A stretch of 64,000 nt of DNA from Candidatus Obscuribacterales bacterium (GTDB taxonomy: Bacteria > Cyanobacteriota > Vampirovibrionia > Obscuribacterales > Obscuribacteraceae): NCBI GenBank assembly GCA_965228855.1, contig CBDDIJ010000003.1, forward strand, positions 3,616,001-3,680,000, read 5' to 3'. The notes below the pieces were generated by a model that was not told where the DNA came from, did no database searches, and saw nothing but the letters and a program-made list of their open reading frames with translations. Positions 1-64,000 of this stretch are shown here, piece after piece. Position 1 is the stretch's first letter, and every line of letters starts with the position of its first letter. The position numbers and the translations under genes were made by a program.

Positions 1-1
1 G

Positions 2-202
2 ATGAAAGAGACCGTGAACTGGGCGGTTTCAACCGGTTCAATTAAACGGCTGGAATTGTCCGTGTACACATCAAATGAAGTTGCGTTGCGGCTCTATAAA
101 AAAATCGGTTTTGAAGTGGAAGGTTTGAGGAAAAAAGGATTGTGTCACAGAGGCAAATACATCGATTATTTTACGATGGCGAAACTGCTATTTCCCACTT
201 GA
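2..202 (+). CDS. GNAT N-acetyltransferase, C-terminal fragment (truncated at window start)
   Basis: RLELSVYTSNEVALRLYKKIGFEVEG matches the GNAT C-terminal motif N-x-x-A-x-x-L-Y-x-K-x-G-F. Confidence 0.8.
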   Translation: MKETVNWAVSTGSIKRLELSVYTSNEVALRLYKKIGFEVEGLRKKGLCHRGKYIDYFTMAKLLFPT

Positions 203-387
203 ATCGAGTGTATATGCGGCTCAGAAGATAAGTTCAACCAGGTTTCACCCGTCGCCAGTTTATAGACCTCTTTAACTGAAAAGACCCGCAAAATCATCCC
301 TCTACAGAACTAACATTGTGCTATCTTTGAATCATATTTTGTCACGTTTAAACCCGCATTTTGAGACCTGGATTTAGTAAAACCTAG

Positions 388-2637
388 ATGGAATCGGCGA
401 CAGACTTATCTTCCCTATACGGATCTGTAGGTTGGATCGTCGACAGGACCAGTCCTACCAGACAGGTCCTCGGAACGGTTTGGCTGGTTAGAAGTCAGGT
501 TGCGGTCACCTGCACTCACGTTGTCATTCCGTACTTCGACGTTCCGGAAGCTCTTGGTGTGGATTTTCCGCACGTTGGCAAGCGATTCAGCGTCAAAGAA
601 ATCATGCCGCACAGCTTTTACGATCCCTGGCTGATCAGGCGAAAGTATCAAACTCCAGAGATTTACCCGCCCCATGCCCTTTCTGTTGAAACCAACAACC
701 TTTCCGCTCTGGTTTTAAATGCTGTGCCGCCACCTCTGGAAAAAGCGACAGTCGAAAAGGTTTCGCGTCTGTTAAAGCGAGCAATGCCGGAGGAAGAATC
801 AACGCTTTCCGGCTCAGCCACACAAGTTCAAATAACATCCATTATTCAAACGTTGTTGAGCAATCGCAGCAATCAGGGCACACTCACGCTTTTCGACGAG
901 AACAACAATCCGGTAGCAAAATTCTATCTTCGAGAGAATCAACTCACACATGTGCGTTACGGTCATCTTTTGAATGAGGAAGCGCTTTTCAGACTGCTTA
1001 CGCAAGTGGAAGAACAGACCTTCCAATTCACTTTCACTTACGATTATGACCCGGAGTGGGCGAAGTTTCCTCCAGTGCAAAGATCCACAGCCGGCTTGCT
1101 GCTCGATGCATACAGTCGACTGGAGAACTATCAACAAACTCTCAAAGAGTTCAACAACAATCTGAATATCATGGTATCGCAGGCGGTGCCGAATTTGAAC
1201 CTGGATCCGCTGCCCCTGGAAAATCGTCCGGCCGTGGCTTGTGCATGGAACCATATTCGAAACGGAATTCCGCTCCAGCGCTTACTGAAAGCATGCAACT
1301 TTGACGGCTCTACATTAATGCTTGCTCTTAAGTATCTGCGCGAAACAGGTCAAATTCAAGGGCGAGACATGCCGCCGGCGACAAACCTCGAACTCTCGAA
1401 GATGACGGTCGCTAACAACTGTTCATTGGACAGAGGAACGCCGATCAGTGCAGTGACAATCGATCCTGACACAAGACTGCCGGTCATAGAGAACGGTTTT
1501 ATCCTCGATTTTTGCACGGACAAGGGCGATGGACATTATGTCCACTCCATAGGACTACCTCCCAGTGCCGCGGGTGCTCCGCTTCTAGTCAATGGAGAGG
1601 TCGTCGCCGTGCATTGCGGAATACTGACTGAGGGAGTCGATCAATTTGCCGAGTGGATTCACCCATCACTGGCAATCGCAGCGGATCAAGTCTACCAATG
1701 CCTCGACTTGTCGCCCCAAAAGAAGACCACCGAAATTCTTGCATTTCAGGCTGACGCGGCAGAACGCCTGACTTACGACTCGCTCGACGCCACGGCCTCA
1801 GGAGAGTACGTTCAACCACCTGCTATCGGCCAGGTCTCAGGAGGTTGGGAAAGGACGTCGATCGCGCAACAGGAACTTCCACGCAGCTCAGGTCAACACG
1901 GGGCGATTTCCTCACAGGGTCAGTCTGCACGAGACAGACGAGCCGAGGACCGCGGACGAGCATCCGGAGAATTTCGTCCGGTAGATTTGAGTCAGCCTGC
2001 AGATCAAGCAGCACAGAGCAATACAGGAAGTTTCAAGAAGAAGTCGGGTTTCTTCGACACGATTAGCGGAATATTTAAAGGCAAGGGTGAAGTTGTTGAA
2101 ACTGAAACCACTGAAATCAACTTGCTGCGCCAGGGATTGGATAGCAACGAATTCAAGAAAGTACCCGTCACTCAGTCGGTTCGCGTTGGAGATCTGATTC
2201 GCATTCGTTTGCGAATATTGCAAAACACTTACGCCGCCGTCCTGTTAAAAATGAATGGCGAGGAAAATGTTCGCTTGATTTACCCGGACGCTCCGGCTCA
2301 CGAAGAGCCGCTTCTGAAGGGCACTACACTGGATTGCCCGACACAGTTCACTGATGCTGGAGGTGTCGGTCGGAAGAATGTACGCCTGGGAATTCCAATC
2401 AACTCCGGCGATGGATTCGATGAAGTCATGGTACTAACAGGTGCGCAACCACTGGTGGTGCGCCTGTTCGAACTGGGACCTGATCGCGTTTTCAACCTGG
2501 TGAACAAAAGTCTCGGGGAGGCAACCGCAGGAAAGTTCTACGTTAACCGTATGGAGATTTCCAAGGCGACTTCTGAGAATCAAGACTCACCTAATGTCTT
2601 TTCGGTTGCGCTCCTCGAGCTCATACATTCGGACTAA
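388..2637 (+). CDS. Multidomain protein: degenerate trypsin-like fold split by a DUF4388/PatA-N-like domain, disordered linker, C-terminal DUF4384-like domain
   Basis: TCTHVV (aa 41-46); LSGS..QITSIIQTL..QGTLTL..G..HVRYGHL..EEALFRLL..F.F (DUF4388-like); SAAGAPLLVNGEVVAVH; VRVGDLIRIRL..Y..VLL..G..RLIYP (DUF4384-like). Confidence 0.6.
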   Translation: MESATDLSSLYGSVGWIVDRTSPTRQVLGTVWLVRSQVAVTCTHVVIPYFDVPEALGVDFPHVGKRFSVKEIMPHSFYDPWLIRRKYQTPEIYPPHALSVETNNLSALVLNAVPPPLEKATVEKVSRLLKRAMPEEESTLSGSATQVQITSIIQTLLSNRSNQGTLTLFDENNNPVAKFYLRENQLTHVRYGHLLNEEALFRLLTQVEEQTFQFTFTYDYDPEWAKFPPVQRSTAGLLLDAYSRLENYQQTLKEFNNNLNIMVSQAVPNLNLDPLPLENRPAVACAWNHIRNGIPLQRLLKACNFDGSTLMLALKYLRETGQIQGRDMPPATNLELSKMTVANNCSLDRGTPISAVTIDPDTRLPVIENGFILDFCTDKGDGHYVHSIGLPPSAAGAPLLVNGEVVAVHCGILTEGVDQFAEWIHPSLAIAADQVYQCLDLSPQKKTTEILAFQADAAERLTYDSLDATASGEYVQPPAIGQVSGGWERTSIAQQELPRSSGQHGAISSQGQSARDRRAEDRGRASGEFRPVDLSQPADQAAQSNTGSFKKKSGFFDTISGIFKGKGEVVETETTEINLLRQGLDSNEFKKVPVTQSVRVGDLIRIRLRILQNTYAAVLLKMNGEENVRLIYPDAPAHEEPLLKGTTLDCPTQFTDAGGVGRKNVRLGIPINSGDGFDEVMVLTGAQPLVVRLFELGPDRVFNLVNKSLGEATAGKFYVNRMEISKATSENQDSPNVFSVALLELIHSD

Positions 2638-2650
2638 GCTAAGCTCAGGT

Positions 2651-3388
2651 TTAAATTTCTAACGGCTGCTCTTGAGGTGCTGGAGTCGGTTTCGCGCCGG
2701 GTGCCGGAGTTGACGGTACGTCAGGCCCACTCTGGGAAGGCGGAACAGTGTTTGGCTGTGGGTCAAGCGGCTTGTTGTTGTTGTGGTCTTTGTCAGAGTC
2801 CAGTTTGTCGTTGGGAGAATTTGTCGGTCCGGTGATACTGTCGTCGCCCCCCTTGCCTCCGCCGGAAGCACCTCCGTCCGGCGCATTGGCATCGGTTCCG
2901 GGAAGCGAATCGGCTTGACCATCTGGTGGTTGATTCATTGCGTCATCCGGCGGATTGGCATCAGTGGAATCGTCAGTTGATGAGGACATCATTTTATTGA
3001 GCCCGTTGTCGGAACCGGGTTTTTCAGGATTACCATTGGGATCGGAGTCGCGAGCCGGATCGGTTTCTGCTGGCGGTTTAGACGAAGGGTCTGAATCGGC
3101 ACTAGTTTCATCAGAAGCCGACATCATCATGTTGCCGTCCGTCGCGGTCTGACTCATGGACTTCATACTCTCGGGGCTGGCGGTTCCAGTGGTACCATCC
3201 TTGCCACCACTGGCGGTATCTAAACCGGTAATTTCCATCGCGTGCAAATTAGACGTATCTTGTGTCATCTGTTCTCTAATCGAACTGAAGCTACTCATTT
3301 CCGCATTAGTCGGTTGGGATAAGCCGGAATCGAAACTCGGTTGACTGATTGCATTCGATTCAGCGGATTCAGCGCGTTCTCCAGCCAT
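2651..3388 (-). CDS. Acidic, low-complexity D/S/P/G-rich hypothetical protein (likely disordered)
   Basis: 245-aa ORF with GAGGAG RBS just upstream of the ATG; no signal peptide. Confidence 0.7.
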   Translation of the reverse strand: MAGERAESAESNAISQPSFDSGLSQPTNAEMSSFSSIREQMTQDTSNLHAMEITGLDTASGGKDGTTGTASPESMKSMSQTATDGNMMMSASDETSADSDPSSKPPAETDPARDSDPNGNPEKPGSDNGLNKMMSSSTDDSTDANPPDDAMNQPPDGQADSLPGTDANAPDGGASGGGKGGDDSITGPTNSPNDKLDSDKDHNNNKPLDPQPNTVPPSQSGPDVPSTPAPGAKPTPAPQEQPLEI

Positions 3389-3739
3389 GGTGAAATCTCC
3401 TCAAGTAAAAACGACAGCCCGAGCGGTTTCAAAACGGGAAGCAACTGGGGTTTGTCTAGTAAGTGGAACAGTTTGTGGCGTTTGCATACTCAATCTATCG
3501 CCGGGATATCAGGTCAACGTGACGGACGAAACGATGGCGCAAGGCCCCTGCCATTTAATCTTTCTTGACCGAAATCCCGCGCCCTGGTATCCTCGCGGGA
3601 GTGCGCCGATGTTCGATCATTTGAGAAACCGGGTATAAACCAGATCTCGGCGTATGGAAAACGAATCGAGAAATCGCATAAGCGATATCCGTTTATCGCC
3701 ATTTAAATAGATTGTCGATGTTTATATGAGGAACGCCCC

Positions 3740-4342
3740 ATGTCGGACTTAGAGCAACGGGACGGTGGCGCGGATTTTCACGCCAAAAATGCTCCTCCGG
3801 CGGCGATGACCGCAGAAGCGGTCATTACCGGCAAAGACCAGCAAGCTACGCTCGGTACTAAGAGCGAATCGGCGACCTATCCGCTATCTAATATAGATTT
3901 CGTGGACGCGAAGACGGAAAATCATAAAACCAACGACCAGGGACCTAAATTTGAGCCGCCATACTACAATCTCCGCTACGACTATACTGTCGACCCTCTG
4001 GAGAAAGGTATCGGGTCCTTATCCATGTCATTCGATTCAATCTCGACAAAAATGGCAGGGCTCCTCAACAAACCTGAAATAAAAGAGCAGGGCGGCTTTT
4101 CGCTCCAGACCCTCAAGGACACGCTCAACAATCCTGGTTTGAACAAAACGTTTTCGGAAGTCGAGGTCAACTCGCTGCGCTTGATGGCCAATCAGGCAAG
4201 ACGACTTCTCGATCCTTCTTTCGTCGCTAAGCTGGACCGCAAATCGTTCGGCGGGCCTGATCTTCCCATGGACAAGCTCTATATCACTAAAAACAGCGTG
4301 ACTGCAGCTGGAAAACAGCTGGGCGTGATCAAAGAGGCTTAA
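3740..4342 (+). CDS. Hypothetical protein
   Basis: 200-aa ORF with GAGGA RBS upstream. Confidence 0.7.
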   Translation: MSDLEQRDGGADFHAKNAPPAAMTAEAVITGKDQQATLGTKSESATYPLSNIDFVDAKTENHKTNDQGPKFEPPYYNLRYDYTVDPLEKGIGSLSMSFDSISTKMAGLLNKPEIKEQGGFSLQTLKDTLNNPGLNKTFSEVEVNSLRLMANQARRLLDPSFVAKLDRKSFGGPDLPMDKLYITKNSVTAAGKQLGVIKEA

Positions 4343-4401
4343 GTGCCGACTTTGCTTGCTATACTGTCCGATGTTTCCCAATCGAGAACAGGAGCATTTT
4401 G

Positions 4402-4737
4402 ATGAAAAGCAAGACCGCTGCGGCTGTCGCTGGACTTCTAACGATTTTTCTCGTCTGCTCACCTCTAGCAGCTGACGCTAAGAAGTGGACGGTGACGCAG
4501 AGACTTGAAAAACTTTCCAAAGATATAGACGAAGGTCGCACAGGAAATGAACTGACGACTAAACAAGTCGAAGATCTTAAAAAGGAAGTTTCAGACATCA
4601 AAGACCGCATGGAAAAAATGAAGAGCAAAAATGGCGGCAAGCTCAGCATTCCTGATACCAATAAAGTTCATAAAGAACTGAACGACTTGAGCGTAAAAAC
4701 GCTTCGCTTGCGCCTCGACAACGTTTACAAACCATAG
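4402..4737 (+). CDS. Secreted small helical/coiled-coil hypothetical protein
   Basis: AGGAG RBS; Sec signal MKSKTAAAVAGLLTIFLVCSPLAADA; K/E/D-rich helical mature part. Confidence 0.75.
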   Translation: MKSKTAAAVAGLLTIFLVCSPLAADAKKWTVTQRLEKLSKDIDEGRTGNELTTKQVEDLKKEVSDIKDRMEKMKSKNGGKLSIPDTNKVHKELNDLSVKTLRLRLDNVYKP

Positions 4738-4763
4738 TCGAACGCTACCCGTTCTTTAAATCT

Positions 4764-4798
4764 AAACGCCTCGATTGTTATTGCATCGAGGCGTTTTT
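4764..4798. terminator. Intrinsic terminator between convergent genes
   Basis: AAACGCCTCGAT...ATCGAGGCGTTTTT, 12-bp stem with T-run. Confidence 0.75.
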
Positions 4799-4857
4799 AT
4801 CTAAACCGTTTGCATGGTCGTAAACTGCCATGCCCGTTTTGAACGGTGGCGCTGTTT

Positions 4858-6510
4858 TTAAACTGCCACCGCCGACGATAGCACTTTGGAGACAAGCGCT
4901 TTCGCTTCATCCTGTATCTGTTTCAAATGCGAATCGCCTTTGAAGCTCTCCGCATAGATTTTGTAGATATCTTCGGTACCGGATGGTCTGGCGGCAAACC
5001 AGCCATTCTCAGTCACAACTTTAAGTCCACCGATTGATGCGTTGTTGCTCGGAGCAGTCGTCAGTTTTTCTACAATTTTCTCGCCGGCGAATTCAGAAGC
5101 TGTGATTTGATCGGCAGACAATTTTTTGAAGTTTGCTTTTTCTTCGGCGGACGCAGGCGCCTCGACCCGGGCATAGACCGGGTTTCCGAATTCTCCGGTC
5201 AGTGCCTCGTAATGATCCGACGGAGATTTGCCGGTAGTCGCGAGAATTTCGGCGCTCAAGAGAGCGAGGATTATTCCATCTTTGTCGGTCGTCCAAACAC
5301 TTCCGTCCTTACGCAGGAAAGATGCTCCTGCGCTCTCCTCACCGCCGAAACCCAGCGAACCATCGGACAATCCCTCAACAAACCATTTAAAGCCGACCGG
5401 CACTTCGACAAGTTTTCTCCCCAAACGTTTAGCAACCCTATCAATCATGCTGCTTGAAACAATCGTCTTTCCGATTCCGGCATCTTTGCGCCAGTTCGTT
5501 CTATTCGTAAAGAGATAGTCGATTGCCACGGCAAGATAATGATTAGGATTCATCAATCCGGCAGTAGGAGTGACGATTCCATGGCGGTCGTGGTCTGTGT
5601 CGTTCGCAAACGCGATATCGTACTGATCTTTTAATTTCAGCAGTCCCGCCATCGCATATGGTGACGAGCAATCCATTCGAACTTTGCCGTCCCAATCCAC
5701 GCTCATGAATGAAAATGTTGGATCGACGAGTGAGTTTACTACTTGAATCGGCAACTTATATTGATCGACCAGACGAGCCCAGTAGGCAACACCAGCGCCG
5801 CCAAGTGGATCAACACCGGCCTTGATTTTGGCACCGCGGATGGCATCAATATCGATGACCGAAGTGAGTTCATCCACATACAGTTTTCCAAAATCGAATT
5901 CTTGAGTCGTCGAAGCTTTAAGTGCGGCTTTGAACGAAATTGTTTTTACATCTTTCAAGCCATTGGCTAGAAATTCATTAGCCTTCTTCTCAATCCAGCC
6001 TGTAATGCTGGTATCGGCTGGACCACCCGAAGGCGGATTGTATTTGAACCCACCATCTTCAGGTGGATTGTGCGACGGAGTGATCACGATTCCATCAGCC
6101 AAACCGCTTTTCTTGCCCTTGTTATAGTTGAGAATCGCGAGTGAAATCGCCGGCGTCGGCGTGTAACCGCCGGCGCTGTCAATCATGACATTAACGTCAT
6201 TGGCGGCAAGCACGGAGAGAGCGCTGGCAAACGCCGGCTCGGACAGTGCATGCGTGTCGATGCCAAGATAAAGAGGTCCGGTGTAACCTTGCTCCTTCCG
6301 GTACAAGCATATAGCCTGTGTTATTGCGAGGATGTGGTCTTCATTGAATGCTCGCTTGAATGCAGAGCCTCTGTGTCCGGACGTCCCGAACGCCACACGC
6401 TCTGTTGGTTCCGAAACATCCGGCTTGTCTTCGTAGTAAGACGTGATAAGTTTCGGCACATTGACAAGCATGTCGGGCTGCACTGGCTTTCCTGCAAACG
6501 GACTGAGCAT
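4858..6510 (-). CDS. pgm: Phosphoglucomutase (alpha-D-glucose phosphate-specific)
   Basis: [16 protein letters not shown] (phospho-Ser), DTDHDRH metal loop, GEESAG, RPSGTE; AGGAG RBS favours a start near 6510. Confidence 0.95.
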
Positions 6511-6662
6511 CACTACATCTCCTATTGAAAGGTGCGCGACCACGGGCGGACTACGCCCGGTGGAGGTCTATAGCATATAACATCTGGAGTGAACTTGACC
6601 TGCCGAAACCCAAGAAAGTGACTTTCTCGAACGAGTCAAACCCGCTGTGCGGAGGGTCTGAA

Positions 6663-9600
6663 CTATTTTGCTTCGGGCAGCGCTTCCGGCGGACGAGCGT
6701 TCTTAATCGCCTGAATCATCTCTGCAAGCCGACTGCGACCGACATCAGAATTCAACACATCACCCATTCTCAAAAGGGTTAGTCCGTGATAGTAGCCGTT
6801 TTGATTACCCGGCAGATCGATGAAGCTGCGCATTCTGTCCCAGGAGGCGTGGTCGTGAAGGTTCCAGGACAGCGCGTTCTCTCCCTTGAGAGTCAAGCCC
6901 TGACGAACAGCTTCTTGCCCGACCCAGGTGGCAAGTGCGTATGGCATCGACTTCACGCCCGGTCCTTCGTGTCCATCCGCCATTTCCAGCGCAGTAAAGT
7001 GAGGAACCACGCGCGATTTCGAATCGGGACGCTGAACGTCTTTGAACATCTGCAACATTGGTCTGTAACCGCGACCCAGATCGTCGGACCACCAGTCGTT
7101 TCTGCTTGTGGTGATCAATCCGGCAGCCAACTCTGCAAGCCGGTCTCCCATAACTATGTTGTCACCCTGACGTTCTCCGACACGCCAGTGCACTCCCGGC
7201 ATCTTGGCACCAATATCGATACCACTAAACGGCGCGTCCTTCGCGCCAAAAACATCGAGCGCCGTGTTCAACACTTGTTTGCCGTGCTTTGTCAGTGATT
7301 CGTTATACCAATCAAAGAAGTCTTTACCGTATTGAGTATGATGATGTTTATCCTGACCGAAGAATTCGCCGGGATTTTTCGGAGGGGCGATGTTGTCCCC
7401 AAACTCAGCGCCCCAGGCTTCTTTTACTTTATCGGCACTGCCGTATTTCTTGACTGCAAAATCCTGGAAGGACTTCACGGCTGCCTCGGAATAAGATTGC
7501 AGAGCGCCGCGTGTCGGGTAGCCGCTATTTTGATCGTGGGAATTATATGATGGATAGCGGATCTCACCGGCCGGTCCTAGACTGACGTTGATTTCGGCGA
7601 TGTCGTTGCGCCGATTGGCAAAATGGTTTTGGAACGACTCCATAAGTGCCTTATAGCGTGGCAGAGCAAGATCCGTAGCCCAGGCAGAAACATATTCGGA
7701 ACTCTTGTTGCCTTGCTCACTCTGATATTTTGCATAGTCAGGATTGCTGGAACCGGCTTTGGAAGCCAGATGGCCCCATACCCAAAATGGAAGTGGTACG
7801 TAAACATCATCGCCCACGTTTCCACCGGCCTGGTGAAGAGACAGAATCGGAACCCATTTGAGACCGTGGCTCTTTATATGTTCGCTAAGTTGGTCGTAAT
7901 ACTTCCAATTGTACTCGCCGGGTTTCGGCTCAACCAAACCCCACCAGATATCGGTACTCACACCATCGACACCGACCTTCTTAGCGTTGGCCAGGTCTCG
8001 ATCGAAAGCTTCCCATGCGGCTTTAGTGTTCGGGTCGTTAGGATTCTCCATGTTGCCCACTGCCAGAGGTGCCATCACATTCATCGTGATTTCCGGACGG
8101 GCAAGTTTCGTCATCGTGCCGAGCGGCTTGTATGAAGCTGGATCGGCTTTGATAGTGTTGTCGGCGACCAGACGCATGCGGTTTGATTTCGAAGCGACAT
8201 CCAACCAGACAGCGCCGGTCGATTCCGGCAGCGCATGCATGCTTCTGAGTTCCGGACTCAGTCTTTCCGGGAAACAGTTGGCGATCAAACTCTTGCCGGG
8301 AATGAGTTTGACACCATTGTCATTGCGAGTCGGAACCTCATTGTGGAAAAGTTCCAGAGTTTTCTCCGGTCCCTTCTTCTCAAAGAAGAAGTACTTTTTC
8401 ACTTCACGAACGGTAGTCGAAGCTTCGCTCGTTTCTCCGTTTTGAAACCTTACGACCGGAAGCTTGTCACCAGTGATCTCATAGGTTTTCAGACCGGTAT
8501 TTTCTTTGAGTCCCGATGCCATCAAAGCATTCTTTGCTGTCGCGTCGAGATTATTCATGCGCTGCCCCATGCTCTTGTAGAACATCGGGTCGGAAGCCTT
8601 CGCACCAAAGCCGGCACCGAGCGCGCCCACTCCACCTTCCAGCCCAGCGTGTTTTAGAACCTTTCCGAGATCGAAATTCTCTCCGGCGGATTGCTGGCGA
8701 ATGATCTCGGAAGAGCCACCGTTGACCAGTCCGAAGGAACCGCCCATAGTCATGCTCGCAGCAAGCGGACTGCGCTTTAGAGCACCAGCCGTCATTTTGT
8801 TCGCGGCACCAAACATACCTTCAGCAGCTACGAATGTGGCAGCGTCGTATGCCATGAGAGCCGGATTGAGAGTTTCACGCTTCAATCGCTCAACCCCAGC
8901 ACCGGGATTGGTTATCATCTCGCGAGAGAAAGTCACCTCGACACCCCGACTGGCCATACCCATCGCCACGCCTTTTGCCGGAGCGAAACTCATGTTTCTC
9001 TGTGCTACGGTGAACAGTTGCCGCATGGCCGCACCTTTGGCACCGCCCAGAGCGAAATCCGCCGTTCCCGTCAGGAGGTCCGCATCGGTATGGACATTGT
9101 CGAGACCATAGAGCAATGCGGCACTGGCCATTCCTATCTTCGGAGTGGCGAACAAACTTGCGGTTTTTAGAAACTCTCCACTGTAGTGGTTAAACTGGTG
9201 GCGTGTCTCTTTGTCATCAATGATGTGCTTGCTGACTTTATCAAGACCAGCTTCAAGGAGAGTAGGAGCCGGTCCCGCAGGTGTGGAGTCAATCGCAGAA
9301 AAGTTTTTGACACCGTCCCTTACTATCGAATCATAGTTGAGCCGACCATCTTCACTAACATGAGAAGATGCGAGTTTGACCGAAAAGGCAAGTGGCGTTT
9401 CCGCTCCAGAGTTCCTCTTGAGCGCGTCGACCGAATGCAGGTGGCTGCCTCCAGAAGCCGGTTTCAACTCAACGGACTCTGTCGAATCGCTCTTCGCCGT
9501 TTGAGAAACAGAAGGTGATATTTCTGGTTGAGAACTACTAGAAGGCGACTTCGTGTCCTCCTTCGCAGCGCTCGGCGCCGGCTTCTCCTGACCAGGAGCC

Positions 9601-9707
9601 GACCACGCGGACGCAACTAAAATGTCAGAGGTAACCGTCGACCTGGCACCGAATGCATTATGTTCGGGCGGAGCAAAGTATCCCTGGTTGAGCATGGCGT
9701 CGGTCAT
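6663..9707 (-). CDS. GH14 beta-amylase domain (aa ~541-1000) fused to a ~540-aa N-terminal region of unknown function
   Basis: VMAPL, DIWWGLVE, HQAGGNVGDD, LGPAGEIRYPSY (catalytic Glu), GVHW, FTALEM, GENAL (second catalytic Glu). Confidence 0.9.
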   Translation of the reverse strand: MTDAMLNQGYFAPPEHNAFGARSTVTSDILVASAWSAPGQEKPAPSAAKEDTKSPSSSSQPEISPSVSQTAKSDSTESVELKPASGGSHLHSVDALKRNSGAETPLAFSVKLASSHVSEDGRLNYDSIVRDGVKNFSAIDSTPAGPAPTLLEAGLDKVSKHIIDDKETRHQFNHYSGEFLKTASLFATPKIGMASAALLYGLDNVHTDADLLTGTADFALGGAKGAAMRQLFTVAQRNMSFAPAKGVAMGMASRGVEVTFSREMITNPGAGVERLKRETLNPALMAYDAATFVAAEGMFGAANKMTAGALKRSPLAASMTMGGSFGLVNGGSSEIIRQQSAGENFDLGKVLKHAGLEGGVGALGAGFGAKASDPMFYKSMGQRMNNLDATAKNALMASGLKENTGLKTYEITGDKLPVVRFQNGETSEASTTVREVKKYFFFEKKGPEKTLELFHNEVPTRNDNGVKLIPGKSLIANCFPERLSPELRSMHALPESTGAVWLDVASKSNRMRLVADNTIKADPASYKPLGTMTKLARPEITMNVMAPLAVGNMENPNDPNTKAAWEAFDRDLANAKKVGVDGVSTDIWWGLVEPKPGEYNWKYYDQLSEHIKSHGLKWVPILSLHQAGGNVGDDVYVPLPFWVWGHLASKAGSSNPDYAKYQSEQGNKSSEYVSAWATDLALPRYKALMESFQNHFANRRNDIAEINVSLGPAGEIRYPSYNSHDQNSGYPTRGALQSYSEAAVKSFQDFAVKKYGSADKVKEAWGAEFGDNIAPPKNPGEFFGQDKHHHTQYGKDFFDWYNESLTKHGKQVLNTALDVFGAKDAPFSGIDIGAKMPGVHWRVGERQGDNIVMGDRLAELAAGLITTSRNDWWSDDLGRGYRPMLQMFKDVQRPDSKSRVVPHFTALEMADGHEGPGVKSMPYALATWVGQEAVRQGLTLKGENALSWNLHDHASWDRMRSFIDLPGNQNGYYHGLTLLRMGDVLNSDVGRSRLAEMIQAIKNARPPEALPEAK

Positions 9708-10017
9708 AGACGCACCGCCAACAGTGCCATGTCATGCACTCTGCGGATTTCTATCGAACGTGCTAGTGAGCTGACACAGCAGGTTGAAGACATGAAACCC
9801 CACGCAAATTGGACCGGAAGGTCGGTTGAAACAAAGCCGCATAAAAACAGTGCGCAATGTGGGACCATGCGTCACTCGATGACGTGGAATGAATCGCCCG
9901 AACGACCTCGGGGACTCAGACACTTCTATATTTCGATTCGATGAACTGCGATGTTATAAAACTACATGTAGTTTCGCTTGTTCTCAATGGGAATTCCACC
10001 ACTACGGCAAGATTTAA

Positions 10018-11532
10018 TTAGCGATATTGGTCGTCCACGTTTGAAACAGTTTCCGCCAGCCGTTCTTCCTTGAGCATTTTTACCTGCCAGAGGTGGATGC
10101 TGAGATAGGCGACAAATGATAACGCAGTCGCAGTGAGAGAAAGTGACAAACCGATCTTGTCGAACGGCGGCACGACCTGTAGAAAGTGTTCCCAACCCAT
10201 CACATACTGAGGAACCCAAACGCCCATACCGACCGCGATCGATGCAATGGCCGGCAGCTCGTTTCTCGGTCGGGTGTACAGACCCATTGTGAGAGGGACG
10301 ATCAACGACACCATCGTGATCGAATAAGCGTTTTCCAGAAGTGCAAACGCCCCCTGACCGGAATAAGCCATTGCGAGGCTGGCCGATGCGATAAAGACCA
10401 CGCACCATCTATTAACAGTTAAACCGTTGGCGCGGTCTCTTAGCGCAGGAATCTTCAATATCAAATTTTGCGCGAGCACGGCGGCAGGTGAAAGTATGGC
10501 ACTGGTTATGGTGGCAAGCACAGCCGACATTATCACAACGACGAATATTACTGCCATGACCGGATGCATAAAAGCCTGTGCCAGAGCTGGAAGTACCGAC
10601 TCCTGGATTTTATCTTTATAGTATGCCGCCGCGACCAGACCGAGGAGGACGGGCAGCATTCCAAAGACAATGTAAGAAATACCGGCAAGTGTGCAAGCGC
10701 GTTGGGCGGTCTCCGCATTTTTCGATGCGAACACTCGCTGCATCAAATCTTGACCGGGTATGTTTCCGAGCGCTCCGGCAGCCAATATCGCGACCCAATC
10801 CCAAAAATGACTGGGCGTTTCCATCGGGATCCATTGCAATTTCGTGGGCGCTTCCTTTTCAATGGTGGTCATCACATTGAGAAATCCGGTAGTCGCATCG
10901 CCATGGCCGACACCGGTAAGAACATTGAAAGTCAGCACCACAAGCCCGATAAGCACGAGTGTGATTTGCACCGCGTCGGTGAGCGTCACCGCCCACATTC
11001 CACCCAAAAGAGTGTAGCCTGTACCAAACACAGCGATCGCGAGACAACCGATTTCGATCGGAAGGTGAAAAAACAGAGCGAACACTTGCGCAAGCGCTAC
11101 AAACTGAGCGGCGATCCAACCAAAGTAACTGGGAATCATCACAAGCGCCGAAATGGTTTCGACTCGCGGACCAAATCGCTGACGATAGAAATCACATAAC
11201 GTCAGAAGGTTCATCTTCCAGAGCGGTTTTGCAAAGAACAAGCCGGCAAGTATAAGACAGAGACCGGAACCCAGCGGATCAAGCGCGGCTCTCTGCAATC
11301 CCAATTTCGATACTTCCGTGCAAACGGTTAAAACAGTCCCCGCGCCGAACCAGGTAGCAAGCAATGTCGACCAGGCAAAAAACAGATTGAGGCTGCGCCC
11401 GGCAACAATGTAATCTTCAGTGTCCTCGACTTTGCGCGTGGCAACGACGCCGAGCACGATCATGGCAACCACATAGATGCCGATAGTAATGCCAAGAAGC
11501 GTGCGTAGTTCGTCGGAGACGGGTGGGTTCAT
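10018..11532 (-). CDS. Sodium:solute symporter (SSS) family transporter, choline-transporter-like
   Basis: ~13 TM helices; EDYIVAGRSL, ATWFGAG, QDLMQRVFASK motifs; start moved to ATG 11532. Confidence 0.88.
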   Translation of the reverse strand: MNPPVSDELRTLLGITIGIYVVAMIVLGVVATRKVEDTEDYIVAGRSLNLFFAWSTLLATWFGAGTVLTVCTEVSKLGLQRAALDPLGSGLCLILAGLFFAKPLWKMNLLTLCDFYRQRFGPRVETISALVMIPSYFGWIAAQFVALAQVFALFFHLPIEIGCLAIAVFGTGYTLLGGMWAVTLTDAVQITLVLIGLVVLTFNVLTGVGHGDATTGFLNVMTTIEKEAPTKLQWIPMETPSHFWDWVAILAAGALGNIPGQDLMQRVFASKNAETAQRACTLAGISYIVFGMLPVLLGLVAAAYYKDKIQESVLPALAQAFMHPVMAVIFVVVIMSAVLATITSAILSPAAVLAQNLILKIPALRDRANGLTVNRWCVVFIASASLAMAYSGQGAFALLENAYSITMVSLIVPLTMGLYTRPRNELPAIASIAVGMGVWVPQYVMGWEHFLQVVPPFDKIGLSLSLTATALSFVAYLSIHLWQVKMLKEERLAETVSNVDDQYR

Positions 11533-11767
11533 CGCAGGAAAGAACGTTTCTGCCGATCGGGCTAACCGAAGTTTTCGAGGAATTAGGAGAAAGCCCGAAC
11601 TAAGATAGCGTAGTCTCAGTAGCAAAACTCTATTGACATCGCTGTTTTTTCTTCGATTCAAAAGAAGGCTCGGCGGTGCGGTTCGCGGTAGAATCTGAGG
11701 TGCTCGAGGTGTGCGCAGGCATGAATGACGGCTGTGCGAAACGCTCGACAAGTCAGGGAGTCCGGGC

Positions 11768-12397
11768 GTGAAGAAAAATGCGTTGAAAACGGCTTCAAAT
11801 GCCGCACTGATTTCGTTGCTGGCGCTTTCACTGCAATCAGCCCAGGCTCAGGACGTTTCATCCAGCGAAAATTCTTACGGCGGAAGCGATGAACTACGCG
11901 GACCGAAAAACAGCGCTCCGATAAGTGATAGCGCCGGTAGTGGCATGCAGCTGAAAGAGGTTCCTTCCGAAGGAAACAGTTCCGCGTCCGGCAACATGAA
12001 ATGGTTCGTCGATGCAATCGACTGCAAATGGACGATGCAGTTTATTAGCAGCAAACCGCAAGGCGAGAAGAAGGATTTCATTAACAAGGCAACCTACAAG
12101 GTTCTCGACGTTATCGAACTGCCGGCGCTCCCGGCACAAATGCTTACCGATGACATAATCGAGCTAGCTTTTCCCTGCGACAAAAAACGTAATCCTATTC
12201 GCCACAAAGATCCGCTTCCATGGGCAGAACTCAAAATGGACGGGATTGTCGAAGTCCACATGCCAAGCCGCTATTTGCGAAAGTTAGAAACCACTTCCGA
12301 GAAAAATATCTGGCAAATCGAAAACAAACACAATCGCTTTGAAGTAGTTAAGCCATACAACGGTCGTTGGCTCATTAAGAAGCCCGACCTGATTTAG
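11768..12397 (+). CDS. Secreted hypothetical protein
   Basis: Sec-type signal MKKNALKTASNAALISLLALSLQSAQA; GGGAG RBS. Confidence 0.7.
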   Translation: MKKNALKTASNAALISLLALSLQSAQAQDVSSSENSYGGSDELRGPKNSAPISDSAGSGMQLKEVPSEGNSSASGNMKWFVDAIDCKWTMQFISSKPQGEKKDFINKATYKVLDVIELPALPAQMLTDDIIELAFPCDKKRNPIRHKDPLPWAELKMDGIVEVHMPSRYLRKLETTSEKNIWQIENKHNRFEVVKPYNGRWLIKKPDLI

Positions 12398-12486
12398 CCT
12401 CGCTACTCTTTGGCGGTGTGTCACAGAAAACTGACACCGGTTTCTTACATTCAGTGCAGCTCGCCGCGCACTGGAGAAAACATTCA

Positions 12487-13908
12487 ATGTCAGAAAAAGA
12501 TATGCCAAAGGCACACGCCGACAACGACCTTCAGCAACAGATTAATGATGGATTCAAATGGCTTAACAGCGCGGATCTCGAGGCGCAGACTGATGCAACT
12601 TTGAATGAGCGAGCATCAACTGTTCAAACAGCGATCGAACAAAATAAACACTTAGATTTTGATGCACAAACCGGCAACTTAAGCGTCTCGAACAAACCAG
12701 CGGAAGAGGGAGAGGTGCACAAACTAAACTCGGATATGCGCATTTATCTGGAACGTCTTGCTCTACCAATCAACGGGCGGATCAACCTGAGGAATTTGCT
12801 AGAGGGCGCAGGTGATGTCGTCGGTGTCGAAAAGGTTTTGTCCGAGGCCAGCGAGAAGAGTCGCGACCTGCCAACAGATTTGATTAAAAGACAGATTTCC
12901 AGCACGGTAGAGCTTTTGAAAACCCTGCCGAAGGAAGCAAACAGAGAGGCATACGAAGAACACCTGAGGTTTCTTGCCGATCCGGACAGCGGTCTTTTGA
13001 CTCTAAGCGATCAAGTACAAAAGATAGAGATGCAGCACTACACGGGTGCAGCACCGGTAATCGCTTTTGATGATAAAGGCTCGATCAGCGGAGTTGTGGA
13101 CATGCGATTCGGCGCCGGTCAACGGTTCGACCCGGAAAAAGCTTTCGAGATCGCACAGAAAATCAGAGAGCAGGCCATAAAGACCTGGGGGAAAGACCCT
13201 CTCACAAGCGGCGACAAAGAGGGCAGTCAATTCTTCCCAAGCCAATATTCGACACTCGATTTCGATAAGAATAACATCTACGCGGTAGCCGAACAGCTGT
13301 CAGGACGCCGCTTTCAAGGAATTGAAAAACTCGATGCATCGGAATTTGCCAAGATGAGCCTGTCGCTATTCAACGGACTGGACACGAATGGCGATAAAGT
13401 AGTTGATGAGAGGGAACTGCACGAAAAGCTCAGACAGCGGAATTTGCCTGTTCTTGAGAAACAAGCGGTCAGCACGATGATCGACGTCCTGCCGACACTC
13501 CAGACGATGGACAGAGCAGGCTCGAGCAGAGGTTTGGCAAGAGAAGATCTGCAGGCGTTTCTAAAAGTCAGTGAGGAAACATCAGAGCGTTTGGAAAAAA
13601 TTAAAGACGCTCGCAATATACTCCTGTTTAATAATACCTTCGGCGCGGCTGACGCGAACGGTAACGGGAATATGACCTCGACGGAACTGAAACGCTTCAT
13701 CAAGCACCAGAATCCCAATCTTTCCAACCGTGAGCTCCAGTCCTTCAGCAGCCTCCAGAACGAGTATTCGAACATTTCGAAGTCGTGGTGGGGAATGACG
13801 AAGTCGGACCTGGTCGATTTGAGGCCTGCTAGTGTCAAAAGTGTCGAGTCGAGCCTGTGGAAAAACTACTACGACTCGCGGGCAGCTGAGCACCAAACTC
13901 AAAGGTAA
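12487..13908 (+). CDS. EF-hand-containing hypothetical protein
   Basis: DTNGDKVVDERE and DANGNGNMTSTE are 12-residue EF-hand-like loops; GGAG RBS before ATG 12487. Confidence 0.7.
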   Translation: MSEKDMPKAHADNDLQQQINDGFKWLNSADLEAQTDATLNERASTVQTAIEQNKHLDFDAQTGNLSVSNKPAEEGEVHKLNSDMRIYLERLALPINGRINLRNLLEGAGDVVGVEKVLSEASEKSRDLPTDLIKRQISSTVELLKTLPKEANREAYEEHLRFLADPDSGLLTLSDQVQKIEMQHYTGAAPVIAFDDKGSISGVVDMRFGAGQRFDPEKAFEIAQKIREQAIKTWGKDPLTSGDKEGSQFFPSQYSTLDFDKNNIYAVAEQLSGRRFQGIEKLDASEFAKMSLSLFNGLDTNGDKVVDERELHEKLRQRNLPVLEKQAVSTMIDVLPTLQTMDRAGSSRGLAREDLQAFLKVSEETSERLEKIKDARNILLFNNTFGAADANGNGNMTSTELKRFIKHQNPNLSNRELQSFSSLQNEYSNISKSWWGMTKSDLVDLRPASVKSVESSLWKNYYDSRAAEHQTQR

Positions 13909-13925
13909 CCGCGAAAAGGAACCTC

Positions 13926-15428
13926 ATGACACGACAATTTAATGCGATCGCCGTAAGCATCGCGACCGCGCTGTGTTTGTCAGCTGACGGAGCGCAGGCG
14001 CAAACTGCAGGCGACGCACAGAATAGTCTCACCCCGAACAATATGCAGGCGGGAAACGGTTCCAATTTATCCGCGCAAACATCAGCAGTGGCAAACATGC
14101 CGACCAGCGAAGGCGAAAGAGCGCTTGACCTGGGCGAATACACACGAGCCGAACAGCTGTTTCAAGCAGATTTAAAACGAGCAGCCAAGGATGATCCGAA
14201 CCGGGCGTACTATCAAACCGGGCTCTGCGAGGCGATAATAAATCAGGGACGTTTCGCCGAAGCGGCAAAAGAATATAAGTCTGCGCAAAAACTGGTCGAA
14301 GCACAAAGCAGCAAGAGTGAACTCACGGCACGACTGTACGATGGCCTATCCTGGCTGGCACACGGTCAGGGGAAACTCGACGAAGCAGTGACCTGGGCAA
14401 AAAAGGCGGTCGATACGCGGAAAGCGCTGGGAGCCGGCGCCTCTTCATTGATGATGGTGAGCACCCTCACGCATCTCGGTCAGCTCAGCGAAAGTCTCGG
14501 ACAGTTACAGGGCGCGGCTCAGTACTATAGCGAAGCGCTCACCCTGCAGGATCAGCAGTTCGGTCCGGGCACACTGGTAGCTGCCGATCTCCAGGAAGCT
14601 ATAGGAAGCATCTACCGCCGCTTAGGTGAAACAGCCAAAGCGAAACAGTATTTCCAGACCGCCCTGCAAATCAAGTTGGCACGTCAGGCGGTTCTTGCAC
14701 CATATACTCCGCACGCTTACTGGGAAACAGTGACTTTGCCTTTTATAGAAGGCTCTCCGAATTGCATGCGGAAATTCGAAGGCGGAGCGCCTCAACTCCT
14801 TATCACCGGCAATGGTGTCACTGTCGCAGCGTCGTTGAAACCTGTTGAGGCTACCAAGACAACGCAAGTAAACATCATAATCCACAACGACAGCGATAAA
14901 GAGATTCAACTGCTCCCGATACCGCCGTCGTTGACAATGACACAGCCAAAGATAATGATGGCACCACAAGTGGACCCGAGCAAGCTCGCCACGTCTGTAG
15001 AGAAGAAGGGCGACCGTAAGGCAGCCTGGATTCGATTCTGGGGTTCGCAAGCCACTCAGACAATGACCAGCACATGCATCGGTCAACCCGGTTTCTTCGG
15101 CTACCCGCCGGTTTACGGAACCTCGATGTACAACAACGGAATGGGCTACAGCGGCTGGGCGAATCGTTCCGGCAACATGTCCATCATGACTCAAAACGTT
15201 CCGGATTACGCAGCCCAGGCAAGAGCGCTCGCCCGAGCCGCAGATGTTTCCGATCAGGCGCATCAAAAGGGCAGTACAATCAAGACCACCGGCCTTGGTC
15301 CGACGCAAATTCCGGCAAATCAGACACTTTCGGGCTCTCTATATTTCGATGCTCCCAAAATGACTGAATCAGTGGTTCGCATTCCAATCGGCAACGCGGT
15401 TTACGAATTTGTGTTTCCACCAAAATAG
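13926..15428 (+). CDS. Secreted tetratricopeptide-repeat protein
   Basis: Signal peptide; repeated TPR pattern (LG..Y...G...A..YF..AL); beta-rich C-terminal domain. Confidence 0.8.
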   Translation: MTRQFNAIAVSIATALCLSADGAQAQTAGDAQNSLTPNNMQAGNGSNLSAQTSAVANMPTSEGERALDLGEYTRAEQLFQADLKRAAKDDPNRAYYQTGLCEAIINQGRFAEAAKEYKSAQKLVEAQSSKSELTARLYDGLSWLAHGQGKLDEAVTWAKKAVDTRKALGAGASSLMMVSTLTHLGQLSESLGQLQGAAQYYSEALTLQDQQFGPGTLVAADLQEAIGSIYRRLGETAKAKQYFQTALQIKLARQAVLAPYTPHAYWETVTLPFIEGSPNCMRKFEGGAPQLLITGNGVTVAASLKPVEATKTTQVNIIIHNDSDKEIQLLPIPPSLTMTQPKIMMAPQVDPSKLATSVEKKGDRKAAWIRFWGSQATQTMTSTCIGQPGFFGYPPVYGTSMYNNGMGYSGWANRSGNMSIMTQNVPDYAAQARALARAADVSDQAHQKGSTIKTTGLGPTQIPANQTLSGSLYFDAPKMTESVVRIPIGNAVYEFVFPPK

Positions 15429-15488
15429 CCGGTTAAGAGCTGTTCAATTAATCAAGACACTAAACTAGAACGACTACTGGAGGTCCAG

Positions 15489-16379
15489 GTGCGCAGAAGT
15501 AGAATTACATTCCGGTCCACATCAATGGCTCTAGCCGTGTGTGCGGCACTACTTGCGGTGCCTGGCGCCAGGGCCGAAACCGATGCAGCTCAAAACGATA
15601 AGCCCATAATCGGAATCAATATGGACGTGCAAGCAGGCAGTCCCGAAACCTTTCGGATTTTACCGGATTACGTAAATGCCATCACCAAATCCGGTGGCAT
15701 TCCAATCGTGATCCCGCCGATGCCGGAGCAGGAATGCGCAGAATTAGTTTCACGACTTGACGGCGTAATGATGATCGGCGGCAATGACTATCCGCCGGCG
15801 CTATACAAACAAGAAGCTCACAAGACCAGCGTCCCTATGGTTGAGACCAGGTCGAACTTCGACATGCTGCTCGTCAAAGAAGTTTTGAAAGACGGAAAAA
15901 TTCCTTTCCTCGGCATTTGCGCCGGCTGCCAGGCTCTGAACATTGGGTCCGGCGGAAGTCTGGTTCAAGACATCCCGTCACACTACAAAGACTCGAAAGT
16001 TCAGCACGCCAGTCCGAAAGGGTGGCAAGAGGGATTCAATAAGCACGTGGTGAAACCTGAAGAAGGTACGAAAATATCGAAGATCATCGGTCAGGGTGGA
16101 CTGAAGGTCGTCACTTCGCACCATCAGTGCGTAGACAAGGTTGGAGAAGGATTGCGCGTCGCAGCGCGCACCGATGATGGTGTCATCGAATCGGTGGAAG
16201 CGAAAGACAAAGACTTTGTGGTCGGAGTGCAGTGGCATCCGGAACGCGACTTTGAAACTAATCAGAAGCTCTTCCAAGAGTTCATCCGGCAAGGACAGCG
16301 TCGAAAGGCTGCACGCAGCGCTGAACAAGTTTCACAGAGCACGAAAGAAGATTCTACGTCACGCGCCAAACTTCAATAG
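15489..16379 (+). CDS. Peptidase C26 / PuuD-like class I glutamine amidotransferase with N-terminal signal peptide
   Basis: KPIIGI, GGND, FLGICAGCQ (Cys nucleophile), SHHQ, GVQWHPE. Confidence 0.88.
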   Translation: MRRSRITFRSTSMALAVCAALLAVPGARAETDAAQNDKPIIGINMDVQAGSPETFRILPDYVNAITKSGGIPIVIPPMPEQECAELVSRLDGVMMIGGNDYPPALYKQEAHKTSVPMVETRSNFDMLLVKEVLKDGKIPFLGICAGCQALNIGSGGSLVQDIPSHYKDSKVQHASPKGWQEGFNKHVVKPEEGTKISKIIGQGGLKVVTSHHQCVDKVGEGLRVAARTDDGVIESVEAKDKDFVVGVQWHPERDFETNQKLFQEFIRQGQRRKAARSAEQVSQSTKEDSTSRAKLQ

Positions 16380-17559
16380 CGTGGCTTTGACCGCCAACGA
16401 CGATTGAGTCGCCGGAGTTTGACCAGGCGAATACTCTCTCGCTGCTGTCTTTGAACTTGCCCCAGAAGGCATCTCGGTGAGCAGACCGCCTCACGTTGCT
16501 TATGGTATCGTAGACTACGATACCATCGGTGGAATCATGCACGGCAAGTTTGTTGTAGAGCGGATGCCACGCCATAAATCGGATGTTGTCGTCCTGAGAA
16601 CGCGTTAGTACCCGCGCCGCATTCTTGAACATCTCGAAAATAATAACCGTATTATCATGACCCCATGCCAACTTCGCGCTGTCTGATGACCAGAATAGCC
16701 TGCAGTCTTTCCAGTCCGGAAGCTCATCGCTCTGATAGGAAGTATCGATCGAGCCCGTTGCCAAATTCCAGATCTGAAGAACGCGACGACCTATATTCAG
16801 CGCGCGGTTGAAATTCCAGAACAAATCACCCAACACTTCAATATCCGGAACAAAGAGACCGGCAAGATACTTTCCGTTTGGAGATACTACAGGACTTTTC
16901 ACAAGACCTGGACACGGGTTGGGTTTCAAAGAAATCATCTTTGAACCACTGTCCAGGTCCAGGCGATATGCACCAATTGCGGTGCCTATCGAAATACCGG
17001 CGACATCCCACCGCAGTGTGGATAAACCGGGACTGGTATTGCTGATATACGCATTTATGCGAGCTAGTTGCTGTTCGCTAGTTCCGATCGGCGGCAAACG
17101 TCCGAGAACAGGATCGCGCGAAAGCAGTTTCAAGCTCTCTTCGGCACTAACGGGATTCATCCGGATCGAGTGAGCCGATTCGATTCTGCCCGTGGTGGCA
17201 TCAATGATGTACACCATGCGATGTCGTCCGACTGCGACCTGGCGGCAGTCTGGTGACCAGGCAGCTATGTAGCCCCCGAGTTCTTCTGTAGCAAGCGCTC
17301 CTCGCGGCTGATCGACTTCCGGCATGACGAACTCACGAATTGTTTTCTTAGTGCGCGGGTCAATCAACTCCGGATTTTTGTCGCCAAAACATCCGACAAT
17401 ATACCGGTCATCCGGTGACCACGTCACGTGAGTAAGCAAGCTGGTTTTTGAATTAGTAAGTCCGGAGATGTTCACGCTGCACACAGCTGCCTCGATTGCT
17501 ACTCGAAAATCAAAACAAGGATCTCCATACGCATCATGCCCCAAATCGGCAAATCTCAA
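16354..17559 (-). CDS. WD40/beta-propeller repeat protein
   Basis: Repeated WSPD, WSPD, SPNGKYLA, WSSDS, WHP, WSNSG motifs with IW/VW strand ends. Confidence 0.75.
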   Translation of the reverse strand: MRFADLGHDAYGDPCFDFRVAIEAAVCSVNISGLTNSKTSLLTHVTWSPDDRYIVGCFGDKNPELIDPRTKKTIREFVMPEVDQPRGALATEELGGYIAAWSPDCRQVAVGRHRMVYIIDATTGRIESAHSIRMNPVSAEESLKLLSRDPVLGRLPPIGTSEQQLARINAYISNTSPGLSTLRWDVAGISIGTAIGAYRLDLDSGSKMISLKPNPCPGLVKSPVVSPNGKYLAGLFVPDIEVLGDLFWNFNRALNIGRRVLQIWNLATGSIDTSYQSDELPDWKDCRLFWSSDSAKLAWGHDNTVIIFEMFKNAARVLTRSQDDNIRFMAWHPLYNKLAVHDSTDGIVVYDTISNVRRSAHRDAFWGKFKDSSERVFAWSNSGDSIVVGGQSHAIEVWRVT

Positions 17560-17665
17560 CCCCGTACTTTGATTTGAGTGACCGAGGCGTAGCTATATGG
17601 AGACGACCTGAAAGGTGTGCCTGCTACAATATGGCGTCAAACCTGGTCGGGTGAGGATAGATCAA

Positions 17666-19522
17666 ATGATTGTCAACAGAAACTTCCGCAAGCGCATGAT
17701 CCTTTTGGGGACCATAATTCTTGCCTCGAGCACGTCGCCGCCCACGGCGATAGCTCAAGACAGATCGCGCGGCTGGGAGGGCTCCAACCCGAACGATGAT
17801 CCTTCTGCCGTCAAAGTGCCGGTCGGCAAGACTCAGACGCCTTCTTCGACTGGCGCCGAGGACACAGAAAATGTTTTTCAAGCCGGCGACGTCTCGTTCA
17901 AGGCGGGTAGGTTTGCCGAGGCCCTGCAACAGCTGGACCAGGCATGGCGTGGTCTTGGCACGAAGCAACCATCCATCAAAACCACCGCTCAGTTTTTCGA
18001 ACGCAAAGCACTCGCTCAGAGAGGATTGCAAAACCTTATCGAAGCCGAACGCTTGTTGAAGCAAGCCCTTGGAAGTGTCACCACCAATGGTGCACATGAA
18101 GAGAAATTGCGTTCCAGAATTTTGTTTGAAATCGCAGACCTGCAATCCCAAGAGGGCTTGCCTAGAGAATCCGCAGTCTCGGCGGTTCAAGCCCTGAAGG
18201 CTGCAACTACAGGCAGTGTCAGCAGAATGGAGAATTTGCTTACCGTTGAAGGTACCAACACTTTAGGTCGCGCCATGACAGACATCGGCGATATCAAGAC
18301 CGCCGATATGAAACTCGACGATGCATTGCAAGCTGCAATCAGTCTAGAGCCTTCCGGCGACGTAAACATACCTCTGCAATCGTCGGCTTCGAAATATGCG
18401 GATGTAATCACGGCGAAAATCAAAGCAAACAAATACTATCTACGTGACACCAGGGGTAATGTCGGAAAATTGAAGCGGGATTTGCAAGATGCGATTTCTC
18501 TTCTCAGAAATTATTCGGAGACAATCGCTCCTGACACCCGTTATTCGTTGTTGACACTCGAGCTTGAGCAGTCAGAACCCACTCCGGAATCAGTTTCCGC
18601 AGCTCTAACCAGAGCCTCCGAACTGCCGGGAAACGAGAATTTGATCGAAGCGGCTCTCTTGATGAAGCAGGCAGAACTCAAATTAGCTGACAACGAATTG
18701 CGGGGAGCCGCCGATGCTCTTAAAAGAGCACTGGAAATTCGTCAAAAGGTTTTGCCGGCCTACAGTACATATATCGCTGAAACTCTAATCAAATTGTCGG
18801 AGGTTCAGCTTAAACTGGGCAGACCGAGCGACGCAGCAGCAAATGCACAACGCGCATCGACAGCGTTAGAACGCTCGGCGGGTAGAAAGAGCTTGCACTT
18901 CGCAAGAGCCAGCACAGCTCTTGCTTCAGTTTACGTCGCGGCAGGCAAATACTCACAGGTCGAACCATTGCTGCAGGAGACCGTAAATACACTTTCGGCA
19001 ATCAGAGGTCGCGGCGACGCCGAAACCTTGCGCACTATAGACCTGCTCTGCTCAGCATATATTCGTAACAACAAACACGGCGCCGCAGCTTCCTATACCG
19101 GACTTGCTCTTGCGGACGCGGAGAAACTCTATCCGGCGAATAGTCCAAAATTAGTGCAGAGCCTGACAAATCTCGGAACAGTCGAAGCGCATCTTAAAAA
19201 GTTCGCGGAATCTAACGCGCATCTTCAGCGAGCCCAAAACATTCTAATGCGTGCGGGTAAAGGCAACACCGTCGAGTATGCGGATGTCCTGGCCGCTCAG
19301 GGAGTTAGCAACACACTTCAGAAAAAATGGGGAGCGGCACAAGCAGCTTTGAGGCAAGCGCGAACAATTTATACCACCATATACGGTGCAAACAGCTCCT
19401 ACACCAGCCAGATGACCGAACTGTTAAAAACAATGGAAGCGATGAAAGCCGGACCTCGCATCCCCGGTCACAATATTCTTTTAGAGAACAAGTTCAAGCC
19501 ATCCTCGCCGCAGTACAGATAA
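17666..19522 (+). CDS. Secreted TPR protein (kinesin-light-chain-like repeats)
   Basis: GAGGA RBS before ATG 17666; signal-like N-terminus; repeats such as LKRALEIRQKVL and SLTNLG. Confidence 0.8.
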   Translation: MIVNRNFRKRMILLGTIILASSTSPPTAIAQDRSRGWEGSNPNDDPSAVKVPVGKTQTPSSTGAEDTENVFQAGDVSFKAGRFAEALQQLDQAWRGLGTKQPSIKTTAQFFERKALAQRGLQNLIEAERLLKQALGSVTTNGAHEEKLRSRILFEIADLQSQEGLPRESAVSAVQALKAATTGSVSRMENLLTVEGTNTLGRAMTDIGDIKTADMKLDDALQAAISLEPSGDVNIPLQSSASKYADVITAKIKANKYYLRDTRGNVGKLKRDLQDAISLLRNYSETIAPDTRYSLLTLELEQSEPTPESVSAALTRASELPGNENLIEAALLMKQAELKLADNELRGAADALKRALEIRQKVLPAYSTYIAETLIKLSEVQLKLGRPSDAAANAQRASTALERSAGRKSLHFARASTALASVYVAAGKYSQVEPLLQETVNTLSAIRGRGDAETLRTIDLLCSAYIRNNKHGAAASYTGLALADAEKLYPANSPKLVQSLTNLGTVEAHLKKFAESNAHLQRAQNILMRAGKGNTVEYADVLAAQGVSNTLQKKWGAAQAALRQARTIYTTIYGANSSYTSQMTELLKTMEAMKAGPRIPGHNILLENKFKPSSPQYR

Positions 19523-19614
19523 AAGCGCAAACCGCTCGAGCGGAATTGTTCAAGGAGCATCCGTTCAGCGGCGCCCCTTCGAGTGGCTAGTGTTCAACGA
19601 AGTATTAGCCTGTA

Positions 19615-19647
19615 AAAATCAAAGCGCGCCCCGAAAATGAGACGCGC
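19615..19647 (-). terminator. Intrinsic terminator for the small secreted peptide gene
   Basis: Minus strand GCGCGTCTC-ATTTTC-GGGGCGCGC followed by TTTGATTTTT. Confidence 0.6.
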
Positions 19648-19708
19648 ATCAATTATTCTTAGCAAGTTTGAGCGCCTCCACAGGTGGTGGCAGCTCCAGC
19701 TAGTTGGA

Positions 19709-19897
19709 CTAGCTGCCTTTCTTGAACGGCTTTTTGATGCCGTTGCCGACAGCCTTCAGTCCTTGACCCATCTTTTTGAAGGGCCATACGATCGCGTTAC
19801 CTAATTTTTTCGCAGGGCCGTCGTCCGCTGCCAGAGCTGGTGCAAATGATGTGCTTGCTACGGCAAGAACAATTGCGAGTGCCGCATACTTTTTCAT
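19709..19897 (-). CDS. Small secreted cationic peptide (62 aa)
   Basis: AAGGAG RBS; signal MKKYAALAIVLAVASTSFAPALA; 39-aa Lys-rich mature part. Confidence 0.75.
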   Translation of the reverse strand: MKKYAALAIVLAVASTSFAPALAADDGPAKKLGNAIVWPFKKMGQGLKAVGNGIKKPFKKGS

Positions 19898-20037
19898 TGA
19901 GAACTCCTTGATCAAATGCGAAAGGCGGTTTGAGACCGGTTCGCACCAAAACGTAATAGTTGTAACCTTAGCCTGAGCTCATCAATGGGACAGGCCTGTG
20001 CGCCTTACATGATACCAACTCGGATGCAACTTGCCAG

Positions 20038-20985
20038 CTAAGCGTGTTTAAGTCTTGCGATTTGTTCTTTAGCAACTTTGATGATGTCGGCTCTCTGCGG
20101 GAACTCCGGAGCCTGGTTAGCGAAATCGAGGGACTTCTTAAAGTTTTCGCGAGCGCGCCGCAGGTCTTGCTTTTGCATATAGGTGGAAGCAATGTTGAAG
20201 TGCGCGACTGCAAGTTGAGTACGAACCTGTCCTTTCCATTCGGCCGATTGAGGCGCCATAGCTTTTGAGAAAAGTCCCTTTTGGGGCTTTTCCATTTGCT
20301 CCAAAACCTGATTCAGACACTCAACGCCGCGCTCATTCCACTTCAAAGATTCAGCCGATCTCTGAGAATCCTTTACGTCAGGCTCGACCTGGCTCGCGAT
20401 CCCCACAGTCACGCACAAGGGTCCGAGATTCTGCAATTGGCGCGAGTCCTTATTCGATTTCTCCCATTCCTTTTCCGCAGCATCTATAGCCTCGCGGTAC
20501 TGGCCGCGAGTCACCAGGCTCTGAACAAGTGCAACTGATGCCCATGAGCTTCCTCGCGAAAGCGTGTCCGGCAATTTGATCGCCCGGCGACACATCGCCT
20601 CCGCCGTGCTCCATGCTCCCATGCGCGAAGCCAACATTACAGGTCCGAAGAAGGCCAGCCAGAATAGAGCCCGCGCAACCAGGAGAGCTGCCGTCAACAA
20701 TATGGTCATGCCAATTACTGTTGACCAGTCGGTCGGTGAAGCATTGACCGCCGCCATGAACTTTGCCGCGGAGAAATAAACGCCCAGTCCCAGCGTGACA
20801 GCGGACAAAATAAGCAAAGCGAAAAACAAACCAAGCGACATATTGTCGCCTTTGGAATTGCTTGGCGCATCGTTGACAGGAAGCTCGGGAGCGCGTTGCT
20901 GCACCACTTGTTGCTGCTGTTGTTGGAATCTGTAGTCTTTACCGCGCTTAGCCATATGTCTAGTTCGAGCCTTCTGTGCCGTCAT
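20038..20985 (-). CDS. Membrane-anchored TPR protein
   Basis: Two N-terminal TM helices followed by TPR-like helices; AGGA RBS. Confidence 0.7.
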   Translation of the reverse strand: MTAQKARTRHMAKRGKDYRFQQQQQQVVQQRAPELPVNDAPSNSKGDNMSLGLFFALLILSAVTLGLGVYFSAAKFMAAVNASPTDWSTVIGMTILLTAALLVARALFWLAFFGPVMLASRMGAWSTAEAMCRRAIKLPDTLSRGSSWASVALVQSLVTRGQYREAIDAAEKEWEKSNKDSRQLQNLGPLCVTVGIASQVEPDVKDSQRSAESLKWNERGVECLNQVLEQMEKPQKGLFSKAMAPQSAEWKGQVRTQLAVAHFNIASTYMQKQDLRRARENFKKSLDFANQAPEFPQRADIIKVAKEQIARLKHA

Positions 20986-21090
20986 AATTTCCTGTTGTTC
21001 AATTAGCTAACTTTAAGATAGCTGCGGGAAACTGCATACATTCTAGATCCGTTCGCCCCGCAATTGTCATATGGTAACTTTAGATCTCAG

Positions 21091-21564
21091 TTATGTGGCA
21101 ACCAGCTTGGCTCCAGCGAGTTTCATAACGATGTCGAATTCTTTTTTCGTAACAGGCTGTATGGAGAGGCGTGCACCACGCTTGGTGACCATCATTTCCT
21201 CCAGCCCATTCGTGACCTTCAACTTCGGCAATGGCACTACCTCTTCGAAGGTTTGTACGTAGCCGACATCAACAAGATACCAGGCCGGATTGTCCTTTTT
21301 GCTCTTCTCGTCAAAGTATTTGCTTTTGGGATCGAACGCGGTGTGATCGATGTAACCTTCTTTGACGATCTTGCAAACGCCTGCTACGCCTGGCGGTTCG
21401 GCATTGCTGTGATAGAAGAGAACTAAATCACCCTTTTTAACCGTATCGCGAAGAAAGTTTCTCGCCTGATAGTTCCGTACACCTTCCCACGACGTGCTTT
21501 TGTCACGCTTGAGGTCATCGATCGAGTAGACGGACGGTTCAGATTTAAACAGCCAGTAGTTCAT
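21091..21564 (-). CDS. EVE domain protein
   Basis: MNYWLFKSEP, WEGVRNYQARN, FYHS, RLSIQPV. Confidence 0.93.
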   Translation of the reverse strand: MNYWLFKSEPSVYSIDDLKRDKSTSWEGVRNYQARNFLRDTVKKGDLVLFYHSNAEPPGVAGVCKIVKEGYIDHTAFDPKSKYFDEKSKKDNPAWYLVDVGYVQTFEEVVPLPKLKVTNGLEEMMVTKRGARLSIQPVTKKEFDIVMKLAGAKLVAT

Positions 21565-21854
21565 TCAGCCCCCAACCTCTGCTTCCAAACTTTCAATCAT
21601 TTTATAGATTGAGCTGTCTGTTATATTAGTGATCGGCAGAATCTTCAACTATCGAAATTTTGAAGGTAAACGGATTGATTGCTTCTCTGCTACGCAAGGT
21701 TACAAGCCATTCGGAGCAATCGACGACAGAGTGTTTTTTGTGTCGTGCGCGAGTTAGATTAGACAACATTCAGAACAGACGCTTCACAAGCGCTTATTAC
21801 CGTTGTCAAAGGCTGGCGGTCCCGGAGTAAAATAGAGTCTCTCCAAGGGTTGAA

Positions 21855-22694
21855 ATGATGGAAACATTCCTAATCGCGTTTGTACTTTTCTTCTTCTGGC
21901 ATAACCTCGGAACATCAATCGGTTATCACCGCTTGCTGACCCACAAGGCAGTGCAGTGCTTCAAACCTGTCGAATACTTCTTTGTCATAGGTGGTTACCT
22001 CTGCCTCGAAGGATCGCCGGTCTGGTGGGTCACGATGCATCGTGCGCATCACCGCTATTCCGACACTGATCTCGATCCGCACACCCCGAGAAAAGGCATC
22101 AAGTTCGCGTACAACGGCTGGCTCGGTAAGCGCGATTATCCACCGCATCTAGACCCGAAAACTCAAGCCGCAGATGTTCTGCGCGACCCATTGTACCGTT
22201 TCCTCGAGCAAGACGGTCACTTGCGCAATGCTTCGAAACTCTGCTTTTGGAGCAACATCGCGCTTCGCGTAATTTTCTTGTTCACTCTCGGACCGGCAGT
22301 AGCTGGCGCGAGCTTCCTCGCAGCAGCAGTCGCCCATCAATGCCCGCTGATCATCAATACCGTTTGCCATCTTCCGAAAAGATTCGGATACAAGAATTTT
22401 GAAACAAGAGACGACAGCGTCAATGTTGGCTGGTTGAGCCTGGTCACAGTAGGTGAATCGTGGCACAACAATCACCACACCTTCCCTGGTTCGGCTCGTT
22501 TCGGCTTGAAGAAAAACGAATTCGATCTTTCCTGGTTAGTGCTGAAACTCCTGGAGAAATGCGGTCTCGTGAAGAAGCTGTACGAACCCAAGATCAAGTT
22601 TACTCACGACTTCCAGCTGAAGCCTGAACACTTGCTCGATCCAGCAGCCTTGATGCCCGAAGAAACAGAATCAACTGTCGCGCTCGCCAACTAG
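21855..22694 (+). CDS. Membrane fatty-acid (delta-9 type) desaturase
   Basis: His boxes HRLLTH, HRAHH and GESWHNNHH; DPHTP motif. Confidence 0.92.
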   Translation: MMETFLIAFVLFFFWHNLGTSIGYHRLLTHKAVQCFKPVEYFFVIGGYLCLEGSPVWWVTMHRAHHRYSDTDLDPHTPRKGIKFAYNGWLGKRDYPPHLDPKTQAADVLRDPLYRFLEQDGHLRNASKLCFWSNIALRVIFLFTLGPAVAGASFLAAAVAHQCPLIINTVCHLPKRFGYKNFETRDDSVNVGWLSLVTVGESWHNNHHTFPGSARFGLKKNEFDLSWLVLKLLEKCGLVKKLYEPKIKFTHDFQLKPEHLLDPAALMPEETESTVALAN

Positions 22695-22722
22695 GCCAGC
22701 CGCAGTCAGTCAACTAACAACG

Positions 22723-22755
22723 AACGCCTCGCTGTCTTTCCAGCGAGGCGTTTTT
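22723..22755. terminator. Intrinsic terminator between convergent genes
   Basis: AACGCCTCGCTG-TCTTTC-CAGCGAGGCGTT followed by further Ts. Confidence 0.8.
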
Positions 22756-22783
22756 AGCAGTATTCTTTGCGGCAAGGGACGAT

Positions 22784-22936
22784 CTAGTCTGCCCCCTCCC
22801 AGAGGTCTTCTTCGCGCTCTGACTGATTTTCATTTACCGGCCGTTTGGTAGCCATAGCGAATGCAGTGTACAGCGGGGGTTTCTCTTCCGTGTAAGTGCT
22901 TTTGCCGGCAACTGTGGATGAGCTGGATGTTCTCAT
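22784..22936 (-). CDS. Unannotated 50-aa small protein
   Basis: AGGAGG 5 nt before ATG; MRTSSSSTVAGKSTYTEEKPPLYTAFAMATKRPVNENQSEREEDLWEGAD; ends just before the terminator hairpin. Confidence 0.55.
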   Translation of the reverse strand: MRTSSSSTVAGKSTYTEEKPPLYTAFAMATKRPVNENQSEREEDLWEGAD

Positions 22937-23407
22937 TTCTGCCTCCTATCGGGCCAGTGGAAGATGGATTATGTAAAAGCGCATGGAGAGCGCCTGTTGA
23001 TGAAAGACTATTTTGATAGAGAAGTGCGGTCAAATTAAACGCCCCGAGACATTCACACTAACTACTGCAGCCAAGCTTCATGAAGACTCGATTTACACAA
23101 TCGGCGATCTTTTGAAAGCGATAGCATCACAACAGTTTCAAGAACGAACAAACGCAGACAGTGGTTTACAAAAATGCGTTAACACTTAAGCGCATCTTCC
23201 GGCAAGCGCAGTCAGTGACGACGTTTCAAACGCTTCGCGCAAAGAGAAATCCGTTGCGTAACAAAATCAAAAAAAACTTGAGCGTGATATCACAATAAAA
23301 AGATTTACTCCGTAAGACGCATGATGTTAAAAGCGATACGATAAATCTATTCCTGGAAACCCAAACTATTCGCAACTATCTAATGAGTAGCAGAATCGAA
23401 AACACTG

Positions 23408-24712
23408 ATGAAAACTCCATCTTTCAGGATTCCCGGAATCCAGCTAACCAACCACGAATTCACTGCCCCGATAAGCTATAAAAATCCAGGCAACGGCTCT
23501 ATCAAAATTTTCGCCAGAGAAGTGGTGTCAAATGCGAACCATTATCGAGCGAATGATTTACCCTGGCTGATTTTTTTTCAGGGCGGGCCGGGATTTCCCT
23601 CACCGAGACCGACCAATAAACACGGTTGGTTAAATCGCGCATTACAGCAGTACCGCGTGCTTTTGCTCGACCAACGCGGAACCGGTTTGAGCACTCCGGT
23701 TACGTATCAAACACTCGCAAAGTTTGGAACAGCGAAAGAACAAGCTGACTATCTAATTAACTTTCGTGCTGACTCGATTGTTAAAGACGCAGAACTGATT
23801 CGTTCGCAATTGCTGAAACCCGGAGAAAAGTGGACGGGGTTCGGACAAAGTTACGGCGGCTTTTGCTTAACCCATTATCTCTCTGCAGCGCCGGAAGGGC
23901 TCGCTGAAGTGGTGATTACGGGCGGATTGCCTCCGCTGACCGCGAACGTCGATGATGTCTACCGCGCCACTTATAAACGAGTCTTAAATCGAAATAGACA
24001 ATATTACGAGCGCTATCCGGCAGATATTGAACTTGTGCACAAACTAGTTTCATTGCTGCGCTCGAAGAAAGTTGAATTACCGGACTGCGGAGTTTTGACG
24101 CCCGAACGCTTTCAGCAACTCGGAATCTCGTTTGGTATGACTGAAGGCTTCGAAGCGATTCATTACTTGCTTGAAGAGGCGCTCATAACGAATACACGCG
24201 GCATCGAAGATCTGAGCTTCACTTTTCTCCGTTCTCTTGCAGGCTCTCAGGCCTACGAGACAAATCCAATTTACGCGCTTCTGCACGAATCTATATATTG
24301 TCAAAATTTCGCGAGCGATTGGTCTGCAGAAAGAATGAAAGCGGAATTTCCACAATTCAGACCAGACAGAAGTGATGGACCGATTCTGTTTACCGGAGAG
24401 ATGATCTATCCGAGCATGTTCGACGACTACAAATACCTGGAACCGCTGAAAAACGCAGCCGAGTTACTGGCGCAGAAGTCTGACTGGGAGCCACTCTACG
24501 ACGTCAAGGCGCTGCACAAAAATACCGTGCCGGTAGCAGCGGCGGTTTATTACGATGATATGTATGTAGAACTTTCGTATTCACAGGATGCGGCGGACGC
24601 AATCGGTAACTGCCGTACGTGGGTAACGAATGAGTACGACCATAACGGCATCCGGCAAGACGGAGACCGAGTCCTGGATCGACTTTTCCAGATGTTGCGT
24701 CACGAAATCTAG
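23408..24712 (+). CDS. pip: Proline iminopeptidase (alpha/beta hydrolase, S33)
   Basis: FQGGPG, LLDQRGTGLS, GQSYGG nucleophile elbow, YYDDMYV, HNGIR. Confidence 0.88.
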   Translation: MKTPSFRIPGIQLTNHEFTAPISYKNPGNGSIKIFAREVVSNANHYRANDLPWLIFFQGGPGFPSPRPTNKHGWLNRALQQYRVLLLDQRGTGLSTPVTYQTLAKFGTAKEQADYLINFRADSIVKDAELIRSQLLKPGEKWTGFGQSYGGFCLTHYLSAAPEGLAEVVITGGLPPLTANVDDVYRATYKRVLNRNRQYYERYPADIELVHKLVSLLRSKKVELPDCGVLTPERFQQLGISFGMTEGFEAIHYLLEEALITNTRGIEDLSFTFLRSLAGSQAYETNPIYALLHESIYCQNFASDWSAERMKAEFPQFRPDRSDGPILFTGEMIYPSMFDDYKYLEPLKNAAELLAQKSDWEPLYDVKALHKNTVPVAAAVYYDDMYVELSYSQDAADAIGNCRTWVTNEYDHNGIRQDGDRVLDRLFQMLRHEI

Positions 24713-24805
24713 ACGAATTCAAAATCACATATATAGAGAAAAAGCTTTGATACTATATATGCCACCAGGCCTTAAAGTCGCTGTAACAATCGCATTCACG
24801 ATTCA

Positions 24806-24834
24806 TTGACTCAACTTCGAATCGGAAGTACAAC
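24806..24834 (+). promoter_or_regulatory. Putative sigma70 promoter of the leu leader
   Basis: TTGACT-N17-TACAAC; predicted +1 falls at or near the leader ATG (24841). Confidence 0.55.
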
Positions 24835-24840
24835 TGTGTC

Positions 24841-24921
24841 ATGTCCATCAACGAAACAGTTTTGAATCAATCGAATCGCCCCGCATCACTGCTGGGACTG
24901 CTGCTGCTAAGCACCTGCTAG
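24841..24921 (+). CDS. leuL: Leucine attenuator leader peptide MSINETVLNQSNRPASLLGLLLLSTC
   Basis: 6 Leu codons within 7 codons (24889-24909), directly upstream of leuA. Confidence 0.85.
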   Translation: MSINETVLNQSNRPASLLGLLLLSTC

Positions 24922-24977
24922 ACAGAGCCGGACGATGTTGCGTATCTGCTCTGTCTTATCAAAGGCAGGGCTTTTTT
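24920..24977 (+). terminator. leu attenuator antiterminator/terminator
   Basis: Terminator GCTCTGTCTT-ATCA-AAGGCAGGGC-TTTTTT (24948-24977); AGACAGAGC (24920-24928) is perfectly complementary to its 5' arm. Confidence 0.85.
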
Positions 24978-25019
24978 GCTTTCAGACTTGATTCACAACC
25001 CTAGAAAAGGAATTCAGCA

Positions 25020-26675
25020 ATGACACAGCGTAAATCTCAAAAGGTAGAAATTTTCGACACAACCTTGAGAGACGGGCAACAGTGCCCGGGGGCAGGGATG
25101 AGCTTCGATAAGAACATCGAATACTTTCGTCTCGCGTGTCAGCTACAGGTCGACGTAATCGAAGCAGGCTTTCCGTCGGCAAGCAATCTTGATTTTGAGA
25201 TCGTGAACGCGATCGCAAAGGAAAACCTCAACCAGAGCTTTCAGCCGAAGATAGCTGCGCTCTGTCAATTGAGAGAAGAGCAGGTTGTGAAAACCATTCA
25301 GGCTTTGGAACCGGTTATCGCCGTCGGTAAGGGACGGCTTCACACCTACGTTCCTGTCGATCCGGAGTTGCTGGAAGCCTCACTCGGCGGGCATGCCGCC
25401 GATAAGAGCAAGATTGTAGATGATGTTTATCGCCTCGTAAAAATGGCTTACGATGCCGGTCTTGAAGTCCAGTTCAGCCCGGAAGGCTATTCCAGGATGC
25501 GTGAAAACTTCGATTTCACAACCGATTTGATTCGCGCCGCAGTTTCAGCAGGCGCGCGCGTAATCAATTGCCCGGATACCATCGGTGGTGCGTCCTCGCT
25601 TGAAGGCTCCGAGTACTTTGTCGAGAAGATGAACCAACACGCTGAGATTATCGCGCGAGAGTTTCCGGAACGCGAAGTAATCTGGTCTGTCCACTGCCAC
25701 AACGACCTTGGATTGGCTGTGCAAAACAGTATCAACGGTGTTTTCAACGGACCGGCACTTCAAATCGAAGGTTGTGTAAATGGAATCGGCGAGCGCGCCG
25801 GCAACGCGTCTCTCGAGCAGTGCATCATGATCATTCGCCAGTTCGGAGCGCAGCAAAAGCAGCCCTTCCACTGCGACTCGAATGTCGACGTCATTCAAGA
25901 GATCTCGGACTTCGTCGATCAACACATGTTGCCGCGTCAACCACACTCGCCCGTCACAGGTGAGAACGCTGCGCGTCACTCATCCGGTGGTCACACAAAT
26001 GCCATCCTCAAAAATCCAATGGCGTACCAGCCATTCGATCCACGCTCCATCGGCAAAAACATCACATTTGCTTTCGGTCCGCTCAGCGGTGGCAACCACG
26101 CCCGCTCGATTATCGAAAGCAACGGCTATATTTGCGAGGAAAACGAAAAAGCGGCTATCGCTCAGTTCATCAAAGATAAGAGCAAAGAGCGCAGAAAAGG
26201 AATCGCCGATCGCGAATTGATGCGCATCTACAATGAGTATCGCCAGCCTATGACTATTGAAACTGTCGACTACGGTCGCGAGGGAGACCGTTCTTCAGTA
26301 ACGATCATGGGTCAATTCTTCGGAGACGAAGGCCAGTACTCCGCCGACCACAGCGGACGGGACTCGGCGTTGGCAGCGTTGAAGAAATTGATCGAAACTC
26401 GATTTGGTCCATACAAAATCATCAGCCACTCAAGTCGTTCCGATTCACAAGGCGAGAACGCAAAGAGCGTCTCGCAGGTAATCGTGCAACTGGAAGATGG
26501 CGCGCAGTTCGACGGAACGGCACACGACCACGACATTGAAATTTCAGCCATGCGCGCATTGATCGATGCGGTTAACAAAGCCTACGTTTACCGGGAATAC
26601 TCGATGAAGGCGGCGGCGAAAAAGCAAGAAGAATTCGCAGCACCGGCGATGCAGCCCATTCCCCAGGCATCCTAA
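25020..26675 (+). CDS. leuA: 2-isopropylmalate synthase (divergent)
   Basis: FDTTLRDGQQ, IEAGFP, HCHNDLG, GIGERAGN, C-terminal regulatory domain; Leu leader upstream. Confidence 0.85.
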   Translation: MTQRKSQKVEIFDTTLRDGQQCPGAGMSFDKNIEYFRLACQLQVDVIEAGFPSASNLDFEIVNAIAKENLNQSFQPKIAALCQLREEQVVKTIQALEPVIAVGKGRLHTYVPVDPELLEASLGGHAADKSKIVDDVYRLVKMAYDAGLEVQFSPEGYSRMRENFDFTTDLIRAAVSAGARVINCPDTIGGASSLEGSEYFVEKMNQHAEIIAREFPEREVIWSVHCHNDLGLAVQNSINGVFNGPALQIEGCVNGIGERAGNASLEQCIMIIRQFGAQQKQPFHCDSNVDVIQEISDFVDQHMLPRQPHSPVTGENAARHSSGGHTNAILKNPMAYQPFDPRSIGKNITFAFGPLSGGNHARSIIESNGYICEENEKAAIAQFIKDKSKERRKGIADRELMRIYNEYRQPMTIETVDYGREGDRSSVTIMGQFFGDEGQYSADHSGRDSALAALKKLIETRFGPYKIISHSSRSDSQGENAKSVSQVIVQLEDGAQFDGTAHDHDIEISAMRALIDAVNKAYVYREYSMKAAAKKQEEFAAPAMQPIPQAS

Positions 26676-26864
26676 ATATCCAAAGCGGTGCGCTGTAAAG
26701 TCCGGTTTGCTTTCCAAACCGGAAGCGCCAGGGCGCGACAAGCCGGAAAAGTTTTCAGGCGCCTGTTTGGGTTTCCGCACGTATTTAAAAACAATTAGTC
26801 AAGAGCAAACATTAACGAAAGGTTGCTTTGTGTAACGAAGCAGGCACCATACGGGAAAACCGCA

Positions 26865-26892
26865 TTGACCTATTACGGGGGTCAGATATGAT
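26865..26892 (+). promoter_or_regulatory. Putative sigma70 promoter of the ilv-leu operon
   Basis: TTGACC-N16-TATGAT upstream of the leader peptide. Confidence 0.55.
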
Positions 26893-26950
26893 GGACACAC
26901 GTCAAACACACAGGGCACCCGCCCAGGAAATAAAAGAAACGGCTAAACCC

Positions 26951-27031
26951 ATGTTCAGCGTTGCTCTTATTAACATCGTAATTATTAGCCTGGTACTGAT
27001 TCTGTACCAGCGGTGCGGGCTGCCTAGTTAG
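26951..27031 (+). CDS. ilvL: ilv operon leader peptide MFSVALINIVIISLVLILYQRCGLPS
   Basis: 13 of 26 residues are Ile/Val/Leu, 12 of them in codons 4-18; followed by an attenuator. Confidence 0.85.
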   Translation: MFSVALINIVIISLVLILYQRCGLPS

Positions 27032-27051
27032 AGCGAAATACTCAAGACTTC

Positions 27052-27087
27052 AGACCCCGTACCTAACGCAAAAGGTACGGGGTTTTT
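27052..27087 (+). terminator. ilv attenuator terminator
   Basis: ACCCCGTACCT-AACGCAAA-AGGTACGGGGT-TTTT; antiterminator arm GGTGCGGG (27012-27019) pairs with CCCGTACC (27056-27063). Confidence 0.88.
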
Positions 27088-27178
27088 GCTTAAGGACCAA
27101 ACGGTCAAAACGACAGATTCGAAGCGCGCAAGTTCAACGGACACACGGAAACCGAGACTGGAAGACGGAAAGGAACAC

Positions 27179-28858
27179 ATGGAAAGCGACCGAATAAAGA
27201 AGGGATTGAACAGAGCGCCGGCAAGAGCAATGCTCAAAGCAACCGGTCTCACTGACGCCGATCTCGAGAAACCGCTCGTCGCGGTAGCGAACACCTGGAC
27301 AGAAGCCGGTCCCTGTAATTTCCATCTCAGAGACCTCGCCCAGAAAGTCAAAGACGGCATCCGCAAAGCCGGTGGCACGCCGTTCGAATTCAACACAATC
27401 GTAGTATCCGACGGCATCTCGATGGGCACAGAAGCGATGAAAGCATCGCTCGTTTCGCGAGAAGTAGTTGCAGATTCAATAGAAGTCGCGGTTCGCGGTC
27501 ACCTTTTCGATGCGGTCGTTGCCATAGCGGGCTGCGACAAAACCATACCAGGCGCAATCATGGCGCTCGCCAGACTTGATCTCCCATCCGTTCTCCTCTA
27601 CGGTGGCTCAATCATGCCTGGACAATTCCAGGGCAAAGACGTCACCATCCAGGAAGTTTTCGAGGCAGTCGGCGCTTGTGCAGCCGGTCTTATGACTCCG
27701 GAAGACTTGAATGATTTGGAGAATAAAGCGTGTCCGGGCGCAGGCGCATGCGGAGGACAATTCACGGCAAACACTATGTCAACGGCGGCGACCTTTATGG
27801 GGATCTCGCCGTTTGGTGTAAATGAGGTTCCTGCGACTCACCCATCGAAGTTGGCTCAAGCAGAGCGTTGCGGCGAACTGGTGATGGAACTTCTAGAGAA
27901 AAATGTTCGCGTCAGCTCGGTCATGACCAAGAAAGCTTTGGAAAATGCAATCGCGTCAGTCGCGGCTACAGGCGGTTCTACCAACGCAGTTCTTCATATA
28001 ATGGCAATCGCCAGAGAACTCGGCGTCGATCTCGAACTTTCGGATTTTGACCGCATCTCAGGCGCTACGCCAATCATCGTAGACTTCAAACCGTGGGGCA
28101 GATACGTCGCCAACGATTTATACGAAGCTGGCGGCATGCGTTTAATCGCTAAAGAACTTCGGGCTGCCAATCTGATCGCTGATGAGAAAACCGTTTCCGG
28201 GAAGACTCTCTTCGAAGAAGCCGCCGAAGCAAAGGCGACCGAAGGTCAGAAGGTTGTCCGCTCAGTTGAAAACGCACTCGCTCCGCGCGGCGGTTTCGCG
28301 ATTCTCCATGGTTCGCTTGCACCGGAAGGTTGCGTAGTCAAAGTAGCTGGCAACGCCAGTCTCACTTTCAAAGGACCCGCACGCGTTTTCGACGAAGAGG
28401 ATCAAGCATTCGTCGCGGTTCAACAAGGGCTTATCACCGCCGGTGATGTCGTGGTGATAAGAAACGTCGGACCGAAAGGCGCCCCCGGCATGCCCGAGAT
28501 GCTCGCAGTAACCGGTGCGTTGATCGGAGCCGGTCTCGGCGGTCAAGTCGCATTGGTAACCGACGGAAGATTCTCGGGAGCTACCCACGGTTTCATGGTC
28601 GGACACGTCTCGCCGGAAGCGGCTCGTGGCGGGCCGATCGCCTTCATCCGCGACGGCGATGTTGTGACAATCGATGTCGAAAACAGAGTTATGAACGTCG
28701 ACGGCGACCTCGCAGCCCGAGTCAGCGGCTGGCAGGAGAAAGAACCGAAATATAAATCAGGCGTGTTCGCAAAATACGCGCAATTAGTTTCATCCGCATC
28801 GGACGGCGCGGTCACCTGGCTTCCGCAAAAGAAGAAGGTGCCGACAGGCGTCGGATGA
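27179..28858 (+). CDS. ilvD: Dihydroxy-acid dehydratase
   Basis: [48 protein letters not shown] before ATG 27179. Confidence 0.97.
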
Positions 28859-28916
28859 CGCGGCAGGCGAAAACAGTTTTACACCGGAAAGTTGGAAAGC
28901 AAATAAGGAGCAAATA

Positions 28917-29987
28917 ATGGCAAAGGTTTACACAGAGAAAGACGTTGATACATCAGCACTGCAGGGCAAGAAAGTTGCCGTAGTCGGCTACGGAAGCCAG
29001 GGACGCGCGCAAGCGATGAACTTGCACGATAGCGGATTGAACGTCGTAGTTGGTTTGAGAGAAGGTGGAAAAACCTGGAAGCAAGCCAAAGAAGACGGTT
29101 TGAAAGTTGCGACGGTAGCAGAAGCCGTCAAGGACGCTGACCTCGTCGCGATTCTCACTCCCGATACATCCCAGCCAGAGCTCTACACGAAAGAAGTAGA
29201 GCCGAACTTGAAGAAAGGTGCGGCGGTTCTCTTCGCCCACGGCTTCAACGTCCACTATGGCGAAATCAAGCCGCAAACAGATGTAGACGTTGTTTTAATC
29301 GCACCCAAATCGCCCGGACGTCTGGTGCGCTCGCAATATCAAGAAGGCCGCGGAGTACCATGCCTGGTGGCAGTGCAACAAGACGCAACCGGCAACGCGT
29401 TCAAAAAAGCTCTTGCATACGCTCATGGATTGGGCGGCACCAGAGCTTCGGTTCTTGAAACCACATTCGCGGAAGAAACCGAAACAGATCTCTTCGGAGA
29501 ACAAGCAGTTCTCTGCGGTGGGGTGACGGAACTGGTCGCGGCTGGTTACGAAACGCTCGTAGAAGCAGGCTATCAGCCGGAAGTTGCATACTTCGAGTGC
29601 TTGCACGAATTGAAGTTGATCGTCGACCTTATATATGAAGGCGGCTTCGCTCGCATGCACGAATTCGTTTCCGAAACTGCCAAGTACGGCGACCTCAGCC
29701 GTGGACCGCGCGTCATCGACGCTCACGCCCGCAAGAACATCAAGGAAGTTCTCGAAGAAGTCAGAAACGGCACATTCGCTCGCGAGTGGATCGCAGAAAA
29801 CAAAGCAGGCAAGCCGAAATACAATGAATTGCTCGCAAAAGACCTCGCCCACCCGATCGAAAAGGTTGGTAAGGAACTCCGTGCAAATATGTCCTGGCTC
29901 AATCAGTCTTGCGCGGATAATGCTGCAAAGCAATCGTGCCAGTCTGAGCAGGCCCAGAAAGAAAAAGAACCAGTTGCGGCACGCTGA
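28917..29987 (+). CDS. ilvC: Ketol-acid reductoisomerase
   Basis: [30 protein letters not shown]. Confidence 0.97.
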
Positions 29988-30109
29988 TTTTTCCAAGGAA
30001 ATTTCAGCGTTTCCGTTTAAAAACCAGGTTAGACCAGCGACAACCGCAGCGACTGAGTGAGTTTTAAACGGAAGCAAGCAACGAAACTAGCAAGAGAACT
30101 GGACGGATA

Positions 30110-31768
30110 ATGAAAGGCAGCGAAATACTCATCAAAGCGTTAGAAGCCGAAGGTGTCGACACCATCTTCGGTTACCCGGGCGGAGCAATCATGCCGGTCT
30201 ACGACGCTCTGTATGATTCGCAACTCAAACACATACTGGTTAGACACGAGCAGGCAGCAGCGCTTGCCGCCGATGCTTATGCTCGTGTCACCGGTAAGGT
30301 GGGCGTGTGCCTTGCAACTTCCGGTCCAGGAGCAACCAATTTGATCACGGGAATCGCCAATGCTTTTCTCGACTCTGTCCCAATGGTGGCAATCACCGGA
30401 CAAGTTCCAGCCGCTTACATCGGCACCGACGCATTCCAGGAAGTGGATATTTTCGGCATCTCGATGCCGGTTGTAAAACACAGCTTCCTGGTGCGTCGCA
30501 TTGAAGACCTTGCAGACACGGTAGCGAAAGCGTTCAAAATTGCACGCTCGGGTCGTCCCGGACCGGTTCTCATCGACCTTCCGAAGAATATCACCGTAGC
30601 GGACCTACCGAATCCCCAATTCAACGGCAACCAGGTCGAATTGTTGAGCAGAGGTGAAGCAAAACAGCTTGCGACTGCCAGAACCATGATTCAGGAAGCG
30701 AAGAAACCGTTGGTATACGCCGGCGGCGGTGTTCGCATAGCGGGTGCCACAGACGAGCTTCGCGCTTTCGTCGAAGCATGCGGCATGCCGTGCGTGACCA
30801 CTCTTCATGGAATCGGCTCTATTCAAGGAGATCACGAACTTTGTCTCGGCATGCTCGGCATGCATGGGACGCGTGCCGCAAATATGGCGGTTCAAGAATG
30901 CGACCTGCTCATCGCAGTCGGCGCTCGATTCGACGACCGCGTCACCGGCAAACTCGCAGAGTTCGCACCTCATGCACGTGTAGTTCACATGGATGGAGAC
31001 CCGTGCGAAGTATCAAAAATGCGCGCAGCTGATTGCGGTATCGTCGGCGATATCAAGGTTTCATTAAATTTCTTGCACGCAGAGCTTGATATCGATGAAT
31101 GGGTTTCAACCTGCATGCAGCGCAAAGAGCAATTCCAGTTTAAATACGATGCGCCTGGCGAACTCGTCTATGCTCCAAGTTTTCTCAAAGAATTGAGCGA
31201 CCGGTCCAAAGGCGAAGAAAACACGATCGTCTCCTGTGATGTCGGTCAGCACCAGATGTGGGTAGCTCAGCATGTATCATTCGACATGCCGAACAATCAC
31301 CTGACCAGTGGCGGTTTGGGCACGATGGGCTTCGGACTTCCGGCGGCAATCGGTGCCCAGCTTGCAAGCCCGGAATCGCGTGTAGTCTGCGTATCCGGAG
31401 ACGGTTCTTTCATGATGAATGTGCAGGAACTGGCAACTATCAAACGTTATAACCTGCCTATCAAAATCGTTTTATTCGACAACTCGGCACTGGGGATGGT
31501 GCGTCAGTGGCAGGAACTTTTCTTCGAAAAGCGCTACAGCGAAGTCGACCTCTCGGATAACCCGGACTTCGCCAAGGTCGCCGATGCGTTCGGAATACCA
31601 TCTTTCCGCGTAGAGAAACGCTCGGAAGTCTCAGACGCAATCACCAGAATATTGACGGAGGAAGGTCCTCTCTTCGTACACGTAATTATCGACACCGCCG
31701 CCAATGTGTGGCCTTTGGTGCCACCAGGCAAAAACAATTCTGAAATGTTGGAGGAAGCAACTGTATGA
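30110..31768 (+). CDS. ilvG: Acetolactate synthase large subunit (AHAS II-like)
   Basis: [34 protein letters not shown]; paired with an IlvM-like small subunit. Confidence 0.9.
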
Positions 31769-32130
31769 GATTCACACTAGACGTCACGATGGCAAACACC
31801 GAGGGCGCATTAGAACGCCTTCTCGGCAGACTGCGCCAACGCAACTTCACGGTGTGCGGTTTAAACGCTAACACTAGTGCAAACTTCGCCCGTATGGACG
31901 TAAAAGTTACAGTGGAAAGCACGAAAGCAATCGAGCTGGCGATCAAGCAGTTGAATAAACTGATCGACGTTGACGGAGTAGAAATACGGGCAGCAGAAGA
32001 GCACCCGGCACACCACCAACAGGCTCGTCCGCACGTTCAACATCATCCGGAAAGAAAACACGTCACGTCGTTCGAACCACATCCGTCGTTTCAATCATTC
32101 GAACTAACGACCAGCCAGATTGGGCTCTGA
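31765..32130 (+). CDS. ilvM: Acetolactate synthase small subunit (IlvM-like ACT domain) with His-rich tail
   Basis: [14 protein letters not shown]..., [13 protein letters not shown] overlap with ilvG. Confidence 0.8.
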
Positions 32131-32220
32131 TAGCGAATTTCATGATTCCGGAACTCGCTGGTTCCGAGAACGTTCTTAGACCTATCAATCATTGGCACAG
32201 ATAAGCGAGACAGAAAGAAA

Positions 32221-33834
32221 ATGAAACTGAGCAATACCCAACACAATCAAGTCGTGCTGTATGACACAACCTTGCGTGATGGCGCCCAGAGAAAAGGAAT
32301 CAGTTTTTCTCTCGAAGACAAACTTAAAATTACCAAGTTGCTGGACGATTTCGGTGTGAGTTACATCGAAGGCGGCTGGCCAGGTTCCAACCCGAAGGAT
32401 TTCGAGTATTTCCAGCGCGTCAAATCAATGCGATTGAAACATGCTCGCGTCGTGGCTTTTGGAAGCACAAGAAAGGCGGGAGTGACTGCCGCAGAAGATC
32501 AGAACACCGCGAGGCTTCTTGAAGCTGCAACTGATTGCGTAGCCCTTGTCGGTAAATCATCTTCAAAACACGTGCTCAAAGTTCTCCGCACCACTCTCGA
32601 AGAGAATCTCGAGATGATCAAAGATAGCATCAGCTATTTGAAGAGCCATGGCAAGGAAGTTATCTTCGACGCCGAGCACTATTTCGACGGCTTCGAAGAA
32701 GATCAGGAGTATTCTTTAAAAGCCCTTCTGGCAGCTCAAGAAGCTGGTGCGGATTGGCTCGTGCTTTGCGACACCAATGGTCGACACATCCCAAGCAGAA
32801 TCAGAGAAATAGTTGCGCAAACCAATGCGGTTGTGAGTGTTCCGCTCGGCATCCACGCTCACAACGACGGTGAACTTGCCGTGGCCAACTCGATTGCTGC
32901 AGTAGAAGCAGGCGCGAAACAAATTCAAGGGACTATAAACGGTTACGGCGAGCGCTGCGGAAACGCAAATCTCATCTCGTTGGCGCCAACACTTCAGCTC
33001 AAAATGGGCTACCAATGCGTTCCTCAAAAGAGCCTGGTCAGATTGACTGAACTATCCAGAACAGTCAGCGAAATCGCAAATTTGAGCCCGGATCCTTATG
33101 CACCATATGTGGGGTCAGCCGCTTTCGCTCACAAAGCCGGATTACACGCTGCTGCTGTCGAAAAGTTCGCAGCCAGTTACGAGCATATGCAGCCGGAGCT
33201 CGTCGGCAATACACGAGAGATTCTGATATCCGAACTGTCCGGAAGAGGAAACGTGAGACTGCTGGCGTCGCAAATTTCAGGAAAAATGCCGTTCGCGGAA
33301 CAGGAAGTTCTTGACCGCATTAAAGAACTCGAGCAAAAGGGCTACAAATTCGAGGATGCGCAAGGCAGCGTCGAATTGATGATCAGACGCGACGATCCGC
33401 AGTATGTGACACCATTCGAGTTGATCGAAATCATGGTGGTGGTCAACGATCGCGTCGGTCAGGGAAGCTCCGCCGAAGCCGTGGTCAAAGTCAAAGTAGG
33501 AGACACCGTCCACCACACCGTCTCCGTAGGACGCGGTCCGGTGCATGCACTCGACAATGCATTCCGTAAAGCACTCGCACCGGTTTATCCAGAAATCGAG
33601 AACGTTAGACTGGTCGACTATAAAGTCAGAATTCTCGATCCTGATCAAGCAACAGAAGCGACAACTCGCGTTGTGATCGAAGCAGCAAACGATGAAGAGC
33701 GCTGGTCGACAGTCGGAGTTTCCGACAACATCATCGAAGCAAGCTGCCAGGCGTTGGTTGATAGTCTCGAACTTTATCTAGCCAGATGTTCATCTTCAGT
33801 ACAAGTCCAAGAAACCCAGGAGGTTGTTGCGTAA
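32221..33834 (+). CDS. cimA: Citramalate synthase (LeuA/CimA family)
   Basis: YDTTLRDGAQ..GISFS, IEGGWPGSNPKD, FDAEHYFDG, AHKAGLH, DYKVRIL. Confidence 0.88.
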   Translation: MKLSNTQHNQVVLYDTTLRDGAQRKGISFSLEDKLKITKLLDDFGVSYIEGGWPGSNPKDFEYFQRVKSMRLKHARVVAFGSTRKAGVTAAEDQNTARLLEAATDCVALVGKSSSKHVLKVLRTTLEENLEMIKDSISYLKSHGKEVIFDAEHYFDGFEEDQEYSLKALLAAQEAGADWLVLCDTNGRHIPSRIREIVAQTNAVVSVPLGIHAHNDGELAVANSIAAVEAGAKQIQGTINGYGERCGNANLISLAPTLQLKMGYQCVPQKSLVRLTELSRTVSEIANLSPDPYAPYVGSAAFAHKAGLHAAAVEKFAASYEHMQPELVGNTREILISELSGRGNVRLLASQISGKMPFAEQEVLDRIKELEQKGYKFEDAQGSVELMIRRDDPQYVTPFELIEIMVVVNDRVGQGSSAEAVVKVKVGDTVHHTVSVGRGPVHALDNAFRKALAPVYPEIENVRLVDYKVRILDPDQATEATTRVVIEAANDEERWSTVGVSDNIIEASCQALVDSLELYLARCSSSVQVQETQEVVA

Positions 33835-35315
33835 TGTCGCAGGTCAAGTCTACGTCGAAGCCTAAGAAACATAAAACCGGTGAGTCTGAAGTTCAGACGC
33901 CGAGCGCAACGGCAAAACAGCCGAGAAATATTGTCCAGAAGATTTGGGACAGTCACGTCGTCAGCCAGCAAGAAGGGCATCCCGCCATCTTTGCTATCGA
34001 CTTGATGCTTTTGCACGAAGTTACTTCGGCACAGGCATTTCAAACAATCGAATCGCGCGGATTGAAGATCGCCAATCCGGAAAGATTGCTCGCCACAATC
34101 GATCACAGCATTCCGACCAGACAGAATAGATACGAGATCTATGACGAAGCTGCACGTTCGCAAGTCGAAACTCTGCGTGCCAACTGCAAACGTCACGGCG
34201 TCCCATTCATGGATTTCGACAGTGGCAACCAGGGCATCGTCCACGTTATCGGACCGGAGCTTGGAGTCACTCAACCCGGCATGACCATCGTATGTGGTGA
34301 CTCGCATACCTCCACCCATGGTGCCTTCGGAGCACTCGCATTTGGCGTCGGCACGTCCGAGGTCGCGCACGTCATGGCGACCGGCTGCCTACTGCAGGAA
34401 GCACCAAAGTCAATGAAAGTCGAGTTCAAAGGTAAGTTGAAGAAAGGCGTCTATTCGAAAGATGCGATTTTGAAACTGATTTCGATCATCGGAGTCGGCG
34501 GTGCAAACGGTCACGTCATCGAATACACCGGAGAAGCAATCTCTAAAATGTCGATGGAAGAGCGCATGACCATCTGCAACATGAGCATCGAATGTGGTGC
34601 TCGCGCAGGTCTTATCGCACCGGATAGGGTGACTTATGATTATCTTCGCGGTCGCCGCTTAGCGCCACCGGACAGCCAATTCTTGAAAGCTGTCGAGTAT
34701 TGGAACTCTTTGAAGACTGATAAAGATGCCGCCTACGACAAGGAAGTCGTAATTGACCTCGATCAGCTTGACCCGATGGTGACCTGGGGGACAAACCCAA
34801 GCCAGGGCTGCGAACTAGGACAGCCGGTCCCAAGTCCGAAATCACTTCCGGAACTCGAACGCAAAGACCTCGAAGCAGCTCTCGCCTATACAAAGGTGGA
34901 CGCCGGCAAATCGATCGAAGGCTTGCCATTCCAATGGGCATTTGTCGGTTCTTGCACGAACGGACGAATCGAAGATTTGCGAATTGCGGCAAGCATACTC
35001 AAAGGCAACAAAGTTGCCAGCGGCGTAACCATGTATGTCGTCCCGGGTTCTGAATCAGTTCGCGAACAAGCGATGAAAGAGGGACTGGATAAAGTATTCG
35101 AAGAAGCAGGTGCTCAATTCAGAATGCCCGGCTGCTCGATGTGCTTGAGCATGAATGACGACCGCGTTCCGCCCGGTGAGCGTTGCGTTTCCAGCTCCAA
35201 CAGAAACTTCATGGGCCGGCAGGGTCCCGACAGCATCACCCACCTGGCGTCACCAGCAACGGTGGCAGCCAGTGCCATCGCAGGTCGTATCTCATCAGCA
35301 TCGAAATATTTATAA
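33834..35315 (+). CDS. leuC: 3-isopropylmalate dehydratase large subunit
   Basis: HEVTS, CGDSHTSTHGA, GSCTNGR, GCSMC, SNRNF; TAATG overlap with cimA. Confidence 0.97.
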   Translation: MSQVKSTSKPKKHKTGESEVQTPSATAKQPRNIVQKIWDSHVVSQQEGHPAIFAIDLMLLHEVTSAQAFQTIESRGLKIANPERLLATIDHSIPTRQNRYEIYDEAARSQVETLRANCKRHGVPFMDFDSGNQGIVHVIGPELGVTQPGMTIVCGDSHTSTHGAFGALAFGVGTSEVAHVMATGCLLQEAPKSMKVEFKGKLKKGVYSKDAILKLISIIGVGGANGHVIEYTGEAISKMSMEERMTICNMSIECGARAGLIAPDRVTYDYLRGRRLAPPDSQFLKAVEYWNSLKTDKDAAYDKEVVIDLDQLDPMVTWGTNPSQGCELGQPVPSPKSLPELERKDLEAALAYTKVDAGKSIEGLPFQWAFVGSCTNGRIEDLRIAASILKGNKVASGVTMYVVPGSESVREQAMKEGLDKVFEEAGAQFRMPGCSMCLSMNDDRVPPGERCVSSSNRNFMGRQGPDSITHLASPATVAASAIAGRISSASKYL

Positions 35316-35330
35316 GGCAGGCAATCAGAA

Positions 35331-35975
35331 ATGAAAAAATACGAGACACTGACATCGAAAGTAGTTCCGTTGCCGAAGAATGATGTAGACACGGATCAGA
35401 TAATCCCGGCACAGTATTTGACCAGCACCTCACGGGACGGTTATGGTCAAAACCTTTTCCGCAGACTGCGAGACACGGAAGCGGACTTTCCGCTCAATCA
35501 GGACCGCTACAAAGATGCGGAAATATTGCTGACCGGCTACAACTTCGGATGCGGCTCGTCACGCGAGCACGCAGTCTGGGCAATCGCTGGTGCGAATTTC
35601 AAAGTTGTGATCGCCGAAAGTTTCGCCGACATCTTTTCGAATAACAGCGCCAAGAATGGGTTGTTATTGGTTTCACTTCCGAAAGCGGTGATTGAAAGAT
35701 TGCTCAAGCGAGCGGAGAAAGATGATTTATTCGTCACCGTGGACCTGGAAAATCAGGTGGTGCTGGTAAAAGAGGGTTTAACGACCGAAAAACATTCTTT
35801 CGAGTACGACCCCTTCAGAAAACATTGTTTGCTCAACGGGCTCGACGACATTAACTACATCCTGTCCCACCAGTCGGAAATAGACGAGTTTCGGACTCGA
35901 AACGCTAAGAGTTGGACGGTTTCACCTTCTAATTCTAATGAAGAGAATTTGGCATTAGCGGGTACAAAAAACTAG
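35331..35975 (+). CDS. leuD: 3-isopropylmalate dehydratase small subunit
   Basis: DVDTDQIIP, NFGCGSSREHA, SFADIF..N. Confidence 0.97.
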   Translation: MKKYETLTSKVVPLPKNDVDTDQIIPAQYLTSTSRDGYGQNLFRRLRDTEADFPLNQDRYKDAEILLTGYNFGCGSSREHAVWAIAGANFKVVIAESFADIFSNNSAKNGLLLVSLPKAVIERLLKRAEKDDLFVTVDLENQVVLVKEGLTTEKHSFEYDPFRKHCLLNGLDDINYILSHQSEIDEFRTRNAKSWTVSPSNSNEENLALAGTKN

Positions 35976-35983
35976 AGGTTAAA

Positions 35984-37132
35984 ATGCAACGGACTATAGC
36001 AGTTCTTCCGGGCGACGGAATCGGACCAGAGGTGATGAAGGAAGCACTTAGAGTGCTTAAAGTCGTCGCGGACAAATTCGGTCATGAATTCCGCATCAAT
36101 GAAGGTGTCGCCGGCGGTGCCGCCTACGAAAAATACGGTGCGCATTTGCCGCAAGAAACCCTCGATGTCTGCAAGGCGAGCGACGCAATTCTGTTTGGCT
36201 CCGTCGGTGGACCGATCAACGAGATGCATCTGCCGAAATGGGTCGATTGCGAAAGGAATTCGATTCTGACGCTCCGAAAAACTTTCAACTTCGCGGTCAA
36301 TCTGCGCCCCGCGAAAGTTTATAAGGGCATGGAAGGCATCTGTCCTTTGAAAGCAGAAGTCCTCGAAAAGGGCGTCGACATGCTCATCGTTCGTGAACTT
36401 CTCGGCGATGCATATTTCGGTCGTCATGAACGCGGCGAGCGCGACGGAATTCGATTCGCTCAGGATGAATCAGAGTACACGGAAGATCAAGTGAGAACCG
36501 CGGCTCATGCAGGTTTCAAAGCCGCCAGACTACGCGGAAAGAGATTGACTTCCGTCGACAAGGCGAATGTGCTTACGGCGTCGAGACTCTGGAGAGAAGT
36601 TGTAAAAGAAGTTTCCTCCGAATACCCGGACGTGCAGCTTGAAGACATGCTGGTCGACAACTGCGCAATGCAACTCATCAGAGATCCGGGTCAATTTGAT
36701 GTGATCGTCACATCAAATATGTTTGGCGACATTCTTTCGGATGCAGCCGCAGCACTCCCGGGTTCGCTCGGACTGTGCGCATCTGCGAGCATGAATGATA
36801 GCGGTTTCGGGCTCTACGAGCCGCCTGGTGGCAGTGCGCAAGACATTGCAGGAAAGGGAATTGCCAATCCAATTGCGCAAATTCTTTCAGCCGCGCTGTT
36901 GCTTCGCTATTCTTTCGGTCTGGAGCAAGAAGCCAGAGCAATCGAAGATGCAGTCGAAGCTGCATTGAAAGCAGGTTACAGAACTTCCGACATCAAGCGC
37001 ACTACTAGCGATACCAAATCAAAAGACGAGGAGAAACTTGTTGGTACGGTTGAGATGACGAATGCAATTCTGGTGGAACTGGAAAAGCTGACGGCAAGCA
37101 TAAAGAAGAAAGAAGCCGTTGCGGCCAACTAG
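35984..37132 (+). CDS. leuB: 3-isopropylmalate dehydrogenase
   Basis: PGDGIGPEV, VDKANV, NMFGDILSD, GIANP. Confidence 0.97.
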   Translation: MQRTIAVLPGDGIGPEVMKEALRVLKVVADKFGHEFRINEGVAGGAAYEKYGAHLPQETLDVCKASDAILFGSVGGPINEMHLPKWVDCERNSILTLRKTFNFAVNLRPAKVYKGMEGICPLKAEVLEKGVDMLIVRELLGDAYFGRHERGERDGIRFAQDESEYTEDQVRTAAHAGFKAARLRGKRLTSVDKANVLTASRLWREVVKEVSSEYPDVQLEDMLVDNCAMQLIRDPGQFDVIVTSNMFGDILSDAAAALPGSLGLCASASMNDSGFGLYEPPGGSAQDIAGKGIANPIAQILSAALLLRYSFGLEQEARAIEDAVEAALKAGYRTSDIKRTTSDTKSKDEEKLVGTVEMTNAILVELEKLTASIKKKEAVAAN

Positions 37133-37242
37133 AGGTATCGAATTCGAACGGAAACGTTCAAATAACATCAAAAATTTCACAATGTCCTAGCAACACAATC
37201 GAATCGTTCAAATCCTGAATAGAAGCCAGAGGAGGCACCCAT

Positions 37243-37671
37243 ATGTTTGATCAAACCAGCAACTGGATGGAACAAGAAAGTTATCCGGATTACGACACAA
37301 CGTCTAACGAACGACGACGACGAAGATCTACCAACACTCGTCGCCGCCACGACAATGGAACGAACAACTCCTACGGCGACACGGTTTTCAAAGATTTGAA
37401 CGGAAGAATAACGGCATTTCGCTACAACGAGCATGGAACGGTTTATTCCTTTGAATATGATAGAGAAGGACAAGTGAACTCGATAAACCGCTCGGACGGC
37501 TGGGTTTGGAGAAGAGTCGAAACCAGTGCATTCCGTGGATGGGTAGTTCGCAACTACTGGGAAAGCTGGAAAGTAGACAGCGACGATTGTGGAAATGTTG
37601 AAATTGACGATGCCGGCGTCAGAGCTACCGGAGCTAATGCGGACCTGATGGGACTGCCAGAACGAGTTTAA
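37243..37671 (+). CDS. Hypothetical protein, beta-hairpin rich
   Basis: GAGGAGG RBS; 142-aa ORF. Confidence 0.65.
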   Translation: MFDQTSNWMEQESYPDYDTTSNERRRRRSTNTRRRHDNGTNNSYGDTVFKDLNGRITAFRYNEHGTVYSFEYDREGQVNSINRSDGWVWRRVETSAFRGWVVRNYWESWKVDSDDCGNVEIDDAGVRATGANADLMGLPERV

Positions 37672-37697
37672 ACGACGTACTTAGATAACGCACAGTT

Positions 37698-37762
37698 GAA
37701 ACGGCGCCGCTCGACGGTTCCCCAGAGCCTCCTCCTGGGAATCAGAAAGTCGGCGCCGTTTT
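37698..37762 (+). terminator. Long hairpin, probable terminator
   Basis: AAACGGCGCCG ... CGGCGCCGTTTT with an inner imperfect stem. Confidence 0.55.
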
Positions 37763-37859
37763 GTCAATGATGTTTTGCGTCACAGCAAAGTCACGGTCGA
37801 CGAATAACTTCCTCAGAATCAAATCCACGAGCCCCGACCGATGTCGAGAGGATGTTTTT

Positions 37860-38279
37860 ATGCCAGCAGAACAATTCGAACAAATTAAACCAGACGCGAC
37901 GTTCAACAACTCATCTAACCTGAACTTCCGAGACCTCCTTGAAGGCTTCGACATGAATAATTTGCGCATGTCATCGAACAACACAAGCGAGAAAAACCTG
38001 CCTCAAATGTCAATCGAAGGAACAACCTCGAAAAGTGAGGCGAGCAGACCCGATGCAACGGGTAGCTGCGAAGCACTTCAAGCAGAAGGTTTCAAGATCC
38101 TTTGCCGCGATGATTCAGGTAAAAAACCACAAGTACACGAACCTCCAACAAAGGTGCCAAACATAAAAGACCCCCAGATCAAGAATCCGCAAGTAAAAGA
38201 TCCGGATGCCTGCACTAAAGGTCCCGACAAAACGCCGCGCGACACAAAACCGTGGCTCCGTGGACACAAAAACGGCTGA
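37860..38279 (+). CDS. Hypothetical protein with Pro/Lys pentapeptide repeats
   Basis: GAGAGGA RBS before ATG 37860; PTKVPNIKDPQIKNPQVKDP. Confidence 0.65.
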   Translation: MPAEQFEQIKPDATFNNSSNLNFRDLLEGFDMNNLRMSSNNTSEKNLPQMSIEGTTSKSEASRPDATGSCEALQAEGFKILCRDDSGKKPQVHEPPTKVPNIKDPQIKNPQVKDPDACTKGPDKTPRDTKPWLRGHKNG

Positions 38280-38305
38280 GGATCAGCTTTTCCAATCAGG
38301 TGCTT

Positions 38306-39304
38306 TTACTTCAAGACGATCTTGGATGAAATACCGATCAACTCGGAGTGACGAACTACCTTTAGCTCAACTCGGTCTGCGCGCTTATCCAATAACGCTC
38401 TATGGAGATCGTCAACGTCGTTGATAATCCGATCGTCTAAAGCGACAATGGCATCGCCCTCCCGCAAGCCCGAGCGTTTTGCCGGACTATCGGAATCGAA
38501 ACCGATAACGAGAACTGCTCCGGTGTTTGTCAGGTTATGAAAACGAGATTGTCTTCTGTTTAGAGGCAGATTCTGTGCAGCGATGCCAAGCCAGCCGCGA
38601 CTGACGTGACCGTCTTTCAGTAAGGAAACGGCAACTGAGGTCGCGGTGTTGACCGGCACCGCAAGACAGATTCCTTGTGCAGGTAAAATAATCGCCGTAT
38701 TAACACCGACAACTCTTCCCTTCGAATCGATCAATGGTCCGCCGGAGTTTCCTGGATTAAGAGCGGCATCAGTTTGAATTACGTTGTCGATCAGACGTCC
38801 CGACTGAGCGCGCATCGAGCGCCCAAGCGCACTGACGACGCCGGCGGTGACAGTCGATTGGAATCCAAATGGATTACCAATCGCGATCACAACTTGTCCC
38901 ACTTTCAGTTTTTGAGAATCACCGAGTTTAGCCGCCACTAAATGCGGTGCCCATATTTGGATAACGGCAAGGTCTGTATGCGGATCTTCGCCAATAAGCC
39001 TGGCTTCGGAACGCTGACCGTCTGCCATAGTTACATATATAGAAGTAGCGCCATTTACTACGTGGCTATTCGTAAAGATGTATCCGTCGGGCGTGAAGAT
39101 GAAGCCACTACCGCCTCCACGCTCTACGTCTTCGCCACGACGCTTGCGCGGTCGCTCAATTTCAACATTCACAACGGACTCGGCGACACGCTCAGACGCG
39201 CCCACGACAGCGTTGGAGTATGCATCAAGCAAATCGTCGTCCGACACATCATCATTTGGGACATCCATTGTATCGCTGTCCCAGTGCGTATCTTCTAACA
39301 ACAT
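38306..39304 (-). CDS. HtrA/DegS-like trypsin serine protease with a single PDZ domain
   Basis: GSGF, TNSHVV, TDLAV, IQTDAALNPGNSGGPL, GWLGI; no signal peptide. Confidence 0.92.
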   Translation of the reverse strand: MLLEDTHWDSDTMDVPNDDVSDDDLLDAYSNAVVGASERVAESVVNVEIERPRKRRGEDVERGGGSGFIFTPDGYIFTNSHVVNGATSIYVTMADGQRSEARLIGEDPHTDLAVIQIWAPHLVAAKLGDSQKLKVGQVVIAIGNPFGFQSTVTAGVVSALGRSMRAQSGRLIDNVIQTDAALNPGNSGGPLIDSKGRVVGVNTAIILPAQGICLAVPVNTATSVAVSLLKDGHVSRGWLGIAAQNLPLNRRQSRFHNLTNTGAVLVIGFDSDSPAKRSGLREGDAIVALDDRIINDVDDLHRALLDKRADRVELKVVRHSELIGISSKIVLK

Positions 39305-39449
39305 GGTTGGGTAACCTCTCAAATTTATGTTTTGAGAGTAACAAACTTTTGTGCTTTAAAACGAACGCAACAAAAATTTCTGTTTTGGGAGAGTTCTTCG
39401 GCTCGAGTGAATTCCGAGTGATTGAACCAAAACGTGAGAATGCGTGATA

Positions 39450-40166
39450 TCACAAACCAAAGTCCTCAAAGATACTGGAATCTAAATGATTGAACTTGAT
39501 TCGTTTCAGTGTCCAGTCACTAACCATTGGACTTTCCAACGATGCTATATGTTTTTCCTCTAAAACCATGGCGCGCGGATTGAAAAATTGGCTCACATTC
39601 ATCAAAGCAGAATAATATGTATGTAGAGCCTCGTTCAAAACCGCACATCCATCGCTTCGCATTCGACGAACGGTAAAATCCCTCTGCGAGATCCAGACGT
39701 GGAAACCCTGGTATATCTCACGGACGTGGTAACAAAGCTCCTCCTCAACAACTTCATCTTTAAGGGTGGCTAACTTTTCTCTGGTGAAATTGGGTCGGCG
39801 AGCGCCATCGATTAGCAACGGTAGTATGGTATCAGTTAGACCGAAGGAACATCCACCGGTTCCGGATAGGGCCATATGCACAGTGGTAATGTCTTCGATT
39901 CGGCCATGTATACTTTTCGAAAGATCCTTGCTCCTCCGTGGAAGCTTTACTCTCGCCTTATCGCCTTTGACCAGAAGAGAATATTTGTCTTCATCAAACC
40001 GACTGGTGCACCACTGGAATTTCAAAAGATTGGGTCGCATGAACTCAGTTTTGAACCAGCCGTCACCGCGACCGAAGTTATTGCACTTGATGATGCCTGA
40101 GTCTTCGTAAGATTGCATGGAACTGTATGCGAGTTTAACTCGCTCCTTAAGCTCGCCAATGTCCAT
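39450..40166 (-). CDS. Hypothetical protein, possibly LolA-like fold
   Basis: AGGAG RBS; YEDSG..F.RPN..KFQW and VWISQRDFTVRR. Confidence 0.55.
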   Translation of the reverse strand: MDIGELKERVKLAYSSMQSYEDSGIIKCNNFGRGDGWFKTEFMRPNLLKFQWCTSRFDEDKYSLLVKGDKARVKLPRRSKDLSKSIHGRIEDITTVHMALSGTGGCSFGLTDTILPLLIDGARRPNFTREKLATLKDEVVEEELCYHVREIYQGFHVWISQRDFTVRRMRSDGCAVLNEALHTYYSALMNVSQFFNPRAMVLEEKHIASLESPMVSDWTLKRIKFNHLDSSIFEDFGL

Positions 40167-40209
40167 TCGTGCTCCTAATGTTAGTTCGCACTACCGATCG
40201 ATAGTCGAA

Positions 40210-41004
40210 CTACTCGTCATCGTCGTCATCATTGCCTGGTTTCCGATCTTCCGCGGTGGGTGGCGTACCTTCATAAGTAGGCACGGAAGGCATTCTAATT
40301 ACGCGCGCACGATCCTCTGCGATGCGCATGATCTTTTGAGCCTCTTGCTGATAGGGTGCCCGAATCTCAGCTTCTTGATCATCAGAAAGACCGACACGGC
40401 GCTCTCCGGTTACCACATTTCGGAGACGCTGATTAGTGCTACCTTCGGCCTCTTTGACATGACGCTCCTCGTCTTCTTTAATTTTTCGAACACGCTCGCG
40501 TGCTTCATTCAAAATCGAGTTCCGCTGTTTCTCAACTTCTGCGACTGCAGCCTGATATCGTTCAAAGCGAGCGCGATCTCTCGACGCCCTAGCATCAAGC
40601 TGAGCGGCCGCCTTACCGACAACGCTTGCAGCCTGTGCGCGTTTCGGTCCCTCCGTCAAAATATGCTGGACAGCGGTCTGGCAATTTTTGATCAGAGCGG
40701 GATCTTTCGTATGCTGCATGCATAACTCGTAAGATGCTTTTGCTTCAGCCAGGCGATTAAGCTTCAAAAGCGTGTTGCCCAGCTGATAGTGGGCAGGTGC
40801 GTACGTAGGAGCGTATTTGTTTATGTGCATAAACAGGTGACGCGCGCCCTCATAGTCTCCCTTTTCATACTTTTCACAAGCCTGCTTGTAGTAGTCCTCA
40901 CCAGCATCAGCACGCTGCACAGCAACGAACAGTGTCAAACTCACTATCGCCAACAGGCAACAAAATTTTGTTGGCGAAAATCGCCGAAAGGCTTGCGACA
41001 GCAT
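40210..41004 (-). CDS. Secreted TPR / coiled-coil protein
   Basis: AGGAGG RBS; signal peptide; AHYQLGNTL..L.R..EA...YE TPR; charged helical C-terminus. Confidence 0.75.
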   Translation of the reverse strand: MLSQAFRRFSPTKFCCLLAIVSLTLFVAVQRADAGEDYYKQACEKYEKGDYEGARHLFMHINKYAPTYAPAHYQLGNTLLKLNRLAEAKASYELCMQHTKDPALIKNCQTAVQHILTEGPKRAQAASVVGKAAAQLDARASRDRARFERYQAAVAEVEKQRNSILNEARERVRKIKEDEERHVKEAEGSTNQRLRNVVTGERRVGLSDDQEAEIRAPYQQEAQKIMRIAEDRARVIRMPSVPTYEGTPPTAEDRKPGNDDDDDE

Positions 41005-41207
41005 CAAAGACAACCTCCTGCGCTCACTCCGATACGGCGATTATATGATGGACTTCGAAACATTGCATATCACCCATAGGTGATAAATATTCGAGCAGAC
41101 CTTGACACTTGTCGCGCTCACGTACGGCTATCCCGCAATGCTGAAAACCTCAAAAGCCTGCACTCCTCAAACTTAATAGCGTCAACGACTAAATATTTAC
41201 GGACCAG

Positions 41208-41236
41208 TTGACGCACTAGACCGACCGGTCTATTCT
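41208..41236 (+). promoter_or_regulatory. Promoter with NemR-type TetR operator, copy 1
   Basis: TTGACG-N17-TATTCT with TAGACC-GACC-GGTCTA at 41217-41232. Confidence 0.85.
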
Positions 41237-41387
41237 GTTAACAGTGGACCGGAAATAATCAACATCACTTCGGGTTCGGAACGCCTTTCCGAACAGCGAC
41301 TGGTTTTGCGTGCAAAACTCCTGCACTCGTTGACGTTTCATAACGGATAACTCCGAGCACCACATCTGGTTGCAGAGGTATGTGGAA

Positions 41388-44300
41388 ATGTGGATCGTTC
41401 AGTTAGCACTCAGGCGCCCTTACACTTTCGTTGTTATGGCGATTATGATCTTGATCATGGGCGTATATTCAATCAGGAATATGCCGGTGGACGTATTCCC
41501 GGACATAGATATCCCAGTCATTAGCGTCATCTGGACTTACACAGGACTTCCGGCCGAGGAATTCGAGCGACGCCTTACGATGTACAGCGAATACGCTCTT
41601 TCCGCGAACGTTAAAGACGTAAAGTCGATGGAGTCTCAAACCCTGGATGGAGTCGGAGTAATTCGCCTGTATTTCCACCCTGGCGCGAACGTGGAGTCAG
41701 CCATGTCGCAGGCGACAGCTGTTTCCCAAGCAATTCTTCGCCGCATGCCGCCCGGTGTTCAACCGCCGATTATTCTGCGCTACACAGCGGCATCCGTTCC
41801 CATTATCCAGCTATCTTTGCGCAGTAACACCCTTAGCGAATCGGAACTATACGACTACGGGATATTTCGCATAAGGCAGGCACTAGCTGTGGTGCAGGGC
41901 ACCACTCTACCAGCTCCATACGGCGGTAAGGTCCGTCAGATCATGGTCGATATAGATCCAATGGCACTCCAGTCAAAAGGGCTCTCGCCACGCGATATCA
42001 ACGACGCAATCAATGCGCAAAACCTTGCATCGCCCTCGGGTAAGGCAAAAATCGGAGATACCGACTATCGCGTACTGTTAAACAACACTCCGGAAGTCGC
42101 GACAGCCATAGCCGACATTCCTATTAAGCAGGTGAACGGAAAGCTAGTATTCGTGCGCGATGTCGCGCACGTTCGAGACGGCTACGCAGTTCAACAAAAC
42201 ATTGTTCGCTCCGGAGGTGTGCGCTCAGTCCTCGTTACTCTATTGAAAAACGGCAAGACGTCCACATTGGACATTGTCAATCAAATCAAAAGCATGGTGC
42301 CGACTTTGCAAGCGGCAGCACCACCCGGAATGCACATAGAACAACTTTTCGACCAATCACTATTCGTCAAGGCCGCAGTAGACAACGTCGTGCATGAGGG
42401 GATTATCGCAGCATGCTTGACTGGCGCGATGATCTTGCTATTCCTAGGAAGCTGGCGCAGCACGCTGATCGTGCTCATCTCAATTCCATTGGCTATCCTC
42501 TCGTCGATCATGGCACTGAGCGCGCTCGGTATGTCATTGAACATCATGACACTCGGCGGATTGGCTCTCGCAATCGGTATTCTAGTCGACGACGCCACAG
42601 TCGAAATTGAAAACATTCACCGAAATATCGGACTTGGAAAAGATCTGCAAACGGCAATCCTCGACGGAGCTCAGCAGATCGCGGTGCCAACTTTTGTGGC
42701 AACCTCGGCCATTTGTATCGTGTTTATTCCCGTAGTCCTTCTCGATGGACCGGCGCGTTTTCTCTTCGTTCCATTCGCACTGGCCGTAGTATTTGCCGTG
42801 TTTTCCTCATACATATTGTCGAGAACGCTGGTACCAGTTATGGTGAAATACATTCTTGCCGGAGAATTGAATTCGCACGGCAATCATACGAAAAACCTAT
42901 TCGCTCGACTCCACGACGCCTTCAACGAGGGCTTCGAGCGATTCCGAGCCCTTTACTTAAACGGATTGCGTTTTTCCCTCGACGCGCCATGGGCAATTGT
43001 GGGACTTGCTTCGTTTGTACTACTTTCCAGTTTATGCCTGCTTCCGTTCGTTGGACGCGACTTCTTTCCTCTAGTTGATGCAGGTCAGTTCAGGCTGCAC
43101 GTCAAGGCTCCAAGCGGAACACGAGTCGAGAAAACAGAACAGGCATTCAGCGCAGTTGAAGCCGAAATTAGAAAGGTAATACCGCCGGAGGAAATAGAGC
43201 TTTTGATCGATAACATCGGTGTGCCCGCAGAAGCATTCAACATGGCGTTCGGCGACAGCGCGACGATTGGCACCGCCGATGGTGAGATCCTGGTATCACT
43301 CAAACACCATCGCAAGCATTCAACACCAGAGTATATGAAGTTAGTGCGGAATGCGCTGAATGAAAAATTTCCAAATCTTACCTTCTACTACCAACCGGCC
43401 GACATTGTCAATCAGATACTTAGCTTCGGCTTGCCCGCTCCCATCGACATTCGCGTAGCAGGCTACAACAAGCAGGAGAATCTCGCGATTGCGCACGAGA
43501 TCATCGAACGAGTAAAAAAAGTGCGGGGAGCCGCTGACGTTCATCTGCATCAAGAAGTCGACGCTCCGCAACTTAAGCTCAACGTGGACCGCTCACGAGC
43601 AGCTCGATTCGGCTTGTCGCAGAGAGACGTCAGCAATGACGTGCTCGTTTCGCTCTCTTCAAACACACAAGTTACACCGAACTACTGGATCGATCCGGCT
43701 ACAGGGGTTCAATACCTTGTGGGCATTCAGACGCCGCAATACAAGGTCGATTCCATAGATTCAATTTTGAGAACGCCGCTATCGACTAAAGGTCTCACCG
43801 ACAAAGCCGAACTGCTCGGCAACATTGCCACCATTGAGCGCGCGAAAGGCTTCGGAGTCGTAAATCACTTCAACATCCAGCCTGTATTCGACATCTACGC
43901 AAACGTGCAATCGAGAGATCTCGGCGGTGTTTCTCAGGACATTCAGAAAATAGTAGATGAATATAGACCGAGGATGAAGCCCGGAAATCAAATCATTGTG
44001 CGCGGTCTGGTAGAAAGCATGGACAGCGCGTTCTTCAAACTTGGTATCGGCTTTATCGGCGCAATTGTTTTCGTCTATCTGCTTATGGTTGTGAATTTCC
44101 AGAGTTGGCGAGATCCAATGATTATCATCATGGCGTTGCCCGGAGCGTTTGCAGGGATTGTCTGGATATTATTTCTCACCACCACCACATTCAACGTTCC
44201 CTCACTGATGGGCGCAATCATGAGTATCGGTGTCGCCACAGCAAACAGTATTCTCATGATCACCTTCGCAAACGAGCAGTTAGACGAAGGGCTGGATGTA

Positions 44301-44573
44301 CGGTCCGCCGCTCTGGAAGCAGGCAAAACAAGATTGCGGCCAGTCTTGATGACGGCGCTCGCGATGATAGTCGGTATGATTCCGATGTCTCTCGGTCTCG
44401 GTGAAGGCGGCGAACAGAACGCTCCGCTCGGGCGCGCCGTCATCGGTGGACTCTCACTGGCGACACTGTTCACTCTATTCTTCGTCCCGGTGGTGTTCTA
44501 TATGGTCCGCAACCGAAGACAGACGGTCGCGGCTGCACCTCTGCAAAATCAGCCAGAGCAGGCTCCGGTTTAA
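41388..44573 (+). CDS. RND efflux permease (AcrB/AcrD/AcrF family)
   Basis: ~1060 aa, 12-TM layout, GILVDDA, TRLRPVLMTA; GAGG RBS favours ATG 41388. Confidence 0.95.
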   Translation: MWIVQLALRRPYTFVVMAIMILIMGVYSIRNMPVDVFPDIDIPVISVIWTYTGLPAEEFERRLTMYSEYALSANVKDVKSMESQTLDGVGVIRLYFHPGANVESAMSQATAVSQAILRRMPPGVQPPIILRYTAASVPIIQLSLRSNTLSESELYDYGIFRIRQALAVVQGTTLPAPYGGKVRQIMVDIDPMALQSKGLSPRDINDAINAQNLASPSGKAKIGDTDYRVLLNNTPEVATAIADIPIKQVNGKLVFVRDVAHVRDGYAVQQNIVRSGGVRSVLVTLLKNGKTSTLDIVNQIKSMVPTLQAAAPPGMHIEQLFDQSLFVKAAVDNVVHEGIIAACLTGAMILLFLGSWRSTLIVLISIPLAILSSIMALSALGMSLNIMTLGGLALAIGILVDDATVEIENIHRNIGLGKDLQTAILDGAQQIAVPTFVATSAICIVFIPVVLLDGPARFLFVPFALAVVFAVFSSYILSRTLVPVMVKYILAGELNSHGNHTKNLFARLHDAFNEGFERFRALYLNGLRFSLDAPWAIVGLASFVLLSSLCLLPFVGRDFFPLVDAGQFRLHVKAPSGTRVEKTEQAFSAVEAEIRKVIPPEEIELLIDNIGVPAEAFNMAFGDSATIGTADGEILVSLKHHRKHSTPEYMKLVRNALNEKFPNLTFYYQPADIVNQILSFGLPAPIDIRVAGYNKQENLAIAHEIIERVKKVRGAADVHLHQEVDAPQLKLNVDRSRAARFGLSQRDVSNDVLVSLSSNTQVTPNYWIDPATGVQYLVGIQTPQYKVDSIDSILRTPLSTKGLTDKAELLGNIATIERAKGFGVVNHFNIQPVFDIYANVQSRDLGGVSQDIQKIVDEYRPRMKPGNQIIVRGLVESMDSAFFKLGIGFIGAIVFVYLLMVVNFQSWRDPMIIIMALPGAFAGIVWILFLTTTTFNVPSLMGAIMSIGVATANSILMITFANEQLDEGLDVRSAALEAGKTRLRPVLMTALAMIVGMIPMSLGLGEGGEQNAPLGRAVIGGLSLATLFTLFFVPVVFYMVRNRRQTVAAAPLQNQPEQAPV

Positions 44574-44644
44574 TCCTTTACGCAGTCAGGCGCTTTGGCC
44601 AAACCTTGCATTCAGAAATTGAGTTTAAATTAGGCAAAAGGGCC

Positions 44645-44673
44645 TTGACGCATTAGACCGACCGGTCTATTCT
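44645..44673 (+). promoter_or_regulatory. Promoter with NemR-type TetR operator, copy 2
   Basis: TTGACG-N17-TATTCT with an identical TAGACCGACCGGTCTA at 44654-44669. Confidence 0.85.
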
Positions 44674-44790
44674 ATTAGTATCGACGGAAAAACAGACAAC
44701 GCTTGAGGCACTTGTTGTGTTTCAGCCCATATTTTGCGTGCACCACCCACGGTGTCAGGCCGTTGTCTGCTGAATTTAGAGGTATCCTTC

Positions 44791-46326
44791 ATGATGACGG
44801 AACAAACAACAAAAGAGTCACCGCTAGCTAACAGAGACGAAGCTTGCGAAGGCGTTTGTTCGTCGCCGACTTCATTCAAGCCGTTGAGAATCGATTCTAG
44901 CGCGCCCCAGGACAGTTTTCACGCAACACGTCTGGATACAAGGTCGACCGCGAAATTGGCGACAGCGAACCTGGTAAAAAAGAAATCGAATGCATTTGCG
45001 CGGCTGATTGGCGCGTCCAGCCTTGTCATGGCAATGGCATTACCAATCGGCATAGTGCCTCGCATTTTTCAAAACCAGGAAATTGACAAAGCTCATGCCA
45101 GAGCGGAAGCGGAGGTACAAACGCCGGTTGTTTCTGTTTCAAAAACAGAATTGGCGTCGACGCAATTAAATTTGAGCTTGCCGGGCGCAATTGAAGCTAT
45201 CGTCGAGACGCCCATTTACGCTCGCACGAACGGCTACGTCAAACAACGCTATGCAGACATAGGCGATAGAGTAAAAACAGGACAGCTGTTGGCGGCCATC
45301 GAAACGCCAGAGGTCGATGAAAGTCAAAAGGAATCAGAAGCGCAAGTATTGACGAACATCGCTGGAAAGGCACAGAGCGAAGCCAATCGAGATCGAGCCA
45401 GGGCAGACCTTGCTAAAGCAATCGCGGACTTGTCCCAATCAAAAGCAAACTTGGTTCAGCTGGAAGCTGATGAGAAATTCGCACGAACGACATTCGCTCG
45501 TTGGCAGAAACTCGGCGCTGACGGCGCAGTTTCGCTACAAGACGTTGACGAAAAGGAAACGCGATTAAAAACTGCTCGCGCATCCAAGCAGGCTGGAATT
45601 GATCGAGTAAGCGGAGCAGAACAGGAAGTAGTAGCCGCGAGAGCCAGACTGAAAGCCGAACAAGCCAATGTGGATGTAAGTGCAGCCAACATAATTGCAG
45701 CGCAAGCGCGAGCAAATCGCTCTGCCTCTGAAAAAGGATTTCAAAACGTCACCAGTCCATTCGCCGGTGTAATCACCGAGCGCAACATCGATCAGGGCGC
45801 GCTTGTCTCATCGGGAAGCGACAGTTCTCGTCAACCGCTCTACAAATTGGCGCGCATCGACACCGCGAAGGTGTACGTAGATGTGCCACAGTACTCGGCT
45901 AAGGGCATCCGAGTTGGGCAACCGGTGAAGGTTTTTCTCAAGGAGTTTCCTGGAAAAACTTTCACCGGAACCGTTGCCCGCACGTCGGTTGCCCTCGACG
46001 CCACCGCTCGCACGCTGAGAACCGAGATACACATAGCGAACCGCGACTTGCTGCTTGTGCCCGGTATGTACGCAGACGTGACCTTTTCAGTACCTCGCTC
46101 TAGCGAAGTAGCGCTTGTCCCGTCCAATGCGCTGATCATGCGCGGAGAGGGACCACAGGTCATCACATTAACAAAAAACAACCGCGTGCACTATCGCCCC
46201 GTACAGCTCGGAGAGGACCTCGGCAAGCAAATTGAAGTGATCGCTGGTCTTCCAAAAGACTCGCTGGTAGTCGTGAATCCAATGGACACGCTCACAGAGG
46301 GAGCAACCGTAAAGGTGAACAAATAA
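44791..46326 (+). CDS. RND periplasmic adaptor (membrane fusion protein)
   Basis: IYARTNGYV..DIGDRVKTGQLLA, long coiled coil, SPFAGVITER, LVPGMY. Confidence 0.93.
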   Translation: MMTEQTTKESPLANRDEACEGVCSSPTSFKPLRIDSSAPQDSFHATRLDTRSTAKLATANLVKKKSNAFARLIGASSLVMAMALPIGIVPRIFQNQEIDKAHARAEAEVQTPVVSVSKTELASTQLNLSLPGAIEAIVETPIYARTNGYVKQRYADIGDRVKTGQLLAAIETPEVDESQKESEAQVLTNIAGKAQSEANRDRARADLAKAIADLSQSKANLVQLEADEKFARTTFARWQKLGADGAVSLQDVDEKETRLKTARASKQAGIDRVSGAEQEVVAARARLKAEQANVDVSAANIIAAQARANRSASEKGFQNVTSPFAGVITERNIDQGALVSSGSDSSRQPLYKLARIDTAKVYVDVPQYSAKGIRVGQPVKVFLKEFPGKTFTGTVARTSVALDATARTLRTEIHIANRDLLLVPGMYADVTFSVPRSSEVALVPSNALIMRGEGPQVITLTKNNRVHYRPVQLGEDLGKQIEVIAGLPKDSLVVVNPMDTLTEGATVKVNK

Positions 46327-46409
46327 GCACGGCGAAGCCACTCTCTTAATTCGTTGACAAGATCGATGAGCCGTTTTAGGCTTTAGATGTAGTCAGCAAG
46401 GATATTTTT

Positions 46410-47009
46410 ATGAGCCCCAAAGTCGCAGCCAAACAAGAAACGCGCCAGGCGCTGTTAGAAGTCGGCATGGACATAATGCTCGAAAAGGGTTACACAAACA
46501 CGGGTATTCAGGAAATCCTGACTGCGCTCCAGGTGCCGAAAGGCTCTTTCTATCACTATTTCGACAGCAAAGAGAATTATGCCGTTGAAATCATTCGCCA
46601 CTTTGATGAAACATATTCGAGCACACTGCAGACAATTCTCAGAAATCAGAACAATACACCACTTCAGAGGCTGAAAGAGTATTGCCTGACGGGGAAATCG
46701 ATGATGGTTGCCCAGGAATGCCGCAAAGGATGCCTGATCGGAAATCTCAGCCAGGAGATGTCGGACCAGAGCGAAGTTCTCAGGACCGAGCTTTCCATCG
46801 TCATGCGCAAGTGGAGAGACCTGTTTGCGGCGTGTATCGACGAAGGTCAGCAGACAGGTGAGATACTCCCTGGTATTTCGGCTGACTCACTAGCTGAACT
46901 ATTCCTCTCCGGCTGGAGCGGTGCGGTCATGCGTGCAAAGACGGTTAAACAAATCGAGCCGATGGAAGTATTCATCGATTTGATGGTCGACAATCTGCTC
47001 AAAGCATAG
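46410..47009 (+). CDS. TetR family regulator, NemR-like
   Basis: HTH with VPKGSFYHYFDSKE; GCLIGNL with the conserved Cys (C108). Confidence 0.9.
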   Translation: MSPKVAAKQETRQALLEVGMDIMLEKGYTNTGIQEILTALQVPKGSFYHYFDSKENYAVEIIRHFDETYSSTLQTILRNQNNTPLQRLKEYCLTGKSMMVAQECRKGCLIGNLSQEMSDQSEVLRTELSIVMRKWRDLFAACIDEGQQTGEILPGISADSLAELFLSGWSGAVMRAKTVKQIEPMEVFIDLMVDNLLKA

Positions 47010-47138
47010 AGGACGCTGAAGCACCATCGGTGGTGAACAGTACGGTGTAGCGCCGCCTCGAGTTCAAAATGCGACGGCGGCGGCTGTTTAAAAACTGCGC
47101 TAACTGCCACCATATATGGGGCAGCATGTACGCAGTAA

Positions 47139-47510
47139 TTAGTGCATCATCGAGCGAGTTACTTGCAGTTTAAAATCGAGATCTGTGCAGATTGGTTTCA
47201 GAATGGATGAAACGAAATGACGGACGAGATAGTCGTTATCCTGCAAGGTAATCGGTGATTCGGAGCCGATAAGACCAGAATCTCTCAAATAGAACACATA
47301 GGGTCTATCAGCGCTGCAAAAGAAGCGCAAGAAACCGGTCGTCGAATTGGCAGTAAAACGATACTCCTGCACTTCGTCTCCGGTGCGGCGGCGACCGTCG
47401 TCGGCAACTTGCCAACCATCGCGAAGTGACTTTGAAATCGCTGTGAGCAAATGCGGAAGTTTTTTCTTGTCGCCGTGAACGTAAATGTTCAGATACCGTG
47501 ATTGTGACAT
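47139..47510 (-). CDS. Hypothetical protein
   Basis: ~123-aa ORF filling the gap; start uncertain. Confidence 0.5.
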   Translation of the reverse strand: MSQSRYLNIYVHGDKKKLPHLLTAISKSLRDGWQVADDGRRRTGDEVQEYRFTANSTTGFLRFFCSADRPYVFYLRDSGLIGSESPITLQDNDYLVRHFVSSILKPICTDLDFKLQVTRSMMH

Positions 47511-47628
47511 AGTGCCTGTGCCTGCTGAGAATAAAGCCTCTAACAATATGAGAACACAAAACGCCTATGGAATGTATAAATCCGTGCCCTTTGTAACAAG
47601 GATTTGACTGTTGAAAATATTGTGAACA

Positions 47629-47770
47629 GGGGACTGCCAGCAGTTACAGGGCTACTGGAGCCCACTGGATGCGGCGAAAGCGGTTTACAGTCAGATATAA
47701 GCGCGGACTCAATGAAACCGGTATAAGGAAACGCCGCGCCCGTGACCACCTCCGGCTATCTCCAACGAAA
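47629..47770 (+). ncRNA. ssrS: Probable 6S RNA (ends approximate)
   Basis: Intergenic rod-like fold: GGGGA/TCTCC, GCC/GGC, TTAC-GGGC/GCCC-GTGA closing stem; central bubble; inner ACTGG/CCGGT stem; motifs CAGGGC, CGGTTT, AGTCAGAT and CCGGT..AAGGAAA resemble cyanobacterial 6S RNA as I recall it. Confidence 0.7.
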
Positions 47771-47896
47771 ATGTGCGGCTTGCCGCCTAAAAGCCAGATT
47801 TGCTCTTGAAAAGCCTGCCTGGTTTTAGACGGCACATAGCCAGAAAGCACGCATAACGCGATACGATAGGTAAATCAGCCCAGGAGTCAGGGACCT

Positions 47897-48463
47897 ATGC
47901 AGCAGCCCTTTCAACAATCAATCGAGCAGAGCAGCGAGCTGCTGAACCAGCTCGACGCCGGTATAGTGGAACAGGAGGCAGCATCAAGACAGATCGCCGA
48001 CCTTCTTGCGGAACTTGCAACCGCTCGAGGGTTCTTTGTAGCCCTTCTGACAGGCGACTGGAGCTTCGATTGCCGGATTCCTGATATCGTCATCGATACC
48101 ATAAGAGCAAATCCTGAGCATGCCTTCAACCTTGTTGCCAAAAACCTGGTGATGTCGAGTGCCACTGCGGTCAGTCACAGGAAGTCCGGAGACCCGGTGC
48201 TTGAGAAGGGTTCTCAGCGAGTGGTAGACAGAAGTAGTGCTCTTATTATCGCGTTGAACGAGCCAGAGATGACGCAGGAAGTGGCAGATTTACTGACCGC
48301 AGTTGAGGACAGGTTGAAACATTCAACTACAACGGGCGGCAACGCAGGCACCTATGGCGCTTTCCTGGAACGCTGGTCATACAATGATGAGCAATTGCTT
48401 GTCGCATCGAATAACTTGAAAACAGTTATTGCACGCCTCGAGCCTTCGAAGCCAAAGCTGTAG
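47897..48463 (+). CDS. Helical hypothetical protein
   Basis: 188-aa ORF with RBS; ARGFFVALL, VAKNLVMSSA. Confidence 0.7.
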   Translation: MQQPFQQSIEQSSELLNQLDAGIVEQEAASRQIADLLAELATARGFFVALLTGDWSFDCRIPDIVIDTIRANPEHAFNLVAKNLVMSSATAVSHRKSGDPVLEKGSQRVVDRSSALIIALNEPEMTQEVADLLTAVEDRLKHSTTTGGNAGTYGAFLERWSYNDEQLLVASNNLKTVIARLEPSKPKL

Positions 48464-49376
48464 ATGCTTTAGACGCGCCGCCCGGAGACAGTGGATTGGC
48501 GATTACAAGGTCACTCTGCAACTGTACTTCCAATTGAACACCTGATGGAATCGAGATACAGCCGCCCTTGTTGGCTATGCCAGTGATTATAAAGCCACCT
48601 GGAAGCCCCTTCACGGCGCCGACAACACCCCCTTTAGCCCTCGTCAAAGCGTCTTCTTTGAGAACCGGTTTATCGAACGCATACTGCGGCTGAATCACGC
48701 CGGCGGTCCCGGAAAGAATCGGTCCGGTTATAAACTTGAATGGTCCTGTCGCCCAACTCACCGCAGAAATGGCGACGCCTTCGGCACCGTATTTAACACC
48801 ACTCCACTTTACACTTATTGCCCCATCTTTGTGAACACACAATTCGTGTTCGTCCTGTGGACCACGAACAGGTGTTCCAGGCGCGGGCCGGGCATCGATT
48901 GGCAATCTCGGAGAGCCATTTGACGGCTCCAGCGCGTTGAAGTGTATTTCGATTGCACCATTGGCGTTTAACCAATTCTTGGAGGTAACTTTTGACTTCA
49001 GCACATTACGCGGATTCTGAACATTAGACACCCAGCCTACGATTCGACTCCCTTTCGGCGCAATGTTTTTCCCTGACAAACTGATGTCTTCGATCAGCAT
49101 TCCCGTTATCGGCTGCCCAACTTTAATCGTCCGACTTGAAAGCGGCGTAACGAGCGTGACAGGGAACACTGACCCTGCCTTCAAAACAGAAACACCGCGC
49201 CCAAACTCGGGGATTAATTTCATCGAGCCCGGACTCATTGAAATCGGACCGCGGAGAGAATGCTCAGAATGATTCGCCTTCGCGCTCAAGAACGGACAAA
49301 GCGCAAAAACAAGTCCTAATGCGCCATGCAGGCAATAGGAAACTGGAAGCGAATGAGTTAATCGTTTCTCTGGCAC
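48426..49376 (-). CDS. Secreted hypothetical protein with a TrbI/VirB10-like beta region
   Basis: Signal-like N-terminus; G..FPVTLVTPLSS...VGQ.I.G.L.ED...APKGSRIVG.V. Confidence 0.55.
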   Translation of the reverse strand: MPEKRLTHSLPVSYCLHGALGLVFALCPFLSAKANHSEHSLRGPISMSPGSMKLIPEFGRGVSVLKAGSVFPVTLVTPLSSRTIKVGQPITGMLIEDISLSGKNIAPKGSRIVGWVSNVQNPRNVLKSKVTSKNWLNANGAIEIHFNALEPSNGSPRLPIDARPAPGTPVRGPQDEHELCVHKDGAISVKWSGVKYGAEGVAISAVSWATGPFKFITGPILSGTAGVIQPQYAFDKPVLKEDALTRAKGGVVGAVKGLPGGFIITGIANKGGCISIPSGVQLEVQLQSDLVIANPLSPGGASKASTALASKARGVQ

Positions 49377-49678
49377 CTTTATCAGACACCACCCCTGATA
49401 TCACCTCATGGTATCACGGACGGGGCTTTTGTCCAGAAGGACTGTAGTCGCAGGAGTTATTCGCTGACAGTCAAAAACAGGCCCGGAAAATAGTTGGCTT
49501 TAGCTATGAGAGTTTCAACAAATGACGAAACGCGTCACAGAATTCGAATCGTTGCGAATTGTTCAGGGGGCGCTATCGTCGCAAATCAGAGCGATTTCTG
49601 CTTCCTTAGAGAAACGGCAGGAGACCCAGATTCGAGCTTGCTATTATATTATTGGCAGCATCGGAGTTGTAAACAACA

Positions 49679-50434
49679 TTGGGTCGGCTCAACACAATCA
49701 TCTTCGGCATCTACTTCTTCAGCACCAGCCTGTTCATGGTCAGCATTGCAGCGCTAGTCTGTTTCTTCACTGCTCCATTCGACCCTAATCGACGAATTCT
49801 TCACTACTTCGCGTCGTTCTGGGCGATGATTTATATTTACTCGAACCCATGGTGGCGCATAAGGTACGAAGGGCGGGAAAACATCGATCCGAGTAAAACC
49901 TATGTGCTGGTGGCAAATCACACATCATTCTGGGACATCTGGGTCTTGTACGGCTTGTACAAACCGTTCAAATGGGTATCGAAGGAAACCATCTTTAACG
50001 TCCCGTTCGTCGGGTTGAACATGCGACTCAACCAATATGTCGAAATCAAGCGCGGTGACTTGAAGAGCATTAAAGAGATGATGACGACCTGCAAGATGTG
50101 GCTCAACCGCGGCGCATCGATCATGCTTTTTCCAGAAGGCACACGTAGCGAAGACGGTGAGATACACCACTTTCGAGATGGTGCGTTCAGGCTTGCGGTC
50201 GACTGCAATGTGCCTGTTGTGCCGATTATCGTAAAAGGAACCTACGAGATTTTCCCGAAGGATTCAAAAGCTTTGAACTTCAAATCAGACATTGTTGTGC
50301 GTGTTTTGCAGCCTGTTCACCCTGACGAATTCGACCGTAGTTCCGGCTTGATGCGCAAGCACGTTCAGGAGCTGATTATGGAAAATTATGATGAGCTGCG
50401 CGGCAAAAAGAAGATTACCAGCGACAAACACTAA
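49679..50434 (+). CDS. plsC: 1-acyl-sn-glycerol-3-phosphate acyltransferase
   Basis: NHTSFWD (NHxxxxD), FPEGTRS, PVVP. Confidence 0.9.
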   Translation: MGRLNTIIFGIYFFSTSLFMVSIAALVCFFTAPFDPNRRILHYFASFWAMIYIYSNPWWRIRYEGRENIDPSKTYVLVANHTSFWDIWVLYGLYKPFKWVSKETIFNVPFVGLNMRLNQYVEIKRGDLKSIKEMMTTCKMWLNRGASIMLFPEGTRSEDGEIHHFRDGAFRLAVDCNVPVVPIIVKGTYEIFPKDSKALNFKSDIVVRVLQPVHPDEFDRSSGLMRKHVQELIMENYDELRGKKKITSDKH

Positions 50435-50464
50435 TCATCGGCGATTTGAATCACAGCCTATCAG

Positions 50465-52414
50465 CTAGTGTGGAGAGACCCACATAAGAAGATCGTCTTC
50501 GTAGGAAGGAAATGACAGCGTTGTTCTATACCTGTTAACGATAGCGACGTCAGGTAATTCCGATTGAAGCTTATAAACCTCATTGGCACCTATGTTTTTG
50601 CAGTCTCTCACATCCAACAATCGAAGCTTTTTGCACCGTCTCAACTTCGTCAATCCGGAAAGAGTGACATCCGTTTCCCTGACGCTCAGAGCTTCCAGAG
50701 ATGGTAGAGCGATATCGTCTATATTCGCATCAGTCAGGCTGGTTCTACCAACATCGAGCGCGGTCAACTTTTTCAGCTTGCGCAAGAAGTGAAACCCGCT
50801 GGTATCAACTGCGGTGCCGCTTATACACAGAATTTCCAGATTGCGCAATGCCGCAAGTTGTTCAAGCGCAGTTGAATCGTACTGTTTCATGTCCTTTAGA
50901 GATAATTTTCGCAGACCTCTAAATCGCGCGACCGTCCTCACTGAATCACTGGTCAGCTGAGAACACTCACTCAAGTAAAAGGTATGCAAGTTAAGCGCCG
51001 CTGGAAGCGGCAATAGAGAGGCATCAGTTAAAAAAGGCGCTCTAATCAATCGAAGAATGACAATCGTTTTGAACTTGGCAATTTCTTCAATGCCGGCGGC
51101 ATCAACGGCACAATCGACAAACGCAAGCGAACCGATTCTGTTTTTCGCAAGATACTTGAGACCGGTTCCATTCACATCACTTTCGTGAATCCAGAGCCTG
51201 TCTATATCTTTGCGTTCGGCAAGCTCCTTGAAGTCGGACTCTTCGATGGGCGGTTGGTTATAAACCCACTTACCTCCGTTGAAGAGGCGCTCAGCAAATT
51301 TATGCTCGAAGAGGTCGTTGACCAGCGAATCATGAATGGCCCTCTCCTTTTTCGCACTCACCTCTTTAGACAATTCAGGCGTGGAATCAATCTTGGCGGC
51401 ATCGTTGATGCTACGCACCGCCGCGTAACCCCCACCGTAGAGGATTAAAAGTATCAAGGCCGTCCATATAAGACCTCGACGTCCCCTGGGCGCGGGCGAT
51501 TCAGGAGTCGAAACCACGAGTTTTTCAAACAACTCGGTCTCTGCTTCTGCAGGAGATTCGATCTTAATAGCCGAAAGAGCAGTGTAGAGCTCATGCATGG
51601 ACTGATATCGGTCATCCGGATTCTTGTTCAGACATTTTGCAATTATCCGCTCCAAGTCTGCGTTCACTGCACCCGCTGGCAGACGCTCACTGAGCGTGGG
51701 AGGCGGCGTTTCACGATGGTCAATGATTATTTCCAGAATTGACTTACGATTGAAAGGAGGCGCCGCGGTCAAGCAATACATCATCAAACAACCGAGCGAA
51801 TAAATATCCGACCGCTCTCCCACCAGCCGTGAGTCGCTCGCCTCTGGTGCCATATATAGTGGCGAACCGCTGAACGTGTTGCTCGTCGTATCGTCAATAC
51901 TATCGGTCGCGATCGCAAGCCCGAAATCTACTATTTTCGCTAACGGAGGAGCTGGAGGCATCTCAATCAATATGATGTTGCTCGGCTTCAGGTCGCGATG
52001 CAATAAACCGATGCCGTGGGCATGCTCCATACCCGCCACGATCTGCATAAAAATTGGCAACGCCTGTTTTGGCGAAAGTTTTCCGCGCGCCAACACCAGC
52101 TTTTCAAGACTGATGCCGTCGAGAAATTCCATGACGATATAGAGTCCATTGTCCGGCAGCACACCGCAATCAAGTTCGCGAATCGCGTTGTCGTGCTTCA
52201 GTTTTGCTGCGGCTCGCGCCTCTTGCTGAAATCTGCGAACCAGTTCGGTCGAGCCTGCCGGGCGCAAAACCTTGATCGCCACCAGACGGTCGAGGTTACG
52301 GTCATATGCGCGATAAACCACGCCCATGCCCCCCTCACCAACTTTGAACAGTTCGTGATAGCGATCACCTAAATACTTGGAAAGTCGCAGCTGATCGTCA
52401 TTTTGGGATTGCAT
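50465..52414 (-). CDS. Hanks-type Ser/Thr kinase - TM - leucine-rich repeats
   Basis: GEGGMG, VAIK, HRDLKPSN, DFG, YMAPE; TM LIWTALILLILYGGGYAAV; LxxLxL repeats. Confidence 0.93.
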   Translation of the reverse strand: MQSQNDDQLRLSKYLGDRYHELFKVGEGGMGVVYRAYDRNLDRLVAIKVLRPAGSTELVRRFQQEARAAAKLKHDNAIRELDCGVLPDNGLYIVMEFLDGISLEKLVLARGKLSPKQALPIFMQIVAGMEHAHGIGLLHRDLKPSNIILIEMPPAPPLAKIVDFGLAIATDSIDDTTSNTFSGSPLYMAPEASDSRLVGERSDIYSLGCLMMYCLTAAPPFNRKSILEIIIDHRETPPPTLSERLPAGAVNADLERIIAKCLNKNPDDRYQSMHELYTALSAIKIESPAEAETELFEKLVVSTPESPAPRGRRGLIWTALILLILYGGGYAAVRSINDAAKIDSTPELSKEVSAKKERAIHDSLVNDLFEHKFAERLFNGGKWVYNQPPIEESDFKELAERKDIDRLWIHESDVNGTGLKYLAKNRIGSLAFVDCAVDAAGIEEIAKFKTIVILRLIRAPFLTDASLLPLPAALNLHTFYLSECSQLTSDSVRTVARFRGLRKLSLKDMKQYDSTALEQLAALRNLEILCISGTAVDTSGFHFLRKLKKLTALDVGRTSLTDANIDDIALPSLEALSVRETDVTLSGLTKLRRCKKLRLLDVRDCKNIGANEVYKLQSELPDVAIVNRYRTTLSFPSYEDDLLMWVSPH

Positions 52415-52534
52415 TGGCGCGCCGCTTCTCGAGGAATTCAGTGTCGGCAAGAAGCCGTCACAGTAATCTTTCCCAGACTGGCATCAGTCCACACAATCCT
52501 TTAGAATTTCTCTGCGGTCAATTGAGGAAGGCAC

Positions 52535-53740
52535 ATGCCAGGTAGAATCACCGACATAGAATCATATCTGACGGAAGCCGGGCTCAAGCCTCACCGCAAC
52601 ACAAATCAGTTCTGGTCATATCTGGACACGCGCTACTCGAAATCGCAAGTGAGTGAGTTGGAAAGCTCTTATGTGAAACTCGAGCAGGGCGATGAAAACG
52701 GCTTTTACCAGGACATTTTTCAAAGCCCCGCCATCAGCACCGATTTCTCATCGCTGCGCTGGGACCTGTATCGCAGCTATTTGAGCTGGTTTACTTCCAT
52801 CACGAACACATTTGACGAACCCAAACAGATTGTGGACGTCGGTTGTGGAAATGGGGTCCTCACCTGCTTCTATGCAAAGCGGTTTCCAAACGCAAAGGTA
52901 CTCGGGTTTGATATAGCGGAAAATGGAGTTGCTTGCGCAAAGGAACTGGCGAAACTACTGGGAGTAACCAACGCCGAATTCGTCGTTGGTGATTCGTTCG
53001 ACCTCACTCTTCCGATTGAAAAGGGAAGCGCTGATCTGATTTTAAGCGTTGCCTCCCTCGGTCCCTCCGGCTCGGAAGCGGACTCTGACGTTTCTGCATA
53101 TGACCTGTTAACGACCAAACCGAAACTGAAGGAGATGATTCAGCTTACCAACCTGGTACCGTATTTGGAACCAACAAGGGGACTGTTTATTTCGTTCGAC
53201 AAGGTCTCGAATCTGGCAATGCAAGTCACCTGGGCGAACATTATCCAGCGCTGCGGGCTCGGCGTGGATCTGAATCGTTCTTCATGGATCACCTATCAGA
53301 ACATCGAATCCGATTCGATTACACTGCCGGTAATCGTTGCTGGACCTCACCTTAAAGCGAGTTCGACTGACGACATCATGTCGTTCCTGGTGACGCACGA
53401 AACCGACTTTAGTAACTGGATGCTGGATTTTGGCAAAGAGTCGTTGGCGGAAGCGGTTTTCACATTCATAAATCCAAGGGAGTTTTTGCGAGGCGCGCGA
53501 GCATCATACAAGGACGGCTCGGGAACATACTGGTACGAACTCTGGCAAGCTGGACCGTTCGCGGTGGTCTTCGAACATACCGATAAAGGCTTCAGGACGT
53601 TGCGAGTGGCCCCGTCGACGAAACGCGACGAATTGCAGCAAGGCGTGGACGAATGGATGGAACAAACCTCTTCGTATGCCGATGTGGTTGAGCTGAAAGC
53701 GCCAGAGATTCAATTTGGAAAGGGCAACTCCAGGGGATAG
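52535..53740 (+). CDS. Class I SAM-dependent methyltransferase
   Basis: IVDVGCGNG motif I, GFD motif II. Confidence 0.85.
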   Translation: MPGRITDIESYLTEAGLKPHRNTNQFWSYLDTRYSKSQVSELESSYVKLEQGDENGFYQDIFQSPAISTDFSSLRWDLYRSYLSWFTSITNTFDEPKQIVDVGCGNGVLTCFYAKRFPNAKVLGFDIAENGVACAKELAKLLGVTNAEFVVGDSFDLTLPIEKGSADLILSVASLGPSGSEADSDVSAYDLLTTKPKLKEMIQLTNLVPYLEPTRGLFISFDKVSNLAMQVTWANIIQRCGLGVDLNRSSWITYQNIESDSITLPVIVAGPHLKASSTDDIMSFLVTHETDFSNWMLDFGKESLAEAVFTFINPREFLRGARASYKDGSGTYWYELWQAGPFAVVFEHTDKGFRTLRVAPSTKRDELQQGVDEWMEQTSSYADVVELKAPEIQFGKGNSRG

Positions 53741-53943
53741 CAGAGCACGGCAAGCGCAAATAAACCACAGTTAATTTCCCTCCGCCTGGCGTAAAAACTT
53801 TTCCGCAACATCTTCCTTTCACAGGACTCCACTTTTGGCTCACAGACCCCAACTTACAGTCTTGACTACGTTGAAAAAAACTTAGCCAATCGGCGACCAG
53901 AAATTTGGTAAGGTAGCCGCAAGAATCACCTATTAAAAAGTAA

Positions 53944-55107
53944 GTGGAGAGACCCTTGTTGACGACGCCAGACTTAGCACCAGCTCACGCCGTTTCAGAA
54001 AATACTGAAGCGCAGAGTCAGTCGGATTCTCCTGCCAACCTACCTCAGGGAACAGGAGTTGGAAGTATTTTTTGCGACCACATGTGGTATTTCGCGGCAG
54101 CCGGAGACAAGCTCAAGCGGGGCTCCATGGTCGGTAAAACTATGCTCGGCAAAATGGTTTTGGTCGGTCGTCGCAATGACGGTCAAGTCTTTGCGATGGA
54201 AGATATTTGCCCCCACCAGGCAGTTCCACTTTCGGCAGGTCGGTTCGATGGAAATGAGGTGGAATGTCCTTTCCACGGTTGGCGTTTCAACTCGGAAGGT
54301 TCGTGTACGGCTATTCCATCGCTGGTGAGCGGTCAGTGCATGAAGGTCTGCGGGATAAAAACCAAGACATATCCCTGTCGCGAAGTCCAGGGGAACGTCT
54401 GGGTTTACTTCGGAAATCAACCCGAGAGTCCACCGGATGTACCGCGCGCGTATGATATCGAAGATCTCAGTCGCTTTGAGAAAACCACCACCACGCTAGT
54501 CCTGCCTAACCACATCGACTATAACGCGGTCGCGCTGATCGACACAGCTCATGTGCCATTTGTGCATAAATCCTGGTGGTGGCGCAGTAGCAAGAATATG
54601 CGAGAGAAACTCAAACACTATGTGCCGGACCAGACGGGCTGGACAATCGTGAAGCATAAACCGTCGAAACACTCAATGGTATACAAAGCGATCGGAGACA
54701 TGCTAGAGGACGAAATCGGATTTCGACTTCCTGCTTGTCGCATTGAGCGAATTGTGTACGGCGGTCGAACGATGATTTCAGGGATGACCTGCCTGACACC
54801 GATTGATGACAAAACCACGGAGCTGAATCACACCACATACTGGATCAAAACCGTTCCCGGTATCGCACCGCTGGTGATACCAATTGTTCAGTATTTCGTT
54901 AGAACATTCTTGAGCCAGGATAAAGACATGGCTGATATGCAACAGAAGTGCCTGGCCCATAATCCCAAGCTGGTGATGACGATTCGAGATGCTGGAACTC
55001 CCGGGCGCTGGTATTTTGAATTGAAAAAGGCGTGGAACGAAGCAGCACGAACCGGGCGACCGTTTGTTAATCCGGTGAAGGACTCATTCCTGAAATGGAT
55101 GAGCTAG
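53944..55107 (+). CDS. Rieske (2Fe-2S) non-heme iron oxygenase, VanA/PAO-like
   Basis: CPH-x16-CPFH Rieske motif; DTAHVPFVH mononuclear-iron motif. Confidence 0.9.
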   Translation: MERPLLTTPDLAPAHAVSENTEAQSQSDSPANLPQGTGVGSIFCDHMWYFAAAGDKLKRGSMVGKTMLGKMVLVGRRNDGQVFAMEDICPHQAVPLSAGRFDGNEVECPFHGWRFNSEGSCTAIPSLVSGQCMKVCGIKTKTYPCREVQGNVWVYFGNQPESPPDVPRAYDIEDLSRFEKTTTTLVLPNHIDYNAVALIDTAHVPFVHKSWWWRSSKNMREKLKHYVPDQTGWTIVKHKPSKHSMVYKAIGDMLEDEIGFRLPACRIERIVYGGRTMISGMTCLTPIDDKTTELNHTTYWIKTVPGIAPLVIPIVQYFVRTFLSQDKDMADMQQKCLAHNPKLVMTIRDAGTPGRWYFELKKAWNEAARTGRPFVNPVKDSFLKWMS

Positions 55108-55177
55108 CTTAATTTATATAGGTTTCGATAGCCTCGCCCTGAGGGTAGATTGAGTTACACGAACTCGCACGGGCAGG

Positions 55178-57355
55178 ATGGAGAGCAAAGCCAACAAACT
55201 AACGATACCGGAGGAACTGCAGAGGCGGTACTCGGATTTTCGTGTGCTTGGCTCGGGTGCGATGGGTGCGGTTTTTCAGGCGCACGACGCCAATCTTGAT
55301 AAAGATGTTGCTATCAAGTTGTTGAAACAGCGACAGATTGAACCGGAAGTTGCCATACGCTTTCAGCAGGAAGCGAAGGTGGCGAGCAAGCTCAAGCATC
55401 CTAATCTGGTCACTCTTATGGACTTCGGAATTTCCGAAAAGGGTGAGCCGTATATCATCATGGAAAACTGCGAGGGCAAAAGCCTCTCGTGGTATATCGA
55501 CAAACGCGGCGCCATGAGTTTGCCCGCGGCAGTCAACATCATGGCGCAGATTTGCGATGGAATGGAGCACGCTCACAACAATGGCGTCATACACCGCGAT
55601 TTGAAGCCGAGCAATGTCATCGTTTGCGATGAAGACCTCGTCAATGCAAAAATCAAAGTTCTAGACTTTGGCATCGCTAAACTTGACGATACCAATGGCA
55701 GTGTCACGAGAACAGGGACGATACTCGGCACGCCGTATTACATGAGCCCAGAACAATTCTCCGGAGACAGCGTCGACCGCAGAACCGATATTTATGCAGC
55801 TGGGTGCATGTTGTTTCGGATGTTGACTAATTGCCTGCCATTCGAAGGCGATACGATGCTTCAGATACTGCAGGAAAAGCGCGAGACTATAGCACCGCGC
55901 ATGGCAGATGTGAGCGGTGACGTCGAGATCCCCGAGCATGTCGAGGACGTGGTAGCGAAATGCCTTGAAATCGACCCGGACGATCGCTATTCGAGTATGA
56001 GCGAATTCAGAGATGCACTCTTTTTAGCTCTCGAAAAGAGCAACGTTCAAATTCCTGTTAGTCAAACCGGACCGCGCGAAGTTGTCACAAAGCGGAAACG
56101 CCCCTCGAAGAGCTCTCTCGTCTTAACCGCTTGTTTAGCGGTCGGGGTTGGTATAGTCGGTTTCCTCTCCTACCAGGAGTGGAGCAAAGTCAATGTGAAG
56201 GGAAGCAAAAAAACAAAAATCACTCGCACTCATTTGATGGACGGTGTGATAAACGCGAGAAACAAAAGAGGCCGAGACGCCTCCGGTGCTTTCATGATAG
56301 ATCGCAACTCGATGAAGGCAATTGCCGTTAGCGCAGTATATGACCAGGACCTCGAGGATTTGTTAGATAGGGAGCGGGGAAATCTCAGAGCACTGCAGAT
56401 AGGCAGCTACGAAGACCTTCAGACAACACGAGAAGATTCCATTACTGCTGCCGGCTGGGAATCGATCGGCAAAATGCAACTGCAAGACATCTCGGTACCA
56501 TATGCGATACTAAATGACGATGACGTCAAGAATTTTGAGAAGTGCAACAACCTTAAAGCGCTGGACCTCAGCAAAGCATCCATTACCGATAAAACCATGC
56601 GCGTGATAAGCAGGATACCGACTCTCGATTCCGTATGGCTGCGAAGTACTCCCATCACGACTGAAGGAGTGGCGATGCTCGCGCCGCTCAAGAATCTGAA
56701 AGTACTGTCCCTTACTAAAACGAAAATTGACGATAACGCTTTGAAAGTTATAGGAGAAAATTTCCGTAAACTAGAGAAATTAGATCTGTCGAGTTGCACG
56801 GGCATTACCGACGATGGTTTGAAACACCTGGCAAAACTGCCGCATTTGAACTATCTCGTCTTGATGCACACATCTGTAGGCATCAATGGTTTGAAGGCGC
56901 TGAAGGGAACCGAGCTCGAGGATCTATTTCTGGAAGGTGATGACTCCATCGATGATGACTGTTTAAAGGTCATCGCCGAGCAATGGCCGGATTTGGAGCT
57001 GTTGAACGTCGGTGAGACCAGCGTCACAGCAGCAGGACTGAGTAAGCACCTGGGAACGTTTACAAACCTGATAAGCCTGACTCTCAATGCAATTGATTTT
57101 AAAGATAGCGACATTGAGGCGGTTTCTAAAATGAAGAATTTAGAATCCATTCACTTAATGACGACAAACATCACGGATAAAACGCTTGAACGGCTGAACG
57201 AGCTTCCCCGCTTACGATTAATAGAGGCGCATCAATGCCCTGGTTTAACCAAAGCCGGTATTCAGAAGTTGACGGCGAGGAAAGTAAAGGTTGATTCGGT
57301 CAACGAAGGCAAGGATACGGCGAACGCGCTCTCCGAGTTTTTGTTGAAAGACTAA
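55178..57355 (+). CDS. Hanks-type Ser/Thr kinase - TM - leucine-rich repeats
   Basis: GSGAMG, VAIK, HRDLKPSN, DFGIAK, YMSPE; TM LVLTACLAVGVGIVGFL; ~10 LxxLxLxxTxITD repeats. Confidence 0.93.
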   Translation: MESKANKLTIPEELQRRYSDFRVLGSGAMGAVFQAHDANLDKDVAIKLLKQRQIEPEVAIRFQQEAKVASKLKHPNLVTLMDFGISEKGEPYIIMENCEGKSLSWYIDKRGAMSLPAAVNIMAQICDGMEHAHNNGVIHRDLKPSNVIVCDEDLVNAKIKVLDFGIAKLDDTNGSVTRTGTILGTPYYMSPEQFSGDSVDRRTDIYAAGCMLFRMLTNCLPFEGDTMLQILQEKRETIAPRMADVSGDVEIPEHVEDVVAKCLEIDPDDRYSSMSEFRDALFLALEKSNVQIPVSQTGPREVVTKRKRPSKSSLVLTACLAVGVGIVGFLSYQEWSKVNVKGSKKTKITRTHLMDGVINARNKRGRDASGAFMIDRNSMKAIAVSAVYDQDLEDLLDRERGNLRALQIGSYEDLQTTREDSITAAGWESIGKMQLQDISVPYAILNDDDVKNFEKCNNLKALDLSKASITDKTMRVISRIPTLDSVWLRSTPITTEGVAMLAPLKNLKVLSLTKTKIDDNALKVIGENFRKLEKLDLSSCTGITDDGLKHLAKLPHLNYLVLMHTSVGINGLKALKGTELEDLFLEGDDSIDDDCLKVIAEQWPDLELLNVGETSVTAAGLSKHLGTFTNLISLTLNAIDFKDSDIEAVSKMKNLESIHLMTTNITDKTLERLNELPRLRLIEAHQCPGLTKAGIQKLTARKVKVDSVNEGKDTANALSEFLLKD

Positions 57356-57367
57356 CAAGTCTTATAC

Positions 57368-58741
57368 CTACACGATCAAAGATTTGATAAATAGCGGATC
57401 TCCAGCTTTGTCGGTCAACCGACCGTCGCGCATCAATCCGACGTCGACCATCCACGTCTCGAATTCGGGGGCTGGTTTCAACCGCAGCAACTGCCGCAGA
57501 GCAGCTATGTCGTGAAAGCTTGTCGTCTGGTACGACAACATCACATCATCTCCCATCGGCACGCCCATAAAATAGTTGACACCACCTGCGGTGAGCAAGA
57601 TCGCCAGGTTCTCCAGGTCATTCTGATCAGCGTCCATGTGGTTCGTGTAGCACGCGTCTATTCCCATCGGCACTCCAAGCAGCTTACCCATGAAGTGATC
57701 TTCCAGACCGGCTCGAATCATTTGTCGGCCGTCCGCAAGATATTCCGGTCCGATGAAGCCAACGACGTCGTTGACGAGGAAGGGATTGAAATGTCTTGCG
57801 AACGCATAGCAGCGTGCTTCCAATGTCAGCTGATCCGCTCCGTTATGAGAGCGCGAAGAAAGTTCCGACCCCTGACCGGTTTCGAAGTACATCACGGTCT
57901 TGCCTTTGTTCAAGCATTTCTTCTCACCCAGAGCCTTCGCTCTCGCGAGAGTTTCCAAATCGATACCGAATGCGGTATTGCCTTTTTGGCAGCCCGCGAT
58001 ACTCTGAAAAATCAATCCGGCTGGAGCGCCCATCTCGACAGCTTTTACTTGAGTCGTAACGTGGCTTAAAATGCAGTTCTGCGCAGGCAGGCCCAGTGAG
58101 TCGATTACTTTGTTAGTCGCCTCCAGCAGACGAGCGACAATGTCCGGCGTGTCGTAAGCAGGGTTGATACCAATGACCGCGTCACCGACGCCAAACGACA
58201 ACCCCTCGTACAAAGAAGCTAATATTCCGTCGACCGCGTCAGCCGGATGATTAGGCTGCAAACGAGCACCAAGCACGCTCTCGAGCCCCAGAGTGGTGTT
58301 AGCCGTCGCAACCACTCGCATTTTTTTCGAAGCAGAAACAAGGTCCAGATTCGACATAAGTTTGCAAACCGCCGATGCCATTTCACCGGTCAAACCTAAA
58401 CGAATGCCTGCAACACCGGCTCCATCAGGCGAGTCGGCAAGAATAAAATCTCGCAACTCGGCAACAGTCCAGCTCCGAATTTTTTCGAACTGCACCTCGT
58501 CTAGATTATCGTCGATGAACTTCGTGACTTCATCTTCGTCATGAGGCACGACCGGCTCACTTCGAAGCGCTTCCATTGTTATCTCGGCAAGCACTTCCTT
58601 CGCCGCTACTCGCTCACGATCAGAAGCCGCAGCAATACCTGCAAGCGCATCACCGGACTTCTCCTCATTGGCACGCGCCAAAACATCTTTGATGTCTCTG
58701 AAATCATACTTGTGGCCAGCGACAGTCTTGGCGTACGACAT
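57368..58741 (-). CDS. eutB: Ethanolamine ammonia-lyase large subunit
   Basis: RLQPNHP, GDAVIGINP, YFETGQGS, VVGFIGPEYL, LEDHFMGKL, CYTNH. Confidence 0.96.
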   Translation of the reverse strand: MSYAKTVAGHKYDFRDIKDVLARANEEKSGDALAGIAAASDRERVAAKEVLAEITMEALRSEPVVPHDEDEVTKFIDDNLDEVQFEKIRSWTVAELRDFILADSPDGAGVAGIRLGLTGEMASAVCKLMSNLDLVSASKKMRVVATANTTLGLESVLGARLQPNHPADAVDGILASLYEGLSFGVGDAVIGINPAYDTPDIVARLLEATNKVIDSLGLPAQNCILSHVTTQVKAVEMGAPAGLIFQSIAGCQKGNTAFGIDLETLARAKALGEKKCLNKGKTVMYFETGQGSELSSRSHNGADQLTLEARCYAFARHFNPFLVNDVVGFIGPEYLADGRQMIRAGLEDHFMGKLLGVPMGIDACYTNHMDADQNDLENLAILLTAGGVNYFMGVPMGDDVMLSYQTTSFHDIAALRQLLRLKPAPEFETWMVDVGLMRDGRLTDKAGDPLFIKSLIV

Positions 58742-58845
58742 TCCACGGTCCTTCGCGCGGGGCGATCAAAAACGCGTTCTATAGTGTACCCTATGGTCTG
58801 TTGATTTCGAAGTACAAGTCTTTCCATCTCGGAAAACATACGAAG

Positions 58846-59583
58846 ATGACGCGAAGCAACGAAAAAGCGGAATTAGAATTGGCTGCGATGAAACAGTCTA
58901 CGCCTGCTCGAATTGCCGTTGGACGAGCAGGCGAGCGTCCGAAAACAACAACTTGGATAAGTTTCCGGCACGACCACGCGACGGCAAGGGATGCTGTACA
59001 TAGCGAGTTGAGCGACTCCTTCATTGAAAACTTCGCCCATGCAAACTCTTTTCCTGTAATTCAATCGCTGGTCGGAAGTAGACACGAATTTGTTCTCAAT
59101 CCCCCGATGGGAAAGAAAACTGACGAGCAAACGCTGGCGACTCTTTGCTCATCATGCCCATCTGACAACGACGTTCAAATCGTAATTTGCGATGGACTGT
59201 CGGCAATGGCAGTCGAGACCAACATAAAAGACCTGTTACCGATGATCGAAGATGGTTTGAAGATAGAAGGTATAACAGTCGGAACACCAATTATCGTTAG
59301 ATACGGTCGCGTCGCGATCGCGGATCAAATAAGCCACGCTCTGGGCGCGAAGCTCGCGATTAATCTGATTGGAGAAAGACCCGGTCTGTCTTCAGGCGCT
59401 GGGATGAGCGCATACCTCACTCTCAACCCAGGTCCGGAGACGATAAGCTCCGATCGGACCGTCGTTTCGAACATTCACAGTCGCGGCACGCCACCGGTTG
59501 AAGCCGGTGCCTATATCGTACATCTGGCAAAGACCATTCTTGAAAAGAAGGTATCCGGTGTCCAACTCCAGAAGCTGCTCTGA
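58846..59583 (+). CDS. eutC: Ethanolamine ammonia-lyase small subunit
   Basis: TPARIAVGRAG, HATARDAV, DGLSA, LIGERPGL, SAYLT, SNIH. Confidence 0.95.
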   Translation: MTRSNEKAELELAAMKQSTPARIAVGRAGERPKTTTWISFRHDHATARDAVHSELSDSFIENFAHANSFPVIQSLVGSRHEFVLNPPMGKKTDEQTLATLCSSCPSDNDVQIVICDGLSAMAVETNIKDLLPMIEDGLKIEGITVGTPIIVRYGRVAIADQISHALGAKLAINLIGERPGLSSGAGMSAYLTLNPGPETISSDRTVVSNIHSRGTPPVEAGAYIVHLAKTILEKKVSGVQLQKLL

Positions 59584-61024
59584 TTCACAGCATTCTCTCA
59601 ACAGCCTTACGAGCGTCGGCATCGACATTGGCACAACATCGACGCATCTCGTTTTCAGCAAACTCCTATTAGCGAATGAGGCGGGCACCACACAAATTCC
59701 GCGCCTTACCATTCGAGAACGAAAAGTACTCTACGAAAGCCCGATCTTCTTAACGCCTTTACGGGAAGATGGCACCATCGACGGTGCCGGAGTTGCCGAG
59801 CTGCTTCGAGAAGAGTACAGAAAGTCAGGCTTCAGCCCGGAAGATATCAATTGCGGTGCGGTCATCGTTACGGGCGAAACAGCACTGCTGCGAAACGCGG
59901 AACAGGTGCTACACGAAATCTCTTCCCTGGCAGGCGATTTCGTCGCTGCCAGCGCCGGTCCGAACTTGGAAAGCGCGCTTGCCGGACGAGGCTCGGGGGC
60001 GATGCAACACTCGCTGAAAAATCGAAACACAATTTGCAACATCGACGTCGGAGGTGGCACGACAAACATAGCTATTTTTCACAACGGAGTATTACTGGAA
60101 ACAGCCTGTTTGCGCATAGGCGGGCGCTGTTTCCGATTCAACAGACAGGGCTTGAGTACAGGCGTTTCCCAGAGCGGACGAGAGCTGATTGAAAGTTTGT
60201 CGGTAAACGATGATTTTGAAAAACTTGGTCTGTTTGCGGCAAAGCTCATAATTGACTTTGTAACGAGCAAAACCTCTCTAAGTGAAGATGGTAATGGAAG
60301 CCACATCGGAAAATTTCTGATGACCCCACCGTTAAGATTCTTGAGAGAAGCTGATGAATACTGGCTCAGCGGCGGCGTAGCGGAGCTCGTCTCCTCGGAG
60401 AAGCTGGATCCGTATGTTTTCGAGGACTTTGGTTGGTTCCTCGCTCAGGGTTTAAAACAAATTCTCGACGCGAGAAAAGTAAACTATCGAGTCGCGGCAA
60501 ATCCGGTTCGTGCCACCGTACTTGGTGCAGGGAGTTACTCGGTTCAACTGTCAGGTAACACCGTCTGTATTAACACAGACAGACTGCCACTCAAAGGAAT
60601 TCCGATAACGCGGCCTTTTCAATCCATGCCGGCAAGCGATCTCAAGAACAGTGAAGCGGTTTCCGCTGCCATAAAAGCGGCAAGCTCAATCATGGAGTCG
60701 AGCGCGAGTGGCAAACCGGCTGCAATTGTTTTAGAACTTAAAGGCACTCCAGACTATGCCGCACTGAAAGCTTTAGCAGACGCACTGGCCGCTGCACTGG
60801 TTTCTACTCAGCTAGCAACTCCATATGTGTTAATCGTCGAAAGCGACACGGCGATGGCGCTTGGTCAACTTCTCAAAGGTCGGCTACCTCACCGGGACTT
60901 CGTAGTGCTTGATGGAATCGACTTCACGAGTGGAGACTATCTGGACATCGGAAAACCGCTTGCGGCTAGCACATCCATTCCTGTCACGGTCAAGAGCTTG
61001 ATTTTCGCCAACGAGCAGTTCTAG
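59558..61024 (+). CDS. eutA: Ethanolamine ammonia-lyase reactivating factor
   Basis: SVGIDIGTTSTHLVFS, GAVIVTGET, AGPNLES, NIDVGGGTTN, GDYLDIG; probable GTG start overlapping the eutC end. Confidence 0.92.
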   Translation: MSNSRSCSDSQHSLNSLTSVGIDIGTTSTHLVFSKLLLANEAGTTQIPRLTIRERKVLYESPIFLTPLREDGTIDGAGVAELLREEYRKSGFSPEDINCGAVIVTGETALLRNAEQVLHEISSLAGDFVAASAGPNLESALAGRGSGAMQHSLKNRNTICNIDVGGGTTNIAIFHNGVLLETACLRIGGRCFRFNRQGLSTGVSQSGRELIESLSVNDDFEKLGLFAAKLIIDFVTSKTSLSEDGNGSHIGKFLMTPPLRFLREADEYWLSGGVAELVSSEKLDPYVFEDFGWFLAQGLKQILDARKVNYRVAANPVRATVLGAGSYSVQLSGNTVCINTDRLPLKGIPITRPFQSMPASDLKNSEAVSAAIKAASSIMESSASGKPAAIVLELKGTPDYAALKALADALAAALVSTQLATPYVLIVESDTAMALGQLLKGRLPHRDFVVLDGIDFTSGDYLDIGKPLAASTSIPVTVKSLIFANEQF

Positions 61025-61034
61025 CAATCTATAA

Positions 61035-62015
61035 CTAAGCGCCACGTTCTCCGGACTCGAGTTCCTTTATAAACTCGCAGAGCTTCTCGGCATCAGCATT
61101 GTCGGGAAGAATCCCAGCCGCCTTCTCCAGACAGTCGTAAGCTCCGGAGAAATCCTCACTCAGGGCACGCACTCGAGCCAGGTGCAGCCATCCGTTCAAA
61201 TAATTCGGGTTGAGCGACAGCGCCTTTTCCAAAATCTTCTGGGACTTCAGAATATTTCCTTCGCCCAGGTAGAGAAAACCAAGATTACCATGCGGCCATT
61301 CAAAGTCCGGATATTCTTCGATCAGCGCCTCAAATACTTCCTTGGCACCGTCGATATCACCAGCCATCATCAGGTTGTACCCGGAGATGTTTCGTTGCTC
61401 CGCCATGAGCGGCACCGGAAATCTGGGCAATCTGGCTTGCAAGAAATTCTTGGCTTTCACGCCCCAGTCGCCGGCACCATCTCCTTCGATTGCGTATGTG
61501 AGCGCATCGCGAGCCTGTTCTGTCCAGCCAAGTTCCTTGTAGTGAACTCCAAGCTCGTAGAACTCGCGAGGAGTTAAATCAGTCGGCACCACGCGCGGTG
61601 GCGGCTCCTCGGCTCCGGCCACAGACACGACCTCGACCAACTCCTCGATAAATTTGCTTACTTTATCCTCGGGAACCCCGAGCGCAGTGAGCTGCTCCCG
61701 GATGTCATCCAGATGTTGCTTCGAGTCGGAGTCGCCTGTTCCATCGGCATCGTCGTGGTCGTTGCTTGCCTGTTGTTGAAGCAGTTTCATCACCGCATTC
61801 GTTAGGTTCGCCCCAATCCTCGCACCTTGCTGATAGCCCCGCCGAGCCTCCTCGTCAAGCTTGTCGCCGTTCGGTGTGTCCTCCGGCTCCTCATAGCCAA
61901 GCGTGAAAGCCTCCGTCGCCTGGTCATTCTTTCCCATGAGCAGGTACTTGATTCCCAAACGTCGATATTCACGAGCCGATAGTCCGGTGGGCAATTCGTC
62001 CGGCGGTAACGCCAT
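61035..62015 (-). CDS. TPR protein
   Basis: TPR patterns such as PHGNLGFLYL..G...KAL.LNP; internally duplicated N-terminal unit. Confidence 0.8.
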   Translation of the reverse strand: MALPPDELPTGLSAREYRRLGIKYLLMGKNDQATEAFTLGYEEPEDTPNGDKLDEEARRGYQQGARIGANLTNAVMKLLQQQASNDHDDADGTGDSDSKQHLDDIREQLTALGVPEDKVSKFIEELVEVVSVAGAEEPPPRVVPTDLTPREFYELGVHYKELGWTEQARDALTYAIEGDGAGDWGVKAKNFLQARLPRFPVPLMAEQRNISGYNLMMAGDIDGAKEVFEALIEEYPDFEWPHGNLGFLYLGEGNILKSQKILEKALSLNPNYLNGWLHLARVRALSEDFSGAYDCLEKAAGILPDNADAEKLCEFIKELESGERGA

Positions 62016-62106
62016 TAGCTCTTCCTTGGATCTCCAGAGTTCGATCTAGATTTACCCGCCAGAAAGATATATAGACTTATATCGGCGAAAAACTTTTGAG
62101 ATTCAG

Positions 62107-62149
62107 AAAGAAAAGCCTGAATTCAGCACGCAGGCGCGAATCCAGGCTT
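62107..62149 (-). terminator. Terminator of the ArsR-metallothionein unit
   Basis: Minus strand AAGCCTGGATTC...GAATTCAGGCTT followed by TTCTTT. Confidence 0.75.
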
Positions 62150-62179
62150 CTTAAAAATTAGATTTTTGTTGTCGAACGA

Positions 62180-62335
62180 TTAGGCGGCACACTCTTTGCA
62201 GCCGTTTTCACACGAGCAGCATTCGCAGCAGCAATCGCAATTCGCGCACTTGCCGCAACTTTTGTCGCTACATTTTGCGCAATTAGAGTCCTTACAACAA
62301 TCTTCTTTCTTACAGCACTCGTTCTTTTCGCTCAT
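62180..62335 (-). CDS. Metallothionein-like Cys-rich protein (51 aa, 17 Cys)
   Basis: MSEKNECCKKEDCCKDSNCAKCSDKSCGKCANCDCCCECCSCENGCKECAA; GAGGT RBS; 31 nt downstream of the ArsR/SmtB gene. Confidence 0.85.
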   Translation of the reverse strand: MSEKNECCKKEDCCKDSNCAKCSDKSCGKCANCDCCCECCSCENGCKECAA

Positions 62336-62366
62336 TTTAAACCTCACTTGCAGTAAACAAAGCCGG

Positions 62367-62792
62367 TCACTCGCCTGGAGTAACCATGCTAACTATTCCG
62401 TCTCGACTACCCTCACTGTCACGAAGCAGGCACACTGCTTTATGCAACAGGTCGATTATGCAGGTGTCTATCACCTTGTAGTAGACATTCGTACCAACGC
62501 GACGGGTTGAAACAATTCCGCGGTCCGAAAGGCGCTGCAATTGATTTGATACAGCCTGCGGTTTCATGCCGAGAGATACGGCAAGGTCGCAAACGCACAT
62601 TTCTTTCGCTAAGGCCAGTGTGTGCAGAAGTTTCAGCCGAGTGTCATTGGCGAGGATTTTGAACAAGTCTTCCAATTCCGAAGCGTCTCTGTCAGAGAGG
62701 GGAGCTTCGTCTGGAAAGACAAATTCAGTTGGACAACATTGTTGCCGAACCTCACTCTTGTCTACGCTTGAACTGGTCACCTGATACTCCAT
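62367..62792 (-). CDS. ArsR/SmtB family metal-sensing repressor
   Basis: FKILANDTRLKLL, EMCVCDL (alpha3 metal motif), QAVSNQL..L, V..RR.G..VYY; N-terminal CC. Confidence 0.92.
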   Translation of the reverse strand: MEYQVTSSSVDKSEVRQQCCPTEFVFPDEAPLSDRDASELEDLFKILANDTRLKLLHTLALAKEMCVCDLAVSLGMKPQAVSNQLQRLSDRGIVSTRRVGTNVYYKVIDTCIIDLLHKAVCLLRDSEGSRDGIVSMVTPGE

Positions 62793-62824
62793 TTATTTCG
62801 GGCAATTGAGTCACCAATTTCATT

Positions 62825-62844
62825 ATTACACCAGATCGTGTAAT
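62825..62844. promoter_or_regulatory. Putative ArsR operator
   Basis: Perfect inverted repeat ATTACAC-N6-GTGTAAT, 32 nt upstream of the ArsR start. Confidence 0.65.
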
Positions 62845-62995
62845 TGTGTACATTAATTGTGGTTCCAGACACAGAACGTCCTATTTTATAGAACTGGAAA
62901 CCGTTTTCAGTTTCATTCCTGCTTATATTATGGGGTAGGCAAGCAGTTCTAAAACTTCCCTACACACAGGCTAATGACACCCATATCCATAGAAA

Positions 62996-64000
62996 CTAGC
63001 GTGACCCCATCGGCTCGCTTCCACCCACACGGAATACCACTGGGTCGCTGAACGCTCCAACAATCAACCGCTCTCCATTCAAAGACGCGGCGCGCACGCA
63101 ATAAGTCCCCGGCTCCAGGTCGGCAGTGGGAATTCGGAAAGTCGAACTCGTCTCGCCCGCAGTCCACCTCTTCGAAGCACGAGATGAAATTTCCGTTTCC
63201 CGATACGTTCTCTTATAAGTCTCAAAACATTCATTCGGTTTTGACAACTCTATAACCAAACCTTGCGCGCCATCAACCTCGGTATCACAAATGAAAACCG
63301 CCTCGTCTCCGCGCGCACTAAGACCCGTTGGAGATTGACTCAAATAGCGATTATCAGGGCGTAAGCGCGGAACATAGTCGGCGTCACTGGCGAGCCGCAC
63401 AGTCAAATCTTTGATGGCTTTGACGTTTCGTATCTGAAGATGCAATTTATCCACTGAAGGCTGCAAATACCAGCCAACCTGCTCTGCCAGGGCGAAACGG
63501 TACGTGTGGAGTTTCGCATCGCCAATCACATCGGAGTATGCTGCCGTTCCGTAAACATCACTCGCGACCCGTTTCCAATTCTCGCCCCACGAGAGGGTAG
63601 CATAGCCGCCGTCCCTGGTTCCCTCGCAAGAGAAGCGGATCTCTATCGCTTCACAAGACAGAGGTATCAACGAAGGATCAATCAAGATATCGTAGGAGGA
63701 AGATGTGGAACTATCGTCATGTTGCGTCACAATCAAATTGTGCGAAGCCAATGGCATCGCATCCGGTATCAGCTGAACGCGCGACAATTTGAGAGTCTCG
63801 GGCTCCCATTTCGTAACGACGCAAAAGGAGAGCAGATACTGCCGAAGTGCCGTCGCATTAATTAGATTGGCATCGCGCTCCGTGAAGTGCTCGCGATCGA
63901 GAATTTGCACTCGATGGTAGTTGGATTTGGGCATAAACGGCTCGTTCTGCGTCACCGGTAGCAACGCCTGGTTTAAGCCATAAGGTCCATCAATATTTAG
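62996..64000 (-). CDS. C-terminal part of a larger hypothetical protein (truncated at window end)
   Basis: Frame stays open from 63964 to the window edge; beta-sandwich-like C-terminal sequence. Confidence 0.65.
   Translation of the reverse strand, partial: LNIDGPYGLNQALLPVTQNEPFMPKSNYHRVQILDREHFTERDANLINATALRQYLLSFCVVTKWEPETLKLSRVQLIPDAMPLASHNLIVTQHDDSSTSSSYDILIDPSLIPLSCEAIEIRFSCEGTRDGGYATLSWGENWKRVASDVYGTAAYSDVIGDAKLHTYRFALAEQVGWYLQPSVDKLHLQIRNVKAIKDLTVRLASDADYVPRLRPDNRYLSQSPTGLSARGDEAVFICDTEVDGAQGLVIELSKPNECFETYKRTYRETEISSRASKRWTAGETSSTFRIPTADLEPGTYCVRAASLNGERLIVGAFSDPVVFRVGGSEPMGSR

Follow-up and report, generated by a model that had tools for sequence, protein, structure and literature searches.

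The stretch of DNA analysed here, 64,000 nucleotides long and referred to as the window, contains on its minus strand a compact two-gene unit consisting of a gene for an ArsR/SmtB repressor of the AntR clade (62367–62792) and, behind it, a gene for a metallothionein-like peptide (62180–62335). Translation of the latter reproduced exactly the product quoted in the initial annotation, with 51 residues of which 17 (33%) are Cys, and with neither His nor any aromatic residue. The cysteines are spaced x6-CC-x4-CC-x4-C-x2-C-x4-C-x2-C-x2-C-x-CCC-x-CC-x-C-x3-C-x2-C-x2. Also as described are the Shine-Dalgarno sequence GAGGT (62345–62341, minus strand), which precedes the ATG by 5 nt, and the distance of 31 nt from the arsR stop codon to the peptide gene. 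The peptide gene is followed by an intrinsic terminator (62107–62151, minus strand) made up of a hairpin (62151–62115) and a U-rich tail. It was missing from the list of a simple consensus scanner; the hairpin, at −24.6 kcal/mol and a z-score of −4.87 (none of 200 shuffles was equally good), bears out the terminator that had been proposed there. A weak hairpin with a T-rich tail at the 3′ end of the regulator gene (62364–62386, minus strand), which came from the consensus scanner, is probably not a terminator, its z-score being only −1.12.

The more likely start of the regulator is the GTG at 62780, which has a GGAG ahead of it, rather than the ATG at 62792. Upstream lies a sigma70-like promoter (62822–62850, minus strand) composed of the −35 element TACACA (62850–62845), a 17-nt spacer and the TG-extended −10 element AATAAT (62827–62822); this is a consensus match only, three being found against 2.0 expected. 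The palindrome ATTACAC-N6-GTGTAAT (62825–62844), a putative repressor site, is located between the −35 element and the −10 element and extends over the latter. A second palindrome, AACTGAAAAC-G-GTTTCCAGTT (62892–62912), resembles binding sites of the Fur family, possibly those of Zur, and is placed 75 nt upstream of the −10 element. The cassette is flanked upstream by a gene for a 322-aa protein without family match (62996–63964, minus strand) and downstream by one for a TPR protein (61035–62015, minus strand), which is likewise found downstream in the genus relatives. Further away (57368–61024), ethanolamine ammonia-lyase genes show an unusual layout, eutB (minus strand) being divergent from eutC-eutA.

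Apart from the peptide ORF, no ORF of 40–120 aa in the window reaches 25% Cys, and a comparable Cys-rich ORF occurred in none of 30 shuffled windows. In each of the genus's seven other genomes the regulator is likewise present, with a 17-Cys peptide behind it. A GTDB-wide search returned 512 relatives of the regulator, the best 80 of which were used; 34 of these form an Obscuribacterales group and 46 come from other phyla, the nearest named relatives being Candidatus Obscuribacterales at 99% identity. When these best 80 of 512 were scanned for what lies behind the homologous ArsR gene, as had been suggested, a peptide with 15–17 Cys was found directly downstream in 31 of the 34 Obscuribacterales-clade loci and in none of the 46 others. 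GGAG or GAGG precedes the peptide ATG in all ten orthologous loci examined, and a hairpin with a T-run follows 30 of 50 peptide homologues, a count made without shuffle control. Further copies were supplied by a codon-pattern scan, from which 19 were picked by hand (ATG, ribosome-binding site, richness in Asp, Glu and Lys); copies already contained in the first set were left out, as were L120, L138 and L202, which are truncated or lack a start. The family thus assembled comprises 51 distinct peptides of 39–53 aa and 14–17 Cys, of which 11 Cys are invariant, with the core C-x4/5-C-x2-C-x2-C-x-CCC-x-CC. Cys is encoded by 503 TGC and 298 TGT codons. Among close pairs (those with pN < 0.2, which are not independent of each other), pN/pS was below 1 in 114 out of 114, with a median of 0.16, a sign of purifying selection, and the spacing of the Cys is fixed. 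Together with the 31 downstream copies, this upholds the view that the peptide ORF is a real, conserved and selected gene. At the RNA level the support is weak: metatranscriptome contigs from four studies cover only 62243–62806, one of them bridging the intergenic gap, the runs having been pre-chosen with the window and possibly representing DNA.

Two statements of the initial annotation hold for the window and only in part for the family. Freedom from His and aromatic residues is a property of the window copy, whereas one His is present in 8 and Tyr or Phe in 27 of the 51 peptides. The operon with a sensor exists at the 31 regulator loci, but 17 of the 51 peptides are stand-alone copies with no regulator adjacent. 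As three of the 34 orthologous regulators (L064, L068, L069) also lack a peptide behind them, the pairing is not obligatory. In two of the 19 hand-picked copies (L175, L232) an intact peptide gene stands behind what by eye seems a broken regulator remnant, and at L138 a start-less, degenerate copy lies beside an ars operon.

A strict motif detected the family in 52 of 104 family genomes, the reversed-pattern control giving none; one of the 52 (G224) resembles a chance repeat, G006 was missed despite having the gene, and the count includes matches taken by motif alone. Among the hits examined the family appears to be confined to Obscuribacterales, which are non-photosynthetic relatives of the cyanobacteria; L059, recorded as Cryomorphaceae, and L132 and L155, recorded as Drouetiella, contain typical members too. 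Pattern scans yielded at least 120 stretches in all genomes and at least 119 in metagenomes, with five family-like peptides, judged by eye, among the metagenome matches listed, and a tblastn-confirmed locus search with the peptide retained one locus from 593 candidates. A loose Cys-codon pattern applied to 301 genomes of the class was discarded for counting, being swamped by poly-Gln repeats. The antisense frames of Gln, Ala and Met repeats give rise to spurious Cys-rich ORFs (e.g. L053:4092–4529 and many in L118–L237), a source of false positives for metallothionein mining. The prediction that annotation would miss the gene was supported by an exact look-up of ten peptides in a collection of 15 billion proteins, which found none of them; a differently called start would also lead to a miss. 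This absence is consistent with gene callers passing over the peptide. With a family that the motif detects in roughly one in two of the 104 Obscuribacterales genomes and that has no exact entry for the ten peptides in such a collection, the notion that bacteria rarely use metallothioneins may in part reflect blind spots of gene calling.

According to PMC12800444, metallothioneins are small, with up to ~30% Cys arranged in CC, CxC and CCC and with few aromatic residues, which is the composition of the window peptide with its 51 aa, 33% Cys and lack of aromatic residues. The canonical bacterial representatives SmtA and BmtA, controlled by SmtB, BxmR, AzuR or Zur, resemble it as small Cys-rich peptides under a metal-sensor gene and provide precedents for both ArsR-family repression and Zur activation. 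They differ in being members of PF02069 (family 14) with ~16% Cys (PMC13578184, Table 1), whereas the peptide described here has 33% Cys in CCC and CC runs, no conserved His and no PF02069 match, and is encoded in a head-to-tail operon with an AntR-clade sensor that lacks the α5 His site. PF02069 matched none of the 51 members and nothing in the 104 family genomes, with S. elongatus positive as a control, which agrees with the earlier suggestion of a family other than SmtA. What we take to be the family-14 metallothionein motif was also absent from all 51 peptides. HMMER, which handles low-complexity peptides poorly, gave no Pfam or NCBIfam match to the peptide or the members, and searches with the peptide found nothing in the protein collection, in 1.8 billion representatives or, up to an E-value of 10, in the PDB. 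Since the PDB does contain metallothioneins, these blanks probably result from the low-complexity filter and are weak; for the exclusion of SmtA we used only the PF02069 genome scan with its working control. All ESM Atlas matches to the peptide were below 0.9, the nearest named cluster (0.77) being PF02067, the Drosophila metallothionein, which we regard as a lead only.

The peptide had been called eukaryote-style, and this stands for composition. Like the metallothioneins of Tetrahymena (7a), arthropods and Drosophila (PF02067), it consists of about one third Cys, has far more Lys than Arg, contains CC and CCC clusters and is poor in His and aromatic residues. The description fails at the level of motifs. 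The building blocks given for Tetrahymena 7a/7b are C3X6C2X6, C2X6 and CXCXXCXC(C) (PMC1808422), and C3X6C2X6, C2X6C, CXCXXCXCC and CXCXXCXC (X not being Cys) occurred in none of the 51 peptides, so that convergence is likelier than shared descent. At the level of titles, the literature contained no description of a metallothionein from Obscuribacter or Melainabacteria nor of a native bacterial metallothionein for Sb or As, mentions within reviews being conceivable. In the available parts of PMC11705764, which surveyed environmental metallothioneins by deep learning, Melainabacteria are not mentioned, and five Cys-run patterns are absent from its supplements as far as these were available; in the UniProt-derived set used there, prokaryotes contribute six sequences, which come from three species. 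The number of prokaryotic metallothionein families known is very small, and the present one would extend it by a family whose peptides are about twice as dense in Cys as SmtA.

The regulator matches the NCBIfam model NF033788 (metalloregulator ArsR/SmtB) with 84 bits against a cut-off of 55. This confirms the family to which the sensor had been assigned, but not a kinship with SmtB, as sequence comparison places it with AntR, a sensor of Sb(III) and methylarsenite, rather than with the SmtB-type proteins. Its top PDB match is 6UVU (E = 5e-31), followed at 1e-15 by Listeria Lmo1102; by eye, the 6UVU chain agrees with the start of C. testosteroni JL40 antR1 as given in the supplement of PMC12641948. 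The top plasmid match is annotated as "antimonite-responsive transcriptional repressor AntR" and shows 46% identity. In a quick IQ-TREE calculation (90 rows, 137 columns, long branches), 86 rows form an AntR-like clade with an SH-aLRT support of 100, apart from the CadC/SmtB-like outgroup rows. Within it the window protein and 33 others make up an Obscuribacterales sub-clade (support 100), which shares a common clade with AntR, without firm branching order between the two. The Cys pair C111/C121, aligned with C103/C113 of AntR, is kept throughout this AntR-like clade (86 of 86 rows). A role of C103/C113 in Sb binding was reportedly found by Viswanathan in 2021.

The zinc-sensor motif of SmtB and CzrA in helix α5, DxHx10Hx2(H/E) (PMC11672702), is not present in the window regulator, which reads D-x-C-x9-C at this place. 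With an AntR-clade sensor lacking the α5 site, induction may be due to Sb(III) or to an arsenical and not only to Cd or Zn. The window regulator also has C19, C20 and C66-V-C68, a set that resembles, as a sequence feature only, the α3N site of CadC, where an α3 CxC and two N-terminal Cys constitute the Cd/Pb site (PMC11672702). The second α3 cysteine, C68, is found in 33 of the 34 sub-clade rows and in none of the 46 other loci and is missing from AntR; the N-terminal CC is found in 31 of the 34. The sub-clade carrying the peptide is thus the same one that has the candidate second site, although, with both confined to a single clade, this amounts to one event and not to a statistical correlation. 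In comparison with the CadC sensors of Listeria and S. aureus pI258, which have two N-terminal Cys and an α3 CxC as well, the N-terminal Cys are adjacent here, an AntR-type α5 Cys pair is added, the operator is that of the AntR clade, and a peptide instead of a pump is controlled.

The palindromic operator is present in one perfect copy in the 8.2-Mb genome, the one in the window, with no copy at one mismatch and 12 at two. Allowing up to two mismatches, it was found ahead of 71 of the 78 homologous regulators that had enough upstream DNA to be scored and in none of 212 control windows, these being mostly coding DNA. The annotated antR (L242) has it upstream with one mismatch. On the simplest reading, a repressor dimer would bind ATTACAC-N6-GTGTAAT and autorepress the two-gene unit. 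The self-contained module proposed in the initial annotation is supported as a two-gene cassette, with a predicted operator over the shared promoter.

The closest known arrangement is the ant operon (antRCA) of Comamonas testosteroni and Enterobacter plasmids, which shares the regulator clade, the C-terminal Cys pair and the operator palindrome, and which likewise has the regulator first and a small Cys-containing protein second. AntC, which is 62 aa long and has only 4 Cys, nevertheless differs in sequence from the 17-Cys peptide; the cassette here is without the AntA pump, and its sensor has C19/C20 and C68 in addition to what is found in AntR. No tblastn match to AntC was detected in the genome, and only the peptide follows the regulator. 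Across Obscuribacterales both genes are conserved together, and neither a pump nor an enzyme accompanies them consistently.

We consider it probable, judging from the sequences, that the cassette is a self-regulating metallothionein switch of two genes which handles soft, thiol-seeking ions without a pump. The repressor dimer would sit on ATTACAC-N6-GTGTAAT and block its own promoter until an ion, bound at the AntR-type C111/C121 or at the CadC-like C19/C20/C66/C68, releases it. The bicistronic message would then give rise to the 17-Cys peptide, which would wrap the ions in thiolate clusters; by arithmetic, 17 Cys could accommodate ~5–6 divalent ions, or ~5 trivalent metalloid atoms at three Cys each. 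With the free ion dropping, repression would resume. Sequestration would in this way stand in for the AntA-type efflux of the ant operon, and the Fur/Zur-like box upstream may provide an extra zinc input in the window lineage and in some stand-alone copies. The ion specificity of the peptide is likely to be broad. For its main physiological cargo we would give Cd, Zn, Hg or Pb an even chance; Sb(III), As(III) or methylarsenite appear a good deal less probable, and there is a slim chance each for Cu(I)/Ag and for some other cargo. A peptide made up of one third Cys, together with a repressor related to AntR, may hence represent a new bacterial metallothionein family, and perhaps a kind that takes Sb and As besides Cd and Zn. 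The repressor, the operator and the 51 natural peptide variants could serve as parts for biosensors and bioremediation.

A narrower version of this switch is a thionein dedicated to metalloids, in which AntR-like sensing of Sb(III) and methylarsenite is coupled to a peptide sink that replaces the chaperone-pump pair AntC/AntA. We regard this as tentative, and would give the same modest chance to the fuller proposal that the peptide is the first native bacterial Sb/As metallothionein, independently evolved, working by sequestration only, with an AntR-type sensor and a CadC-like second site, and with some copies wired to zinc. The closest characterised regulator is AntR, with the Cys pair and the operator in common, and Sb(III) as well as methylarsenite (MAs(III)) are named as its inducers in a review (PMC12665635). 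Ars-type genes follow clade members in 6 of the 46 outside loci, and the peptide-less Obscuribacterales orthologue L068 stands directly before an ars operon; the CCC and CC runs would also suit three-coordinate binding. However, it is the CadC-like C68 that marks the peptide-carrying sub-clade, a clade member precedes cadD, Fur/Zur-like boxes lie ahead of stand-alone copies with the top genomic site ahead of a ZIP transporter, and arsC-acr3 is already present in the genome, as is an arsR-glyoxalase operon apart from it. With its AntR-clade sensor, the cassette offers a direct test of bacterial Sb/As detoxification by peptide sequestration.

Somewhat less probable still is that the peptide mainly stores or buffers zinc and is activated by Zur, as BmtA is in marine Synechococcus, with the AntR-type repressor contributing a secondary input. 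A palindrome AATGRAAAC-N-GTTTYCATT is found 130–146 nt upstream of five stand-alone copies, in degenerate form before a sixth and not before 13. Its distance to the −10 element, 75 nt in the window and 82–86 nt before a −10-like hexamer in the five stand-alone copies, fits an activator position, and the Zur-activated metallothionein bmtA is a precedent (PMC9337993). With a matrix from the five stand-alone copies, which are from other genomes, the box of the window ranks third in 8.2 Mb and exceeds every score obtained on 1.64 Mb of shuffled DNA; the seed consensus for the training sites had been chosen by eye, at a time when the site of the window was already known. The two sites that outrank it are upstream of a ZIP transporter and of a TonB-receptor-like gene, and no ZnuA was found in the genome (95% complete). 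Against this explanation, the box is missing at 32 of the 33 other regulator-linked loci scored, the one exception being the nearest relative, and at most other stand-alone copies; none was found at the COG0523 cluster of the genome, and no cognate regulator is singled out among its seven Fur-family genes. The choice of the training consensus by eye also weighs against it.

The genome additionally encodes a ZIP transporter rich in His, as well as a P1B ATPase whose long N-terminus is also His-rich. A weaker Fur-like box is located upstream of a gene for a His-rich protein of 107 aa in the same genome (G000:C2:686637–686957; L238:8635–8958). This protein gave no Pfam match, has a Fur-family gene at a distance of 2.5 kb and is a possible zinc store.

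Cys-rich peptides and Cys-pair ArsR proteins can also have redox or persulfide roles, and the Cys pair might accordingly sense oxidants or reactive sulfur which the peptide absorbs. A few cassette neighbours are thioredoxins or Rrf2 proteins, but the regulator reaches only 41 bits with the BigR model, the cut-off of which is 155, and the neighbours of the clade are metal(loid) genes, making such a thiol buffer improbable. A ranthipeptide-like precursor that undergoes modification, or else a small Fe-S protein, as might be suggested by the Cys-richness and CxxCxxC spacing, is the least credible of all, given that a modifying enzyme is never a fixed neighbour (77 neighbouring proteins scanned), that the terminator follows directly behind the peptide gene and that a leader region, a hydrophobic core and a Fer4 match are all absent.

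The neighbours of the metallothionein cassette in Obscuribacterales are variable and mostly unrelated (77 of the 107 listed were scanned); isolated hints come from one MerC-domain and one COG0523 gene and from an ars operon. The MerC-domain gene (L053:2253–2783) is divergent from the cassette and lies amid conjugation genes, and the COG0523 gene (L059:1561–2934) is directly upstream of the cassette. Behind the regulators of the 46 outside loci we found hgcA-type genes in 9 cases, MtrA-domain genes in 12, ars-type genes in the 6 mentioned above, RND-type efflux genes in 2 and antC-antA in one, the latter belonging to an operon of the antRCA kind that is complete and comes from a Nitrospirae MAG (L100:3007–5553). 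Plasmid members of the clade stand ahead of cadD or near arsM. The regulators adjacent to cadD or to an annotated cadC on pWCFS103 (L244) and on a B. cereus plasmid (L245) belong to the AntR-like clade and have the same operator, and the annotation may be misleading there. At L071:3387–3767, an AntR-clade regulator is followed by a gene for a protein of 126 aa with 21 Cys, a signal-like N-terminus and no Pfam match; judged by eye it is similar to four-helix copper-storage proteins, and it is perhaps a second sequestration module.

The MtrA-domain proteins, mostly PterinBD-DUF4346 fusions, follow regulators in Planctomycetota and Acidobacteriota (L072, L083, L087, L089–L094, L106, L107, L114) and possibly take part in corrinoid-dependent metal(loid) methylation. 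The hgcA-type genes, called by a CdhD match and by what we take to be the HgcA motif, have the regulator directly upstream (L074, L075, L078, L080, L082, L097, L101, L111 and L115, at about 2920–4590) and come from Desulfomonile-like and other deltaproteobacterial genomes, with operator copies at two to three mismatches. The Cys pattern of these regulators is unlike that of the arsR product encoded upstream of hgcAB in P. mercurii ND132, which is described with another pattern in bioRxiv 2022.10.17.512643; because the ND132 pattern differs, its response to As and SAH was not transferred to the window regulator. The common operator ahead of the hgcA-linked regulators provides a testable handle on the control of mercury methylation.
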